A stretch of DNA of 64,000 nucleotides, taken from positions 1,440,001-1,504,000 of the forward strand of contig OY969767.1 of the NCBI GenBank assembly GCA_963702895.1, read 5' to 3'. The position numbers and the translations under genes are program-made. This document shows positions 1-64,000 of this stretch, piece after piece. Position 1 is the first letter of the stretch, and each line of letters starts with the position of its first letter. This DNA comes from an uncultured Elusimicrobia bacterium. GTDB taxonomy: Bacteria; Elusimicrobiota; Elusimicrobia; 2-01-FULL-59-12. The notes beneath the pieces were generated by a model. It searched no databases and had not been told where the DNA came from. It worked only from the letters and a program-made list of their open reading frames with translations.

Positions 1-1082
1 CCTAACGCGACGCACTCCATCGGGTCAATACCGTGTTCGACCTTACGGCCAACGTGCTCTTCGACAAACTTTTGAACGATCGGCATGCGTGTCGGACCGC
101 CCACCAGAATGATCTTCGTGATTTCCTGAATCGATCCCCAGGAGTGCTTGGGGTTCTTGCGCGCGTCATCCAAGGCCCGCTCGACGGGACCGATGCATCG
201 GTCAATGATCGGCTTCACGATGCCCTCGAGCTTGGCCCGCGTGAGTTTCTGCGTGAGATGCTTCGGTCCCGAAGCGTCAGCCGTAATGAACGGCAGGTTG
301 ATTTCGGTTTCCAGCACCGTGGACAGCTCGATTTTGGCTTTTTCCACAGCTTCCTTGAGGCGGGTCATCGCGAGCCTGTCCTTGAGCAGGTCGATCCCGG
401 TTTCCTTACGAAACTCACCGGCGACCGCCTCAATGAGGGCATTATCCATGTCGGTCCCGCCGAGCTGCGTGTCGCCGGAGGTGGCGACGACTTCAAAGGT
501 GGCATCCGAGCCTGAGCTCGACATGTCCATGAGCGTGACGTCCAGCGTCCCGCCCCCCAGGTCAAAGACCATGATTTTTTGGCTCTGGCCGGACTTATCC
601 AAACCGTAGGCGAGGCAGGCCGCTGTAGGCTCATTCACGAGTCGGACCACCTCAAGCCCTGCGATCGCACCCGCATCTTTGGTGGCCTGGCGTTGGTTGT
701 CGTCGAAATAAGCCGGTACGGTGATGACGGCCTTTTCGATCTTTTCACCGAGGTAGGCCTCGGCATCTTTCTTGATCTTCTGGAGAATAAAGGCTGAGAG
801 CTGCTGTGGGGTATATTCCTTGCCCCCCGCCTGATACTTGTGCGGCTGACCCATCTTCCGCTTGAAGGCATACATGGTGGATTCGGGGTTCGAGACCGCT
901 TGCCGGCGCGCGGGCTCTCCTACGAGGAGCTGCCCGTCCTTCGTGATGGCGACATACGAGGGAAAAGCCTTGCCGCCGAGCGTCGTGCCCTCCGCGGAGG
1001 GAATGATGACAGGCTTGCCCGCCTCCATCACGGCCGCCGCTGAATTGGATGTTCCTAAGTCAATGCCAATGATTTTTGCCAT
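1..1082 (-). CDS. dnaK: Chaperone DnaK (Hsp70), 3' end outside window
   Basis: Manually translated (absent from ORF track): [14 protein letters not shown]..., [37 protein letters not shown] upstream. Confidence 0.98.
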
Positions 1083-1099
1083 GATACAACCTCCTTAAA

Positions 1100-1612
1100 T
1101 TATGGTGTGGGGCTTTTCGCGACCCCAACTCTGACACGCGCGGGCCGGATGATCCGGCCTTGAAAACTGTAGGCCTTCTGCAGCTCCTCCACCACCTGGC
1201 CCACTTTCGATTCCTCGACTTCCGTTTGTTCCACCGCCTCCGCCGTATGGGGATCGAAAGGCTTGCCCATGAGCTCGACGACGGAAAGTCCCTCGGACTT
1301 TAAAAAGTTGGAAAAGCTCTTATGCAAGTAACCGAGGCCTTCCGTGACCTGCTTCATGTCCTTGGCATGCTCCGCTTGGCTGAGCGCCTGCTCAAAGACA
1401 TCGACGAGCGACAAGAGCGGCATGAGGACTTCTTGCTTGCCCCAGGCCCGAAGGTCCTGCTTTTCTTTTTCGACACGTTTCCGGTAATTCTCAAACTCGG
1501 CCTTGAGCCTCAAAAGCTGGTCGTAATAATCATCGGCTTTGGCCTTTTGCTCTTCCACGGACTGCTGCAGGATGGCCAGCTCCGAAAGTTTTTCCTCGAG
1601 TTCGTCACTCAT
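1100..1612 (-). CDS. grpE: Nucleotide exchange factor GrpE
   Basis: AEFENYRKR, FDPHTAEA, IRPARVRV motifs; between hrcA and dnaK. Confidence 0.97.
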   Translation of the reverse strand: MSDELEEKLSELAILQQSVEEQKAKADDYYDQLLRLKAEFENYRKRVEKEKQDLRAWGKQEVLMPLLSLVDVFEQALSQAEHAKDMKQVTEGLGYLHKSFSNFLKSEGLSVVELMGKPFDPHTAEAVEQTEVEESKVGQVVEELQKAYSFQGRIIRPARVRVGVAKSPTP

Positions 1613-2666
1613 TCGGCACCATACGTTCCAGCATCTGGTTCACGATCTTCGCGACCCCTTCGACGAGCGCAATCATCCTGCCATACTCCATGCGCCGAGG
1701 ACCCATGATGCCCAGCACGCCTACCGTCTGGTCGTTCAGTTTGTACGTATTGGAAACAAGGGACACGTGGCGAAGTTCCGGACGCACGTTTTCTGCGCCG
1801 ATATTGACCAAAAGCCCCCCCTTCTTCATCGTCTTCTCGAGGACCGAAGAGAGAAGGTTCTTGTGTTCCATCACTCTCAAGATCCCGGAGATCTCATCGA
1901 AATCGCCCATGTCTGGAAAGGAGAAGATATTCTCCCTCCCTTCGACATAAAGATCCCCCTCGACGGCATTCAGGTCAAAGGCTTCTCGGGCCAGGTCACG
2001 GGCGAGCAAAAACGCATCGGACTGTTCCTGTTGAAGCGCCTCAATATGATGAAGGATCTGCGTCCTCGCTTCCGAAAGTGGCAGTCCGGCCAGGCGTTCA
2101 TTAAGCATGTCGCTGATGATGGACAGTCTCTGGGAGCTCATCGGGCTCTTCAAGTTCAGCACCTTATGGCGGATGAACCCTGACTGGGAAAGAATCACGA
2201 CCAAAATCTGACTTGGCGAAATCGAGATGAGCTGAAGGCGCCGAAGCAGGGACTTGTCCAGCCTCGGCGAAAGCACCATCCCGGTATAGCTCGAAAGCGA
2301 AGAGAGCATGCGCGAGGTCGAGATCAGCACGTCCTGGAGCTCTTTGGCGCGAGCGGCATACTCCCGGCGTATGCGTTCCTCTTCGGCGACCGCCAGCGAC
2401 TGCACCTCGAGAAGCGAATCCACATAGAGACGGTATCCTTTGTCGGAAGGGACGCGCCCGGCGCTCGTGTGGGGCTGGATGAGAAAACCCTCCTTTTCGA
2501 GATCGAGCAGCATATTTCGGACCGTCGCCGAAGACATCCCAAAGTTGTACTTGTCCACGATCACGTGCGACCCCACGGGCTTGCCCGTTTTCATGAAATG
2601 GTAAATGACCGCCTGCAGGAGGCGTCGCTTACGATCTTGTGACGTCTTGGGATCGAGGACTCTCAT
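1605..2666 (-). CDS. hrcA: Heat-inducible transcription repressor HrcA
   Basis: PVGS, SSATVRN, QPHTSAGRVP, GPRRMEY motifs. Confidence 0.97.
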   Translation of the reverse strand: MRVLDPKTSQDRKRRLLQAVIYHFMKTGKPVGSHVIVDKYNFGMSSATVRNMLLDLEKEGFLIQPHTSAGRVPSDKGYRLYVDSLLEVQSLAVAEEERIRREYAARAKELQDVLISTSRMLSSLSSYTGMVLSPRLDKSLLRRLQLISISPSQILVVILSQSGFIRHKVLNLKSPMSSQRLSIISDMLNERLAGLPLSEARTQILHHIEALQQEQSDAFLLARDLAREAFDLNAVEGDLYVEGRENIFSFPDMGDFDEISGILRVMEHKNLLSSVLEKTMKKGGLLVNIGAENVRPELRHVSLVSNTYKLNDQTVGVLGIMGPRRMEYGRMIALVEGVAKIVNQMLERMVPNE

Positions 2667-2687
2667 AAGTTCTGTCTTGTCTGTAAA

Positions 2688-2714
2688 GTAGCAGTCTGGA
2701 GAACTGAGTGCTAA
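2688..2714 (-). promoter_or_regulatory. CIRCE element (HrcA operator)
   Basis: Minus strand TTAGCACTC-N9-GACTGCTAC versus consensus TTAGCACTC-N9-GAGTGCTAA, 21 nt upstream of hrcA. Confidence 0.92.
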
Positions 2715-2715
2715 G

Positions 2716-2745
2716 ACTATATCAGCTTTGAAATTATAATGTCAA
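2716..2745 (-). promoter_or_regulatory. Sigma70-type promoter of hrcA-grpE-dnaK
   Basis: TTGACA-N18-TATAGT with TGn extended -10, immediately upstream of CIRCE. Confidence 0.75.
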
Positions 2746-2819
2746 TAGATTGTGGATTAATATCTAGATATAGATATGTTTTGAAGTGCCAATTTTCATC
2801 CGCGCAGCACGTCGAATCC

Positions 2820-3629
2820 TCATCCGACCGTTTCCGCACTATAGCGTGCAATCAGCCCCAAACGCGTCGCTTCCTTATAGATAGAGACAAAGGCCCTGTA
2901 GGAAACCCCGAGTAGAAGAGCGGCCAAAGCTGCACCGATCAGGAGTGATCCGGTTGAGAAAGAGCCTGTGAGCGAGATTTGGCGGAGATTCTCGAAGACG
3001 TAGGAGGGAGGCAGGCAGGCCCCGACATGCTGCATCCAGCGAGGGAGAATGGAGAGCGGGTAGAAGACGCCCACAAAAGGTGAGAGGAGCGCCGGGATGG
3101 GCCAGATGAACCATTCCGCGGCTGGACCCCAACGTAAGACCATGCCGCAAGACAAAATTCCAAGAGAAATCGCGAAAACGAATAAGATCAACAGAAAGGG
3201 CAAGACCATCGAGCCGTAAATCGCCATCGTCATACCAAAAACCAGGGACGCCACCAGCCACATCACCAAGAGTCCCACAAGACTCGTCAGGACACTGCAC
3301 AAGATAAGCCCCAAGAGGTATTCGCCAACCGTGATGGGGGAAGCAAAGACATTCAGAAAATTGCGGGACCAAACGTCTTCAAAGAACGTCATGGTCACCC
3401 CCTGCATCACGCGTATAAAGAAGTCCCAAAGCAGCACGGCCCCCAGCAACACCATGATCTTGTCTTGTCCTTGGACCATCATGCTTTGAAGATAACGTGT
3501 GAGAAATCCCCAAAGCACCATATCGATGGCCACCCAGATAAAGAGCGGCAAGACCCTGGAAAAACTCCCACGCATCAAATAGAGGTACCTCAGCGCGATG
3601 GCATAGACCCGATGGAGAGACCGTGTCAT
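2820..3629 (-). CDS. ABC-2 type transporter permease
   Basis: About 6 hydrophobic segments, GVFYPLSILPRW motif; adjacent to ABC ATPase. Confidence 0.85.
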   Translation of the reverse strand: MTRSLHRVYAIALRYLYLMRGSFSRVLPLFIWVAIDMVLWGFLTRYLQSMMVQGQDKIMVLLGAVLLWDFFIRVMQGVTMTFFEDVWSRNFLNVFASPITVGEYLLGLILCSVLTSLVGLLVMWLVASLVFGMTMAIYGSMVLPFLLILFVFAISLGILSCGMVLRWGPAAEWFIWPIPALLSPFVGVFYPLSILPRWMQHVGACLPPSYVFENLRQISLTGSFSTGSLLIGAALAALLLGVSYRAFVSIYKEATRLGLIARYSAETVG

Positions 3630-4373
3630 CTAGTCCATCTCCTGGGCGAGAGGCTCACGCGCTAAATGGATAAAGAGCTCCTCGAGATTCGCCCTGCCAT
3701 GCTCTCGGGGCAGCCGTTTCGGATCGCCTTCAAGGAGGATTTTGCCATGGGATAAGAAAATGACGCGATCACAAACCGTTTCCACCTCGCGCATATTATG
3801 GGAGGTCCAAAGCACGCCGCACCGGCCTTCTTTGACCACCTCCAGGATCAGATCACGCGTCTGCCGGGCCGCCGACGGGTCAAGAGAAGCGGTCGGCTCG
3901 TCCAGCAAGAGGAGCTCGGGTTGGTTCAGCATGGCCTTGGCGAGGCTCACGCGCGTTTGTTCGCCGGAGGAGAGCAGGCCGCACTTCGTTTTCCGGAATT
4001 GTCCCAGCTGGAAGCGTTGCAGCATCCCGGGAAGGAGGTCCGAGAGATTCTGCACACCATAGAGCAACCCAAAGATCTTGAGATTTTCTTCGACGGTCAA
4101 GTTGCCTGGCAGAGGCGCGTAGACCGCGGCGAAATTGACGTCGCCCAGCGCCGCGCGGTCTTGCGTCGTAATCCGACGACCCTTGATCCAAATCTCCCCG
4201 CCGGAGGGTTCCAGCACGCCCAAGACCATACTGATCAAGGTCGTTTTCCCCGCCCCGTTGGGTCCGAGAAGCCCGACAATTTCGCCTGTCTTGACCGTGA
4301 AACTGATCTCTTGGACCGCGTTGAAATTCCCGTAAGTCTTATGAACATGCTGAACGTCTAATACGGTTTTCAT
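3630..4373 (-). CDS. ABC transporter ATP-binding protein
   Basis: Walker A GPNGAGKT, LSSGE signature, LLLDEPT; start taken at MKTVLD. Confidence 0.92.
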   Translation of the reverse strand: MKTVLDVQHVHKTYGNFNAVQEISFTVKTGEIVGLLGPNGAGKTTLISMVLGVLEPSGGEIWIKGRRITTQDRAALGDVNFAAVYAPLPGNLTVEENLKIFGLLYGVQNLSDLLPGMLQRFQLGQFRKTKCGLLSSGEQTRVSLAKAMLNQPELLLLDEPTASLDPSAARQTRDLILEVVKEGRCGVLWTSHNMREVETVCDRVIFLSHGKILLEGDPKRLPREHGRANLEELFIHLAREPLAQEMD

Positions 4374-4386
4374 CGAAGGTGTCCGG

Positions 4387-5499
4387 TCAGCTTGCGAAAG
4401 GGAGGAGCGCCTGATTGGTGAGCAGCACCGACTCATCCGGGACCCGCCAGCGGCCTTCCGGAGTCACTTCCAGCAAGCGCCGCTCCGCGAGGCGACGGCG
4501 TTTGCCTTGCCAATCGGGATCGGGTTCTTCCCATTCCAGCCCCTCGCGAAGTCTCAAGCCCAGCATCAGACGCTCAAAACGCCGCGTCTCTTCGCTCAAG
4601 AATTCTCTCGATGCCTGTGGAAGCTTCCCCCTCGCCAGATCATGTCCATAATCGTCAAGAGTTTTATGATTTTCCCACCGGACGCCTCCGACGCATCCCA
4701 CGGCACCGACGCCGGCACCGATGTAATCCTTTTGCCGCCAGTAGATGAGGTTATGCTCACATTCCTTCGAGGGAAGGGCGAAATTCGAGATTTCGTAATG
4801 GCCATAGCCTCTCTGCTTCAGATAAGCACGGGCCCAGTCGTACATGTCGGTCTGGCGATCTTCGTCGGTCCGGACGCCGCTGTCTCGAAAGGGAGTGTGC
4901 TCCTCCACCTTCAAAGCATAGAGGGAAAGGTGATCAGGATAGTAGGTGGTCGTCTTCTCCAGCGTGTCCTGCCAATCTTGGAGGGACTGGCTGGGAAGAC
5001 CATAGAGGAGGTCCACATTCAGATTACGGAAACCCGCTTCTCGAGAAGACCGAAAAGCATTCTCGAAGTCTTGCGCCGTATGCAGCCGATCTGCCATTTT
5101 CAGCAGTCGGTCATCGTAGCTCTGCAGGCCGAGGCTCAAGCGATTGACCCCCGCGCCGAACCAACCCGCTGCCTTATCGCCTGTCACGCTCTCGGGGTTG
5201 GCTTCCATCGTAATTTCGGCATTGGGATTTAAGGCAAAGGCCTTCCGGACCGTGCCCAGGATTTGGCCAACATGGTGCGGCCCCAAGAGCGAGGGCGTCC
5301 CACCGCCCAAGAACACCGTTGAAAGAAACGACGGGCGAGGCAGGGCAGACGCGTGAAGTTCAATCTCCTGGCAGAGATCCCGTACGTAGGCATCGATTCG
5401 GTCTTCGATACCGGCGAACGTGACGAAATCGCAGTACCCGCACCGGGCACGGCAAAACGGGATATGGAGATAGAGGCCCTTAGGACTTCTTTCCGTCAT
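4387..5499 (-). CDS. hemW: Radical SAM heme chaperone HemW (HemN-like)
   Basis: YLHIPFCRARCGYCDF, GGGTPS, YEISNF motifs; lepA/hrcA context. Confidence 0.9.
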   Translation of the reverse strand: MTERSPKGLYLHIPFCRARCGYCDFVTFAGIEDRIDAYVRDLCQEIELHASALPRPSFLSTVFLGGGTPSLLGPHHVGQILGTVRKAFALNPNAEITMEANPESVTGDKAAGWFGAGVNRLSLGLQSYDDRLLKMADRLHTAQDFENAFRSSREAGFRNLNVDLLYGLPSQSLQDWQDTLEKTTTYYPDHLSLYALKVEEHTPFRDSGVRTDEDRQTDMYDWARAYLKQRGYGHYEISNFALPSKECEHNLIYWRQKDYIGAGVGAVGCVGGVRWENHKTLDDYGHDLARGKLPQASREFLSEETRRFERLMLGLRLREGLEWEEPDPDWQGKRRRLAERRLLEVTPEGRWRVPDESVLLTNQALLPFAS

Positions 5500-6406
5500 T
5501 CTTGGAGTCTTTGAGGAGCTCAACCGCTCCTGCGACAGCTCCCGCAAGACCCGCTGTCTCCAGCGGTATAAGAATCTTGGTCGCGGGGCCTTCCGACATC
5601 TTCTCCAGGGTCTCCAGATACTTGATCGCGATCAAGTCTTTCGTCGGGTTGCCCGTGTGGATCGCTTGATAAACAACTTCAGTCTCATATTTCTGAGCGT
5701 CGGCCACGCGCTTGATCGCTTCAGCTTGACCTTCCGCTTTCAAGATCGCCGACTGCTTCTGGCCGGTGGCTTCGAGCACCACGGCTTCCTTCACCCCTTC
5801 GGCTTTCAAAATCGCGGACTGCTTCAGTCCTTCCGCTTCCAGGATCGCCGCGCGCTTTTCACGCTCGGCTTTCATTTGCTTGGACATCGACATCGTGATG
5901 TCCTGGGGCGGTTCGATCTTTTGGATTTCAACGCGTACGACTTTGACGCCCCACCGGTCGGTCGCTTCATCGAGCACCTGACGAAGCTGGCTGTTGATAC
6001 GCTCGCGGCTCGTGAGGGTTTGATCCAATTCCATTTCGCCCACAATGTTTCGAAGGTTCGTTTGGGCCAGTTTGATCGCGGCCAGGGCGAAATTGGCGAC
6101 GTTGTAGACCACTTTAACAGGATCGGTGACTTGAAAGTAGATCACGGCATCAACCGTCACCGAAGCGTTGTCTTTGGTGATCACTTCCTGCGGAGGCACG
6201 TCCATCACCTGCTCGCGCATATCCACCATGCGAATGGATTGCATGGGCGGGAATAAAAGGACCAACCCGGGACTGCAGGTTTTGCTGTATTGCCCGAACG
6301 TTTCCACGAGTCCTTTTTCGAATTGACGCACGATACGGAGCGCTCGCGATGCATAGATGACGGCCGCAACCGCTAATAAACCTGCAAAACTAAACGGAAA
6401 GTTCAT
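5480..6406 (-). CDS. SPFH/band-7 (stomatin/QmcA-like) membrane protein
   Basis: QEVITKDN, QMKAEREKRA and AEG repeats. Confidence 0.92.
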   Translation of the reverse strand: MNFPFSFAGLLAVAAVIYASRALRIVRQFEKGLVETFGQYSKTCSPGLVLLFPPMQSIRMVDMREQVMDVPPQEVITKDNASVTVDAVIYFQVTDPVKVVYNVANFALAAIKLAQTNLRNIVGEMELDQTLTSRERINSQLRQVLDEATDRWGVKVVRVEIQKIEPPQDITMSMSKQMKAEREKRAAILEAEGLKQSAILKAEGVKEAVVLEATGQKQSAILKAEGQAEAIKRVADAQKYETEVVYQAIHTGNPTKDLIAIKYLETLEKMSEGPATKILIPLETAGLAGAVAGAVELLKDSKNDGKKS

Positions 6407-6834
6407 GATAGCCTCCTGACCACCAGTGATGTTCCTTCGACTTTTTCAACCAGGACCCAACTCTCTTTTTCGAGGCGATCCCCATACGTCACAGCCCGCC
6501 ACTCCTCGCCTCCCGCTTTGACCCTGCCTGCCTGCCGGGGGTCCACCGCCTCCAGGACGAGCACCTTCTGACCGAGGAGCGAGTCGACGTTCGACGCATG
6601 AGGCTTGGGCGTAAACAAAAACTTGGCGAGGGGGATGAGTAGCGGTGTCAGTGCCACCGTGACGACGGCAAAGACCACCCACGGAAGCCACGCGACGTTC
6701 GGCACAGAGAGCGCCGCGATCGAGCCCCCGAGCGCACCGATCGCCATACATACGAAGAAGAAATGGGTCGGCGGCGGCAGAATCTCGAGGATAATAAAGA
6801 CAACGCTTGCCATGAGCCAATGCTGATAATGCAT
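6403..6834 (-). CDS. NfeD-like (YbbJ) membrane protein
   Basis: N-terminal TMs and OB-fold GRVK.GGEEWRA; paired with SPFH gene. Confidence 0.88.
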   Translation of the reverse strand: MHYQHWLMASVVFIILEILPPPTHFFFVCMAIGALGGSIAALSVPNVAWLPWVVFAVVTVALTPLLIPLAKFLFTPKPHASNVDSLLGQKVLVLEAVDPRQAGRVKAGGEEWRAVTYGDRLEKESWVLVEKVEGTSLVVRRLS

Positions 6835-6853
6835 AGTGCCTCCTCTGTCCCCT

Positions 6854-7813
6854 TTATCGTATCACCTTGATACGCCTGAGCGGCCAATAGACAACCCAGG
6901 CTCTGCCTTTGAGCAATCGCTCCGGAAGCGGCCCCCAGAAACGACCGTCAAACGATCCATCGCGATTATCCCCCATGACAAAATAGTGGCCCGCAGGAAC
7001 CTGGATCGGTCCAAAGTTGTCCCCGATCTGGGGACGCATCAGGGTGGCAAACCCGCCGCTTTCCCAGAGCCGCTGGTATTGCTCGGCGCCCAGGCGAAGT
7101 TTGGCGGCAGGGTAGGTCGAAAGGTCCTTGTAAACGGGAAAAGGGTTCGTGTCGAGCACGCCGTTGACATAAAGGCGTTTATTCTTGATCTCGATCGTAT
7201 CGCCAGGAAGCCCGACGGCGCGCTTAATGAAATCTTTTCGAACACGCCGCTCCTTTTCTCGAGCCGAGACCATGGCGCTCAGAGGAGCCTCGAAGACAAT
7301 CACGTCGCCATGCCGAATAGGACGGATTCTCAGAATTCGTTTCTCGGTGAACGGGATGCGAATGCCGTAAATAAATTTGTTGACGAATAGATGGTCGCCT
7401 TCCAGAAGCGTGTTTTGCATGGACCCTGAAGGGATTTTAAACGCCTGGAGGATGGCGTACATAATGACCGAGGCCAGCAGGATCGCGGAAAACGATGTTT
7501 CGATCCATTCCAGGTCTGAAGTGAGCAGTCGGGTGCCGTTGCCCGATTTCGACCTGCCCCAGAGCGCCTGGGTGATTCCCCACACCAGCCCCACCCCCGC
7601 GCCCAGGAGCGGCCACTCGGGCGAGGGCCCCTGGAGATCCGTCGAAGCGCTATAAACAAAACCGATGAGGGCGCCCACCGACACCGTAAAGAGCAGATGA
7701 AGCAGCGTGATCAGCGCTTGGTTTTGAATCCATCGCTCGCGCTGGAAGATCTTACGCAGCACCACACCGTATGCGCCAAGGCCGCAGCCAATCCAAAAAA
7801 GTGTGCTTTCCAA
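6854..7813 (-). CDS. lepB: Signal peptidase I
   Basis: IPSGSM, GDHLFVNK, FIKR, GDNRD motifs; follows lepA. Confidence 0.95.
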   Translation of the reverse strand: MESTLFWIGCGLGAYGVVLRKIFQRERWIQNQALITLLHLLFTVSVGALIGFVYSASTDLQGPSPEWPLLGAGVGLVWGITQALWGRSKSGNGTRLLTSDLEWIETSFSAILLASVIMYAILQAFKIPSGSMQNTLLEGDHLFVNKFIYGIRIPFTEKRILRIRPIRHGDVIVFEAPLSAMVSAREKERRVRKDFIKRAVGLPGDTIEIKNKRLYVNGVLDTNPFPVYKDLSTYPAAKLRLGAEQYQRLWESGGFATLMRPQIGDNFGPIQVPAGHYFVMGDNRDGSFDGRFWGPLPERLLKGRAWVVYWPLRRIKVIR

Positions 7814-7822
7814 ATCTGTCTC

Positions 7823-9610
7823 CTAGGAACGCTTGAGAATCGCCATAAAGGCTTCTTGAGGAATTTCAACAGCCCCAAACTGCTTCATCTTCTTCTTGCC
7901 TTCCTTCTGCTTCTCCAGGAGTTTTCGCTTGCGCGTAATGTCACCGCCATAACATTTGGCCAGCACATCTTTGCGCATCGCAGGGATCGTTTCCCGCGCA
8001 ACAATCCGGCTTCCTATTTTCGCCTGGAGCGGTATTTCAAACATCTGGCGGGGAATGAGTTCCTTCAGTGATTCTACCAAGGTGCGGCCCTGCGCGTATG
8101 CTTTTTCCGTATGGACAATAAAGGAAAAAGCGTCGACCACCTCCGCGTTGACCAGAATCTCCATCTTCACCAGGTCCGCGGCCGAGTATCCCGCATGGTC
8201 ATAATCGAAGGAGGCATACCCCTTGGAGAGGGATTTCAGCTCGTTGTAGAAATCGCTGACGATCTCGGCGAGCGGCAAATCGTAATGCAGCGCCACGCGG
8301 GTCGCGGAAAGGTACTTCATGTCATGGAAGATGCCGCGGCGGTCCTGACAGAGCTGCATGATCGCCCCGACATAGTCGACCGGCACAAGAATGGTCGCCG
8401 TCACAAAAGGCTCCAGGATTTCCTTGACCACGCCGGGCTCGGGAAATTTCGCCGGGTTATCGACTTCGATCTTCTCGCCCTGCTGGGTCACGACCTCGTA
8501 TTCCACGTTGGGCGCCGTCGCAATGAGAGGAATTTCGAACTCCCTTTCAATACGTGTTTTCACAATATCCAAATGCAAGAGCCCCAGAAATCCGGCGCGG
8601 AAACCAAAACCTAAAGCGGTCGACGTCTCCGGGATAAAGGAAAAAGCGGAGTCTGTCAGGTGCAGCTTTTCCAGGGCCTTTTTCAAATTGTCGTAATCGC
8701 TTGGATTGACCGGATAAATGCCAGCGAAAACAAAGGGCTTGAGCTCTTTATAGCCAGGGTGGGGCTGAGACGTCGGGCGGTCGACGGCGGTGAGGGTATC
8801 GCCCATTCGCACATCCTGCAATTCCTTCAGCCCGAGGATCATGTAGCCGACTTCGCCTGCCTGCAGGCGATCGGCCTTGATGTATTTCAGTTGGAGCGTG
8901 CCAATCTCTTCGGCCAGGACCTCGCGTCCGGTCTGCATCATTTGAAGCTTCATCCCCGTACACACTTCCCCTTCGAGGATCCTCACGTAGACCACCACCC
9001 CCCGAAAGGTGTCAAAGACAGAGTCAAACACAAGCGCCTTAAAGGGGGCCTGTGTGTCGGTGGCGGGGGCCGGGATATCGTGAACGATGGTCGAGAGGAT
9101 ATCGTCGATTCCTTGGCCGACTTTCGCGCTGGCCAGCACAGGCTTTCGCGTGATGCCCAGAACCTCGCGAATCTGGTGCTGACAATTCTCCGGATCGGCC
9201 GCAGGGAGGTCGATCTTGTTGATGACGGGAATGATTTCGAGCCCCGCGTCTTTGGCGAGCGTCGCATTGGCCAAGGTCTGGGCTTCGACGCCTTGCGTCG
9301 CGTCGACCAGGAGGAGCGCCCCCTCGCAAGCCGCTAGCGCCCGCGACACTTCATAGGTAAAGTCCACGTGCCCCGGGGTATCGATGAGGTTTAAGACATA
9401 GCGTCTCGAAGAACCTGGCGGGGTGTACGACATCCGGATCGCCTTCGCCTTAATCGTAATGCCGCGTTCACGCTCGAGCTCCATGCCGTCCATGATTTGC
9501 TCACGCATTTCCCGCTTCGGGATGGTGCCGGTGGTCTCGAGCAGGCGGTCGGCAAGCGTCGATTTGCCATGATCAATATGCGCGATAATGCAGAAGTTAC
9601 GAATATCCAT
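7823..9610 (-). CDS. lepA: Elongation factor 4
   Basis: [21 protein letters not shown]-terminal [14 protein letters not shown]. Confidence 0.99.
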
Positions 9611-9618
9611 GAGGTGGC

Positions 9619-11367
9619 TTATGAAATTCTGGAAAAGACGTTGGGGTCGCCTGGATCGGCGCCCTTCGAGAAGATACGTTCGACGAGTTTATTCGCTTCC
9701 TCTTGCGACATTTCTCGGATCAAACGCTTGATTCGCGGCACCGCGGCCGCTGGGACGGAGAACTCATCCAGGCCCATACCCAGGAGGATGCGCGTAAACG
9801 AGGGATTCCCGGCCATTTCTCCGCACATGCCCACCCACTTGCCGGCGGCGTGGCCCGCCTCGATCACCATGCGGATGAGCCGCAAGACGCCCATATGCAG
9901 AGGGTTGTAGAGGTGCGCCACGTTTTCGTTCACACGATCAACAGCAAGCGTATATTGGATGAGATCGTTCGTGCCGATGGACAGGAAGTCGGCTTCTCGG
10001 GCCAGCCAGTCGGCGATCACGGCGGCTGAAGGCGTTTCCACCATGATGCCAACCTCCATCTTCGGATCGAAGGGGACACGCTTGGTCCGGAGCTCCTCCC
10101 GGACTTCTTGAAGCAGCTTGTTCGCCTCTCGTAATTCCTCAAGGCTTGTGATCATGGGATACATGACTTTGAGTTTGCCGCTGTCGGAAGCGCGCAGGAT
10201 GGCTCGGAGCTGCGTCTTGAAGATATCGGTAAATTTCAAACAAAGACGGATGCCCCTAAGACCCAAAAACGGGTTTTGCTCTTCCTTGAATCCCATGACA
10301 CCCAGGGACGTAAGCTTATCGCCGCCGATGTCCATCGTGCGGATAATCACACTGTACGGGAGCATCTGCCGGGCGACCGATGAATAGGCCTTGAATTGCT
10401 CCTCCTCGGTGGGAAGCTCTTTTCGGTTGAGGAAGAGAAATTCCGTCCTGTACAGACCGATTCCTTCAGCGCCATGGGCCAAAGACGTCTTGATCTCATC
10501 GGGAGACTCGATATTGGCTGCCAGGACGACCTGGCGACCATCGGTGGTTTTGGCCGGCAGATCCTTGTACTTTTCCAGGTCCCGCAATTCCGCCAGTTCA
10601 ATTTCCCGGACTTTGCGATAATTTTCGAGTGTCGCCATCGTCGGGTTGATGATGAGAAGACCGTCGTTGCCGTCGACAATCACGTGATCACCGGGCTGGA
10701 TATGGCTGAGCGCGTCCTTGAGCCCCACGACAGCAGGTATCTCGAGCCCCTGGGCGAGGATCGCGGTGTGGGACGTCCGGCCCCCGATATCGGTCGCGAA
10801 GCCTTCCACTAAATCGTCCCGCAGGGACAGGGTGTCGGAGGGACCCAAATCATGGGCGATAATCACACAACGTTCCTTGAGCTGTTGGAGCGGTCCTCCC
10901 TGACGACCCAGCAAGTACCGCATGACCCGCTTGCCCACATCCATGATGTCGTCTTTGCGTTGCCGAAAGAAGACGTCCGAGAGCCGATCAAAGCTGCGGC
11001 CAATGTCATCCAGGACCGCGACCAGTGAGGCCTCCGCGTTAATTTGGTCCTGGGTGATCTTTTTTTCGATGTCCTTCGTAAAAAGCGGATCTTCCAGAAT
11101 GAGAAGGTGCGCATCAATCAGAGACGCATGGGACTTTCCGAGGACCTGAAGGACTTTCTCGCGGGTTTGGATAAATTCACTCCGGGTCTTCAGGACAGCC
11201 GTACGAAAACGCTGGATTTCCCTCTTGGTCTCTTCCTTGTTGAGGGCCTTGAACACGTAGGAAAGGGCCTCCTCTTTCATGACAAAGACCTTCCCGATCC
11301 CGATGCCGGGCGAGGCGGCGATTCCGCGCAAGACGATGGGCGGCCTGCTGGGTCGGGTTTCACCCAT
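9619..11367 (-). CDS. ptsI: PTS enzyme I
   Basis: GGRTSHTAI phospho-His, [22 protein letters not shown]. Confidence 0.98.
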
Positions 11368-11372
11368 AAGCG

Positions 11373-11639
11373 TTAGTCCTTCTCCCCAAAGCGCTCGCTG
11401 AAGAGCTGTTCAAGGGTGACCAGGGCCTCTTGTTCATCGGGTCCGTCCGCGATGATGAGAAGCGACGACCCCTCCTCCGCCGCCAGCATCATCAGGCCCA
11501 TGATGGATTTGCCGTCCACTTCCTGATCTCCTTTTCGAACTTTGATGCTGGATACGAATTTATGGGTGGTCTGGACAAAAAGTGCCGCGGGCCTGGCGTG
11601 GAGGCCCAATCGGTTCTTGATGGTCAGTTGTTTTTCCAT
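11373..11639 (-). CDS. ptsH: Phosphocarrier HPr
   Basis: GLHARPAA (His15) and KSIMG (Ser46); start at MEKQL. Confidence 0.96.
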   Translation of the reverse strand: MEKQLTIKNRLGLHARPAALFVQTTHKFVSSIKVRKGDQEVDGKSIMGLMMLAAEEGSSLLIIADGPDEQEALVTLEQLFSERFGEKD

Positions 11640-12448
11640 CATGAGGGCCAGTGGATCCCCAGCTGGGTCATCATCATGGCCAGGAGGCAGACGAGGTAAA
11701 AGATGACGACGATCGGGACGTTCCAGCGCTTGAGGATCGCGCTCCCTAGAAAGACCGCCATCAGCCAAATCAACATCTCCGAACCGGTCCACCGCGAAAA
11801 ATAGACGAGCACTACGGCGAAGAGAAAGAGCAGGCCGATTCGGCGAATCTCGGCGGACCACTTCTGGAGATGAAGCGACTCCACCCATTTCACGACCAGC
11901 GGCCCTTCGGAAGCGCCCTTGGAGAGGCCACGCCACCGGAGCCAGACATGGATGGAATTAAACATGGCCAGAAAGCCGACCACCCACCACTTGGCACACT
12001 GCAAGGCGCTCGCGGGGTTGTAGACGGCAGGCGCGTTCTCGCCTTGGCCAGCAGGAGAGCCGACTAAGAGCCCGACGCTGAGCGCCATGATGGCGCAAAA
12101 GGGCCGCCACGCCCCCCAGATGACATGATCCCCAACGGCACCGAACGCGCCGCCCATGGAGTTCTTGAGGACCGCGAGCGTCGCCTCGTCGTTTCGTTTG
12201 TTCTGGGCCGCGAAGAGTTCCCGGTTGAAAAGAACCCCCATCACGATGGGCGCAAAATAGGGATGCGTATTAAAATATTCGCTGTGACGCCGAAGCGCAG
12301 CGTAAAAATCGTGCTTGGCACGGTAGACGTGGCGCAAGAGAGGATCCATACTGAACGCAAAGCCGATGTTCTGCATCCGCTCAAAGTTCCAAAGCGACTG
12401 AAGCACAAACGACCGGACGAAACACCTCCACAGAGCCAGGGTCCTCAT
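11639..12448 (-). CDS. Mannose-family PTS IID component
   Basis: WNFERMQNIGF, FNTHP, GAVGD motifs. Confidence 0.9.
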   Translation of the reverse strand: MRTLALWRCFVRSFVLQSLWNFERMQNIGFAFSMDPLLRHVYRAKHDFYAALRRHSEYFNTHPYFAPIVMGVLFNRELFAAQNKRNDEATLAVLKNSMGGAFGAVGDHVIWGAWRPFCAIMALSVGLLVGSPAGQGENAPAVYNPASALQCAKWWVVGFLAMFNSIHVWLRWRGLSKGASEGPLVVKWVESLHLQKWSAEIRRIGLLFLFAVVLVYFSRWTGSEMLIWLMAVFLGSAILKRWNVPIVVIFYLVCLLAMMMTQLGIHWPS

Positions 12449-13128
12449 GAGGCGTCCTTCTTCGAATTCTGCACGGACTTTTTTGAGGACCAACGGCCCT
12501 CATCGTCTCCCGAAAGAAAAATCTCCAAGGTGATCCCCAGTCCTGCGACGGGCAAGAGAATGATCGCCAGGATGAGACCCTGATCCAACGGGCCCAATCG
12601 TGGCATATAGGCGAGTCGTTTCCAGAAGAGGTCCCCCAGGACAAAGACGATCGCGTAGAGCACGGTGTAGCGTACCCAACTCCAAACGACGCCCGTGCCA
12701 ATGCCCATCCATAACGCCAGGGGCAGCTGCTCATCACGAACGGCTTCCAGACGGTGCATGATCCGGGTGTTGACGCGCCGCGCTCGCTGGTCCGCCCAGC
12801 GAAAGAAATAGCCACAGGGTATCGCCAGCGCCATACACAGCACGATCTGGGAAAGGGAGCCTTGCCCGGGCGCGCTCGCCCAGTAAACGGCCAGAAGCGT
12901 CGAAGAGGTGGCGTCGTAAGGGATCCCCACACCGATCGGGCTTAAATCCATCCACATCAGCTGCATGATCCCTCCGACCACAACACCGACCGCCACATTC
13001 CCCATCAAATAACCAAACAGAGGTCCTGCCACGAGCGGCTGCGAAATCATGAAAGGGCCCAGCGCCGTAAAGTCGAGCGCTATGACGCCCGCCCACATGG
13101 CTCCCAGAAGAAATCGCTCCACGATCAT
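12445..13128 (-). CDS. Mannose-family PTS IIC component
   Basis: Hydrophobic; SQPLVAGPLFG motif; next to IID. Confidence 0.85.
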   Translation of the reverse strand: MIVERFLLGAMWAGVIALDFTALGPFMISQPLVAGPLFGYLMGNVAVGVVVGGIMQLMWMDLSPIGVGIPYDATSSTLLAVYWASAPGQGSLSQIVLCMALAIPCGYFFRWADQRARRVNTRIMHRLEAVRDEQLPLALWMGIGTGVVWSWVRYTVLYAIVFVLGDLFWKRLAYMPRLGPLDQGLILAIILLPVAGLGITLEIFLSGDDEGRWSSKKSVQNSKKDAS

Positions 13129-15206
13129 GCGCGGCGCACCCCGACTTTCCAGGACCGGAGCCACACCTGCCCGGGCTGCAAGGGGATCTTGGCGTGCGCG
13201 AGAACGACCGTTCCCTGATAGGTCCGCTCAAAACCCTCTTCCGACAACGAAACGGTCTCCAGCGGAAATTCCCAGAGATCGACGGGCAGATCAAACTCCA
13301 TGTGGAGGGCAAGTCCATAGCCATGGTCTCTCCGGATCCACTCGGTCTGACTCAAATGCTCTTCGGGGTCCTGCTTGTCCTGGCTGGAAAAAGCGAAATT
13401 CAACTCACTGCCAAACCACAACTGACAGGCGGGGCCGTGGACATTTTGGATGCGATAGACGACTTGCCACCCCAGGGCATCGGTGAGGGTGATGGTTTTC
13501 TCGACCGCGATCATATTTTTCTGTTCTCCGGACCACACCGACCCCATTCGGGAGAGCCGAATCTGGGGATATTTGTCTTCCACGATATCGACCTGATAGC
13601 CCATCTTCACAAAATCGCCTTGCTCGCCATACTGGCATTGGTAGAAGTTTTCAAGCGTGGTGGTCGGATGGAAAAAGTGATCCAAAAGGCTCGTACGCCT
13701 GTACCAATCAACGAACAAGCGCTTCTCGAGTCCCGGCTCTTTGACACGAACGAGGTCATGGATCGTCTTGACCGGTCCGGCCGAGGCGTGGCCGTGAGGG
13801 TCCACATAATCCAGAAGCTGCCGGTGGTAGGCTTCGGACCGGCGAGTCAGGACATTCTGGAGATTGATCCCCTCCCGCCGGAGGTCCCATTCATAGAGCG
13901 TACCGCCAGAGCCCGGCGAGAGATAGAGATTCTGTGTCGGGGTCTCGATGAGCACCTCAGGGCGGCCGTCCTTGTCGAAATCCTCCTGGGTCACGCTGAT
14001 GCTTTCATCCTTCAGGATCTTGTCCGCTTGTCTTTCCGCGGAGAGCAGCTCCTGGTAGATCGCTTGGCGCAGGTGAGGAAGGTAGAGGCCTCCAAAGACG
14101 CCGTGCCAATAGGCGCAATTGCACTGGCCCGCCCACAGGGCGTCGAAGGCCTTCTGTGATTTGGGGTTGGCCTTATGGTCGGCCGCCTTGTGCACTTTCC
14201 TTGAGACCCAGAGCATCTTCTTATGCAGATTGTTGGCCTCTTCGTATTTGGTGAGAAAGTTCCTCCAGAAGCCGCCATGCATGAAACGCTTCGCGATCAG
14301 TCGGTCCTCGTCGGAAAGGTGTTTCCCAAAGTGATGGAAGGTGTCCTGCGCCTGAGGCGTCAGAGTCCACTCCCCCATCTCCGAATAGGACGCGGTCGGC
14401 AAATAGACGCGACCGTGCGGCACATGCGCCTTGAGGTAATCCGAAATACGCGTGGTGAGGACCCAGTCCTTGTTGCTCTCAAGGACCGTGAGAAATTTCT
14501 CCAGCCATCCTTGCTCATACACGTGGGCATAGGTGTCCGGCCAAAGGCCAAACTTTTCGCCATCATCAAACATGACGAGGGCTTTATGCCCGGACGGTGA
14601 GACATGCTGCCGCAAGAGGTTGAGGGTCTCGGCGGGTTCCTTGAAGGGGATGGCGTAACGCAGGTCCTGACGGATGGGCAGGACCAGGACTGTCGAGCCC
14701 TGTTCCTCGCTCATGAAAGCCCCGCACATTTCCTCGAGGGACAGACCCGTGGAAAGGAAGTGGGTGTCATCCACCAAGGTATAGTCCACCTCGTTGTCCG
14801 CGAGCGTCTTCACCAAGTGGGGCTCCCAGACGCGTTCGGCAAGCCACATGCCGCGGGGCTTGGTCTTGAATCGGGCCCGAATATAGCGAGAGAGTTTCTG
14901 AATTTGTCCTGACTTGTCGAGCTCCGGCAGTGCCGGGAGGATCGGCTCGTAGAACCCCCCCGTCAGGATTTCCAATCGTCCCTCTTTGACCTGCGCGGCG
15001 ACGCGGTCGATATAGTCCGGGTGGTGCTTTTCCAGCCACTCCCACAGAATGCCCGTTGTGTGGAGGTTCCAGTGAATCGCGGGATGACGTTCCATCGCCT
15101 CAAGGAAAGGGAGGTAGGCGTGGGTATAGGCCTTCTCAAAAACAAAATCAAAATTACCGATGGGCTGATGATTATGAACACCGAGGATGAAATGCACTTT
15201 GTTCAT
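13125..15206 (-). CDS. GH57 alpha-amylase/4-alpha-glucanotransferase
   Basis: HNHQP, EPIL, WLAERVWEP, DDGEKFG, QCNCAYWHG motifs. Confidence 0.93.
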   Translation of the reverse strand: MNKVHFILGVHNHQPIGNFDFVFEKAYTHAYLPFLEAMERHPAIHWNLHTTGILWEWLEKHHPDYIDRVAAQVKEGRLEILTGGFYEPILPALPELDKSGQIQKLSRYIRARFKTKPRGMWLAERVWEPHLVKTLADNEVDYTLVDDTHFLSTGLSLEEMCGAFMSEEQGSTVLVLPIRQDLRYAIPFKEPAETLNLLRQHVSPSGHKALVMFDDGEKFGLWPDTYAHVYEQGWLEKFLTVLESNKDWVLTTRISDYLKAHVPHGRVYLPTASYSEMGEWTLTPQAQDTFHHFGKHLSDEDRLIAKRFMHGGFWRNFLTKYEEANNLHKKMLWVSRKVHKAADHKANPKSQKAFDALWAGQCNCAYWHGVFGGLYLPHLRQAIYQELLSAERQADKILKDESISVTQEDFDKDGRPEVLIETPTQNLYLSPGSGGTLYEWDLRREGINLQNVLTRRSEAYHRQLLDYVDPHGHASAGPVKTIHDLVRVKEPGLEKRLFVDWYRRTSLLDHFFHPTTTLENFYQCQYGEQGDFVKMGYQVDIVEDKYPQIRLSRMGSVWSGEQKNMIAVEKTITLTDALGWQVVYRIQNVHGPACQLWFGSELNFAFSSQDKQDPEEHLSQTEWIRRDHGYGLALHMEFDLPVDLWEFPLETVSLSEEGFERTYQGTVVLAHAKIPLQPGQVWLRSWKVGVRRA

Positions 15207-15721
15207 TGGGGCTGTTCCCGGAGCGCTTCACGCTCTTCTTGCCAGCGCTGGAGATATCCCACCATATTCACCGGCTCATCGAGGGGAAGCGCCCGGGCCT
15301 CCAGGAGCACCCCCTTGGCCGTCAACGCTTTCAGGGCCCGCACATCGGCGTCATCGAGGCTAATCCCTTTTAGGATCTGGACGCGGCCTTGCCGAAAGTG
15401 CAGGCCGCCAAGGTTCACCGAGCTGATCGGCGCACCGAACTCGTAGAGGGAGAGGGCTTCGTCGGGCGTGGAGACAAGGACCAGCACGCGCTCGCTCTTC
15501 CAGGAATCATTTTTCCATAGGCGCGCCGTCTCCTCCAAGTTCAGGCAGGAGAGTCCCACGCCATGCGGTACGGCCAGCTGATAGAGGGCCTTCTGGGTAT
15601 CATCGGCCCCCACCTCGTCGGAGGCCACGACGACATGCTGGACGCGAAAGCTCTTCACCCAGCCTTCGACCACCTGGCCATGCACCAGACGGTCATCGAT
15701 GCGTAAAAGTTCAACTCCCAT
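15203..15721 (-). CDS. Mannose-family PTS IIB component
   Basis: RIDDRLVHGQV, NLGG motifs. Confidence 0.93.
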   Translation of the reverse strand: MGVELLRIDDRLVHGQVVEGWVKSFRVQHVVVASDEVGADDTQKALYQLAVPHGVGLSCLNLEETARLWKNDSWKSERVLVLVSTPDEALSLYEFGAPISSVNLGGLHFRQGRVQILKGISLDDADVRALKALTAKGVLLEARALPLDEPVNMVGYLQRWQEEREALREQPQ

Positions 15722-16128
15722 CAGCTCAGCCTCTTCAGTAAGAGGTCCTTGGCGGACACGATCGCGCGCCGGCCATCCTCCGCAACTTTGGCGGCAAGCG
15801 CCTTCAAATCCATTTTGTGCCGATTATTAATACCGGAGAGCAGCATGTAAAGGTTGACGCCGGTGAGGACTTCGGCGGGACGGTCCTTGGTTTTCAAGAG
15901 GGCGGTATTGCAGGGGGTGCCGCCCAGCATGTCCACGAGAATCAGGGCACCTTCCGGGGCATGGAGTTTCTCAAGCGTCTCGAGCAGCATCTGCCCGACG
16001 TCCTGCGGGCCCATGTCCGGTGTGACCGCAAGGGCGACCAGGCCCTCCTGTCGGCCCGCGATATCCTGCACCGTTCGAAGGAGTTCGTGGCCCAATTGGC
16101 CATGGGTCAGGACAATGATCGAAATCAT
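15721..16128 (-). CDS. Mannose-family PTS IIA component
   Basis: LTHG, DMLGGTP, GVNLYM motifs; start at MISII. Confidence 0.92.
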   Translation of the reverse strand: MISIIVLTHGQLGHELLRTVQDIAGRQEGLVALAVTPDMGPQDVGQMLLETLEKLHAPEGALILVDMLGGTPCNTALLKTKDRPAEVLTGVNLYMLLSGINNRHKMDLKALAAKVAEDGRRAIVSAKDLLLKRLS

Positions 16129-16991
16129 CGTTCCATGTCCCGGTGAAGGACGCGGACTTTGCAACCACGCCTGGCCAGATAGGCCGAGAGGGCTTCGGTC
16201 ATCACGACAGACCGGTGGCGCCCTCCCGTGCAACCGATCGCGATGGTCAGGTAACTTTTCCCTTCCTTCACATAGTGGGGCATGGACGAAGAGACCAGCT
16301 CAAAGAACATTTTTGAAAAACGCTGGGCCTGTGTGGTGGCCATCACGAATTGGCGAACGGAGGGTTCACGTCCGGTTTTATGACGCAGGTGCTGGATATA
16401 GTTCGGGTTCGGCATAAAGCGCACGTCCCAGACCAGGTCCGCGTCCACCGGAAGGCCATACTTGTACCCAAAGGAGACCAGGCTCACCTGAATTTCGGAG
16501 CGCGAGTTCCGACGGCTATCAAAGAGATCCAAGATCCGCTGCTTCAGCTCCGCCAGCGTCAGATTGCTTGTATCGATGATTTTGTGCGCGAGTTCCTTGA
16601 TCTTGAGCAGTTGCCTGCGTTCCTCGCGAATCCCCAACGAAACGCTTTTCCCCAAGGGATGACGCCGTCGCGTTTCGGAGAAACGGCGAAGCAGGGCTTT
16701 ATCATCGGCGTCCAGAAAAACAATACGGCAATCCACACCCTGTCGTTTAAGCTTTTGGATCGTTTCGAGGAAATCTTGGAGGAACCCCCCCTCGCGCACA
16801 TCGATGCCCAGCGCGACGCGCTGCAGACGTTTCCCGGATTCGGAACATAACTTGGCCATCTTGGGCAAGAGCGCAACCGGCAGATTATCCACACAGAAAA
16901 ACCCCATGTCCTCTAAGCAGTTGAGGGTCTGGGACTTGCCCGCCCCCGACATGCCGGTCACGATCCAAAAGAGGACTTGATCTATTCTCAT
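16125..16991 (-). CDS. rapZ: RNase adapter RapZ
   Basis: GMSGAGKS, DVRFMPNP, GCTGGRHRS. Confidence 0.96.
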   Translation of the reverse strand: MRIDQVLFWIVTGMSGAGKSQTLNCLEDMGFFCVDNLPVALLPKMAKLCSESGKRLQRVALGIDVREGGFLQDFLETIQKLKRQGVDCRIVFLDADDKALLRRFSETRRRHPLGKSVSLGIREERRQLLKIKELAHKIIDTSNLTLAELKQRILDLFDSRRNSRSEIQVSLVSFGYKYGLPVDADLVWDVRFMPNPNYIQHLRHKTGREPSVRQFVMATTQAQRFSKMFFELVSSSMPHYVKEGKSYLTIAIGCTGGRHRSVVMTEALSAYLARRGCKVRVLHRDMER

Positions 16992-16994
16992 CGG

Positions 16995-17963
16995 TTATCT
17001 GGCCTTCGCTTTCTTGGCCGCCGAGGTTTTCCTCGCCATGAGCGAAATGAGCTTGTTGCTAAAGTCTTTGGCGGCAAATTCCCCACGGTACTTGAGACGC
17101 TCATTGAGCGTCGCGACTTCCACGAGCACCGCGAGGTTTCTTCCCTGACGAACAGGCATCACGACCTCGGGGACACGGACACTTAAGATCGAGGTCGTCC
17201 TCTCGGAAAGGCCAACGCGATCATACTCGACGGTTTGTTTCCATTCCTCCATGCGGATGACGAGCTCGATGCGCGTTTTATCGAGGACGCTGCCGACTCC
17301 AAAGATCTTCTGGACATCGATAATGCCGACGCCCCGAAGCTCCATGTGATGACGGATGAGCTCCGCACCCGTCCCGAAAAGCACACCCCCCAAGCGGTGT
17401 TTGACCTCGACCACATCATCGGCGACGAGCATATGGCCGCGCTTGAGGAGTTCCAGGGCGCATTCCGATTTTCCAATCCCCGAGTCCCCCACCAAAAGGA
17501 CGCCCAGCCCGTAGACATTCATGAGCACACCATGAATGGTGGTGGTCGGCGCCAGTTTTTCTTCCATGTAGACCGTCAGCTCACCAATGAGGTGCGCGGT
17601 CGTGAGCGCCGAACGCAGGAGCGGCACGTGCATGTCGTTGGCCAAATCGATGAGCTCACGGTGCGGCTTGATCCCTCGCGTGATCACCAGGCAGGGGAGT
17701 TTTTTGTCAAACGAAAAGACTTTCGCGATGGCCTCCTTGCGCTTGGCGCTGGCGAACGTTGAAAGATAGGTGTGCTCACCCAACCCCATGATTTGGACCC
17801 TTTCAGAAGGGAAGTAATCGAGGTAGCCCGACAGCGCCAGGCCTGGGCGGTTGATCTCCGAAACCGTGATCTCCCGGCGCAACCCCTTGGAGCCGCCCAG
17901 GAGCGTCAACTGCAGATCTCCTTCTTTGTCGCGCAACAGATCAGCAACGAGCAGGGATTTCAT
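16995..17963 (-). CDS. hprK: HPr kinase/phosphorylase
   Basis: NRPGL, GDSGIGKSE, LVADD, GRNLA. Confidence 0.97.
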   Translation of the reverse strand: MKSLLVADLLRDKEGDLQLTLLGGSKGLRREITVSEINRPGLALSGYLDYFPSERVQIMGLGEHTYLSTFASAKRKEAIAKVFSFDKKLPCLVITRGIKPHRELIDLANDMHVPLLRSALTTAHLIGELTVYMEEKLAPTTTIHGVLMNVYGLGVLLVGDSGIGKSECALELLKRGHMLVADDVVEVKHRLGGVLFGTGAELIRHHMELRGVGIIDVQKIFGVGSVLDKTRIELVIRMEEWKQTVEYDRVGLSERTTSILSVRVPEVVMPVRQGRNLAVLVEVATLNERLKYRGEFAAKDFSNKLISLMARKTSAAKKAKAR

Positions 17964-18446
17964 TTATAGTTGGTCCTCTTCTCGAATGAGTTTTAGGATA
18001 TCCGGAACCGTGCGGGCCTCACGCAGCGCTTGCCTGAAAAACTTGTCCTTGAGGAGCCTGGAGATGCGCGCGAGCGCTTTCAGATGAAGCACAGCCGCAT
18101 CCGGCGGCGCGACCAGGACGAACACGATATGGACGGGCTCGCCATCGAGCGCGTCAAACTGGACCCCCCGACGCGAAACACCGAAAGCGGCGGCCACGTG
18201 GGTGGCCTGATCCGACTTGGCGTGTGGAATCGCAATACCTTGTCCAATGCCTGTGGAACCCAATTTTTCCCGCTCGATCAGCACGTCGACGGTCGTGGCA
18301 GCATCTTTGACCTTGCCCTCATTTTTGAGGAGTGCGATCAGCTCCTCCAGGACGCCGCGTTTACTGGTTGCCGAGAGCTCCGGGATAATAGCGCTGGGGC
18401 TTAGAATGTCCATAATCTTTATTTTTTCATCTTGATTGGTTGGCAT
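17964..18446 (-). CDS. ptsN: PTS IIA (Ntr/fructose type)
   Basis: REKLGSTGIGQGIAIPH. Confidence 0.9.
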   Translation of the reverse strand: MPTNQDEKIKIMDILSPSAIIPELSATSKRGVLEELIALLKNEGKVKDAATTVDVLIEREKLGSTGIGQGIAIPHAKSDQATHVAAAFGVSRRGVQFDALDGEPVHIVFVLVAPPDAAVLHLKALARISRLLKDKFFRQALREARTVPDILKLIREEDQL

Positions 18447-18467
18447 AGGGCCTCCTCAGGTTTCCCA

Positions 18468-19013
18468 TCATGAAATCGATTCGACAACACCGTAGGTTCG
18501 ATCGGGTTTGCGATAGAGAACGGTGACCCTCTGGCTGTCACGGTTCAGAAAAATCCAGTGGGCGCTGTCCGCCGCTTCCATGGCCGAAATCGCCTCGTTT
18601 AAGCTGAGCGCTGTGAGCTTCATCTGGCGCGCACTCGAAACACGATGGTCCGTGGGCTCCGGGGCAACGAGCGTGGCCGCCTTTTCCCACGATTTCGAGC
18701 GCGGGGAGCGACGCGGGTTGATCGCTCGGCGTTCACGATGACGCTCTTTGTAACGCCGGAGCTGTTCATCCAGATTGTCCGAAGCCAGATCGATCGCCGC
18801 GTAGAGATCGACAGACTCCTCTTTGGCAGCGAAGGTGTAGCCGGCGGCATGGAGGATGATTTCGGCCCGATGACGCTGCTTGGCCACTTCCAGGACGACC
18901 TGGGCCCAGATCAGATGATCATTAAAGCGACGCGCTTTTTCAAGTTTTTTTTCGACGTAATCCTTGATCGCAGGCGTCAGTTTGATGTGCCGAGCCGAAA
19001 TATTGACTTGCAT
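18468..19013 (-). CDS. hpf: Ribosome hibernation promoting factor (long form)
   Basis: DLYAAID motif and C-terminal VLYRK.D.TYG domain. Confidence 0.92.
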   Translation of the reverse strand: MQVNISARHIKLTPAIKDYVEKKLEKARRFNDHLIWAQVVLEVAKQRHRAEIILHAAGYTFAAKEESVDLYAAIDLASDNLDEQLRRYKERHRERRAINPRRSPRSKSWEKAATLVAPEPTDHRVSSARQMKLTALSLNEAISAMEAADSAHWIFLNRDSQRVTVLYRKPDRTYGVVESIS

Positions 19014-19022
19014 AAACGCCTC

Positions 19023-19742
19023 CTATAAACTGAATTTATCGCCAAGATAAAAGCGCCTGGCGTCGGGATGAGAGAGCACTTCATGGGCGCTCCCCTCGAC
19101 ACGGACCTGACCCTCATGCAAAATGTAGGCGCGGTCCACGATCTCCAGAGTCTCCCGGACGTTATGGTCCGTGATGAGCACTCCGATCCCGCGCGACTTG
19201 AGATTGACCACCACGCTCTGGAGATCCGCGACCGCCAAAGGATCAATCCCAACAAACGGCTCATCCAGCAAGAGATATTTGGGGTCCGTCACCAGGGCAC
19301 GCGCCACCTCGCATCGTCGTTTTTCCCCGCCCGAGAGGGTCTGCGCCATCTGGGAACGCAATTTCTCGAGGCCGAGCTCCGCGAGCAAACCGTTGATTTT
19401 TTCCCCCTTCTCCTGCCCGGGGAAGTCGCGCATTTGAAGGACGGCCATTAAATTCTCCTCAACGCTCAGACGCCGAAAGATCGAAGGCTCCTGCGCCAGG
19501 TATCCGATCCCGAGGCGCGCGCGCTCATACATCGGCTTGCGCGTGATGTTTTCCGTATTGAGCAGGATCGATCCGGCGTCAGGCCTGACCAAACCCATCA
19601 CCATCTGAAAACAGGTGGTCTTGCCCGCACCATTGGGTCCCAGGAGGCCCACCACTTCTCCCGGTCGCACATACACTTCGACGCCACGCACCACCTTGCG
19701 GCGACCATACGACTTTTCAAGACCTTGGGCGACCAGGTTCAT
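19023..19742 (-). CDS. lptB: LPS export ATPase LptB
   Basis: GIGYLAQEPSIF, LSGGE, TDHNVRETL. Confidence 0.97.
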   Translation of the reverse strand: MNLVAQGLEKSYGRRKVVRGVEVYVRPGEVVGLLGPNGAGKTTCFQMVMGLVRPDAGSILLNTENITRKPMYERARLGIGYLAQEPSIFRRLSVEENLMAVLQMRDFPGQEKGEKINGLLAELGLEKLRSQMAQTLSGGEKRRCEVARALVTDPKYLLLDEPFVGIDPLAVADLQSVVVNLKSRGIGVLITDHNVRETLEIVDRAYILHEGQVRVEGSAHEVLSHPDARRFYLGDKFSL

Positions 19743-20230
19743 GAGGAGCCCGGCACCACATGACCACGGACCTGGCCGGTGAGCCGCGCCTTACCCGGGG
19801 TCTTCGTATCAATCCAACCGCGATCCGCACGAAACTGTGCCTGACCCGAAACGCTATGAAGATAAACAGCCACCTGAGTTTTGCCCCAGAGCTCCACCGT
19901 GTCTTTCGACGGATAATAGACCGCCTCTTCGCTCTCGATGCGGACCTTTTCCTTCTTGGGGGAAACCCAGCTGCCCACCACATGCCCCTGCGCCTCGACC
20001 CGCCCATCGGCTTTGACGCGGACCATCCGGTCGGATCTCACTTCATAGGGGCCCTGCGTCAGCACCACATGGCCTCGAAAGATGGTGAGCGCGCCGTTGT
20101 TTTGGAGCTCAAGCTCATCACTGGTGATGGTCGCGGGCGTCTCCGGCCCCTTCGCGAACGTCAGCCCTGCTGTGCCCAAAACCACCAGGGCCCTGATGAA
20201 GAACCGCTGCACCGATGCCCTTGCGTTCAT
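19739..20230 (-). CDS. lptA: LptA/OstA-family periplasmic protein
   Basis: Signal peptide, beta-rich FRGHVVL; between lptC and lptB. Confidence 0.8.
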   Translation of the reverse strand: MNARASVQRFFIRALVVLGTAGLTFAKGPETPATITSDELELQNNGALTIFRGHVVLTQGPYEVRSDRMVRVKADGRVEAQGHVVGSWVSPKKEKVRIESEEAVYYPSKDTVELWGKTQVAVYLHSVSGQAQFRADRGWIDTKTPGKARLTGQVRGHVVPGSS

Positions 20231-20766
20231 GGTTGAAGGCCCTTCTTAAATCGCACTTTTTGACGCCCGATTTTAACACGTTGGAGCTCGGGATCGGTCT
20301 CCAGCCCAATGCCTTCTGTGATGGAATCCTGTTTCTCAAGCCGCACGGGGTCTTCCGAGCGAATTTTGCGAGTTTCCGGATCATAGCGCATCCGCTCCGT
20401 GGTGAGTGTGGAAGAATCCGAGCTCACCACGCTGACGCCCCCCCAGGCTTCCACCACGTGGGTCTCGGTTTGAACTTTGCCGGAAGGCGCGCTCATCTGC
20501 GAGGACACACGTCCTTCTTGATAAAAAAGGACGATGGGCTTCTCAAGCTCCGCGTACTTCTGTTCATCATAAATGCGCGCTTCGATCGAACGAAGCGTCA
20601 TCGTTTTGACGCTGTGGCGCAAATCGTTCATCTCAAAGTCTTTGAGAATCTGTGTGGGCGATGGCGAAACCACGGGCGTCGTGAGGGCCTCTTGAGCAGC
20701 CCGCCTGCACGCGAGGAAGGCGGGACATGCGCCGAGCAAAAGGATCACCAGCGCGGCCCTGCTCAA
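20227..20766 (-). CDS. lptC: LPS export protein LptC
   Basis: N-terminal anchor, LTTERMRYD...I.SEDPV...G.GL pattern; synteny. Confidence 0.85.
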   Translation of the reverse strand: MSRAALVILLLGACPAFLACRRAAQEALTTPVVSPSPTQILKDFEMNDLRHSVKTMTLRSIEARIYDEQKYAELEKPIVLFYQEGRVSSQMSAPSGKVQTETHVVEAWGGVSVVSSDSSTLTTERMRYDPETRKIRSEDPVRLEKQDSITEGIGLETDPELQRVKIGRQKVRFKKGLQP

Positions 20767-21758
20767 AGAATACCCTCCGCCAGAAGATCCCGCTCATCGA
20801 GGACCCCGATGGGCCTCCCCTTCGCGTCAACGACCGGGAGATTATCGCAGCGATAGCGGCGTAACAGTTCCGCGGCTTCGCCGACCCGTGTATCCGGAGA
20901 GACCCGATGAGGCTTTTGCGTCATCACGCGCTTGACCCATTGTTGCAGAATGAGCGGCTGCCTGGGAGCAAGTCGCCTGAAATCGCCATCCGTAAAATAG
21001 CCGGTTAAGCGTCCCGAAGCGTCGACGACACTCGTGGCGCCGAGTCGGGTCCGGGTCATGACCTCCAGGGCCCGGCGGACGGAGTGGTCCTCGCGTACCA
21101 CGGGATTCTCCCGTCCCTTATGCATCACATCCTTGACCGTCCAGAGGAGGCGCTTGCCCAACACGCCGCCGGGATGAAGCCTGGCGAAATCTTCGGCCTG
21201 AAAACCACGCGCGTCCATGAGCGCCATCGCCAGGGCATCCCCCAGCGCGAGCATCGCCGTCGTCGAGGTCGTCGGCGTGAGATTGTAGCGGCAGGCCTCT
21301 CGACGAACCGTCACCGGCAGAAAGACTGTGGACGCTCGAGCCAGGCGCGAATGAGGCCGCCCGGTCAGGCCAATCAAGGGGACCTGCATCGCATGGATGG
21401 AGGGCAGCAAGCGCTTGAGCTCTTCGGTCTCTCCGGAGTAGGAAAGCGCCAGCACCACGTCCAGCGGTGTGATCATGCCTAAATCACCATGCATCCCTTC
21501 GGAAGGATGCACAAAGATGGCCGGCGTTCCCGTCGAAGCAAGGGTCGCGCTGATCTTTCGGCCGATGAGGCCGGATTTGCCGACACCCAGCACCACGACA
21601 CGTCCACGGCACTGTTTGAGGAGCCGGATCGCTTGGGCAAAGCGCGCGTCCACATGCCGCAGCTGCGCGCGCACGGTATCGGCCTCCAAACGAAGCACGT
21701 CTTTGACGCGCTTGATCAGGACAGAGTCTTGAATGTCCGATTTAGGATTTTTGGGCAT
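20763..21758 (-). CDS. kdsD: Arabinose-5-phosphate isomerase (SIS + CBS)
   Basis: GVGKSG, HGDLG, HPGG, two CBS domains. Confidence 0.95.
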   Translation of the reverse strand: MPKNPKSDIQDSVLIKRVKDVLRLEADTVRAQLRHVDARFAQAIRLLKQCRGRVVVLGVGKSGLIGRKISATLASTGTPAIFVHPSEGMHGDLGMITPLDVVLALSYSGETEELKRLLPSIHAMQVPLIGLTGRPHSRLARASTVFLPVTVRREACRYNLTPTTSTTAMLALGDALAMALMDARGFQAEDFARLHPGGVLGKRLLWTVKDVMHKGRENPVVREDHSVRRALEVMTRTRLGATSVVDASGRLTGYFTDGDFRRLAPRQPLILQQWVKRVMTQKPHRVSPDTRVGEAAELLRRYRCDNLPVVDAKGRPIGVLDERDLLAEGIL

Positions 21759-21995
21759 GGCTCGGGCTCTTCGGATGCAACCAGGGCGTCACCTCCGGTG
21801 GCAAGGCGCGCACATAGGGTTTCAAAAGGAACTTCGCCACAAAGAAAAAGACGATGATCAAGGCATAGACCATCCCAAGGGTGCGAGCGTGCCAGCGCCA
21901 CGTGGGTTGCCATAACGGCGGCAGCTTTAAGTTCATGCCGCATTTTCGGCAGGCGTTGGCGATGTCTTTATTGTCAGTTTGGCATTGAGGACATT

Positions 21996-21999
<4 letters not shown>
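21742..21999 (-). CDS. Zinc-ribbon membrane protein
   Basis: CPQC...CRKCG plus one TM; overlaps both neighbours. Confidence 0.7.
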
Positions 22000-25231
<3,232 letters not shown>

Positions 25232-25239
<8 letters not shown>

Positions 25240-26224
25240 GGGTCTTCACAGCCTTGGCGAGTTCTTCCACACTCACACTGGCTGTCCCCAGCTTGCCCAC
25301 GACAAGACCCGCGGCATGATTGGCGAGCTCCGCCGCTTCACGCAGGGTGGCACCCGCGGCCAGCGCCAGCGTGAGCGTGCTGATCACGGTATCCCCAGCT
25401 CCCGTCACATCAAAGACCTCCCGCGCTCGGGCGGGGATATGATAGACGGGCTTGCCCTTTTCAAAGAGACTCATGCCATGCTCCCCGCGCGTCACGAGGA
25501 CTGAGCGGGCCTGGATCATGCGCCGGAGCGTGTTGCCTAAATTCTCCACATCCTTCAGATCGCGCAGGGCGCGCACGCCAGCGCTTTCCATCGCCTCCTG
25601 AGTATTGGGCGTGACGCAGCTCACGCGCTGATAGAGTTTGAAGTTCTCCACTTTCGGATCGACCGTAATGGGAATATGGAGCTTGTGGGCCAAAGGGATG
25701 AGCCGCTTGATCAGGGAAGGCGTGACGACGCCCTTGTCATAGTCGGAAAGAATCACGGCCTGGACCTGGGGAAGAAGCCGCTCGACATGGGAAATGATTT
25801 CCTCGCGCAAGTGATCGGAAAACTCTCCGCGAACTTCGCGGTCTACCCGCACCACCTGCTGGTGCTGCGCTATGACGCGCGTTTTGACGATCGTGGGTCG
25901 CTCCGGTGTGCAAATCGCCGATTCAGTCCGGATGGGCCACCGCTCGAAAAGCGAGAGAAGCCGATCGGCGGCGGTGTCTGCGCCCAGGAGCCCCACGACA
26001 TGGACTTCCGCGCCCAAAGAAGCGAGGTTCACGGCGACATTGCCGGCCCCTCCCGGCATCTCGGTTTCACGGGTCACCTGGACCACGGGCACGGGCGCCT
26101 CCGGGGAGATTCTGGACACGGACCCCCAGACAAAATGGTCCAGCATCAAATCCCCGATCACAAGAGTTTTGAGGTGCTTAAAACGATCCAGGATTTTAAT
26201 GATTTTACGTCGGGGGTCGAGCAC
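25232..26224 (-). CDS. rfaE1: D-glycero-beta-D-manno-heptose-7-phosphate kinase (HldE kinase domain)
   Basis: RISPEAPVPV, DVTGAGDT. Confidence 0.94.
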
Positions 26225-26241
26225 GCAGAATCTTACAAAAT

Positions 26242-27141
26242 CTATCTGGCTCTGTCACTTGTAGCCTCCACGGACGGACCGCTTTCCTTCCCCCGCTGAT
26301 ACCGGGTGAGCTCAGCCGAGACGTGACCGATAAAGACTTCCGAGCGCATGCGGACGGGCATCCGGTGCGCGTCATCGGTCAACCAAACCTGGATCTTCTT
26401 TCCCTTGCTGATAAAGATGCCCGGACCTCGCAGCATCGGTTCCACGAGCAAACAGTCGAACTTTCCAGCAGGCACTTTGACTTTTTCGCGTTTGAGGACC
26501 CGCACCTCCAGAGGATAGACCTTCTCACCATTGTGAACGTCAAAGGTATAACTTTGACCTATCTCCAGCAGGAGCGTCCGAACGTAATATAAGCTCCCGA
26601 ACGAATCGAGGGCATGGGCGGGGAGATCCCCCTCTTTCTCTTCATAGCTGTCTTTATCGACCCGATAGGACCTTGTTTTCCATCGGTGATTCACTTGATC
26701 AAGGAGGCTTGTCTCTTCGATTTGAAATTTCCCTTCGCGGATGCGCTTTTCATAACGCACCGTCACAAGCGCATCCTGATCGAGCCACAAATCATTCTTA
26801 TCCTTAACCTTGTAAAAAGCACTCACCACACCCCCCGATCGGGCAGTGGAGAGGATGTGATAGGTGGGGCGCCCCTCGAGCGTCACGATTTCAGGGATGG
26901 ACAAACTGGCGTAACCCCCCACGATCACGCCCCATTTGAGCACAAATTGAAGATCTTCACCTTGCGCGAAAGCCGTATGGGGGACAGACCGCCAGGCGGA
27001 AGAAGACGCGGCAACCGTGGAAGTTTCGACAGACGCGGTGGACATACTGACCCCAGGCTCTTGCGCGCTGACCGAGGAAATCGAAAGACCCCCCAGCAGA
27101 CACCCACAAAGCCCCACGAAGCGGAAGCCCTGTATCCTCAT
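26242..27141 (-). CDS. DUF3108-like exported protein
   Basis: Signal peptide; V.VPAG.F..L and W.TDD..R.PV motifs. Confidence 0.75.
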   Translation of the reverse strand: MRIQGFRFVGLCGCLLGGLSISSVSAQEPGVSMSTASVETSTVAASSSAWRSVPHTAFAQGEDLQFVLKWGVIVGGYASLSIPEIVTLEGRPTYHILSTARSGGVVSAFYKVKDKNDLWLDQDALVTVRYEKRIREGKFQIEETSLLDQVNHRWKTRSYRVDKDSYEEKEGDLPAHALDSFGSLYYVRTLLLEIGQSYTFDVHNGEKVYPLEVRVLKREKVKVPAGKFDCLLVEPMLRGPGIFISKGKKIQVWLTDDAHRMPVRMRSEVFIGHVSAELTRYQRGKESGPSVEATSDRAR

Positions 27142-27143
27142 GC

Positions 27144-27695
27144 TCAAGCCCATAAGCCGGATTTCCAATAGAGATAAACGAGCAAGGCCAGGCCTCCCGC
27201 AAGGCACTCATATTCCCGGTTCCGCATGTAGAGTTCCCAACTAAAGCGCTGCTCGCCCAGCCCCCGGACCCGACCACGAAACGGTAAAAACGCTGGGACC
27301 TGTCGGGAATAGGACGCGTAAGCGTCACCTAAAGAAAAGAATAATTCTTTTTCTTCAGCCAGTGTTTTAGCGCGATACAGGACCCCAAACCCTACCAGAA
27401 ACGCCAGCCATAGGCCGCCCACAGAGAAGCTCGGGGGCCATTGCCAGAGCATAAGACTGAAGCCCGTCCCGATCAGAAAACTACCCACGTAGAGGGGGTT
27501 GCGGATCCAGGCGTAAGGACCTCCCACCGCAACGCGCTTTCCTTTCAAAAGGTAGCCCGCCGCCCAGGAACGCAAGAGACAGCCTGACAGAATCAGAGCC
27601 AAAGCCACGCCGATGGGTGTACGGACATCGGGGCGAGCGACCACGAGATACCAAGCGGCGAAAAGAAAGCCCAGGGGAACCCTCCACCGGGTCAT
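27144..27695 (-). CDS. ICMT/PEMT-family membrane methyltransferase
   Basis: GPYAWIRNPLY, EE..L...G.AY..Y...VP motifs. Confidence 0.85.
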   Translation of the reverse strand: MTRWRVPLGFLFAAWYLVVARPDVRTPIGVALALILSGCLLRSWAAGYLLKGKRVAVGGPYAWIRNPLYVGSFLIGTGFSLMLWQWPPSFSVGGLWLAFLVGFGVLYRAKTLAEEKELFFSLGDAYASYSRQVPAFLPFRGRVRGLGEQRFSWELYMRNREYECLAGGLALLVYLYWKSGLWA

Positions 27696-27698
27696 GGG

Positions 27699-27980
27699 TC
27701 AGCGGGAAGGCGCCGCGCGCTGCTGAAAGCGCGGGTCGTTGTACATCTTAAATTGACGATACACCTTGGGCTTCCACGCTCCTCGCGTCCAGGCGTCCCG
27801 GAGCGCGTCCAGCTCTGCCACCAGATCATCGCGTTGCCGCTTCATAATGGAAAGCCTCTCTCGGCTGAGCAGGCGGAGATCGTCTGCCAAGTCCTGGCGG
27901 TCGATCTGTTCCTGGATGTGATAGATCTTCAGCTCTGCGATGCATAGCTTGTCAATGAGACTGCCCATGGTTTCAGCCAT
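27699..27980 (-). CDS. DUF4254-like protein, C-terminal half
   Basis: IDKLCIAELKIYH, KVYRQFKMYNDP. Confidence 0.75.
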   Translation of the reverse strand: MAETMGSLIDKLCIAELKIYHIQEQIDRQDLADDLRLLSRERLSIMKRQRDDLVAELDALRDAWTRGAWKPKVYRQFKMYNDPRFQQRAAPSR

Positions 27981-27983
27981 CCT

Positions 27984-28196
27984 TCAGCTCCTCGGCTGCG
28001 CTTGGATGAAGCATTCGTCAATCTTCTCAATCAGGTCATTGCGGGTTTGATTGAGTTGATCAATGCGCCGTTTGGCCTGGGCCACGGCGTGATCATCCGG
28101 GAGGCGGGCCTTGTCTTCCTCATGCCAAAGGTCGACGTGGGTCGCTGCCAGTTGGCTAATGAAAGCACCCAGGCGATTGGAGGTTTTTTCACTCAT
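27984..28196 (-). CDS. DUF4254-like protein, N-terminal half
   Basis: LWHEEDKAR, KRRIDQLNQTRNDLIEKID. Confidence 0.75.
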   Translation of the reverse strand: MSEKTSNRLGAFISQLAATHVDLWHEEDKARLPDDHAVAQAKRRIDQLNQTRNDLIEKIDECFIQAQPRS

Positions 28197-28771
28197 CGTT
28201 TCAGTCCTTTCCTCATTTTGATGATCCAGTCTGCCGCGCGGGCGAAAGTCGCCGCCTGATGATCCGGTTGGACGCCCTTGTTATGGGAGGCGAAGTGACG
28301 TCCATAGCCCGTCAAGACGAGAACACCCGCGCCCCCCGTCCGTTGTCCCAAGCGAACATCGCTCCACCGGTCCCCGACACTGATACACCCCTTCCAAGAC
28401 GTCTGGAAATCACGAGCCGCACGGCGCGCCATACCCAACCGAGGTTTCCGGCAACGACATCGGTCTTTGGGCTGGTGCGGACACCAGTATAACCCATCCA
28501 CAGGAGCCTTGTTCTTCTTGAGCAAGTCCAGAAACCGCTTATTGACCGCATGCATCTGTCGGAGGGTGATGAAGCCGCGCGCAACGCCCGACTGGTTCGT
28601 GACGACCGCTATCTTAAACCCCGCGCGCCTCAGCCTGCGAAGCGCACGTGGCACACCGGACAAGAGCCGAACGCGGCGTGGGTCCGAAGGGTAATCCGCC
28701 TCTTCCACGAGCGTACCATCACGGTCCAGGAGGAGCAACGGAGCGCCCTTCTTACGCGGGCTCGTTTTCAT
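28193..28771 (-). CDS. gmhB: Heptose-1,7-bisphosphate phosphatase
   Basis: LDRDGT, TNQSG, CPH..CRCRKP. Confidence 0.93.
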   Translation of the reverse strand: MKTSPRKKGAPLLLLDRDGTLVEEADYPSDPRRVRLLSGVPRALRRLRRAGFKIAVVTNQSGVARGFITLRQMHAVNKRFLDLLKKNKAPVDGLYWCPHQPKDRCRCRKPRLGMARRAARDFQTSWKGCISVGDRWSDVRLGQRTGGAGVLVLTGYGRHFASHNKGVQPDHQAATFARAADWIIKMRKGLKR

Positions 28772-30002
28772 GTCCTGCCAGGGCCTTGGCCAGGCCGATC
28801 ACAAAATAGAACATCATCATCACCACCACCGCGTTATAGGAGGTTTCTGTCACTCCGCCGAGAAAAAAACCAAGCATGGCCAGCCCCGCGCCTCGATAGA
28901 GCAGGACGTCGTAAGCATGGCGGCTTCGCCGAAAGGCGTCCCACAACTCTTTGACGAGCGCCGCAAAAAAAGCGAGGAACATGAAGAGCCCGAGCCCCCC
29001 CCGTTCGGCCATAATGTTCACATAATTACTGTGCAGATGTCCCCAGGGCCCGGTGCGGCGATCCGCCTCGTCTTGGAAAGGCGGCGACACTTTTTTCACA
29101 TTGCCCGGCCCCACCCCGAAGAAAGGGTTTGATTGGAACAGCGAATAACCCGCCTTCCACATGTTGAGGCGATCACGATTGGAGTGGTGGGTGCTGTCCG
29201 TGATGCTGGCGGCACGCTTGTGCAGCGTCGGGACAGAAAGAAAAACGAGCGCAAAGATGCCGCCCAAGAGGACCAAGAGCATGGAACGTTTTCGACGCGA
29301 TGTCAGGATCGCCACGATCACCATGACCGCGGCGGCAAGCCAGGGTCCTCGGCTCTGAGAGACAAGCAGCGCGCCCCCCACACTTGCTAGATAGACAAAC
29401 CAGAGGAGAAGCCGCCGGCCGCTGGAGGAGAGCAGAAAACAGATCCCAAAAGCCCAGTGAAAAAGGAGGCACTCCGCGTACGTCAGTGGGTGGCTGCGGG
29501 TGCCGATCACGCGACCGTTGACCATGGAAAGATGATCCAGAATGGGCCTGGGCCATTGCGCGATGGCGCTGGGCAGGGTGTAAAAGACCCCTCCTGATTT
29601 GTCTGACTGATTCACACCGGTCGCAAATTGGATCAGGCCCCAGACGGCCACCAGCGCGCCAGCGGCCATAAAGATATGAAGCAATTTCTCATTTTGCCGA
29701 CGAGAGACGGTCACGGAGGCGATCAAGAGGGCGATCACCAGATAGAAATCTGTTTTCCATATCTCGCCGAGACTGCGTCGAACGTCCACCCCCGCAAAGG
29801 CTGAGACCACACTCACCCCCAGATAGAGAAGAAAGACTTTTTCTGCCAGTCCCCACCGGGGCGGCCAGCGCAGAAGGGTCGCCCTGCCCCCCAGGAGCCA
29901 GACGGCCAACAAAGGGAAAAAAACAAGATTGGTGGCCGCAATCGAAATCGGGGTGACGAAGGCCAAAGCGTTCATGCCGTAAATGAAGATCTGTTCAAAC
30001 AC
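28752..30002 (-). CDS. O-antigen ligase family protein
   Basis: Multi-TM, SRGPW, GVGPGN, HLHSNY. Confidence 0.88.
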   Translation of the reverse strand: MFEQIFIYGMNALAFVTPISIAATNLVFFPLLAVWLLGGRATLLRWPPRWGLAEKVFLLYLGVSVVSAFAGVDVRRSLGEIWKTDFYLVIALLIASVTVSRRQNEKLLHIFMAAGALVAVWGLIQFATGVNQSDKSGGVFYTLPSAIAQWPRPILDHLSMVNGRVIGTRSHPLTYAECLLFHWAFGICFLLSSSGRRLLLWFVYLASVGGALLVSQSRGPWLAAAVMVIVAILTSRRKRSMLLVLLGGIFALVFLSVPTLHKRAASITDSTHHSNRDRLNMWKAGYSLFQSNPFFGVGPGNVKKVSPPFQDEADRRTGPWGHLHSNYVNIMAERGGLGLFMFLAFFAALVKELWDAFRRSRHAYDVLLYRGAGLAMLGFFLGGVTETSYNAVVVMMMFYFVIGLAKALAGHENEPA

Positions 30003-31138
30003 CGGAGAGTTTCCTCACCAGAACAATCAGTTTTTTCCAGTGTTCCTCGCCTTCCGTGAAGACGAGGTCCATGCGCAACGCGAAGGCTGGCAGCAGGAGA
30101 CTCCCGCCGGTGCCCCAGCGCATGGCGTCTTTTTCGGTCATGACAATCCACTCCGCCTCCCGTCGATTCTTGGCGACCCATGCGCGTATATCCTCCGTAC
30201 GGCCGGAATGGTCCGCCAAGCTCAGCGAAGCCACCACCTTGGCGCCGAGCTCTCGAAGCATATGCTCAAAGGCCTGCGGGTTGCCGATCGCCGAAACCGC
30301 CATGATTCGTTTGCCCCGCAGGTGCGACAAGGGGAGGATGGTCTGATGCTGCAACGCCGTCAAGAAGCGAGGTTGATGCTGACTCTCGAGCAGCACGGAC
30401 GAAGGCTGCATGTGACTCGTCACTTCCGCTCGGAGGACCGCCAGCCGATCGGGACCAATGAGGCCTGTTCGTGTTAAAACAACAGCATCCGCACGGCGAA
30501 GGGCCTGCGGCGGCTCACGGAGCAGTCCCGCGGGCAAAAGTCTTCCTCCACCCCAAGGATCGGTCACGTCCACGACCACAATGTTGATATCTTTCTGGAG
30601 GCGGTGATGCTGGAAACCATCATCCATCACAAAACAGTCGATCGAATGATTCTTAAGAATACTGATTCCCCACCTTGTAGCGGTCTGCTCCCACCCCGAC
30701 ACAGGCCCCTGGCAGGCGGTGTGAGAGCTCCATGGCTTCATCGCCAGCTTCCGCAACACCCGCCAGCATATGCTCCGCGTCCCGCACAACCACCAGGTCC
30801 CGCTTTTTCTTTTCGCGCTTATAGCCGCGTAGAAGAACGGCCGGCTTGAGGCCCGCCGCAAGAAGATCGTTCGTAAGCCTGATGACGAGTGGTGTCTTGC
30901 CAGTGCCGCCTACGGTAATATTACCAACACAAATCGTGGGGAGCGGCAGCCGTTTGACATGGAAGAGGCCATGCCGATAAGCAAGCTCCCGACCTTTGAC
31001 ACCCACCCCATAGCCCCAGCTGCCAAGGCGAGCAAAGCGCCTCACAGACTCCGACAGGAGGTCTTGTCGATGGCCACGCAAAACTTCCTCCCACCAGGGC
31101 AGGTTGTGACGCCGTCTTTCTTTCGCTGTGATTTCCAT
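29995..31138 (-). pseudogene. lpxK: Tetraacyldisaccharide 4'-kinase, split by +1 frameshift at about 30668-30671 (possibly a sequencing error)
   Basis: N-half has VGNITVGGTGKTP and GDE; C-half in another frame has DDGFQH, LLPAGLLREP, TEKDA; removing one G restores VGISILK. Confidence 0.9.
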
Positions 31139-31143
31139 GGAAC

Positions 31144-32148
31144 TCAGGCCCCTACCCCAGCCTGCCTCACCAGTTGCTCCGCTTCCTGAAAAACCGACTG
31201 CGGCGTGAGGGCCGCCATACATTCATGCCCAAATGAACATTCATTAAGATTGCAACCGAGGCACTGAAGACCTGGTGCTGAAAGTGCCCGATGTTTCGGG
31301 CCACCGGGATTCCAGGCGACGGGGTCGGTTGGCCCGTAAAGCGTGACCGTGGGAGTCCCCACGGCCACTGCCATGTGCATGGGACCATTATCGTTGGTCA
31401 CCACCAGGCGGCAATGCTCAAGCAAAGCAGCCATTTCCCTGAGCGTCGTTCTGGGGATCATCTGACTACCAGGACACTCCCGGGCGATGTCTAGCACATA
31501 GTCTTCCTCCCCAGGTCCCCAAAACAGCCACACCGGCGCTTGTTGGGCCGCGTACATCCCGGCAAGAACTCGAAAAGAAGAACTGGACCAACGCCTCGAT
31601 GGTCTTCGATGGGTCGGGATCAGGCCCACGATATGGCGAGAACCCGGGGGCTGTTTCAAAATACCCGCGGCCCAGCGCCGCTCAGAATCCGTAAGAAAGA
31701 ATGTTCGCTCCCCTGCTCCAGCGACAAGCGGGAAAAGAGACCTGAGAAGGCTCATCTTGCCTTCGGTGGCAGAGACCCCCTGGCCAGGGCGCCGGACCGT
31801 CCGGTCCAGAAGGTGTCCCCAGAACGTGACCTTGTAGCCTGCCCGCACCCCGGCGTTGCTAAACAAGCCACAAAGAATCGAACGCGGAGAACTTTGGAAA
31901 TCAAAAATAAGATCGTATCGCGCACGCCGCAGCTCGCGACAGGTGTTCCAGGGTGACGAACGGTGATAGACGCGCACCGCATGGAGAAAAGGGTTGTTCT
32001 CAAGAAGAGGTGCAAAGGGCGGGTCCACCAGGAAGTCAATCGAAGCTTCAGGAAAGGCCTTCTTGAGGGCGGACAAGACAGGCGTCGTCACCAGGACATC
32101 TCCCGCCCGCTTGAGCTGAATCACCAGGATGTTCTTCGGATCAGTCAT
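31144..32148 (-). CDS. GT9 heptosyltransferase
   Basis: GDVLVTTP, NDNGPMHMA, LYGPT. Confidence 0.9.
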   Translation of the reverse strand: MTDPKNILVIQLKRAGDVLVTTPVLSALKKAFPEASIDFLVDPPFAPLLENNPFLHAVRVYHRSSPWNTCRELRRARYDLIFDFQSSPRSILCGLFSNAGVRAGYKVTFWGHLLDRTVRRPGQGVSATEGKMSLLRSLFPLVAGAGERTFFLTDSERRWAAGILKQPPGSRHIVGLIPTHRRPSRRWSSSSFRVLAGMYAAQQAPVWLFWGPGEEDYVLDIARECPGSQMIPRTTLREMAALLEHCRLVVTNDNGPMHMAVAVGTPTVTLYGPTDPVAWNPGGPKHRALSAPGLQCLGCNLNECSFGHECMAALTPQSVFQEAEQLVRQAGVGA

Positions 32149-32290
32149 CGTCACGTGTCAAGGCCATGCCCTGCCCCTCCCTCAAGAAAAACTCACCCCT
32201 CCAAAAGCCTTGTTGAAATGCTTCGGACTGACCGATCGATTCAGATTGATCCATAATTCGCATACATTTGTTTACATGACTATTTTTTAC

Positions 32291-32319
32291 TTGCGTGCCA
32301 CACGTTCCGGGGCTAGAGT
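32291..32319 (+). promoter_or_regulatory. Putative sigma70 promoter for small plus-strand ORF
   Basis: TTGCGT-N17-TAGAGT preceded by an AT-rich tract. Confidence 0.5.
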
Positions 32320-32350
32320 TGGCGCGTCCCCCAGCAGGGGACCCAAAACC

Positions 32351-32533
32351 ATGAAACCTCATAAGAAAAAGAAGCCCCAAGATGAGCTCAACACCGAGGA
32401 CGATGGTCGAGTTATCCCGTTCGAAGCTCTGGCGGAACTCACTTCCAGCGATGTCATTGCCCAGGTTAAACGCGGAATGAGCGCCATTGAACCCATCGAT
32501 CTCGAGGACGAGTTCAAAGAAGACGCCGCCTGA
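32351..32533 (+). CDS. Small hypothetical protein (60 aa, basic N-terminus, acidic C-terminus)
   Basis: ATG with GGGGA RBS and upstream promoter; fills the gap between two minus-strand GT9 genes. Confidence 0.55.
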   Translation: MKPHKKKKPQDELNTEDDGRVIPFEALAELTSSDVIAQVKRGMSAIEPIDLEDEFKEDAA

Positions 32534-33542
32534 TCGCTTTCCGTCCGGCTTCCAGGACTTCGTCCACGGACACCACGGATAGATCCTCTCTTATTGATCC
32601 ATCTTCCCCAACGCTGGGTCCCACGAGCACCCGATGCGTCATGTCCTGCTCCACATAAGCAGGGTAGGGCCCCCAACGCCTGGGATGGCATGTGGGCAGC
32701 GTGGAATAGACCGAGACGGTAGGCGTTCCCACGGCAACCGCCAAATGCAAGGGTCCGGTGGAGTTGCTCACCAAGAGATCCGCCCAGCTGTAGAGCGCGG
32801 CAAGCTCCCGAAGGCTCACGCTTCCAGCGGCCATAAAGACCGGGATCCTGTGCATTTGGTCAATCATGATGGATTGATAGTTTTCGCCCGGTCCCCCGGT
32901 CACGATCACTTGTGCGCCTTGTTCCTGAAGCGCGTCCCCCAACTTCATAAAATGCTGGAGCGGCCAGCGGGCGGAGGATCCTCCGGACCCAGGGTGCAGC
33001 ATGACGATGGGCCTCTCGAGAGAAACACGGTGAGATTCAAGGGTCTTCCGGGCGGTTTCTTTTTCGATCGGCGTGAGTTCGAAGCGTGTCGGAACGCGCC
33101 GAAAGGGCACGCCGAGGGGCCCTAACAAATCGAGGTTAAAGTCCGCCTCGTGCTTTTGTCCCTGCGACCGGTGCTGCCAAAGACGGCGGTTGAAGAAAAG
33201 CGAATACCATTTGCTGGCCGGTCCGATCCGCAGAGGAACACCCGCCCACCAGATGGCCCAGCTGACACGCCACCGCGGATAGGCGACAATGGCAGCATCA
33301 AAGTGACGCGAACGGATACGCCGCGCAAGCTCATGGGCGGAGCCCCCATCGTCCAGCAGGACTTCGTCCACATCGGGGTTATGCTCGAGGAGTGGGGCGG
33401 CATAAGGACGCACGAGCCATGAGATTTTGGCCTCCGGGGAGGCCGCGCGGAGAGCCCGGGAAACGGGTGTCGTCAGAAGGACGTCCCCGAGCCGGTCGGT
33501 GCGCGCGATGAGAATATTCTTGGCTGGAAGACGAGTCTGCAT
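32514..33542 (-). CDS. GT9 glycosyltransferase
   Basis: RTDRLGDVLLTTP, HPGSGGS, NSTGPLHLA. Confidence 0.9.
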   Translation of the reverse strand: MQTRLPAKNILIARTDRLGDVLLTTPVSRALRAASPEAKISWLVRPYAAPLLEHNPDVDEVLLDDGGSAHELARRIRSRHFDAAIVAYPRWRVSWAIWWAGVPLRIGPASKWYSLFFNRRLWQHRSQGQKHEADFNLDLLGPLGVPFRRVPTRFELTPIEKETARKTLESHRVSLERPIVMLHPGSGGSSARWPLQHFMKLGDALQEQGAQVIVTGGPGENYQSIMIDQMHRIPVFMAAGSVSLRELAALYSWADLLVSNSTGPLHLAVAVGTPTVSVYSTLPTCHPRRWGPYPAYVEQDMTHRVLVGPSVGEDGSIREDLSVVSVDEVLEAGRKAIRRRLL

Positions 33543-33547
33543 CGCGG

Positions 33548-34300
33548 CTACGCCCCACCCTTTTCCATTTCCTTGAGCTTGATCGACCTCAGCCACGCCG
33601 CGTGAGCCGAGAGCGCCGCATAAGTCAGCCCCGCGTGACCATCGAGCCAGGCCCCATGGAGGACAATACGGTTCAAGAGTTCCCACCCCGGCCGCAAATG
33701 CTGCCAGAAGGAGAATCGCTTTCCTTCCTTCCATCTTTGGCGGGCAGCCAGTGCCGTGTAGACCGGGATTTTCTGGAGGTAGTCATCGAGTGAGGCATAG
33801 GAAAAATGATCGAGATGTCCTCTCAGACGGCCGGTCTTGCCGGAGACGACGACCCGCTCATGGACTTCGCGAGGCTCGTATCGCCCTTGGTTCCTCCGAA
33901 AAAACCGCAGCACCCAGTCATGCCCGACACCACCGAACCGAAGACGCTGGCCGAGAAAATACAGATGGCGTTTGAGATAGTAGCCATCAAGCCCCCGGGA
34001 TGGGCGGGCTGCCTGCCTGAGGGCCTCGGCCAGATCCGGGCTCACACGCTCGTCCGCATCAATGGAAAGAACCCATTCGCCAAGACATTGGTCCAGGGCA
34101 AACTGCTTTTGAGAGCCATAGCCCATCATCTTTCTCGAAAAGACCTTCGCCCCCCGCTCCTTCGCCAGCGCCACGGTGCGATCGGAGGATTCATCATCGA
34201 CCACCACGAGTTCATCGGCCAGCCCCTTGAGGCTGTCCAGACACCCTGGAAGGTCCCGCTCTTCGTTCTTCGTGATGATATACGCGCTGATTGGAGTCAC
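33548..34300 (-). CDS. GT2 glycosyltransferase (KdtX/WaaE-like)
   Basis: ITKNEE, IDADE, VHE. Confidence 0.9.
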   Translation of the reverse strand: MTPISAYIITKNEERDLPGCLDSLKGLADELVVVDDESSDRTVALAKERGAKVFSRKMMGYGSQKQFALDQCLGEWVLSIDADERVSPDLAEALRQAARPSRGLDGYYLKRHLYFLGQRLRFGGVGHDWVLRFFRRNQGRYEPREVHERVVVSGKTGRLRGHLDHFSYASLDDYLQKIPVYTALAARQRWKEGKRFSFWQHLRPGWELLNRIVLHGAWLDGHAGLTYAALSAHAAWLRSIKLKEMEKGGA

Positions 34301-34347
34301 CTTCGCCTTCCTTTCATGGGACCGGACTCGACGGAAATTATATTAGA

Positions 34348-35400
34348 TCAGAGACTGGACAGGGCTTCCTGATAGATGCGAAGCGTTCTCTCGACAAAGT
34401 GTTCCATCGAAAAATGTCGTTTGACGCGCGACCAAGCGGAGTCCCCCATGGATCTCGCTTTCGCCGGCTCATGCAGGAGCCGCGCGATGGCGGAGGCCAG
34501 AGCCGGCGCGTCTTCTGGATCGACCAGATACCCCGTGACGCCCTCTTGAACGATTTCAGGGAGGCAGCCCACCCGGGTGGCTACCACGGGACGGCCGGCC
34601 GCCATCCATTCCAGCGCGACGCGCGAAACCGCTTCGCTTCCAGTCGAAGGAATAACGCCTATCGTACAATCCGACATGCAGGCATCGACCTCGCGCTGGA
34701 AACCGAGGAATTCAACCTGAGGATCAACCCGCAATCGTTGGGCGATCTTCTGCAGATCGCGCAGCTTAATATTTTCTTCCTGGCCTGCCACCAGGAGGCG
34801 CAATCCGGGATAGGTGCCTCTCAAGAGGGAGAGCGCCTCGATGAGATAGCGGTGGCCTTTCACAGGATCCAGCCGCGCGACGATGCCGAGCTTAGGCTCC
34901 TTGGGAAATTCTTTGGGCATGGCGCGAGAGAGTTCGACGCCCTGATAGACGGTCAAAACCTTTTTCGGCTGGATCTCCAAATCGCGGATCAACGAATCTC
35001 GAATATAGCCTGCGGCACTGATCACGCGCTGCGTTCGGTGATAGAGCAGTTGTCGGCCGGGCCGTTTTCGAATGGCCCGGGCATCCGAACGCGTCCGCAC
35101 CACCGCCACCGGTTGCCCCAGGGCCGCGGCGACCGCAAGACTGTGGGTGCTCCCTGTATGAGCGTTCAGAACTTGGATGCCATGATCGGACACAAACCGC
35201 CTGAGCGCCGTGAGATTTCTGAGCTTGATCATCGGCAGGGTTTTGAGGCCCAGGCGATGCGCTTTATGCCAGGGTTTCTCCCCGGGAAGGGCCGAGACAA
35301 ACACTTGGTGTCCCTTCTTTTTCTGTCCCTGGGCAAGAACGAGCGCGTAATGCGCCAGTCCCGAGTCCCAGGGAACATCGATGAGATGCATGATTTTCAT
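34348..35400 (-). CDS. GT4 glycosyltransferase
   Basis: RLDPVKG, E.VSRVALE.MA.GRPVVAT. Confidence 0.9.
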   Translation of the reverse strand: MKIMHLIDVPWDSGLAHYALVLAQGQKKKGHQVFVSALPGEKPWHKAHRLGLKTLPMIKLRNLTALRRFVSDHGIQVLNAHTGSTHSLAVAAALGQPVAVVRTRSDARAIRKRPGRQLLYHRTQRVISAAGYIRDSLIRDLEIQPKKVLTVYQGVELSRAMPKEFPKEPKLGIVARLDPVKGHRYLIEALSLLRGTYPGLRLLVAGQEENIKLRDLQKIAQRLRVDPQVEFLGFQREVDACMSDCTIGVIPSTGSEAVSRVALEWMAAGRPVVATRVGCLPEIVQEGVTGYLVDPEDAPALASAIARLLHEPAKARSMGDSAWSRVKRHFSMEHFVERTLRIYQEALSSL

Positions 35401-36896
35401 CGCGGTCCTGTCAGGGGAGAGGCAAGGGCTTTCGACCATTGGGTCTTGAGGGCCTGAAAAACCTCCTCTGGCGTGATCTGTTTCATGCAATCAAAATGCC
35501 CCAGAGGACAGCGCTGGGCGCCATGAAGACTGCACGGACGGCAGGGAAGGTCCTTTTCGATGACGATATGGCCGGACCCATAAGGGAAGAACCCCAGTTC
35601 TTTGGTCGTGGGACCAAAAACAGCGACGGTGGGCACGCGCGCCGCCACGGCCACATGCATGGGCCCTGAATCGTTGGTGAGAAACGCCTGACACCGTGCA
35701 ATCACAGCGATCAGCTCCTTGAGAGAGGTCTTTCCAACCCAGTTGAGCGGCTTTTGATGCATCATGGAAAGGACACGTTCCATGATCTGCCCGTCCTTGG
35801 GGCCACCGACAAAGACCACCTTAGCCCCCAGCTCTTCGATAAGGCGGTCCGCCACCGCCGCAAAGCCTTCGGCAAGCCAGCGCTTCGTCGCCCAGACCGA
35901 TCCCGCGTGGATGCCAACGAGCGAATCGAACGGCCGCACGGCACTTTCGTTCAGGCGTTTGGAGACCCGCTCTGCCGCCTCAGGCTCTGCCTTGATCCAA
36001 AGGTCGCTGCCCGTGTGCTCCACGCCGAATGCTTTTAAGAGCGCGAGATTCCTTTCGACATCATGGACACCCCAGCGAAAAGGCACGACATCCGTAAGGA
36101 GAAACCTCCCCTGACTGGCAGAAAATCCCACGCGCCGGGGGATGACCGCAAGCCATGCGATCAGGGCGCTCGTCAGAGAGCGGTGCGGAATGATCGCCAG
36201 ATCAAAGTGACGCGCCCTGAGCTGCTGGATGAGCCTCCATTTGGCAAACCACGAACGCTCTTTTCCACGCTTGTCCAGGAGGATGATCTCGGAAAGCGCC
36301 CGGCAGGATGTGAAGACATCTTTCACTTCTGGCGTGCATAAAAGCACAAGACCGCTCTGCGGGAATTGCTCGTGAAGGGCCTCGAGCAAAGGGGTCGTTA
36401 AGACCGCATCGCCCAGGAAGGCCGTCTGGATAATGAGGATCTGGCCCGGCGGGGCAGAAAGTGTCACAGCGGAGCCGCCCTCCAACTTGTGAAGGGCGTC
36501 CATGTAGCGTTCGAGGGTATGTTCTTTCAGGGATTGGCTGTCCCAACGCCAGCGCACAAACAGGCGCCGCGCCAGAGCCGCCTTGCGATAGCGGGCGACG
36601 CGCGTTGCGCCCGAGAACATCGTCACCAGGCGCGACCGGAAATTGGCATGGAGGTCAAGCACGCCATCAAAACCCGCTTTCCGTATCCTCTGACAGAGGC
36701 CGAGGAGCGGTTCTTTTTCTCGGAACGTGATGATCTCGTTGAGGGAGGTTTCTTCCCGCAGCAGCTCCGCATAAGCCTCTTTCACCAGCATGGCGATAAA
36801 GGCCTGGGGATAGCTCGCGCGGAGCCGTTTGAGGACCGGCACCGTCAGGACGATATCACCCAGAGAAGAGAGCCGGATGACAAGGATCTTACGCAT
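35397..36896 (-). CDS. waaF: Heptosyltransferase II-like GT9 with duplicated N-terminal domain
   Basis: RLSSLGD domain followed by QTAFLGD domain, TKRW, NDSGPMH. Confidence 0.75.
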   Translation of the reverse strand: MRKILVIRLSSLGDIVLTVPVLKRLRASYPQAFIAMLVKEAYAELLREETSLNEIITFREKEPLLGLCQRIRKAGFDGVLDLHANFRSRLVTMFSGATRVARYRKAALARRLFVRWRWDSQSLKEHTLERYMDALHKLEGGSAVTLSAPPGQILIIQTAFLGDAVLTTPLLEALHEQFPQSGLVLLCTPEVKDVFTSCRALSEIILLDKRGKERSWFAKWRLIQQLRARHFDLAIIPHRSLTSALIAWLAVIPRRVGFSASQGRFLLTDVVPFRWGVHDVERNLALLKAFGVEHTGSDLWIKAEPEAAERVSKRLNESAVRPFDSLVGIHAGSVWATKRWLAEGFAAVADRLIEELGAKVVFVGGPKDGQIMERVLSMMHQKPLNWVGKTSLKELIAVIARCQAFLTNDSGPMHVAVAARVPTVAVFGPTTKELGFFPYGSGHIVIEKDLPCRPCSLHGAQRCPLGHFDCMKQITPEEVFQALKTQWSKALASPLTGPR

Positions 36897-38151
36897 GGCT
36901 GAGGTCCTTGAGAAGGGCGAGGGTCTTCCGGGTCGCGCCTTGACGACTCATCACAGCCAGCCGGGCCTGCTGCCCCATCTTCTGGCGCTTGGCCGCATTC
37001 TCAAGAAGATCCGCGAGGCACCGCTCGAGTTCGGTGAGCGTCACCTGTGCGCCTCCCCCCTGCTGGACGAGGACTTCCGCGATGCCATGGAAATTTTCCA
37101 TCGAGGGGCCAAACACAACGGGGACCCCGAGCGCGGCTGGCTCAATGGGATTCTGTCCACCCTTGGGAACGAAACTGCCGCCAATCACCGCGATATCGGC
37201 CATCCGGTAAGCGTCCAGCAGCTCTCCCATGGTGTCCCAAAGGACACAGGGACCTGAAACACCCTGCTGCGTTTTCCTGATGGGATGAAGGCCCTGCGCG
37301 ATGAACAGGTTCTCAATTTCCTGGATACGCTCAAGATGACGCGGCGCCCAAATGATCTGAAGGTTCGAAAAACGTGCCCCAAGACTGGTCATGACAGGCA
37401 AGAGCTCGCGTTCTTCGCCATGCCGCGAGCTGCCAATCACAAGGACCGGTCCCTTCAGGGATGCCGCTGACGATGCTGGGAGAGGCACCGGGAGAGGCAA
37501 GTCATATTTCAAGTTGCCGGTGACGTGAATCTTTCGTTGAGGGATCCCTAAATCAGCAAAGCGTGAGGCGTCTTCGTGCTGACGTACGGCCACCAGGTCA
37601 AAGTTCTCCCAGAGCGCTGGGAGCCAGGACCGAAAGCGCAGGTAGGATCGATAGGAATGCGCCGAAATGCGCCCATTGATCAAGGCGACACGGGCTCCTG
37701 AGCGACGCGCCTCACGCAGCAGGTTGGGCCAGAACTCCGACTCCACCGAGATCAAGAGCTTCGGTTGGACGACGCGAAAGACCCGACGCACGACCCAAGG
37801 CAGGTCCACAGGGGCCGCCGTGACCATCGCCGCAATGTTCCGCTCCGTTGCCCAGGCCAGCGCTTCAGGGGTCACCAGCGTAAGAAAAATCTTCACACCC
37901 GCCTTCGTAGGGGCTTCCCGCAGAAACACTTCGATCGCTTTCACTTCACCCAGGGAGACCGCATGCACCCACCACCAGGGACCGCTGGACAGTCGTGCGG
38001 ACTGCTCGAGTGTCAGACGCCCCCACCGTTCTGGCCAGCGCTCGACACCCCGGGCAAAGCGCTTGCGCCAGCGGAGCATCACACCCAGGACGATAAAGGG
38101 GAGGCTGACCAGGACAAGCCCGTTATAGAGCTTATACACCCAGCGCCGCAT
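36889..38151 (-). CDS. waaA: Kdo transferase
   Basis: HAVSLGE, ESEFWPN, TGNLKYD, GGQNPIEPA. Confidence 0.95.
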   Translation of the reverse strand: MRRWVYKLYNGLVLVSLPFIVLGVMLRWRKRFARGVERWPERWGRLTLEQSARLSSGPWWWVHAVSLGEVKAIEVFLREAPTKAGVKIFLTLVTPEALAWATERNIAAMVTAAPVDLPWVVRRVFRVVQPKLLISVESEFWPNLLREARRSGARVALINGRISAHSYRSYLRFRSWLPALWENFDLVAVRQHEDASRFADLGIPQRKIHVTGNLKYDLPLPVPLPASSAASLKGPVLVIGSSRHGEERELLPVMTSLGARFSNLQIIWAPRHLERIQEIENLFIAQGLHPIRKTQQGVSGPCVLWDTMGELLDAYRMADIAVIGGSFVPKGGQNPIEPAALGVPVVFGPSMENFHGIAEVLVQQGGGAQVTLTELERCLADLLENAAKRQKMGQQARLAVMSRQGATRKTLALLKDLSHA

Positions 38152-38798
38152 CAGCAGCTCTCCGCTCCCACGAACCGGTCAGCTTCGCGGGTGACATCAT
38201 CAAGTGCCGCTTTTAACACTCGGGCTTTGTCCGATAGATTATCCGCTGGCAGAACGTTCAAAGGGTCTCCATAGACCATCGCAATGTGGTTGAACGGTTG
38301 GGGCACGACAAACTCATCCCAGCTTTTCTTAAAGATCCAGCGTCGTTTGGCCCCATAAGCGACGGGCACGATCGGGGCGCCTGTTTTTTGTGCCAGATAA
38401 AGCACCCCCGGCTGAACGGACCGGAGGGGTCCCCGTGGTCCATCGGGTGTAAATCCGATGCGCTCACCCTTTTCGACAAGAGATTTTAATTCCAACACCG
38501 CCTCGGCACCGCCTTGGGAGCTCGAGCCTCGGACCGTCTCAAGGCCGAAGGCCTTGCAGACGCCCGCGATGAGCTCGCCGTCTTTGCTGTGGGACACCAG
38601 CGGTCGGATCCGGTCGTGGGCATGCAGATAAGCCAGAAAAACCTGGCGCCCGTGCCAAAACGCATAGATGAAACCTCGTCTTTGCCTTTCGAGGTCTTCC
38701 CGAACAGAACGATGGATGAAGGTAATGCGCGACGTGAGTCCTACAAAGCGTAAATAGGAACTCGCTAAAGAAGCTAACAGAGAGGTCTTAAACCGCAA
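38151..38798 (-). CDS. DUF374 acyltransferase (LpxJ-like); start uncertain
   Basis: FWHG, S.SKDGE, RGSS, TPDGPRGP. Confidence 0.85.
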   Translation of the reverse strand: MRFKTSLLASLASSYLRFVGLTSRITFIHRSVREDLERQRRGFIYAFWHGRQVFLAYLHAHDRIRPLVSHSKDGELIAGVCKAFGLETVRGSSSQGGAEAVLELKSLVEKGERIGFTPDGPRGPLRSVQPGVLYLAQKTGAPIVPVAYGAKRRWIFKKSWDEFVVPQPFNHIAMVYGDPLNVLPADNLSDKARVLKAALDDVTREADRFVGAESC

Positions 38799-39396
38799 CT
38801 TTTTCCACGCGTCCTGGATTTTCGGCGCGCCGCGAAGAACCCTTGCCCACGGGCGTCCAAAAACTGAAGCAGACACGGGAATGAGGCGGAAGAACGGGCG
38901 GGGTCGCCCCCAGGTCAATGCCGATGCGCGAAAGGCCCAGGAGAGAGGCCAGCGAAGAGACAAGGGCCTCGTCCGTCACGAGCTCGGGCGGTGACATCTC
39001 GCAATCTTCCTCCTTCGCCTGTTCCGCGATGAGACGCATCGCAAATTGCTGAGCCTGAGCGAGTGCCTCGTGAAGAAGCGCGGACAGGAGTGCCTCGCGC
39101 TGGGTGTCCAGCGAAGAGGCCTGACGTTCCACTTCCAGTGCGGGCCCGATGGAAACGGCCGCCAGCGACATGGCCACCGCTTCCTTGGGAAGGCTTATGG
39201 ACGTGGTCTTCTCAGCGATCCGGCGAGTGAGCGTGGTATAGACAGCGGCCGGTCGCACCCATTGGACCGATGTCTTGATGAGGCCCTCGATGGCGAGCTC
39301 AAGATCAGGAGACCCCTCCATGCCCTTTTCTTTCTTGAGCCAACGGGCCATCTCACGGGCGCGCAGAGAAACACGGAAGTTCTTAATCTTGGTCAT
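38788..39396 (-). CDS. Hypothetical protein, weak similarity to stand-alone methionine synthase reactivation domain
   Basis: P.AVY, SIGPALE, IGI.L pattern; ATGA overlap with secF. Confidence 0.55.
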   Translation of the reverse strand: MTKIKNFRVSLRAREMARWLKKEKGMEGSPDLELAIEGLIKTSVQWVRPAAVYTTLTRRIAEKTTSISLPKEAVAMSLAAVSIGPALEVERQASSLDTQREALLSALLHEALAQAQQFAMRLIAEQAKEEDCEMSPPELVTDEALVSSLASLLGLSRIGIDLGATPPVLPPHSRVCFSFWTPVGKGSSRRAENPGRVEKVAV

Positions 39397-40331
39397 CGCG
39401 TCACAGGGGTTTTCGCCTGCCCCGGCATGACCGAGGACCGGGAGCGGCGCGCGTGCCATTCGTAAATGATCGGCGCTGCGACAAAGATCGTGGAGTAGGA
39501 CCCCACGAAGACGCCGTAGAGCATCGCGAAGGAGAAATCGTGGATGACATCGCCGCCAAAGAAGAAGAGCACCACGAGCGTCAGCGCAACGGTCATGGAG
39601 GTCATGATCGTTCGGGAAAGCGTTTCATTGATGCTCCGGTTGATCAAGTCGCCGAGAGATTCTTTCTTCGAAAGTCGGAGGTTTTCCCGCATGCGGTCAT
39701 AAATGACGATCGTATCGTTCATGGAATAGCCGGCCAGCGTCAAGATGCCAGCGACCACCGTGACCGTGATTTCCTTATTGAGGATGGAGAAGATGCCCAC
39801 CACGGAAAGAACGTCATGGACCACCGCGATGATGCTGCAGACGCCCCATAAAGTCGATCGAAAACGAAACCCTACATAGATAATGATCAGGACCGCCGCC
39901 CAAAGGATCGCGGAAAGCGCCTGGTCGCCAAGCGCACGCCCGACCGCTGGGCCCACAAAATCCTGGCGCTCGATAATGGGGTCAGAACCGGGCAGCTTCT
40001 CGAGGATCGTGCTTTTAAATTCCGCCGCAAGTTCGTCGAGAGACAAAGACCCTTGGGGGACACGCAGAATAAACGCTGGACGTCCTGTAATGGCCTGGAT
40101 CTCGACATCCGAACGTCCTTGGCTGGCAAGGGCCTCGCGCAAATCCTTCATCGGGACCTCTTGCTTAAGAGCGACCTGCACCAGTTGACCGCCCGTAAAA
40201 TCGATGCCCAATTTTGGCCCGCCTTTCATCGTGAGCGAAACAAGCCCTGCCCCGACCAGCACGGTCGAGAAGGCGTAGGCCCAGTAGCGGTATCCGATAA
40301 AGTCAAAGTGCGTCTTTTTAAAAAGCTGCAT
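39393..40331 (-). CDS. secF: Protein translocase SecF
   Basis: GIDFTGG, GYSMNDTIVIYDRMREN. Confidence 0.97.
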   Translation of the reverse strand: MQLFKKTHFDFIGYRYWAYAFSTVLVGAGLVSLTMKGGPKLGIDFTGGQLVQVALKQEVPMKDLREALASQGRSDVEIQAITGRPAFILRVPQGSLSLDELAAEFKSTILEKLPGSDPIIERQDFVGPAVGRALGDQALSAILWAAVLIIIYVGFRFRSTLWGVCSIIAVVHDVLSVVGIFSILNKEITVTVVAGILTLAGYSMNDTIVIYDRMRENLRLSKKESLGDLINRSINETLSRTIMTSMTVALTLVVLFFFGGDVIHDFSFAMLYGVFVGSYSTIFVAAPIIYEWHARRSRSSVMPGQAKTPVTR

Positions 40332-40342
40332 GGTGGTCCCCT

Positions 40343-41812
40343 TTAAAAGTTAAGCGTCGTGACTTCCCGGTCTTCCATCCAGAAGTCATAGATCATGTGC
40401 GTCACAAAGACAGCCGTGAAGAGGGAGATCATGACGCCCCAAAAGAGCGTCACAGCAAAGCCTTTCACAGGGCCGGTACCGAACTGGAAAAGAAGCCCGG
40501 AAGTGATCAGCGTCGTCACGTGGCCATCGAAAATCGCGGCCCAGGCGTGTTTATAGCCCAAGTCAATGGCCAGACGGACGGATTTGCCTAACTGAAGCTC
40601 CTCACGAACGCGCTCAAGGATGAGGACGTTGGCGTCCACCGCCATCGCGAGCGACAGGATGGTCCCGGCCACACCCGGCAGCGTCAAAGTCGCATGCAGA
40701 GAAGCCAGGACACCGAAAATAAAGAGCATGTTGATGATCATGGCGAGGTTCGCGATCAGCCCTGATACGTTGTAATAGACCGCCATTAAGAGCATGACGA
40801 GAAAGATGCCGATCAAGGAGGACCTGACGCCTGCCTTAATGGAGTCTTCTCCCAGCGTTGGACCCACCGTGCGTTCTTCGATCACCTTCACAGGAGCAGG
40901 AAGCGCGCCCGCTTTAAGGACCGTGGCCAGAAGCTTCGCGTCTTCCGCGGTGAAGTTCCCCTCTATCACAGCATGTCCATCCGGAATCGCCGAGCGAATC
41001 ACCGGCGCGGATTGGATCTGGTTGTCAAGGACGATCGCCAGCTGCTTGTTCACGTTGGCTTCTGTGACAAGGCCAAAGAGCTTGGCGCCTTCCGTATTGA
41101 ATTCAATCGAAACGCTGGGATAACCGGTGACGAGCTGATCGGATCCGCCGCCAAAGGTGATCTTGGCGTCCACGAGCATCGCTCCTGTGAGCTCCGCGGA
41201 GGACTTGACGACGAGATAGCTTCCCGCCAGGCGTTCCGTGTCCTTTCGCTGCGGCAGAATCTGCCATCCGGCAGGCATCGTTTTGGCGAGGTCGGCGGGA
41301 ATTTTCCCAGACTGCTGAAGCTCGAAATACTGATCCAGACTCATCTTCTTGTCGAGCAGGGCCTTGCTGAGCGTGGCCATGAGACCGGCGTCATCCACCA
41401 GACGAAACTCAAGCAAAGCGGTCTTGCCAATCAGTTCCTTCGCCCGCCCGGAATCCTTGATGCCTGGAAGCTGTACGACGATCCAGCGGTCACCCTGGCG
41501 CGCGATCAGGGGCTCGGCAACACCAAATTGGTCAACGCGGTTCCGGATGATCTCAATCGCCCGCTCAAGCGCATCGGCGATTTTGGCTTCCGGCGGGAGC
41601 TTCGACCGATCCAGCTCCAACACCAGGTGCGTACCACCCTTCAGATCAAGACCGAGATTGAGAATCTTTTTCAGGATGGGATCACGCTCTTTCTCGCGTT
41701 CAGAACGTTCCTCCGCAGACATGCGGTACCACTTGACCGTGGGCAAGAGGAAATAGCCTGTCAGGCCGACCAGGGCTAACGTCAAATAAAGAACGACGCG
41801 AGACCTGCTCAT
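40343..41812 (-). CDS. secD: Protein translocase SecD
   Basis: LGLDLKGG, VGPTLG, DANVLILER. Confidence 0.97.
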   Translation of the reverse strand: MSRSRVVLYLTLALVGLTGYFLLPTVKWYRMSAEERSEREKERDPILKKILNLGLDLKGGTHLVLELDRSKLPPEAKIADALERAIEIIRNRVDQFGVAEPLIARQGDRWIVVQLPGIKDSGRAKELIGKTALLEFRLVDDAGLMATLSKALLDKKMSLDQYFELQQSGKIPADLAKTMPAGWQILPQRKDTERLAGSYLVVKSSAELTGAMLVDAKITFGGGSDQLVTGYPSVSIEFNTEGAKLFGLVTEANVNKQLAIVLDNQIQSAPVIRSAIPDGHAVIEGNFTAEDAKLLATVLKAGALPAPVKVIEERTVGPTLGEDSIKAGVRSSLIGIFLVMLLMAVYYNVSGLIANLAMIINMLFIFGVLASLHATLTLPGVAGTILSLAMAVDANVLILERVREELQLGKSVRLAIDLGYKHAWAAIFDGHVTTLITSGLLFQFGTGPVKGFAVTLFWGVMISLFTAVFVTHMIYDFWMEDREVTTLNF

Positions 41813-42150
41813 ACGTGGGTTGTGCTCGTTGGGCTGGAAGGCTCGTGCAAGACCTTGCTGATCGCAGACTGGGTGACATCCACACGCACGTTATCAGCGA
41901 TTTTGATCTGGACAATTCCGCTCCGCACGGAGGTCACCGTTCCCAGAATCCCACCTTGGGTCAGGACCTTATCGCCCGCTTTAAGGTTCTCCATCATGCG
42001 ACGGTGCTCTTTGGCCTGTTTTTGCTGCGGGCGAATAATGAGAAAGTAGAGGATGCCGATCACGACCAGCATCGGGACAAAGCTAATGACAGAATTTCCT
42101 GCTGGGGCCGCTTGGCTCCCTTTGGGTGGGACGCTGACTTGAGAACCCAT
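41809..42150 (-). CDS. yajC: Preprotein translocase YajC
   Basis: YFLIIRPQQK, GDKVLT.GGI.G. Confidence 0.96.
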   Translation of the reverse strand: MGSQVSVPPKGSQAAPAGNSVISFVPMLVVIGILYFLIIRPQQKQAKEHRRMMENLKAGDKVLTQGGILGTVTSVRSGIVQIKIADNVRVDVTQSAISKVLHEPSSPTSTTHV

Positions 42151-42154
42151 ATGT

Positions 42155-43438
42155 TTACTCTCCTTGGCTTCCGTAGACTTCGAGAAACTTTCTCTTTTCT
42201 TCCTTGAAGTTACCGTCGATAAGAGATTGGCGAATTTTTCGCATCAATTTTAATAGAAAGGCCACGTTATGTAAAGACGCAAGGCGAAGGGCCGAGAGCT
42301 CTCCAGACCGGAACAAATGATGCAGGTAAGCGCGCGTGTAGCGACTGCAAAGATCGCAGTCGCACGCAGGATCAACAGGTCGGAAATCCTCACGGTAGGG
42401 CGCGTTTTTGAGGTTCAGTTTTCCCTGGGAAGTGAATAGCTGCCCGTTACGACCGTTCCTGGTCGGTAACACGCAATCAAATTGGTCGATCCCCAGGTCG
42501 ACCGCTTCCCATAAATCTTCCGGGGTCCCCACCCCCATCAGGTAGCGGGGCTTGTCCTGAGGCAAGAGATCCGTGGAGAGCGCGATCATCTCATGCATCG
42601 CGGCCTGGGGCTCGCCGACCGAAAGGCCTCCGATCGCGTAACCCGGGAAATCGAGGTCCACCAGTTCCCGGGCGCTCTGCCTGCGGAGTTCGGGATAGAT
42701 GGAACCCTGGGTGATGGCCCACAATTGGGGTGGTGTTACTCCTTCCCCCCTTGTGGGGGAAGGCAAGGGATGGGGGGATCGTCCACCCCCACCCTCACCC
42801 TCCCCCATCCAGGGGGAGGGGCACTTTTTCATAGCGTCCTGGCAGCGCTTCGCCCAGCGCGTCGTGATCTCCAGAGCCCGGCGCGCGTGATCTTCCGCGC
42901 AAGGGTAAGGCGGACATTCATCGAAACACATGAGGATATCGGAACCGATCGCCAGTTGGATCTCCACGGCTTTCTCCGGGCTTAAAAAATGGAGCGACCC
43001 GTCCAGATGAGACCGGAACTCGACGCCTTCTTCCGAAATGCGCCTGAGCTGTTCCATGCTAAAAACTTGATAGCCCCCCGAATCCGTCAGAATCGCGCGG
43101 TCCCAACTCATAAATTTATGGAGTCCACCCGCTTTGGCGATCACCTCCACGCCGGGGCGCAGATACAGATGGTAGGTATTGGCGAGGATCAACTGGGATT
43201 GAAGTCTTTCAAGGTCCTGGGATAGGAGCGTTTTGACGGACCCCTGTGTGCCGACGGGGGCGAAGACCGGCGTATCGACCACGCCATGCCGGGTCATCAA
43301 TCGGCCAACCCGCGCCTTGGAACCCGCGCACCGTGCCACGACCTCAAAACACCTGTCACCCCGGCGGAAGCCGGGGTCTATCATGATGGATCCCCCGCTT
43401 AAGACCGCGGGGGATGACGATTTTTGCGTTTCTGTCAT
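42155..43438 (-). CDS. tgt: tRNA-guanine transglycosylase (with repeat-derived insertions)
   Basis: NTYHL, TDSGGYQ, GGLSVGE, DCVLPTRNGR, CxCxxC...H; ATGA overlap with queA. Confidence 0.97.
   Translation of the reverse strand: MTETQKSSSPAVLSGGSIMIDPGFRRGDRCFEVVARCAGSKARVGRLMTRHGVVDTPVFAPVGTQGSVKTLLSQDLERLQSQLILANTYHLYLRPGVEVIAKAGGLHKFMSWDRAILTDSGGYQVFSMEQLRRISEEGVEFRSHLDGSLHFLSPEKAVEIQLAIGSDILMCFDECPPYPCAEDHARRALEITTRWAKRCQDAMKKCPSPWMGEGEGGGGRSPHPLPSPTRGEGVTPPQLWAITQGSIYPELRRQSARELVDLDFPGYAIGGLSVGEPQAAMHEMIALSTDLLPQDKPRYLMGVGTPEDLWEAVDLGIDQFDCVLPTRNGRNGQLFTSQGKLNLKNAPYREDFRPVDPACDCDLCSRYTRAYLHHLFRSGELSALRLASLHNVAFLLKLMRKIRQSLIDGNFKEEKRKFLEVYGSQGE
42741..42820. repeat. Inverted doublet of REP-like hairpins inside tgt
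   Basis: CCTTCCCCC..GGGGGAAGG and CCCTCCCCC..GGGGGAGGG; translates as PSPxxGEG twice. Confidence 0.85.
43355..43418. repeat. GTCAYCCCGGC-type palindromic element in tgt 5' end
   Basis: GTCACCCCGGCGGAAGCCGGGGTCTATCATGATGGATCCCCCGC...GCGGGGGATGAC. Confidence 0.85.
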
Positions 43439-44535
43439 AGAATCAGCATCGCGTCACCATAAGAGTAAAAGCGATAGCCCCGTTGGATGGCGACTTCGTA
43501 AGCGGGGCGCAGCGAGAATGGCGGTATCGGAGTATCGGAGTTTCGGGGTATCGGTGTTACATCAGCTCTAACCCCGATACTCCGGTACCCCGTTACTCCG
43601 GTACGGTCACTGTAGAAGGCGCACGCCAAGAGCAGGGGCGTCGAACCGGGGAGGTGAAAGTTCGTGATCAGGGCATCGACGGCCTTAAAGCGGTAGCCGG
43701 GATAGATATAAAGCTTGGCCTCGCCCCGGCCGGAAGAAAAGGTCCCCGACGCGTCGCAGATCGTTTCCAACGTCCGCGTCACGGTTGTGCCAACCGCGAT
43801 CAGGCGTCGGCCTTCCTGCTTCGCCCGATTCAAGGCCTTTGCCGTGTCGGCGCTCACTTCATACATTTCGGAAAGCATCGGGTGTTCTTCGATGGTTTTC
43901 GTTCGAACAGGACGAAACGTCCCCCAACCCACATGTAAAACCAGCGAGGTCGTCTCGATCCCTCTGGACGTGAGACGCCTTAAAAGATCCTCCGTGAAGT
44001 GGAAACCCGCTGTTGGGGCCGCGACAGCCCCCTCCGTCCTGGCATAGACCGTTTGATAGCGCTCGACATCCGCAAGATTGACAGAGTTGCGCTTGATATA
44101 AGGAGGCAGCGGCATTTCCCCATGGCGATCCAGATAGCTCCGGATATGATTGCTTGAAAACATCAGCCGCCATTCCCCTTCCGCCAAACGCTCAGACATC
44201 TCGGCACGCAGGCCCTCCGGAAACTGGAGGGTCGTCTTTTGTGTCGCGCCTCGCACAAGCGCCTTCCAGGAGGCATCCTCTTGGGCCAACAGCAGGACCT
44301 CCACTTTGCCGCCGGAAACCTTCGTTCCTCTTAATCGGGCTGGGAAGACTTTCGTGGCGTTGGTCACGAGCAGGTCGCCTGGCCGAAGATGTTCGTCCAG
44401 TCCAAAAAAATAGTCGTGGTTGAGGGTTCCCTGGTTCCGGTCCAGGACCATGAGGCGTGAATGATCGCGCGGCGAAACAGGAGCTTGCGCGATTGTGCCT
44501 GCCGGTACATCGTAATGAAAGTCCTGTAATTTCAC
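43435..44535 (-). CDS. queA: SAM:tRNA ribosyltransferase-isomerase
   Basis: PLPPYIKR, AAPTAGFHF, TNFHLP, YSYGDAM. Confidence 0.97.
   Translation of the reverse strand: MKLQDFHYDVPAGTIAQAPVSPRDHSRLMVLDRNQGTLNHDYFFGLDEHLRPGDLLVTNATKVFPARLRGTKVSGGKVEVLLLAQEDASWKALVRGATQKTTLQFPEGLRAEMSERLAEGEWRLMFSSNHIRSYLDRHGEMPLPPYIKRNSVNLADVERYQTVYARTEGAVAAPTAGFHFTEDLLRRLTSRGIETTSLVLHVGWGTFRPVRTKTIEEHPMLSEMYEVSADTAKALNRAKQEGRRLIAVGTTVTRTLETICDASGTFSSGRGEAKLYIYPGYRFKAVDALITNFHLPGSTPLLLACAFYSDRTGVTGYRSIGVRADVTPIPRNSDTPIPPFSLRPAYEVAIQRGYRFYSYGDAMLIL
43523..43604. repeat. Inverted octamer tandem repeat inside queA
   Basis: 4x RGTWTCGG, spacer, 4x degenerate CCGATACY. Confidence 0.85.
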
Positions 44536-45716
44536 AGGGCGACCACTTTCGCTTGAGGATAATAAACCTTAAGAATTTCTTTATATTTATGTCCCTCCAG
44601 GGCACGGCCCCTGGCGCCCCACTGACACAGACCGACACCATGGCCCCATCCGAGCCCTTCGAAGGTCACGGATTTCTTATCTGCTTTGAGCTCCGTGATG
44701 AGGGTGCTTCGCAGGGCCTCAGGCCCCACCGCCAGGCGGAAACGGTTTCCAGCCAGATGGATTTCTCCCTTCGAGGTCTTCAACAGCACGGTCTGCGCCC
44801 TGCCAGAAGGGGACTGTTGGAGGATATCGACAGACCTGATGGATTGAACTCGTACGCCGGCCCGCCGCAATCGTTCACGCAGGGCAGAATAGCTGAGGGT
44901 CAAGTCCCATTGATGCCTGGGGTAAGCTGCGCAGTAGGTGTGATCGAGCGTGACGTCATAGATGGCCTCTTGGGAATCGATGTTCCAGACATTCTCAGGT
45001 CGCTCGGTACGGCCGCCACAAGCCGCATGAAAAAACGCACGGACGGGCCTGCCTGTGGGATCGACCAAAATGCGGCCCTCGGTCTCCAGTACCGCGCGGT
45101 TGGTTTCTGATGATTCGACATCCTGACCGCCATAGACCTGGTCCATGACGGTCGAAGACACATCAAAGCGTTCGCGCATGCGAACCCTTTTGTTGGCCAT
45201 GGCATAAGAGCGGGAGACGACCGCCTGCGCTTTAAGAGCTTCGATGGGCCAGCTCGGATGGACCTCCTTGGGCAGAACACCAAACAAGTATTCCGCGATC
45301 TGCAGATATTCCACGACGTCATAGCGGCCACGGCCCAAAGGATGAAACAGAAGCACCCCTCGGTATCGTTGGCCGTTCACGGTGAGACTATCCTTGGGCC
45401 TGTCGGGCATCACGAGCACATCTCCTTTGAAACGGTGCGTCCCGATCATCAGCGTCGAACCCGAAGCCCTGACTTTGAGCGAGCTACGACTTGTGCGGAT
45501 GCGATCGTTCTTGAGAAGACCGTAATGAAACGTTCCTGGGCAGGAAAGCCGGCTGGGATGTTGGGTGGATAAGATTCTGACTCGAATATGGTCCGAAGAC
45601 GCTGGAAGTCGTAGTATCGCCGTTGCCGTTTCTGCCGTAAAACCGGTGGCACCCCCTGACAAAAGGAGAAAGGATAGACAAGACGTCAGGAAAACCCTGA
45701 AAACCCTGAAAACCAT
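44532..45716 (-). CDS. SpoIID/LytB domain protein
   Basis: EYL.GV..KE, EALKAQA, DQVY.G, GWGHGVGLCQWGA; TAATG overlap. Confidence 0.92.
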   Translation of the reverse strand: MVFRVFRVFLTSCLSFLLLSGGATGFTAETATAILRLPASSDHIRVRILSTQHPSRLSCPGTFHYGLLKNDRIRTSRSSLKVRASGSTLMIGTHRFKGDVLVMPDRPKDSLTVNGQRYRGVLLFHPLGRGRYDVVEYLQIAEYLFGVLPKEVHPSWPIEALKAQAVVSRSYAMANKRVRMRERFDVSSTVMDQVYGGQDVESSETNRAVLETEGRILVDPTGRPVRAFFHAACGGRTERPENVWNIDSQEAIYDVTLDHTYCAAYPRHQWDLTLSYSALRERLRRAGVRVQSIRSVDILQQSPSGRAQTVLLKTSKGEIHLAGNRFRLAVGPEALRSTLITELKADKKSVTFEGLGWGHGVGLCQWGARGRALEGHKYKEILKVYYPQAKVVAL

Positions 45717-45937
45717 TAGTGTTTCCCCAGAAACCTTGAAAGCAGCGACAGGAGGATGCTGATCACCAAACACGTCGTGACAGGAAAGTAGATTGTGAAA
45801 TGATCGCGCTTGATGGCGATATCGCCTGGCAGCTTCCCGAAAAAGGGGACCTTGCCAGCGACGGAAAGGAAAATCCCCAGAACGACGGTGGCTAAACCGA
45901 AATAGATCAGCACTTTCCCGAGAGCCTGCGGTGTCAT
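45716..45937 (-). CDS. DUF2905 small membrane protein
   Basis: GKLPGDI, YFPVTTCL. Confidence 0.88.
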   Translation of the reverse strand: MTPQALGKVLIYFGLATVVLGIFLSVAGKVPFFGKLPGDIAIKRDHFTIYFPVTTCLVISILLSLLSRFLGKH

Positions 45938-45946
45938 GAGAGGACT

Positions 45947-46975
45947 TTAAAACAGCTGGTCCTGGGTTGTTTTCGGTGCCGGTTTTCCAAGATGCCTGTA
46001 AGCATGATCGGTCGCCAGTCGCCCACGCGGCGTCCGTGACAGAAATCCGCACTGGATCAGGAAGGGCTCATAGACATCGGTGAGCGTATCGACATCTTCG
46101 GAGAGGGCGACCGCGAGCGTCTCGATGCCAACCGGCCCTCCTCCAAATTTTTCAATGAGGGTACTGAGAAGTCGACGGTCCATGGTATCGAGACCGCGAT
46201 CATCCACATCCAACTGCCGGAGGCCGTCCGCCGCCACCGCCAGAGAAAGCGTTCTGCCGGCGGAGGTGTCCGCAAAATCGCGGAGGCGCCTGAGCAAGCG
46301 GTTGGCAATGCGTGGCGTCCCGCGGCTGCGCCGTGCGATCTCCCGGAGACCCCCCTGGTCAGCGCTCACTTTCAAAATGACACTCGACCTTTGAAGAATT
46401 TGCAGGAGCTCCTCCTCCGTATAGAACTCAAGATGGGCCGTGATGCCAAAGCGGTCGCGCAAAGGGCTCGTTAAAAGCCCAGCCCGTGTGGTCGCCCCCA
46501 CGAGCGTAAAACGCGGCACGGGGAGATTGATGGTCTTAGCGCTTGGGCCTTCGCCAATAATGACATCCAGCTTAAAATCCTCCATGACGGAGTAGAGTGT
46601 TTCCTCCACGACATGATTGAGGCGGTGGATTTCATCGATGAAGAAGACATCGCCCTCCTGAAGGCTTGTGAGGATGGCCGCGAGGTCCCCTTTGCGCTCC
46701 AGGACGGGCCCGGAGGTGACGCGCAGCCCACAACGCATCTCATGCGCGATGATCCCGGCCAGCGTCGTCTTGCCGAGACCCGGTGGAGAATAGAAGAGGC
46801 AGTGATCGAGAGGCTCTTTGCGCTGGGAAGCGGCCTCAATAAAGACACGGAGATTTTTCTTCATGCGCTCTTGACCCACAAACTCCGCCAGCGTCTGGGG
46901 ACGCAGGGACTGCTCGATCGGCTCTTCTTCGGCGACGGCCTGGGGAGTCAGGGATGGCGTTTGGGTTGTACTCAT
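45947..46975 (-). CDS. ruvB: Holliday junction helicase RuvB
   Basis: [27 protein letters not shown]. Confidence 0.98.
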
Positions 46976-47580
46976 GAAAGCTGTTTGAGGGCCTCTTTGA
47001 CCAGTTCGGCCGTGCTGGTCTGTGAACGCGAGTGCGACGGTAAGCGATCCAAGGCGGCTCTGGCCTCCGGCTCGCGATAGCCCAAGCTCACGAGCGCCGC
47101 GATCGCTTCACTGGCACCCGTCGCCTCAAGGGAGCCCGACCACTTCTCTCGTCCGGCCACGCGTAAAGCGGCGATACGGTCCTTGAGGGCCGCAATGATC
47201 TTGTTGGACGTCTTCGGGGTAAAACCAAAGAGGCTGGTGAGGGTCCTGGTGTCTCCTCCGAGCACCGCTCTGCGAAAATCGGGGGCTGATTTCGCAATTT
47301 TATCCAAATAATCGAGCGCTTTCTTGGATCCGGTGCCGGGTATTTCACGCAGCAAGAGGTAGATTTCTTTTTCCTCCAGGGACAGAAAACCATAGAGCGT
47401 GACAGCGCCGCCATACATCGCCATCGCTTCCACAATAAAAAGTTGGATCTCTTCGCCCACCGAAGGCAATCGGTCGTAGGCTGAGAGCGTTACGAACACC
47501 TCATAGCCGATGCCGTGCACATCCAGCAGGGCCTGGCCAGGCGATTTATGCAGCAGAGAACCCCGTAGACTGCCGATCAT
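46972..47580 (-). CDS. ruvA: Holliday junction protein RuvA
   Basis: MIGSLRG, GIGYEV, LYGF, ALVSLGY. Confidence 0.95.
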
Positions 47581-48251
47581 ACAACCGCCTTTAGGCCGTC
47601 ATCCCGGCGGCTCGTAAGCCGGGATCCATCATGATAGACCCCGGGTCTCCAAACGTCAGGCGACCCGGCCCGCCGGACGTGTGGAGGGCCGGCTTTCGCC
47701 GGGGTGACGTCGTTAAGTAAGGCACGATTTGTCTGGAGATGGCAGAGCGCGATCGCCAACGCATCGGCCGCATCATCAGGCTTGGGCAGCTCCTTGAGAC
47801 GGAATTGGCGCTGGACCATCGACTGCATCTGAAGCTTCGAAGCCGATCCGAAACCGGTCATCGCCATCTTCACCGCGCGGGGGTTGTATTCCAGGACAGG
47901 AAGTCCAGCCTCCGCCGCCACAAGCACGATCACGCCGCGGGCCTGAGCGGTGGCCGCGATGCTCACAGCAAATTTCGCGAAAAAGAGTTCTTCGATGGCC
48001 AGCACCTCCGGCTTGTGGGTCTGGATGAGGCTCGCCAGTTCTTGTTTGATCTGAAGAAGACGTTCCGGCAGGGCGGTCGAGGAGGGCGTCACAATCGCGC
48101 CAAAATCGATGAGAGCGATCCCCTTCGGTGCTTTTTCAAGCACGCCCCAGCCGGTGGTGGCCAGTCCCGGGTCGACACCCAGCACTCGACAACTTGACGC
48201 GGGGAAACTGGGACGTGGAGAACTGTCGATCATTTCTCCGTGTCCCCGCAT
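47577..48251 (-). CDS. ruvC: Crossover junction endodeoxyribonuclease RuvC (start 48251 or 48233)
   Basis: LGVDPG, EELFF, QARG, DDAADALAIA. Confidence 0.95.
   Translation of the reverse strand: MRGHGEMIDSSPRPSFPASSCRVLGVDPGLATTGWGVLEKAPKGIALIDFGAIVTPSSTALPERLLQIKQELASLIQTHKPEVLAIEELFFAKFAVSIAATAQARGVIVLVAAEAGLPVLEYNPRAVKMAMTGFGSASKLQMQSMVQRQFRLKELPKPDDAADALAIALCHLQTNRALLNDVTPAKAGPPHVRRAGSPDVWRPGVYHDGSRLTSRRDDGLKAVV
47598..47708. repeat. Composite palindromic element in ruvC 3' end
   Basis: Same outer unit as 43355-43418 and 54888-55042, plus nested double hairpin. Confidence 0.85.
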
Positions 48252-48266
48252 CACCGCGTCACCGCG
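48195..48266. repeat. Inverted octamer repeat (ACCGCGTC-like) at ruvC 5' end
   Basis: GACGCGGG/GACGTGGA arm versus TCCGTGTC CCCGCATC ACCGCGTC ACCGCG arm. Confidence 0.65.
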
Positions 48267-48273
48267 CCGGTGG

Positions 48274-49029
48274 TCACTTCGAGGCTGCGCTTTCAATGAC
48301 GTCCTTGGGGATATCAAAATTTGCGTACACGTTCTTGACGTCGTCGTGATCTTCCAGATCGTTCATGAGAGACATCATCTGCTGCGCCGGGGACCCGGTA
48401 AGTTTGACATAGGTCTTCGGCAAAAGGGTCACCTCTGCCGAAAGCGTGGGGACCTTCGCTGCCGCAAACGCCTTTTTCACAGACTCAAAATCCGCGGGCT
48501 GCGTGATGACCTCAAAGATATCGGGGTCTTCCGACTGAATGTCCTCTGCCCCGGCGTCGAGCGCCAGCGTCATGAGCTGATCTTCGGTGGCATTGGATTT
48601 CTCCACGGTCAGGATCCCTTTCGAGGAAAACATCCAGCCCACCGAGCCCGTCTCGCCCAGGTTGCCGCCGTGTTGAGAAAAAAGGCGGCGGATTTCGCCC
48701 GCGGTGCGGTTTTTATTGTCCGTCGTCACCTCAATCATGAGCGCCACACCGCTCGGGCCATAGCCCTCATAAACAAGCTCTTCGTAGGTTGCCCCTGGCA
48801 ATTCGCCTGTGCCCCGCTGGATGGCCTTCTTGATATTGTCGGCCGGCATGTTCGCCTCCCGAGCATCATCCATGGCCTTGCGAAGTCGGGGGTTCGACTC
48901 CGGGCTTCCCCCGCCGATTTTGGCAGCAATCACGATTTCGCGGATAATCTTCGTAAAAAGCTTGCCCCGCTTAGCGTCGGCCAAGCCCTTCTTATGCTTA
49001 ATTCCTGCCCAACGTGAATGTCCTGACAC
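48274..49029 (-). CDS. yebC: YebC/PmpR family protein
   Basis: GTG start MSGHSRWAGIKHKK with GGAGG RBS; YEGYGPSG; DDVKNVY.N. Confidence 0.96.
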   Translation of the reverse strand: MSGHSRWAGIKHKKGLADAKRGKLFTKIIREIVIAAKIGGGSPESNPRLRKAMDDAREANMPADNIKKAIQRGTGELPGATYEELVYEGYGPSGVALMIEVTTDNKNRTAGEIRRLFSQHGGNLGETGSVGWMFSSKGILTVEKSNATEDQLMTLALDAGAEDIQSEDPDIFEVITQPADFESVKKAFAAAKVPTLSAEVTLLPKTYVKLTGSPAQQMMSLMNDLEDHDDVKNVYANFDIPKDVIESAASK

Positions 49030-49221
49030 GGGTCCTCCTCCAATGGGGGGCCCCGCTTTCGCGGGGATGGAGCTGTTTCCTGTAAGCTTTTTGCCGGTCA
49101 CATTTTAACAGATTCGTGCCCTCTTCCTCGATGGATCTGGGCAACAGCTTGACTGTTCTGCGTCCGAACGTGACGGAATCAGGTGATGCGGCGTTCTTCC
49201 GCCGAAGGTTAGAGCAGCCCC

Positions 49222-51216
49222 TCAGGGCCTTGCGGATCCACGAGAGGCCTTGGCATTCTGAGACACCACCGCTAAGTTTTTCTTCGCCAAGTCAAAGCTG
49301 GGATCAAGGTGAAGCGCTTTTTGATAGGCCTGGATCGCTTGGTCCCACGCCTCAATTTGCGTGTAATAGTAACCCAGGTTATTCCACATGTCACGGTCGG
49401 CCGGAAAGACCCGGACTCCCTGCAAATAGAGCGCTTCCACATCCCCCTTGTGCTGCTCAAAATGTCTGAAATAGAGGCCGGCAAGCGCGTTGTAGGCGGT
49501 CTGGGAGAGCGGGTTAATCGCGAGGCAGATTCTGTAATAGTGGATGGCCTCCTCATCACGGCCGGCCTGCATCAGCAGGGTGGCGCGGTTAAAGTAAATC
49601 TCATCGTAACCGGCATTGGCATCCAGGGCCCGCTGGTACATGTGGAGCGCCTTTTCCTTGTCCCCCATGCGCGCGTAGACATTGGCCAATTCGTAATTAT
49701 TGTTCACCTCCAGGGGATGCCAACGGTACGCTCGCTCAAGGGAGCGCGCTGCCCCGGGCAGGTCGATGCCGCCCTTGGAGAGTTTAAAGCCGTGAAAAAA
49801 ATGGATTTCCCCCCTCCACAACGCGAACGAGCGTGCCATGAGACTCATGAGTCCCAGCACGGCCAGGAGCACGAGCGCTTTGCGCCACAGAGGCGCAAGA
49901 TTCACACGATGGACCTTGAGGTTTTCGGGGTCAAGCGCCATCACGGAGCCCACCCACCACCAGAAAAAAAAGGCGGGCACGGCAAAATGGACCGATACAT
50001 TCAGGAGATTATCGACCAGCATCCCGGCGACCCCGCCGAGCATGCCCCAGCACATCGGCTTCCATCCGCCTGAGAGGCGCCGCGCGATCGCAGCGCCCTG
50101 GCGAAAGAAAAGGACCCACATCCAAAGGACCACGCCGAATCCGATCGAGCCGATCTGCGACCAGTATTCAAGAATCTCGTTATGGGCGTTATTGGCGTGC
50201 GTGCGCGCCGCTAAGTTTTTCAGAAAGAGGATAGGCCCCTGGTAAAAAGGATAGAAGAGCTCAAAGCACCCCCACCCTTTCCCCAACCAGGGGTGGTCCT
50301 GGACCATACCGAAGGCGGCGATCCAGATCAGGAACCTCTGATAGACAGAACCATAGGCCTCGTGTGTAGCTCGTTTGACCTCCATCAAACGAGCAATGAC
50401 GACCGGCTTATAACTGTCCGCGCTTTGCGGCCAGGCAAGGACAATCAGCCCCATCACCACAAGGAGCGCTTTGGACCCCCGGGCGGACTTGGGGTCCGTT
50501 CGGTGCACGGCCCACGCGAGCACGAGCAACCCCACCAAGAGCCCCATCCAAGAGGAACGGGTCATGGTCGCCAGGATCGCGCCAAGACAAACCGGAATGG
50601 CAAGAAAGAGCAGGGCGCGCGGAAATCTTGTCACCTTAAAAAGATAATCCGCCACCATCACCGGCATCACCACAACCAGAAACGACGACATAAAGTTGGG
50701 GTTGCCAAAAGTCGAGACGGGCCTGTTGCCGTAAGGGTTGAGCTGCCTGGGCCAAATCAGTTCCACGCCAAAGAACTGCGCGATTCCATAAGCGGCCGCG
50801 AGGGTCGCGACGACATACGTGATCCAAAGCAGCGCCCGGACGAGCGAGGCCTCACGCGCGCGCAAAGCAGCCGCATAAACTAAAAAGGTGTTCACGAGGA
50901 GGAAAATCATGGATTTGGACCCCTCGCTGTAGATCGATGAGAGAAAGGCGGGATGGGCCGCCATCGACAGGAGCCAACTGCTGAGCGACACCAGGCCCAG
51001 GCCCAGGAACGGCACATCCAAGGGTGAGCTCACCCAGGCCAGTTCGTTATTGCGCAGGGACGCCACAAGCCAAACACACCAACAGGCGGGAACGAACACA
51101 TTGAGCAGGGCGATCTGGGTGTAATAGGGATTGCGCGTCAGGTCTGTGAAAAAAAGAAGAGGGCAGACCCCGAAGAGAAGGAAAAGGAGACTACGGACGG
51201 ATCGGGGGGTTGCCAT
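49222..51216 (-). CDS. O-antigen ligase-like membrane protein with C-terminal TPRs
   Basis: STFGNPNF, HNEILE, TPR-like repeats. Confidence 0.85.
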   Translation of the reverse strand: MATPRSVRSLLFLLFGVCPLLFFTDLTRNPYYTQIALLNVFVPACWCVWLVASLRNNELAWVSSPLDVPFLGLGLVSLSSWLLSMAAHPAFLSSIYSEGSKSMIFLLVNTFLVYAAALRAREASLVRALLWITYVVATLAAAYGIAQFFGVELIWPRQLNPYGNRPVSTFGNPNFMSSFLVVVMPVMVADYLFKVTRFPRALLFLAIPVCLGAILATMTRSSWMGLLVGLLVLAWAVHRTDPKSARGSKALLVVMGLIVLAWPQSADSYKPVVIARLMEVKRATHEAYGSVYQRFLIWIAAFGMVQDHPWLGKGWGCFELFYPFYQGPILFLKNLAARTHANNAHNEILEYWSQIGSIGFGVVLWMWVLFFRQGAAIARRLSGGWKPMCWGMLGGVAGMLVDNLLNVSVHFAVPAFFFWWWVGSVMALDPENLKVHRVNLAPLWRKALVLLAVLGLMSLMARSFALWRGEIHFFHGFKLSKGGIDLPGAARSLERAYRWHPLEVNNNYELANVYARMGDKEKALHMYQRALDANAGYDEIYFNRATLLMQAGRDEEAIHYYRICLAINPLSQTAYNALAGLYFRHFEQHKGDVEALYLQGVRVFPADRDMWNNLGYYYTQIEAWDQAIQAYQKALHLDPSFDLAKKNLAVVSQNAKASRGSARP

Positions 51217-53866
51217 GGAAGAGCCGCTGGACATCCGGATCCTGCGGGGCGAGCCGCTGAACTTTTTGCCAGGTGCGCCCGGCTTCGGCCTCTTGCCCCA
51301 GCCGTTGCTGGACTGCGGCGAGGTTTTTCAGGACGCGCACGTTGTCCGGCGCGACCCAAAGACTCAACCGATACGCCCGCGAGGCCCCAGCCCCATTGCC
51401 CCTGACGAAGCGGACGTTGCCCAAGTTTTCGAACATCTCCGCGTTGAAATGCCGGTGCGAGCCGTCCCAGCGTTCACGCAACACATCATTCTCGCGTGCC
51501 CGGCATTTCCAAGCATAGAGGGATTCGAGATAGAGCTGCTCGGCAGTCTCCTGACGCTGGGCGACTTCCGTTGCCCGGCCGCGCATCTGGGCGATCTCCG
51601 CGAGTTGAAGTTGGACCCAGGCGGCCCGCGCGTAGTTCGGTTCGAACACGGGGTCAATGGCATGATATTTCGAAAAATACAGGAGCGACTGCTTCCAGGA
51701 GGCCTCGGCCTGCTGAAGCGCTGCCTCCGCCTCTGCCATACGGCCCTGTCCGCGGAGCGTGTCGAACTGTTGGCGCTCGCCCTGTCCTTTCTTTAAGTAC
51801 ACAAGTCCCGCCTGGTGATGGGTCTGCACATAATTGGGAGCGATGGACCAGACGCGGCCGTATTCGTGCATGGCACGCTCAACGTCGCCGGGGCCCCAGC
51901 GGTCGGTGTACACATTGCCCATGAAGTAGTAAGCCATGATGTAATTGGGATTAAGGGCCACAACCTTCGCGTAATTCTCGAGGGCCTCCGGCCATTTGCC
52001 CTGTTTGGAGAAGTAGATGCCCCGATTGTGATAGACGTCTGCCATAAAGTATCCCCAGAAATGCTGAAGCGGCCAGAACATCACCAGGAGCAAGACGAGA
52101 TGCCCATACACATGACGCAGAGACAGTCCCACACGCACGAGCATCCACCAGAATCCCGCGACGGTTGTCAGCACCGCGACCCAAGCGATCAACCAGAGGA
52201 GCTGCTCGCCCATCGATCCAGCCATGGGCCGCTGCGCTTCGTTAAACTGTGTCAAGACCATCCAAGTCACATAGCCAAAACCGGCCAGACATAAGCCTCG
52301 ACCGATCTGGAGAAGCCAAGGCGGATGCGCTGGATTCAACAGGTCTTCGGGAGGAATCGGGCCCTGCGCCTCAGAAACCGGCATCGGATCATGCACGACC
52401 ATAGCGCCGATGAGTCCCGCGAGCAGCCACAAAAAGATGCCCGATGACACAAAACGCAAACTCACATCCACGGAATTGTGCATGAGCATGCCCCAAAAGG
52501 CGGCCAGGACCCCCAGCATGTAATAGGAACGCGGATCTTGGGAAATCTTTCTTTTTCCCGACACCGGGTCGCGAATGGTAAGGCCAGCGGTGAAGCGCCC
52601 GAGCGCTCGGACGCCGAGGACAGAGAAGGTGGCGATCATCCAAAGGAAAAGACCGAAGCCAACGATACCCTCGTCCTGCAGCACTTCCCAGTATTCGTTC
52701 TCCGCGTGATCGGTTTCGGTGTTGTGTTTGCCTTCGATATGGAAGATCTGAACACGCCGGACAGCGGGGTAGAGAATGCGGAAACTTCCGATCCCATTGC
52801 CCCAGATGGGATTCCACTGCGCCATTTCCCAGGTGGAGACCCAGGTGGCCACGCGGAACCGGACCGAGGTGATGCGGCGCCTCGAAGAAAGCCCAACGGC
52901 GACCACACCGAAGAGGAGAATCAAGACGGCAGACCACAAAAGCTGCTTGCGGACTTTCTCGGACTTGAACTGAGAGAAATAGAAGACGACGAGCATGAGG
53001 AAGGAAAGCACGGCAACGGTGTAGCCAATCCACGACCCTTTGGATTCCGCCACAACGACGCAGAAGGTGATGAGGAAGAATAACAATCCGAGAAAAGAGA
53101 ACCGGATCAGCGCAAACAACGCGAACGCGCACAAGAGCAGGGTGAAGAAGACGGCATTCCAGCTGGACAGGTTTGCCAACGCCAGGAATTCTCGGTGGTG
53201 CCAAAGAAGAATCGACACAGCGCCTGCCGACAAGATGAAGAATATGAGAGAAATGGGCTTTTCGGGGTTGCGTTTCAGCAAGAGGGCCAGCGTAATGGGC
53301 GTCAGGATGACCAGGAAGTTGCCAAAGAAGTTAGGGTTGCCGAAGGTGGAGAAGATTTTGCCACCAAAGGCTTGGCGCCACACAAATGGATCGAGACCGG
53401 GCTGTGGCAAGGGAAAGAAGAAGATGTCGAGATACTGAATGAGCCCGTAGAGGGTGGCGATGGAGACGGCGATGAGGAGATAGAGGATGAGGCGTCGCAA
53501 GCGCTCAACCGTTGAGAATTCCCGAAGCGCGATCAGCGCAAAATGCACGTAAAAAACCCGGCGCAGGGTTTCCTCGAGGCCGCCGCCGGGGTAGGCGCAA
53601 TGCGTAAACGCGAGAAGCCCCGAGGCGAGGCACGCCAAAAAGGGGATGGCGACAAGCGCGTAGCGCTCCCACTGTCCTTTCCAGTCACTGAGGAGGCGCA
53701 CGGACCAGAAGCCGATGAGAACGACGCCGCCCATCTGCACGATCGTGATTTTGACCTGCGCGGAATCGTAGGTGTGCAGATAAAAGGCAATGGAAGTCAG
53801 CAGGTAGAGAAAGGGCAGCGCGTAGGACAAAGCCCGGCTGCTGAGGCGCGCCGTTAAGCGATCCAC
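51191..53866 (-). CDS. Large O-antigen ligase-like membrane protein with TPRs
   Basis: STFGNPNF, G.GIGSF, HAENEY, TPR-like C-terminus; GTG start chosen to avoid overlap with divergent gene. Confidence 0.85.
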   Translation of the reverse strand: MDRLTARLSSRALSYALPFLYLLTSIAFYLHTYDSAQVKITIVQMGGVVLIGFWSVRLLSDWKGQWERYALVAIPFLACLASGLLAFTHCAYPGGGLEETLRRVFYVHFALIALREFSTVERLRRLILYLLIAVSIATLYGLIQYLDIFFFPLPQPGLDPFVWRQAFGGKIFSTFGNPNFFGNFLVILTPITLALLLKRNPEKPISLIFFILSAGAVSILLWHHREFLALANLSSWNAVFFTLLLCAFALFALIRFSFLGLLFFLITFCVVVAESKGSWIGYTVAVLSFLMLVVFYFSQFKSEKVRKQLLWSAVLILLFGVVAVGLSSRRRITSVRFRVATWVSTWEMAQWNPIWGNGIGSFRILYPAVRRVQIFHIEGKHNTETDHAENEYWEVLQDEGIVGFGLFLWMIATFSVLGVRALGRFTAGLTIRDPVSGKRKISQDPRSYYMLGVLAAFWGMLMHNSVDVSLRFVSSGIFLWLLAGLIGAMVVHDPMPVSEAQGPIPPEDLLNPAHPPWLLQIGRGLCLAGFGYVTWMVLTQFNEAQRPMAGSMGEQLLWLIAWVAVLTTVAGFWWMLVRVGLSLRHVYGHLVLLLVMFWPLQHFWGYFMADVYHNRGIYFSKQGKWPEALENYAKVVALNPNYIMAYYFMGNVYTDRWGPGDVERAMHEYGRVWSIAPNYVQTHHQAGLVYLKKGQGERQQFDTLRGQGRMAEAEAALQQAEASWKQSLLYFSKYHAIDPVFEPNYARAAWVQLQLAEIAQMRGRATEVAQRQETAEQLYLESLYAWKCRARENDVLRERWDGSHRHFNAEMFENLGNVRFVRGNGAGASRAYRLSLWVAPDNVRVLKNLAAVQQRLGQEAEAGRTWQKVQRLAPQDPDVQRLFHGNPPIRP

Positions 53867-53923
53867 GGTATCACCCAGGATGAAGAAATTGACTCTCGAG
53901 AGACCATTTGATCTGATTAGCGT

Positions 53924-54865
53924 ATGTACTATAGAAATAAAATCGGATCTCTTCAAAAGATATTCGGCACAAGCGACCTCGAACTCCAAGAACACGCTCT
54001 GCGCGTAGGCGCCCAAACGTTCCCGATCCACCAGGACGTCATCGATTTACTCTCCTCGCGTCACGGGCCACACTTTGCCGAAGACATTCAGTTTACTTTT
54101 GGCGAAGAATGGAAAGCACATGGCGAGGTGCGGCCCGAACACGCGCAAGAATTCGCCCAATATTTTGACCTGGTTGACTTGCCGTCGCTCCAAAACAAGC
54201 GCGTCTGCGATCTGGGGTGCGGCAGCGGCCGCTGGAGCACCTTTTTAAAAGACCGCTGCCGCGAACTGGTCCTCATCGATTTTTCAGAGGGCATCTATGT
54301 CGCCCGCAAGAACCTCCAAGGCGCGGACCACTGTATTTTTATCAGAGCCGATCTCACACAGCTTCCCCTTGCAGACGATTTCGCAGACTTTTTGTTTTGC
54401 CTGGGGGTCTTGCACCATCTGCCTGTACCGTGTCTGGAGGCGACGCGCGCGCTCCGGCGCTTGGCCCCCAAACAATTGATCTTCCTCTATTATGCCTTGG
54501 ACAACCGGCCCTTCTATTTTCGCGTCCTCTTGGCCATCGTCACAGCCGTCCGAATGGCCCTGGCGCGCGTGCGCCTTCCCTTTCTGCGAAAAGTGTTTTC
54601 TCTTTTCGGGGCGGTGTTCCTCTACCTTCCGCTCATCCTGATGGGACACCTTCTGGACTGGGTGGGCCTCGGACAGGCGGTACCTCTCTATGAGTTTTAT
54701 AAAGGGAAAAGCCTGGGAAGGATTCAGCAGGACGTGTATGACCGTTTTTTTACGCGTATTGAGCAGAGGGTCTCAAAAGCCCAAATCCTTGAGCTTAAGA
54801 AGGACTATGCCCAGGTCCTGGTGTCCGAGAAACTCCCTTACTGGCATTTTCTTCTGGTGAGGTAG
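53924..54865 (+). CDS. Class I SAM-dependent methyltransferase
   Basis: DLGCGSGRW, GVLHHL. Confidence 0.9.
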   Translation: MYYRNKIGSLQKIFGTSDLELQEHALRVGAQTFPIHQDVIDLLSSRHGPHFAEDIQFTFGEEWKAHGEVRPEHAQEFAQYFDLVDLPSLQNKRVCDLGCGSGRWSTFLKDRCRELVLIDFSEGIYVARKNLQGADHCIFIRADLTQLPLADDFADFLFCLGVLHHLPVPCLEATRALRRLAPKQLIFLYYALDNRPFYFRVLLAIVTAVRMALARVRLPFLRKVFSLFGAVFLYLPLILMGHLLDWVGLGQAVPLYEFYKGKSLGRIQQDVYDRFFTRIEQRVSKAQILELKKDYAQVLVSEKLPYWHFLLVR

Positions 54866-54887
54866 GCAAGACGCCAATCTTTAAGAC

Positions 54888-55042
54888 GTTACCCCGGCGA
54901 AAGCCGGCCCTCCACACATCCGGCGGGCCGTCCGCCCTGCCGTGTGGCGGACGCGGTCTATCATGTTACGACGTAAATGATGGATCCGACACACTACAGT
55001 CGGACGCCTGTTGTGTGGCGTCCCGGCTTTCGCCGGGATGAC
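54888..55042. repeat. Composite palindromic element between convergent genes (possible terminator)
   Basis: GTTACCCCGGCGAAAGCCGG...CCGGCTTTCGCCGGGATGAC with two nested hairpin inserts. Confidence 0.85.
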
Positions 55043-55099
55043 GGACTAAAAAGTGCACGATGCTCAGACGATAGGATAAACTCAAGTGAAGATTCCCGG

Positions 55100-56062
55100 T
55101 TAATCGAGACGCGCTTTGAAGCGCCAGCCGATCGTGACACGGTGGGTCGTTCCGAGGTCGCCGAGAGGGATGAATGCGTAGTCTAAGGAAAGCTGTTTCT
55201 GGCGAAGCCCCACGCCTGCGCTAAAATCGGAAAGCCCCCCCAAGTCGGGCCGCGAGAAAGCATAACGATAACCCAGGCGGAAGGAGAAGAAGCGCCGCGG
55301 GTTGACCTCGATGCCGGCATCAATTTCTCCTTCCATGTCCATCCGTTTGACGTAATCCAAGGCCAGCAGCCACTGCGCGAAGGGTTGCCCGGAGATGCCT
55401 GCCCGAAAGGTCCACGGCAGCTTGACGGAGGCTTCCGAGAAGCGTGACGCAAAACCAAGATTCAATAAGGAAGCACCCAGATTCCAAGCATGCTCATCTT
55501 GGAGTTGATACATGATCCCGGCATCAACGGCCCCGGCGTTGGAGGACGCGTCCGCGAGCGATTCACGGATAAACTTGACGGTCCCCCCCACTTGAAGGTC
55601 GTCGGCGACAGGGCCTGCGCCGGAAAGGCCCAGGGACAGGTCATACGTGGATAAATCACCCGTTTCGCTAAAGCCTTCCCCTGTGTCGAGGCCCGTCGCG
55701 ACCGTGCGAGTGATCTGTCCGACCCGCAGGTAGTTCGCAGAAAGGCCCCAGCTGAGCGTCTTGTCACGGCCCGCTTGACCCAAGAGCACCGCCTCTTGAA
55801 CCGTGTCTTCAACATAGCTCAGGTGCTGGAAAGAAATTTGAGAAGCGATCATCGTGGCGAGACCCGCTGGGTTGTAGGGGAGCCCCTGGACATCATTCGG
55901 GACGGATGTAAAGGCTTGGCCCATGGCGGTGGAGCGCGCGCCAACGGGGATATTAAGGAACGCGAAACTGGACGTTCCGCTCGTCTGATCGGCTGGCAAA
56001 GAAGGGGTGACCACGGCGAGGCAGGCGGCCACGCCACAGGCCAAACGGAAACGGGACCTCAT
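55100..56062 (-). CDS. PorV/PorQ-family outer membrane beta-barrel
   Basis: FLNIPVGARSTAMG, YNPAGLA, DYAF.P.GDLG.THR. Confidence 0.82.
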   Translation of the reverse strand: MRSRFRLACGVAACLAVVTPSLPADQTSGTSSFAFLNIPVGARSTAMGQAFTSVPNDVQGLPYNPAGLATMIASQISFQHLSYVEDTVQEAVLLGQAGRDKTLSWGLSANYLRVGQITRTVATGLDTGEGFSETGDLSTYDLSLGLSGAGPVADDLQVGGTVKFIRESLADASSNAGAVDAGIMYQLQDEHAWNLGASLLNLGFASRFSEASVKLPWTFRAGISGQPFAQWLLALDYVKRMDMEGEIDAGIEVNPRRFFSFRLGYRYAFSRPDLGGLSDFSAGVGLRQKQLSLDYAFIPLGDLGTTHRVTIGWRFKARLD

Positions 56063-56228
56063 GAAGGGAAACAACCCATGCGCGGTTTATGTATATCAGG
56101 GGGGATGGCGCGCGGTCAATACAAAACTGACCTTAAAAAGAAAGGAATTTTCGAGCAAAAGAGCATCGCCAAACGGTGCAAAGCGAGGGTGCGGATGGTG
56201 TGTGGGGCCTATGACGCTCGAAGGGTTC

Positions 56229-56756
56229 TCAAAAGGCCCCCCATTTCTGTTTGCCGGGGATCCAGTAGCTCGGGCAGATAAAACGTAAGGCGCGCGCGAA
56301 TTTCTGAGCCCGCTCGAGAGAGGCCTCTCGTTTTGCGACGGCTCCCGCGAGGTCCTTCGAGAAGAGTTGGTGGAGATACTCTTCAGCCGCCTGCTTCCGT
56401 TCCGCTTCCGTCTTGAATTGCTTCCGAATGGCCGCGAGCTCCCCGACATCAAGCCAAACGCCTCCACAGGCGGGGCAATCATCGATCTCAATTTCTTGCC
56501 GCACCGTAAAATAATGCCGGAAAAGCGTCTGATCCTGACATCGGGGACACAGCCGTTTGAGATTATGGTTTACGGGGATACGGTCGTGTGGGCTCATGTT
56601 CAGCAAAGGCTCACCAAGAGATTCATGTGCTTCATCCACTTTCTTGAGTTCAAAGTTGTCCAACCAAATACCTCCACATCTTTGATCACAGATATCGACC
56701 GCTAAATCGGCTTGCTGCATCTCTTTTAGCACTCCATCACATGCGGGACATTTCAT
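56229..56756 (-). CDS. Double zinc-ribbon (zf-TFIIB-like) protein
   Basis: CPAC..C..CGGIWLD and CPRC..CPACGGVWLD. Confidence 0.8.
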   Translation of the reverse strand: MKCPACDGVLKEMQQADLAVDICDQRCGGIWLDNFELKKVDEAHESLGEPLLNMSPHDRIPVNHNLKRLCPRCQDQTLFRHYFTVRQEIEIDDCPACGGVWLDVGELAAIRKQFKTEAERKQAAEEYLHQLFSKDLAGAVAKREASLERAQKFARALRFICPSYWIPGKQKWGAF

Positions 56757-56820
56757 GAGCGTGCCTCCTTGTTAGTTTCAAACTGAACGACCTGCTAGCC
56801 GGGAAACTGCCGTTGCCGTC

Positions 56821-56875
56821 AGCCGGCCCTCCACACATCCGGCGCCCGCCACACGTCTAGCGAGGCCTCGCCGGA
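56821..56875. repeat. Remnant of the composite palindromic element
   Basis: AGCCGGCCCTCCACACATCCGGCG identical to a segment at about 54902. Confidence 0.7.
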
Positions 56876-56878
56876 TCA

Positions 56879-57241
56879 TCAGAAAATCCGGACACGGCGC
56901 TTGTGAAAATCAATCGTGAGCCGGCGCTCTTCCAATAAGCGTGTCCCAATCAAAATATCTTTTGCATGCGAAGCGACGGTATCGACTTCCTGGGTTCTCC
57001 CAAACCATCGAATTCGTCCGACAAATACTTTTTCTCGAACCACATCGCCGGTCGCAATCTCGTACGACTCATATCCGATCCAACGCCAACCCAATCGTTG
57101 AATCAGAGATTCAGGCAGACTTAACGTGCCGTTGAATCCTGTGTCGATGACGGCGGAGTGAGATTGAGAACGATTCGTGGAAAACAGAAGGAAGATTCGG
57201 ACGACGGGCTCACCACGGGAATTAACATGCCCTTTGAGCAT
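56879..57241 (-). CDS. Clan AA single-domain aspartic protease (AF_0612-like)
   Basis: AVIDTGFNG and LIGTRLL motifs. Confidence 0.85.
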   Translation of the reverse strand: MLKGHVNSRGEPVVRIFLLFSTNRSQSHSAVIDTGFNGTLSLPESLIQRLGWRWIGYESYEIATGDVVREKVFVGRIRWFGRTQEVDTVASHAKDILIGTRLLEERRLTIDFHKRRVRIF

Positions 57242-57484
57242 CTACCCGTGTCGGCGCAATTTATGAACGGCAGGATAGCCGATCCGGAAAAAGTCAAATA
57301 CTTTGTTTGGAAATGCCGTCATCGCGTGCCGGGCGGCTTCCAGGACATCCTTTCCCAAAAAGTACTGTCCAGAATCGGGCTCGACAGCGACAACCTGTCC
57401 TTTATGATCGGCGAGCAGGCGCCGTTCCACTTGGCGGAAGAGTTTAGAGGCTTTTCGAAATTTCTGGAGTTCTTTTTTGCTCAC
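57242..57484 (-). CDS. Small hypothetical protein partnered with the aspartic protease
   Basis: GQVVAVEPDSGQYFLG..FFRIG pattern; stop abuts protease start. Confidence 0.7.
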   Translation of the reverse strand: MSKKELQKFRKASKLFRQVERRLLADHKGQVVAVEPDSGQYFLGKDVLEAARHAMTAFPNKVFDFFRIGYPAVHKLRRHG

Positions 57485-57681
57485 GGTGACTCATATTTTA
57501 ACATACTCTTGCGTCGCTTGAGGCGGGGTCACCATCGCCACGCGCTAGCGCTAGGCGATGGCCAACGACACCTTCGCTCAATGGCGAAGGAGGTCGGTCT
57601 CGTGACACACAGGGCCGACGGTACCAGCTGTCCCGTCCCCTATATACGTTCGAAAATCGCTGGCTCACACAACGGACCTGC

Positions 57682-57769
57682 AGCCGGGGATCGGATTTCC
57701 CGCCACTACACCGTTGGCGGGTCCGCCAGAGCTTCGGTGGCGGAGAACCGACGACCACCTGTTTACGAA
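57682..57769 (-). pseudogene. tRNA-Thr(CGU) 3' half with 46-bp T-loop insertion (att-like remnant)
   Basis: TTCGTAA ACAGG TGGTC GTCGG TTC[46 nt]AAAT CCGAT CCCCGGC T GCA. Confidence 0.85.
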
Positions 57770-57856
57770 TTCTTTGGGACGCCACTCACGATCATTTGGA
57801 ATCCAATTGATTACAAATATGAAAACCTAAATTCTCGGTTTTCCGCCGCAGCCAGG

Positions 57857-57968
57857 ATTCCAAGATTCTTCCAACATTACTCCAAGATTTGGTCGACGTC
57901 ATTCCAAGAAAAGCCTGATCTTGTACTACAAAAGAAATCCAAGATCATCGGATACAGATTCCAAGTTA
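57857..57968 (+). repeat. Six direct repeats of ATTCCAAGATT-like 11-mer
   Basis: Copies at 57857, 57868, 57879, 57901, 57936, 57958. Confidence 0.75.
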
Positions 57969-58511
57969 TTGTCGGAGTGTCATCCCGGATTGATCGGCGC
58001 GGACAAACATCCCCATCACATCCAAATCGGAGACGTTTAAATCTTCATCCTTTGGCGGAAGGGTCTGGGTTCCGAGAGGCCGCGTATAGGACAGAATGTA
58101 GTTCAAGAATTCGCCTGAAGGACTCCGCCATTGTCCTGACCACGTCAGGATTACGAGTTGTCTGTTATTAGCGGAAACAATTTTCCGTTTCCATTTCCAC
58201 AATGTGACCGGCGGTTCTTTTGATTTAACTTGGTCTGTCTTAAGCGCCTGCCACCTGTCCCGCGCCAGCGCATTGGACAACTCTGCGATCACATCAGAGG
58301 CCGGATAGCTCGCCTTCACTCTATAAATCACCTGATCAGGTTGCCATCCATTTGGATATTGGCACTCCAAGTACTCGACGTCGGTGGCTCCCTTGACAGC
58401 GAAAAGCGATTTCGGATGATCTTGCGGGTTGGGATGGCATTCCAGAGCGTACGTCAGTTGAATGAGCGCGGTGAGGAGAGCAGCGGCAAGAAGACAGCCG
58501 ATTCGACTCAT
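57966..58511 (-). CDS. Secreted hypothetical protein
   Basis: Signal peptide, 181 aa, lower GC, GGAGG RBS. Confidence 0.7.
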   Translation of the reverse strand: MSRIGCLLAAALLTALIQLTYALECHPNPQDHPKSLFAVKGATDVEYLECQYPNGWQPDQVIYRVKASYPASDVIAELSNALARDRWQALKTDQVKSKEPPVTLWKWKRKIVSANNRQLVILTWSGQWRSPSGEFLNYILSYTRPLGTQTLPPKDEDLNVSDLDVMGMFVRADQSGMTLRQ

Positions 58512-58661
58512 TATTCCGGCCTCCTATTCCTAGAAGAGGTATTCCAAGGCCATTGCGTCGTAATTGTCACATCGGTTTCGACATACGTTGCGCTAGCCAC
58601 GGGAGACGCCTCAAATTCTGGGAAATTTTGCTGATAAGCGCCACTTCCCACAAAAAAATTA

Positions 58662-58744
58662 AGCCGGGGAAGGGACTCCCCGCCACTGAGTCTCTGGCGT
58701 TCCCGCCAATGCCGTAGTGGCGGGGAACCCACGACCTTCTCTTT
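58662..58744 (-). pseudogene. Second tRNA-Thr-like 3' half with 46-bp T-loop insertion
   Basis: AA AGAGA AGGTC GTGGG TTC[46 nt]GAGT CCCTT CCCCGGC T. Confidence 0.78.
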
Positions 58745-58823
58745 CCGCCCCCATCCTAATTTCGTAAACCTCAAAACTCTTTACCGTCTGGGGTCGTCTG
58801 ATGGTGGTTCCCATCGTAAAATA

Positions 58824-58896
58824 AGCCGAGGATCGGACTTGAACCGACAACATCTCCCTTACGAAGGGAGTGCTCTACCAATTGAGCTACCTCGGC
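58824..58896 (-). tRNA. tRNA-Thr(CGU), CCA not encoded
   Basis: GCCGAGG TA GCTC AATTGGTA GAGC A CTCCC TTCGTAA GGGAG ATGTT GTCGG TTCAAGT CCGAT CCTCGGC T; full cloverleaf. Confidence 0.97.
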
Positions 58897-59128
58897 GTAA
58901 ATCGGTCGCTTTAGTTGCCTTAAATTTGCTCGTAACATCGGTAAACGCTTCATCGATTTTCGAATCGATCCGATCTGCGCTTTTAAAACGCAAATCTTAG
59001 ACCAACGTGAATACATCCCGTGAGAGTAGGCCATCCAGCCTACGTCACCCACCCAGTTCTCAGTAGCCTTTTGTTAGCGGCAATTTGAACCTATGCCAGC
59101 TTGTAAAGCAGGAACAGCCATAGTGTAA

Positions 59129-59425
59129 TTATCGCCGAGCAGATTCCCAGCGCTTAGCGGCCAGCGTAAAAGCATGGCGATGTTTTGACCAATCATGCAA
59201 GATCGCTGGATCAAAATCAGCGCCATTGGGCCACACAAGCGTGTGAACTTCGCGGTCAAGGCGAACTCGATTAAAGACCCTTGGATTTTTTAATGGCCCG
59301 TAAAGGTCCCCAGCCAGAACAGGCTGGAAATCAATTGTTCGCTTGCATTGATCATCGAACGATATTTCCAAGGTGTAAGGACCTGCCTTTTTAAACGATC
59401 GAATTTTATAAATGGAATGTTTCAT
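59129..59425 (-). CDS. DUF2442 putative antitoxin
   Basis: L.ISFDD, WPNGADFDP; downstream of DUF4160 gene. Confidence 0.85.
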   Translation of the reverse strand: MKHSIYKIRSFKKAGPYTLEISFDDQCKRTIDFQPVLAGDLYGPLKNPRVFNRVRLDREVHTLVWPNGADFDPAILHDWSKHRHAFTLAAKRWESARR

Positions 59426-59645
59426 AATCGCCTCACTTAAGCGGTTTAATAGGCTCTGGCTTCCGCCCAGCTTGCAATCTCTGCCAGTCCAGCATCAATT
59501 CTTTCCTATGAAGTTCTGCCCATGCCTCGACTAACCGACGCTGTCTTTTTGGGAGAGAGCCGGATATTGTTTCAATCGGATCAATCCCATAAACAGCCAC
59601 GTGCTCCTGATAATAGGCGTGAAAATGTGCTTTATGGTGTCGACC

Positions 59646-60917
59646 CACTGGTGTCCGGTAAAAGTTAGCCGAAGCTTAGCCATAGCTGAGGCTCCATAGT
59701 TCGAACTTTTGAAAGATTCTTTTCGGGCATACGCAATAGATCGATGAGACTGAGCCGGTCGAGAAGGGTATTCTGAACCAACCGGTGCAGCAAGAACAGC
59801 GAACGCTGGAATCGTGTCTGGAACTTGATGTAGGCCAGGAGCAGGAAATAGCACAAGGCCACCCAGATTTGGGTAAAGACGGCATTTTTGGAAGTGCCGA
59901 GGAACGTTTTGATTTTGAGATGCTGCTTGAGCCACTTGAAGAACAGCTCGATCTGCCAACGGGCCTTATAGATTTGGGCAATGGTGAAAGCGGCCAGTTT
60001 GAAGTTATTGGTCATAAACTGGTAAGTGATGGCGGTGTCGGCATCGTAGTAGCCGATGAGTCGTAAAGGTTTCTTGTATTTCGTCTTGGTGCGTGGGCCT
60101 GTAAGCTCAATGGTGCGATCGTACAACAGGCCGTTTTTTAAGGGAATTTCTTGCTGTCCGGTGATGCGGCAGGTGAGGTTGTCTTTGGCACGGGTGACGA
60201 AGAAAGAGCCGAGATCGTCGATCTGACGGTACCAGCCGTAATCCATGTAGCCGCGGTCGAAGACATAGATGCTGTCCGGTTCTAAGGGAAAAAGACGTTT
60301 GGCGGCATGGTCGAAGCACTTTCCATCGGTGATGACGGCAAAGGAAGGGATTTGGCCACGCAAGTCCAGTTGGCAATGCAGTTTGATCGCTCCTTTGGCC
60401 TGTTTAAAGGTGGCCCAAGGGAAAAGGTTCAGGCACAGTTCCATGTTCGTGGAATCGAAGCAGGTCACTTTGTGTTTAAAACGGAACTGATGCTTAGGCG
60501 CGATGGCTTGGCACCGATCCAGCAGGTGATAGAAGAGCTTTTCCATGATGCGCCAGTCGCGCCCAGCGTTAGCGTCAGCCAGGGTAGAACGTTTCACTGG
60601 CGGCAGCCCCAAGTGATAGAGCTTGGGTTGTTGCGTGCCTAAAGCCGTCTGGATGTCACGCAGGCTTGTTTTACCGCTGGCCTGAGCATAGAGGAGTGTC
60701 GTGAGCTGGTTCCAAGTCGAGAATTTTTTAACGTAGGCGTCGCCGCCGAAGCCAGAAACGGCTTGGTCGAACTGATGTCGTGGTAAAAGGAGAAGCAGTT
60801 GGTTCATTATGGTGTTAGAATGCATGAGCGAAATCCTCCCTCGGACAGAATGGTTTGCTTGGTCGCAATCATTCTACCGAACCAGGGGGATTTCGCATTT
60901 TTAACCGGACACGAGTG
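59646..60917 (-). mobile_element. Complete IS4-family insertion sequence (1272 bp)
   Basis: IRs CACTGGTGTCCGGT / CACTCGTGTCCGGT; 9-bp TSD GTGTCGACC at 59637-59645 and 60918-60926. Confidence 0.95.
59665..60825 (-). CDS. IS4-family DDE transposase (DUF4372 N-terminus)
   Basis: DST, FDRGY, YKARWQIELFFKWLKQ (YREK signature). Confidence 0.96.
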   Translation of the reverse strand: MHSNTIMNQLLLLLPRHQFDQAVSGFGGDAYVKKFSTWNQLTTLLYAQASGKTSLRDIQTALGTQQPKLYHLGLPPVKRSTLADANAGRDWRIMEKLFYHLLDRCQAIAPKHQFRFKHKVTCFDSTNMELCLNLFPWATFKQAKGAIKLHCQLDLRGQIPSFAVITDGKCFDHAAKRLFPLEPDSIYVFDRGYMDYGWYRQIDDLGSFFVTRAKDNLTCRITGQQEIPLKNGLLYDRTIELTGPRTKTKYKKPLRLIGYYDADTAITYQFMTNNFKLAAFTIAQIYKARWQIELFFKWLKQHLKIKTFLGTSKNAVFTQIWVALCYFLLLAYIKFQTRFQRSLFLLHRLVQNTLLDRLSLIDLLRMPEKNLSKVRTMEPQLWLSFG

Positions 60918-61165
60918 GTGTCGACCACCAAACTCCGCGAACATGCGGATAATAATGCCGAAAAAGCGGCTCAGCTCAGGCACGGGAACATTCTACTACT
61001 TCGAACAAACCTAGCTCGGCTAGCATGACGTTTCAAGACACATTGCTTTCGATAAATACTGGACTGACTTCGCTATTCCTCTGAATTTCCAAGGATATCC
61101 CGGAATTTCGGTACTTTTCGCGAAAACTCGCATTGATTATCAAACACTTTGTTTCGAGCAACGTT

Positions 61166-61203
61166 TTTCAAAACAGCGGCTCCACCAACCGAGCTAGCCC
61201 GGC
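61166..61203 (-). pseudogene. Degenerate tRNA-Thr-like 5' half
   Basis: GCCGGGC TA GCTC GGTTGGTG GAGC C GCTGT TTTGAAA, then no 3' half. Confidence 0.7.
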
Positions 61204-61247
61204 TAGCAGACCGCCACCTACACAAATTCATGGAATTATAAATCTTT

Positions 61248-62786
61248 TTAGGAAAGGCCAAAGAACTGACGGATACGCCGGCTCAGGGATTCTTGGGGTT
61301 CAGGTGCAGAAGAAGGAAGACGGCTCGCTCCGCGCGCGGCCGCCTGTGCCAGGAACGCCTGCCGCCGCGTGACGAGCGCCGCGAGCTTGTCGCTGAGTTC
61401 AGGTCGCTTGGCCATGACCCGCTGGATCGCCGGCTTATCAATTTCCAGGACCTCGAGCGCCGTTTTCGCGATCACCGTGGCGGCCCTCGGGTCGCCCGTC
61501 AAGACCGACATCTCTCCAAAAATGTCACGCGGCCCAAGGGACGCCACGGGCGCCTGAGGGTCTTCTTTGAGCCAGACTTCGACCTGGCCGCTGATGATGG
61601 AGTACAGGGTCTGTCCCGGCGCGCCTTGCTGAAAAATGACTTCGCGTGGCGCAAAAAGACGATAGGTCGTGGATCGGGAGAGCTCTTTGAGCTCCTCGTT
61701 GAAGAAGGCCTCGGCCAGGCTCCAACGCTTGAGCTCGTCTTCGACACGGTCCTGCTCTTTCCGGGAATGCTCCGAGGCGCGCTCAAGCTGCACCGTCCGT
61801 ATGGGGAAGGGGATGGTGATGCCTTCGCGTTTAAAGGCATACCAGACCTTGGTCAAGACCTCATCCTGGATGCGAAAGCGCTGCGCGAAGTCCTCAATCC
61901 AATAAAAGAGCCCATACACCATGGCGGACTCCCCGTATTCCAGCAAAGGGGCCACCGGAGAGGGAGACCGAACCACGCCGGAGGTCGTCTGCGCGCAATC
62001 CCTCAGGATTTCTTTCACGCGCTCCGGCACCACCGCATAAGAGACCCCAACCTTGAGCATGAGCCTCTTCACCGGGTCCCCGGCCGTATGGTTGACAAAC
62101 GTGTCCTTCTGCAACAGGGTGTTCGGGATATAGACCCGGTGAGATTCCAAAGTCTCGATCGTGGTCCGGGCCCAGTTGATCGTGATCACACGGCCTTCTT
62201 TGCCGTCGAAACTAATCCAGTCCCCGATCCGGACGATATGGCCCAGACCAACCCCAGCGATAAAGGTCTTGATGGAATCTTGCAGGGCCAACGCGATGGC
62301 GGCGGTGGCAATGGTCGGGATGGCCACCAAGGCCAGGGGATTAAAATGAAGCACATAGCGCAAGATCGGGAGAAAGGCCACGACAAAGATCGAAAACTTG
62401 ATCACCGTCCGAAGCGGCGGGGAAATGTAGACGTGCCTGATTTGGACCAGATAGTATTGCAGCAGAAAGACATCCAAGAGCGCCACCACACCCATCGCGG
62501 CTGAGACGCACGTCACAAAGAGGTATGCCGTAATGACGAAGCTGGGCAAAAGACTCGCCAGCGGCGAGGACAAGAGGAAGGCGAGGCCCGCGAAGAGCAG
62601 GAAAGTGCTGAAGAAATGGAGGGTGTCCCCCCACGAGACTTTGATCCGTCTGCGGTAAAGAAAATACCGGAGTCCCAAATAGAGCGGAAACCCTATCCCC
62701 AACACAACCAGCGATCCTTGCAAGGCAAAGACGTACTCTGGAACTTCCTTCATTTGCTGGAAGAGGTCTTGAAAGCTGTTGATCAT
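61248..62786 (-). CDS. MscS-family channel with C-terminal cNMP-binding domain
   Basis: ALALQD, RIGDWI, IPFP; FGEMS..TG.PRAATV. Confidence 0.92.
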   Translation of the reverse strand: MINSFQDLFQQMKEVPEYVFALQGSLVVLGIGFPLYLGLRYFLYRRRIKVSWGDTLHFFSTFLLFAGLAFLLSSPLASLLPSFVITAYLFVTCVSAAMGVVALLDVFLLQYYLVQIRHVYISPPLRTVIKFSIFVVAFLPILRYVLHFNPLALVAIPTIATAAIALALQDSIKTFIAGVGLGHIVRIGDWISFDGKEGRVITINWARTTIETLESHRVYIPNTLLQKDTFVNHTAGDPVKRLMLKVGVSYAVVPERVKEILRDCAQTTSGVVRSPSPVAPLLEYGESAMVYGLFYWIEDFAQRFRIQDEVLTKVWYAFKREGITIPFPIRTVQLERASEHSRKEQDRVEDELKRWSLAEAFFNEELKELSRSTTYRLFAPREVIFQQGAPGQTLYSIISGQVEVWLKEDPQAPVASLGPRDIFGEMSVLTGDPRAATVIAKTALEVLEIDKPAIQRVMAKRPELSDKLAALVTRRQAFLAQAAARGASRLPSSAPEPQESLSRRIRQFFGLS

Positions 62787-62803
62787 CTTACGCTCATAAA
62801 AAC

Positions 62804-63304
62804 TTAGGGGTGAACTTTCGGGCTCAGCTGGAGAACGAGGTCCATTTCATCGTTGACCGACGCCATGGCCAGGCGCGACTCCCGAATGAGCACAAGGCTT
62901 GCGTAGAAAAGGCATGCCACCGCCAACAGACCCATGGGGATGGGCAGCCACGTCAATCGTCCCACGACCGCGACGACACCCGCCACGACACTCGTCCCGA
63001 TCAGGCAGCTTAAGGACATGTAGAGCAGTGTCATCGTTTGCTGGAGGATGCGGGAGCGCTGGGTTAAGCGCTCGAGCTGGACAAACAAAAGTCGGCGCCG
63101 TTCTTGATACAAGGGGTGCGAAGCGGAGCTTTCAGCCCACTGTTGAAATTCCTGGGCAATGCGGTGAGCTTTATCAATCACACGGGACAAACGTTGGGCC
63201 GTGGCGCCGATCAAGGACGCGCAGGCTAGAATCAGCAGAGACGGCGTGATGATCGCCGAAAGCATCGAAAGACTTGTTCCTAAGGGCGTCATGGTATTGC
63301 TCAA
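62804..63304 (-). CDS. DUF2721-like membrane protein
   Basis: AIITPSLLI, RLSRVID, three TMs. Confidence 0.72.
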   Translation of the reverse strand: MSNTMTPLGTSLSMLSAIITPSLLILACASLIGATAQRLSRVIDKAHRIAQEFQQWAESSASHPLYQERRRLLFVQLERLTQRSRILQQTMTLLYMSLSCLIGTSVVAGVVAVVGRLTWLPIPMGLLAVACLFYASLVLIRESRLAMASVNDEMDLVLQLSPKVHP

Positions 63305-63368
63305 ACCTTCATGATGGAAAGACTTGTGCTCATGATCGTCGAAGGGCCCATTTTATCATATGGCCTTC

Positions 63369-63836
63369 TTAGGCTCCCCGGTTCAGGCGCCAGAGGACGA
63401 AGTTGAGGACGGTGGCGAAGCCGACCCAGGCGAGGTACGGCAGCATCAGGGCGCCGGCGGCGCGGTCCTCGCGCCAGAACAGCGCGGTGACGGCCAGGAT
63501 CATCCCCCACAGTGCCACGATGTCCACGAAGGCGAGATCCGGCCGGTGCAACCCAAAGAAAAGGTAGGACCAGAGGGCGTTGAGCCCGAGTTGGACAATG
63601 AAGAAAGCAAGGGCGGCCCCAGCGCCTGAAAATCCAGCCTTTCGCCACACCAGCCAGGCCGCTGTGGCCATCATCAGATAGAGCGCCGTCCAGACCGGCG
63701 CGAAAACACCGCTGGGTGGGTTCCAGGAGGGTTTGACGAGCGACGCGTACCACTCGCCCGGCATAAACTGCGATCCTATCCAGGCCGCCGCCAAGGTGAG
63801 CGCCATCCACCCCATCAAACCGGCGACATTGATCAT
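63369..63836 (-). CDS. tspO: TspO/MBR tryptophan-rich sensory protein
   Basis: WY..LVKPSWNPP, PVWTALY, PYLAWVGFA; AAGGAGG RBS. Confidence 0.93.
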   Translation of the reverse strand: MINVAGLMGWMALTLAAAWIGSQFMPGEWYASLVKPSWNPPSGVFAPVWTALYLMMATAAWLVWRKAGFSGAGAALAFFIVQLGLNALWSYLFFGLHRPDLAFVDIVALWGMILAVTALFWREDRAAGALMLPYLAWVGFATVLNFVLWRLNRGA

Positions 63837-63849
63837 TCGTTTTGCCTCC

Positions 63850-63999
63850 TTAGTTATAGAGATGTTTGAATGCCGAGATCCTACGCCGCGTGCGATGGCC
63901 GTTAAAGGAGTAAACCTCGATCTGTGTGCCAAAACCTTCTTTGGCGATGTAGAGGACGATTTCCTTCCAGCCATCCCCGTCGATGTCCAGGCAGCTTAA
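63850..63999 (-). CDS. C-terminal fragment of protein with DxDGDG (FG-GAP/VCBS-like) motif
   Basis: Manual translation LSCLDIDGDGWKEIVLY...LYN*. Confidence 0.5.
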   Translation of the reverse strand, partial: LSCLDIDGDGWKEIVLYIAKEGFGTQIEVYSFNGHRTRRRISAFKHLYN

Positions 64000-64000
64000 A

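What the first reader, a model, noticed from the sequence alone, without database searches (positions are those of the whole stretch)
57699..58724. 46-bp double-hairpin element inserted at the same tRNA T-loop position twice, in opposite orientations
Seen: 57699-57744 (+) CCCGCCACTACACCGTTGGCGGGTCCGCCAGAGCTTCGGTGGCGGA and 58679-58724 (-) CCCGCCACTACGGCATTGGCGGGAACGCCAGAGACTCAGTGGCGGG are both 46 nt and 37/46 identical. Each is built from two 23-nt CGCCA-N9-TGGCG hairpins and sits exactly between C56 and R57 (GTTC^RA) of a tRNA-Thr 3' half, with no target duplication. Removing them restores canonical T-loops, and the intact tRNA is empty. Inference: a non-autonomous, structure- or site-specific mini-element (HUH/RAYT- or recombinase-mobilised) that targets T-arms. 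It would survive only in dispensable tRNA copies such as att remnants and might lock islands in place. One insertion followed by duplication and micro-inversion is an alternative, though the two tRNA halves differ in their stems.
Basis: partly seen in the sequence, partly recalled or inferred. Interest (0 to 1): 0.82.

Follow-up and report, generated by a model that had tools for sequence, protein, structure and literature searches.

The report
Double-hairpin repeat in dead tRNA pieces
Two copies of a small double-hairpin DNA repeat sit at the same loop position in two dead tRNA gene pieces; the repeat is scattered through this bacterium's genome, gathers in broken tRNA copies and is probably spread by a tiny nuclease encoded elsewhere.

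Summary
In detail: two 46-nt inserts, 37/46 identical, in opposite orientation, each between C56 and R57 of a tRNA-Thr 3' piece, without duplication. They are 2 of 40 genome-wide copies. 16 of 40 lie within 200 nt of a tRNA gene (chance 0.7%), none inside one. The target is not T-loop-specific: D-arm and anticodon-arm sites are also used, and about half the copies are not tRNA-linked. The two pieces match two different intact Thr(CGT) alleles of related genera, and an orthologous piece is empty in one relative, so two separate insertions are likelier than duplication plus inversion. Covariation supports two local hairpins. Where a spacer separates them it usually complements a duplicated target dinucleotide, as a dumbbell would. 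The best candidate mobiliser is an ~80-aa GIY-YIG nuclease: its gene directly follows the repeat in three other genomes and occurs in 11 of 12 repeat-bearing genomes versus 14 of 289 others. HUH genes are present in those genomes but were not flanked by it (0 of 20). Mobility and cleavage are inferred. This scan noted the same kind of system before in at least nine other genomes; ten paper searches found no description.

The parts
57699..57744 (+). Double-hairpin repeat, copy 1 (family A); reverse orientation relative to the tRNA piece
   Evidence: (45.1 bits)
58679..58724 (-). Double-hairpin repeat, copy 2 (family A); forward relative to the tRNA piece; two terminal mismatches in its second hairpin
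   Evidence: (42.5 bits)
57682..57769 (-). r1: 3' half of a tRNA-Thr(CGT) allele from the anticodon loop to the discriminator, interrupted by copy 1
   Evidence: 40/42 to the intact allele of G007, 33/42 to the resident gene; orthologous piece empty in G008, filled in G005
58662..58737 (-). r2: 3' piece (variable loop to discriminator) of another tRNA-Thr allele, interrupted by copy 2
   Evidence: 28/30 to the intact allele of G006, 23/30 to the resident gene
58824..58896 (-). Intact, empty tRNA-Thr(CGT); identical in G003 and G005
61166..61203 (-). Degenerate 5' half of the family's other tRNA-Thr(CGT) allele, ending at the anticodon loop; probable partner of r1
   Evidence: 31/38 to the G006 allele; the only non-gene match among 4 genome-wide matches at 7 mismatches or fewer; joined in a script with excised r1 it is called tRNA-Thr(cgt) at a relaxed threshold
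57966..58511 (-). 181-aa ORF between r2 and r1, cargo; not a nuclease or recombinase by any match
   Evidence: no Pfam or NCBIfam family; Atlas look-alikes at 0.90 are hypothetical proteins
57770..57960 (-). Non-coding stretch before r1, weakly similar to the stretch before the orthologous pieces in G005 and G008 (possible att arm)
   Evidence: visible in alignment A2; blastn gives only a 25-nt match to G005, E 0.003, and none to G008: weak
59129..59648 (-). DUF4160 and DUF2442 gene pair between the 5' half and the intact tRNA (cargo)
59665..60825 (-). DDE_Tnp_1/DUF4372 transposase, a recent insertion sequence unrelated to the repeat
   Evidence: 7 copies at 99.7-100% identity in the genome

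Best explanation
The two inserts are gene-less copies of a genome-wide, 44-48-nt double-hairpin DNA repeat (family A, Elusimicrobiota and some Omnitrophota). Shown: it is a dispersed family; its conserved form is two short side-by-side hairpins; it gathers in broken tRNA copies beside intact tRNA genes, at T-loop, D-arm and anticodon-arm positions, in either orientation. Inferred: it is the single-strand recognition and end signal of a ~80-aa single-domain GIY-YIG nuclease whose genes sit in tRNA-fragment cassettes elsewhere; the nuclease nicks single-stranded DNA near the hairpin, and host repair or recombination joins the hairpin pair (as a dumbbell-shaped unit) into a new site, often together with a short tRNA duplication that leaves an intact gene beside the wreck. 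At this locus an older Thr(CGT) allele was split at its anticodon loop (5' half 61166-61203, 3' half r1) around a 3.4-kb islet holding a replacement tRNA; r1 and the unrelated piece r2 were then hit separately at the same T-loop position. Insertions in a working tRNA are purged, so only dead pieces keep them.
For: 40 full copies; 16 of 40 within 200 nt of a tRNA against 0.7% at random, 0 inside. Two-hairpin fold: 99.3% of 420 cells paired, 31 compensatory cells, 0 of 500 shuffles as high; terminal-repeat fold: 0 compensatory cells; where the two stems differ, local pairing is kept in 13 of 15 and 28 of 29 copies, terminal pairing in 0. Spacer equals the reverse complement of a duplicated flank on both sides in 32 of 42 spacer-bearing double hairpins in the genome and in 20 of 28 metagenome loci (all 20 that have two perfect stems; 17 distinct; all CA/TG/CA). 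An 84-98-aa GIY-YIG frame begins about 15 nt after the repeat and runs into an intact tRNA-Ser in L072, L081, L095. 22 of 26 loci of this nuclease group have a tRNA within 250 nt; 9 of 26 hold a whole or half family-A copy against 1 of 20 Y1_Tnp loci (Fisher p 0.03). 11 of 12 repeat-bearing genomes hold the nuclease against 14 of 289 others; within families f15, f21, f29 p about 2e-4. This genome has such genes beside tRNA-Ala, -Asn and the Ile/Ala pair. Orthologous piece empty in G008, filled in G005. Precedent: SsnA cuts single-stranded DNA a few nucleotides outside a hairpin repeat (PMC11893778, section 8).
Against: No nuclease gene at this locus, and only 3 of 42 repeat-centred loci have one within 1.2 kb; a whole family-A copy lies within 250 nt of only 4 of 26 nuclease genes, and some of those loci repeat the ones, including the query itself. 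The nuclease genes are also flanked by sister hairpin families, so pairing with family A is not exclusive. All 14 repeat-bearing genomes tested also hold Y1_Tnp genes and only 20 of their loci were inspected. Genomes are related, so co-occurrence statistics overstate. Three of 6 spacer-bearing family-A copies outside this genome break the spacer rule. No excised form, empty-versus-filled polymorphism within a population, or activity was seen. A nuclease alone cannot join strands; the joining step is unexplained.
Confidence: 0.55

Rival explanations
1. Repair scar written in place: a nick or break in a tRNA loop is healed by copying a short donor tract onto each end, each end folds back and copies its own arm (and up to two flanking bases), and the two capped ends join. 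No free element exists.
For: The second hairpin is roughly the inverted copy of the first; stems vary only by paired changes; the spacer tracks the target dinucleotide; the element's first base correlates with the flanking base in other genomes (T after T 22 of 30, C after G 16 of 16); tRNA homology is 15 nt or less on one side in 27 of 30 sites.
Against: The flank correlation is not seen in this genome (T after T 3 of 11) and is confounded by genome. Only CG and CA (and one 1-nt type) are seen as duplicated cores, which fits two fixed subfamilies as well. Loop sequences stay family-specific across two phyla and 32-58% GC loci.
Confidence: 0.2
2. REP/REPIN-type repeat moved by an HUH (RAYT/Y1) transposase or by a tyrosine recombinase.
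For: Inverted hairpin doublet without target duplication; a GTAG tetranucleotide occurs in it; REP dimers with 1-2 bp between partners are described (PMC3733652, passages); 14 of 14 repeat-bearing genomes hold Y1_Tnp genes.
Against: 0 of 20 Y1_Tnp loci carry a double hairpin within 1.5 kb (one half copy); this genome, with 40 copies, shows a single 89-aa, 23.3-bit Y1 fragment without flanking repeats; the GTAG lies inside a loop, not at the element's end as in GTAG REPs; none of 4 tyrosine recombinase genes is in this locus.
Confidence: 0.12
3. For these two copies only: one insertion, then duplication of the piece and micro-inversion of the insert.
For: Same position, same tRNA isotype, 980 nt apart, 37/46 identity; a near-palindromic insert could invert in place.
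Against: 37/46 is ordinary for the family (21 of 78 pairs reach it; both copies have a 38/46 match elsewhere); r1 and r2 differ by a compensated T-stem pair and each matches a different intact allele; T-loop sites take both orientations (16 forward, 10 reverse, 4 ambiguous of 30); the orthologous piece is empty in G008.
Confidence: 0.08
4. An RNA-level element: a tiny intron spliced out of pre-tRNA, or a functional tRNA-like RNA.
For: Precise position in tRNA loops; compensatory stems; earlier scan notes place related hairpins in RNase P RNA and a riboswitch (not checked here).
Against: After 84 in-script excisions the genome's tRNA calls rise from 48 to 50, and neither new call is a complete tRNA; 114 excisions in 197 other loci give 4 new calls, none a clean full-length gene; both orientations occur; no Rfam family matches the repeat.
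Confidence: 0.05

Closest known systems
Ssn single-domain GIY-YIG ssDNA nucleases with NTS/SRM hairpin repeats (Chenal et al. 2025, PMC11893778; read: abstract, passages, sections 8 and 10)
   Same: Small single-domain GIY-YIG gene next to a dispersed hairpin repeat; the authors raise mobility as a hypothesis.
   Different: SRMs are single hairpins with an oriented flank; the paper has 0 occurrences of 'tRNA'. This genome's two SRM-flanked genes (554 and 543 kb) branch apart from the tRNA-adjacent nucleases (100/97 support, rough tree). The repeat here is a hairpin pair tied to tRNA fragments.
REP dimers / REPINs with RAYT transposases (PMC3733652, passages and section 5; REPIN papers seen as search listings only)
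   Same: Short GC-rich hairpin doublet, tens of copies, subfamilies with alternative complementary stem residues, no target duplication here.
   Different: No terminal GTAG/CGTC tag; not flanking Y1/RAYT genes (0 of 20); that paper's 4 mentions of tRNA concern protein genes, not tRNA genes.
Double-hairpin elements (DHEs) of fungal mitochondria (PMC10085805, passages; the original Paquin et al. 2000 paper seen only as a reference)
   Same: GC-rich, potentially mobile, two adjacent hairpins, found in intergenic DNA and inside structural RNA genes, no own enzyme.
   Different: Organellar; no sequence relation tested; no tRNA-fragment or nuclease-cassette link in the passages read.
tRNA gene fragments left by integrative elements (attR remnants; PMC9897764, passages; anticodon-loop crossover preference of Williams 2002 is recalled, paper seen only as a reference)
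   Same: r1 starts at the anticodon loop and bounds a small islet; an empty version exists in G008.
   Different: No integrase in the islet; the fragments are foreign or older alleles; the passages do not describe hairpin inserts in such fragments.

Membership tests
Ssn/SRM system | Single-domain GIY-YIG protein of about 90 aa linked to the repeat | tested here: met
   84-aa frame directly after the repeat in L081, similar in L072 and L095; PF01541 genes beside tRNAs in this genome; nearest solved sequences are UPF0213 proteins. Not met at this locus itself.
Ssn/SRM system | Protein belongs to the Ssn clade (cd10448) | tested here: inconclusive
   CDD is not available. A 32-row tree separates the tRNA-adjacent group from the two SRM-flanked genes of this genome (bootstrap not converged); SsnA itself was not in the tree.
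Ssn/SRM system | Repeat fits the NTS/SRM single-hairpin consensus | tested here: not met
   Family A is a two-hairpin unit with CGCC/GGCG cores; NTS-like flanks occur at other genes of this genome and differ from it by eye against the consensus.
Ssn/SRM system | Site-specific cleavage of single-stranded DNA near the hairpin | not testable with these tools
   Needs purified protein.
GTAG/CGTC REP or REPIN | Terminal GTAG or CGTC tag next to the stem | tested here: not met
   The tetranucleotide is inside the first loop (columns 8-11 of A1); definition from PMC3733652 section 5.
GTAG/CGTC REP or REPIN | Copies flank a RAYT/Y1 transposase gene | tested here: not met
   0 of 20 Y1_Tnp loci with a double hairpin, 1 with a half copy; only 20 of the loci listed were fetched.
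GTAG/CGTC REP or REPIN | Dispersed hairpin doublet, tens or more copies | tested here: met
   40 full copies.
MITE | Terminal inverted repeats that covary, and a target duplication | tested here: not met
   Terminal-repeat fold has 0 compensatory cells; no duplication at these two sites.
tRNA intron | Interrupts a full-length tRNA gene that is restored by removal | tested here: not met
   (0 of 2 in place).
att remnant of an integrative element (r1 only) | tRNA piece beginning at a crossover position, with partner half or intact gene across cargo | tested here: met
   Starts at the anticodon loop; 5' half at 61166-61203; intact gene plus empty piece across 1.2 kb in G008.
att remnant of an integrative element (r1 only) | Integrase gene inside the element | tested here: not met
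   None of the 4 PF00589 matches lies in the window.

The most novel reading that the evidence does not exclude
The hairpin pair is a transposable unit of a new class: a covalently closed DNA dumbbell of about 45 nt, released and re-inserted with the help of an ~80-aa GIY-YIG single-strand nuclease and host repair, with no transposase or recombinase; its cassettes repeatedly kill resident tRNA genes and install foreign tRNA alleles, driving tRNA gene turnover in uncultured bacteria.
Probability: 0.28. Interest if true: 0.85.

Novelty: new variant of a known kind. Interest (0 to 1): 0.58.

Why it matters
How enzyme-less hairpin repeats (REPINs, SRMs, mitochondrial DHEs) spread is largely unresolved. 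This family offers precise insertion sites in a conserved target, an empty ortholog, a spacer rule that predicts the shape of the intermediate, and an 84-aa candidate enzyme that is easy to express. If the nuclease acts on the repeat it extends the Ssn principle to a second GIY-YIG group and gives new small single-strand nucleases. It also explains why most tRNA genes of such genomes are surrounded by interrupted fragments, which confuses tRNA and island annotation.

Tried and rejected
T-loop-only targeting: rejected for family A; it does hold for the sister family B among tRNA-linked sites (15 of 15). General hairpin-loop preference: not seen off tRNA; the folding test is insensitive, since it scores only 6 of 17 tRNA-fragment sites. 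Terminal-repeat (MITE) fold: rejected by covariation, although energy minimisation prefers it for RNA. Viral carriage: 0 exact matches in viral contigs. Expression: no RNA holder listed. Laying three DNA runs gave only short pieces and no joint across the inserts. A single-sequence fold of the nuclease was low-confidence (pLDDT 71.7, pTM 0.58) and was not used. Conserved att arms: only weak support. The T-loop-anchored pattern search (9 of 41 genomes) imposes the site and was not used as evidence of preference. Paper searches with no description found: (open-access library only; supplements of the four papers opened were not read and the Ssn supplementary tables could list such motifs). A scan-notes search for the spacer rule returned nothing.

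Full report
1. Observation. Each lies between TTC and RA in a T-arm followed by an acceptor 3' strand and a discriminator, on the same strand as the intact tRNA-Thr(CGT) at 58824-58896. No base is duplicated. The second hairpin of the right copy has two terminal mismatches. The pieces are not whole genes.

2. The inserts belong to a dispersed family. A relaxed pattern has 43 matches in the 2.72-Mb genome against 0, 0 and 2 in simulations. A profile built from 26 strict copies gives 76 hits at 8 bits or more, the reversed genome at most 9.5 bits; 40 of the hits at 14 bits or more are full two-hairpin copies. An exact pattern finds 42 stretches among the species-representative genomes, 37 titled Elusimicrobiota and 5 Omnitrophota, and none in viral contigs. 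The phylum of this genome is taken from earlier scan notes. A sister family with 8-nt loops (family B) is about as common.

3. Where it sits. 16 of 40 copies are within 200 nt of an intact tRNA gene (random 0.7%), 18 within 1.2 kb, none inside. Among 15 distinct tRNA-linked family-A sites mapped on the neighbouring gene, 5 are in the T-loop, 5 in the D-arm, 3 in the anticodon arm (one doubtful) and 2 in the variable region or T-stem; all 15 distinct family-B sites are in the T-loop (five tandem duplicates dropped). Three further T-loop-like family-A sites seen by eye did not pass that script. Away from tRNA there is no measurable preference for hairpin loops: 4 of 20 here and 5 of 42 in other genomes against 11% at random. 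The junction is not random, though: 28 of 28 distinct spacer-less copies here and 36 of 37 elsewhere avoid A on the 5' side and T on the 3' side (p about 1e-6 here). Of 34 tRNA 3'-end matches near tRNA genes, 23 are preceded by a hairpin pair, 2 by their own empty T-loop and 9 by something else, one of which is visibly a filled site (several are tandem duplicates). Excising 84 hairpin pairs in a script raises tRNA calls from 48 to 50, neither new call being a complete tRNA, and all 44 anticodon types have an empty gene. So the repeat survives only in dispensable pieces and is not an intron.

4. History of this locus. Five family relatives (G006-G010) have a different intact Thr(CGT) allele here; in G009 it lies directly between the MscS-type and UPF0164 genes that also bound this region. 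r1 is the 3' half of that allele from the anticodon loop on (40/42 to G007; 33/42 to the resident gene). A decayed 5' half (31/38) lies at 61166-61203; the halves joined in a script are called tRNA-Thr(cgt) at a relaxed threshold. The 3.4 kb between them hold an insertion sequence, a DUF4160/DUF2442 pair, the resident tRNA, r2 and a 181-aa orphan, but no integrase. r2 matches the G006 allele (28/30) and has the other, compensated T-stem. In G008 the corresponding 3' piece is empty; in G005 it carries a family-A copy at the same position in the opposite orientation to r1; in G003 half a copy remains. 37/46 identity is ordinary for the family (21 of 78 pairs) and T-loop-like sites take both orientations (16, 10, 4 ambiguous of 30). 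I infer that the pieces arose first and were hit separately. Which allele is older cannot be settled: alleles closer to the resident one occur in other families.

5. Shape of the element. On 35 aligned copies the two-hairpin structure has 99.3% paired cells and 31 compensatory cells (0 of 500 shuffles as high); the terminal-repeat structure has none. Relatedness inflates such counts, but the contrast between the two folds is on the same alignment. Energy minimisation prefers the long fold for RNA and for copy 2, the two-hairpin fold for copy 1 as DNA. Where a spacer separates the hairpins, it is the reverse complement of a base or pair duplicated on both flanks in 32 of 42 cases here (many are tandem duplicates, most are the self-complementary CG). 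A metagenome scan designed to exclude CG returned 28 loci: the 20 with two perfect stems (17 distinct) all read CA, hairpin, TG, hairpin, CA; the other 8 are in another register and do not follow the rule. Family A outside this genome follows it in 3 of 6 spacer-bearing copies. This is the pattern expected if a closed dumbbell crosses over at a 0-2-nt core, or if both ends of a break are capped by fold-back copying.

6. Candidate enzyme. I looked for small GIY-YIG genes from recall before seeing the scan notes that also name them (preceded). This genome has ten PF01541 matches, six next to tRNA genes. In L072, L081 and L095 the layout is: 5' tRNA-Ser piece, family-A copy in the anticodon loop, about 15 nt, a GIY-YIG frame, an intact tRNA-Ser. 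In 301 genomes of the phylum, 25 hold this nuclease group at E 1e-8 and 12 hold the repeat pattern; 11 hold both, the twelfth has a weaker match with another query. Within three informative families the overlap has p about 2e-4. Against: only 3 of 42 repeat loci have the gene within 1.2 kb; a whole family-A copy is within 250 nt of 4 of 26 nuclease genes; 14 of 14 repeat-bearing genomes also have Y1_Tnp genes. But none of 20 fetched Y1 loci carries a double hairpin, and this genome shows only a Y1 fragment. The tRNA-adjacent nucleases branch apart from the two genes that have SRM-like flanks and are nearest to UPF0213 proteins among solved structures.

7. Mechanism, by status. Shown: family, fold, tRNA-fragment enrichment, absence from working tRNAs, allele origin of r1 and r2, empty ortholog, spacer rule, linkage to the nuclease gene. 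Inferred: that the repeat moves; that the nuclease nicks single-stranded DNA near it, by analogy with SsnA (PMC11893778, section 8); that host repair joins it. tRNA homology ends within 15 nt of the insert on one side in 27 of 30 sites (allele divergence and further inserts shorten this measure), which suggests that many fragments are made in the same event, whereas r1 looks like a secondary hit. Locking of islands is untested; at an integrase-bearing island near 2.517 Mb the piece next to the integrase is empty and a more distal one carries three inserts.

8. Comparison and novelty. It works like an Ssn/SRM pair or a REPIN, and looks like a mitochondrial DHE, but fails defining tests for SRM, GTAG/CGTC REP, MITE and intron. 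Ten searches of the open-access library found no description; subscription papers and supplements were not seen. Earlier scan notes report the same kind of system in at least nine genomes and related hairpins elsewhere in this genome; they are unchecked leads, and I tested the nuclease link only in this phylum. Verdict: real, a new variant of a known kind, interest 0.58.

Noticed in passing
window 61166-61203 (-) and 61004-61025: Decayed 5' half of the other Thr(CGT) allele; a second, shorter look-alike of its start lies 183 nt away beside the insertion sequence (repeat D17).
   Followed up: partly
window 54875-55055: Nested hairpin structure between the methyltransferase and UPF0164 genes: an SRM/NTS-like inverted pair with family-B-like hairpins inside; 24 nt of it recur exactly at 56821-56844.
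   Followed up: no
window 56879-57484 (-): 80-aa ORF plus clan AA aspartic protease-like ORF (TIGR03698 below cut-off) just beyond r1; cargo absent from the G005 locus.
   Followed up: partly
window 59665-60825 (-): DDE_Tnp_1/DUF4372 transposase with 7 near-identical copies in the genome: a recently active insertion sequence.
   Followed up: partly
G000:C1:1813100-1814010 (L054): tRNA-Asn with an upstream near-complete copy carrying three hairpin pairs and two tandem GIY-YIG genes downstream, each ending in a T-loop-filled 3' piece.
   Followed up: partly
L033, L034 (G006, G001): tRNA-Ser(GGA) alleles are swapped: the allele that is broken by the repeat in one genome is the intact one in the other.
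   Followed up: no
G000:C1:1652300-1652700 and GIY-centred loci L136, L141, L142, L146: A third kind of mark: single short hairpins that replace the whole anticodon arm in tRNA fragments, often just upstream of the nuclease start codon.
   Followed up: no
G000:C1:2516586-2517503: Integrase gene followed by an empty tRNA-Ser 3' piece and then a second piece with three hairpin-pair inserts.
   Followed up: partly
G000:C1:543339-543560 and 554279-554500: Two small GIY-YIG genes with NTS/SRM-like flanks, probable Ssn homologues, coexisting with the tRNA-linked group.
   Followed up: partly
G000:C1:1759113-1759234: Two family-A copies inside a structured leader that resembles a riboswitch by eye; not scanned.
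   Followed up: no
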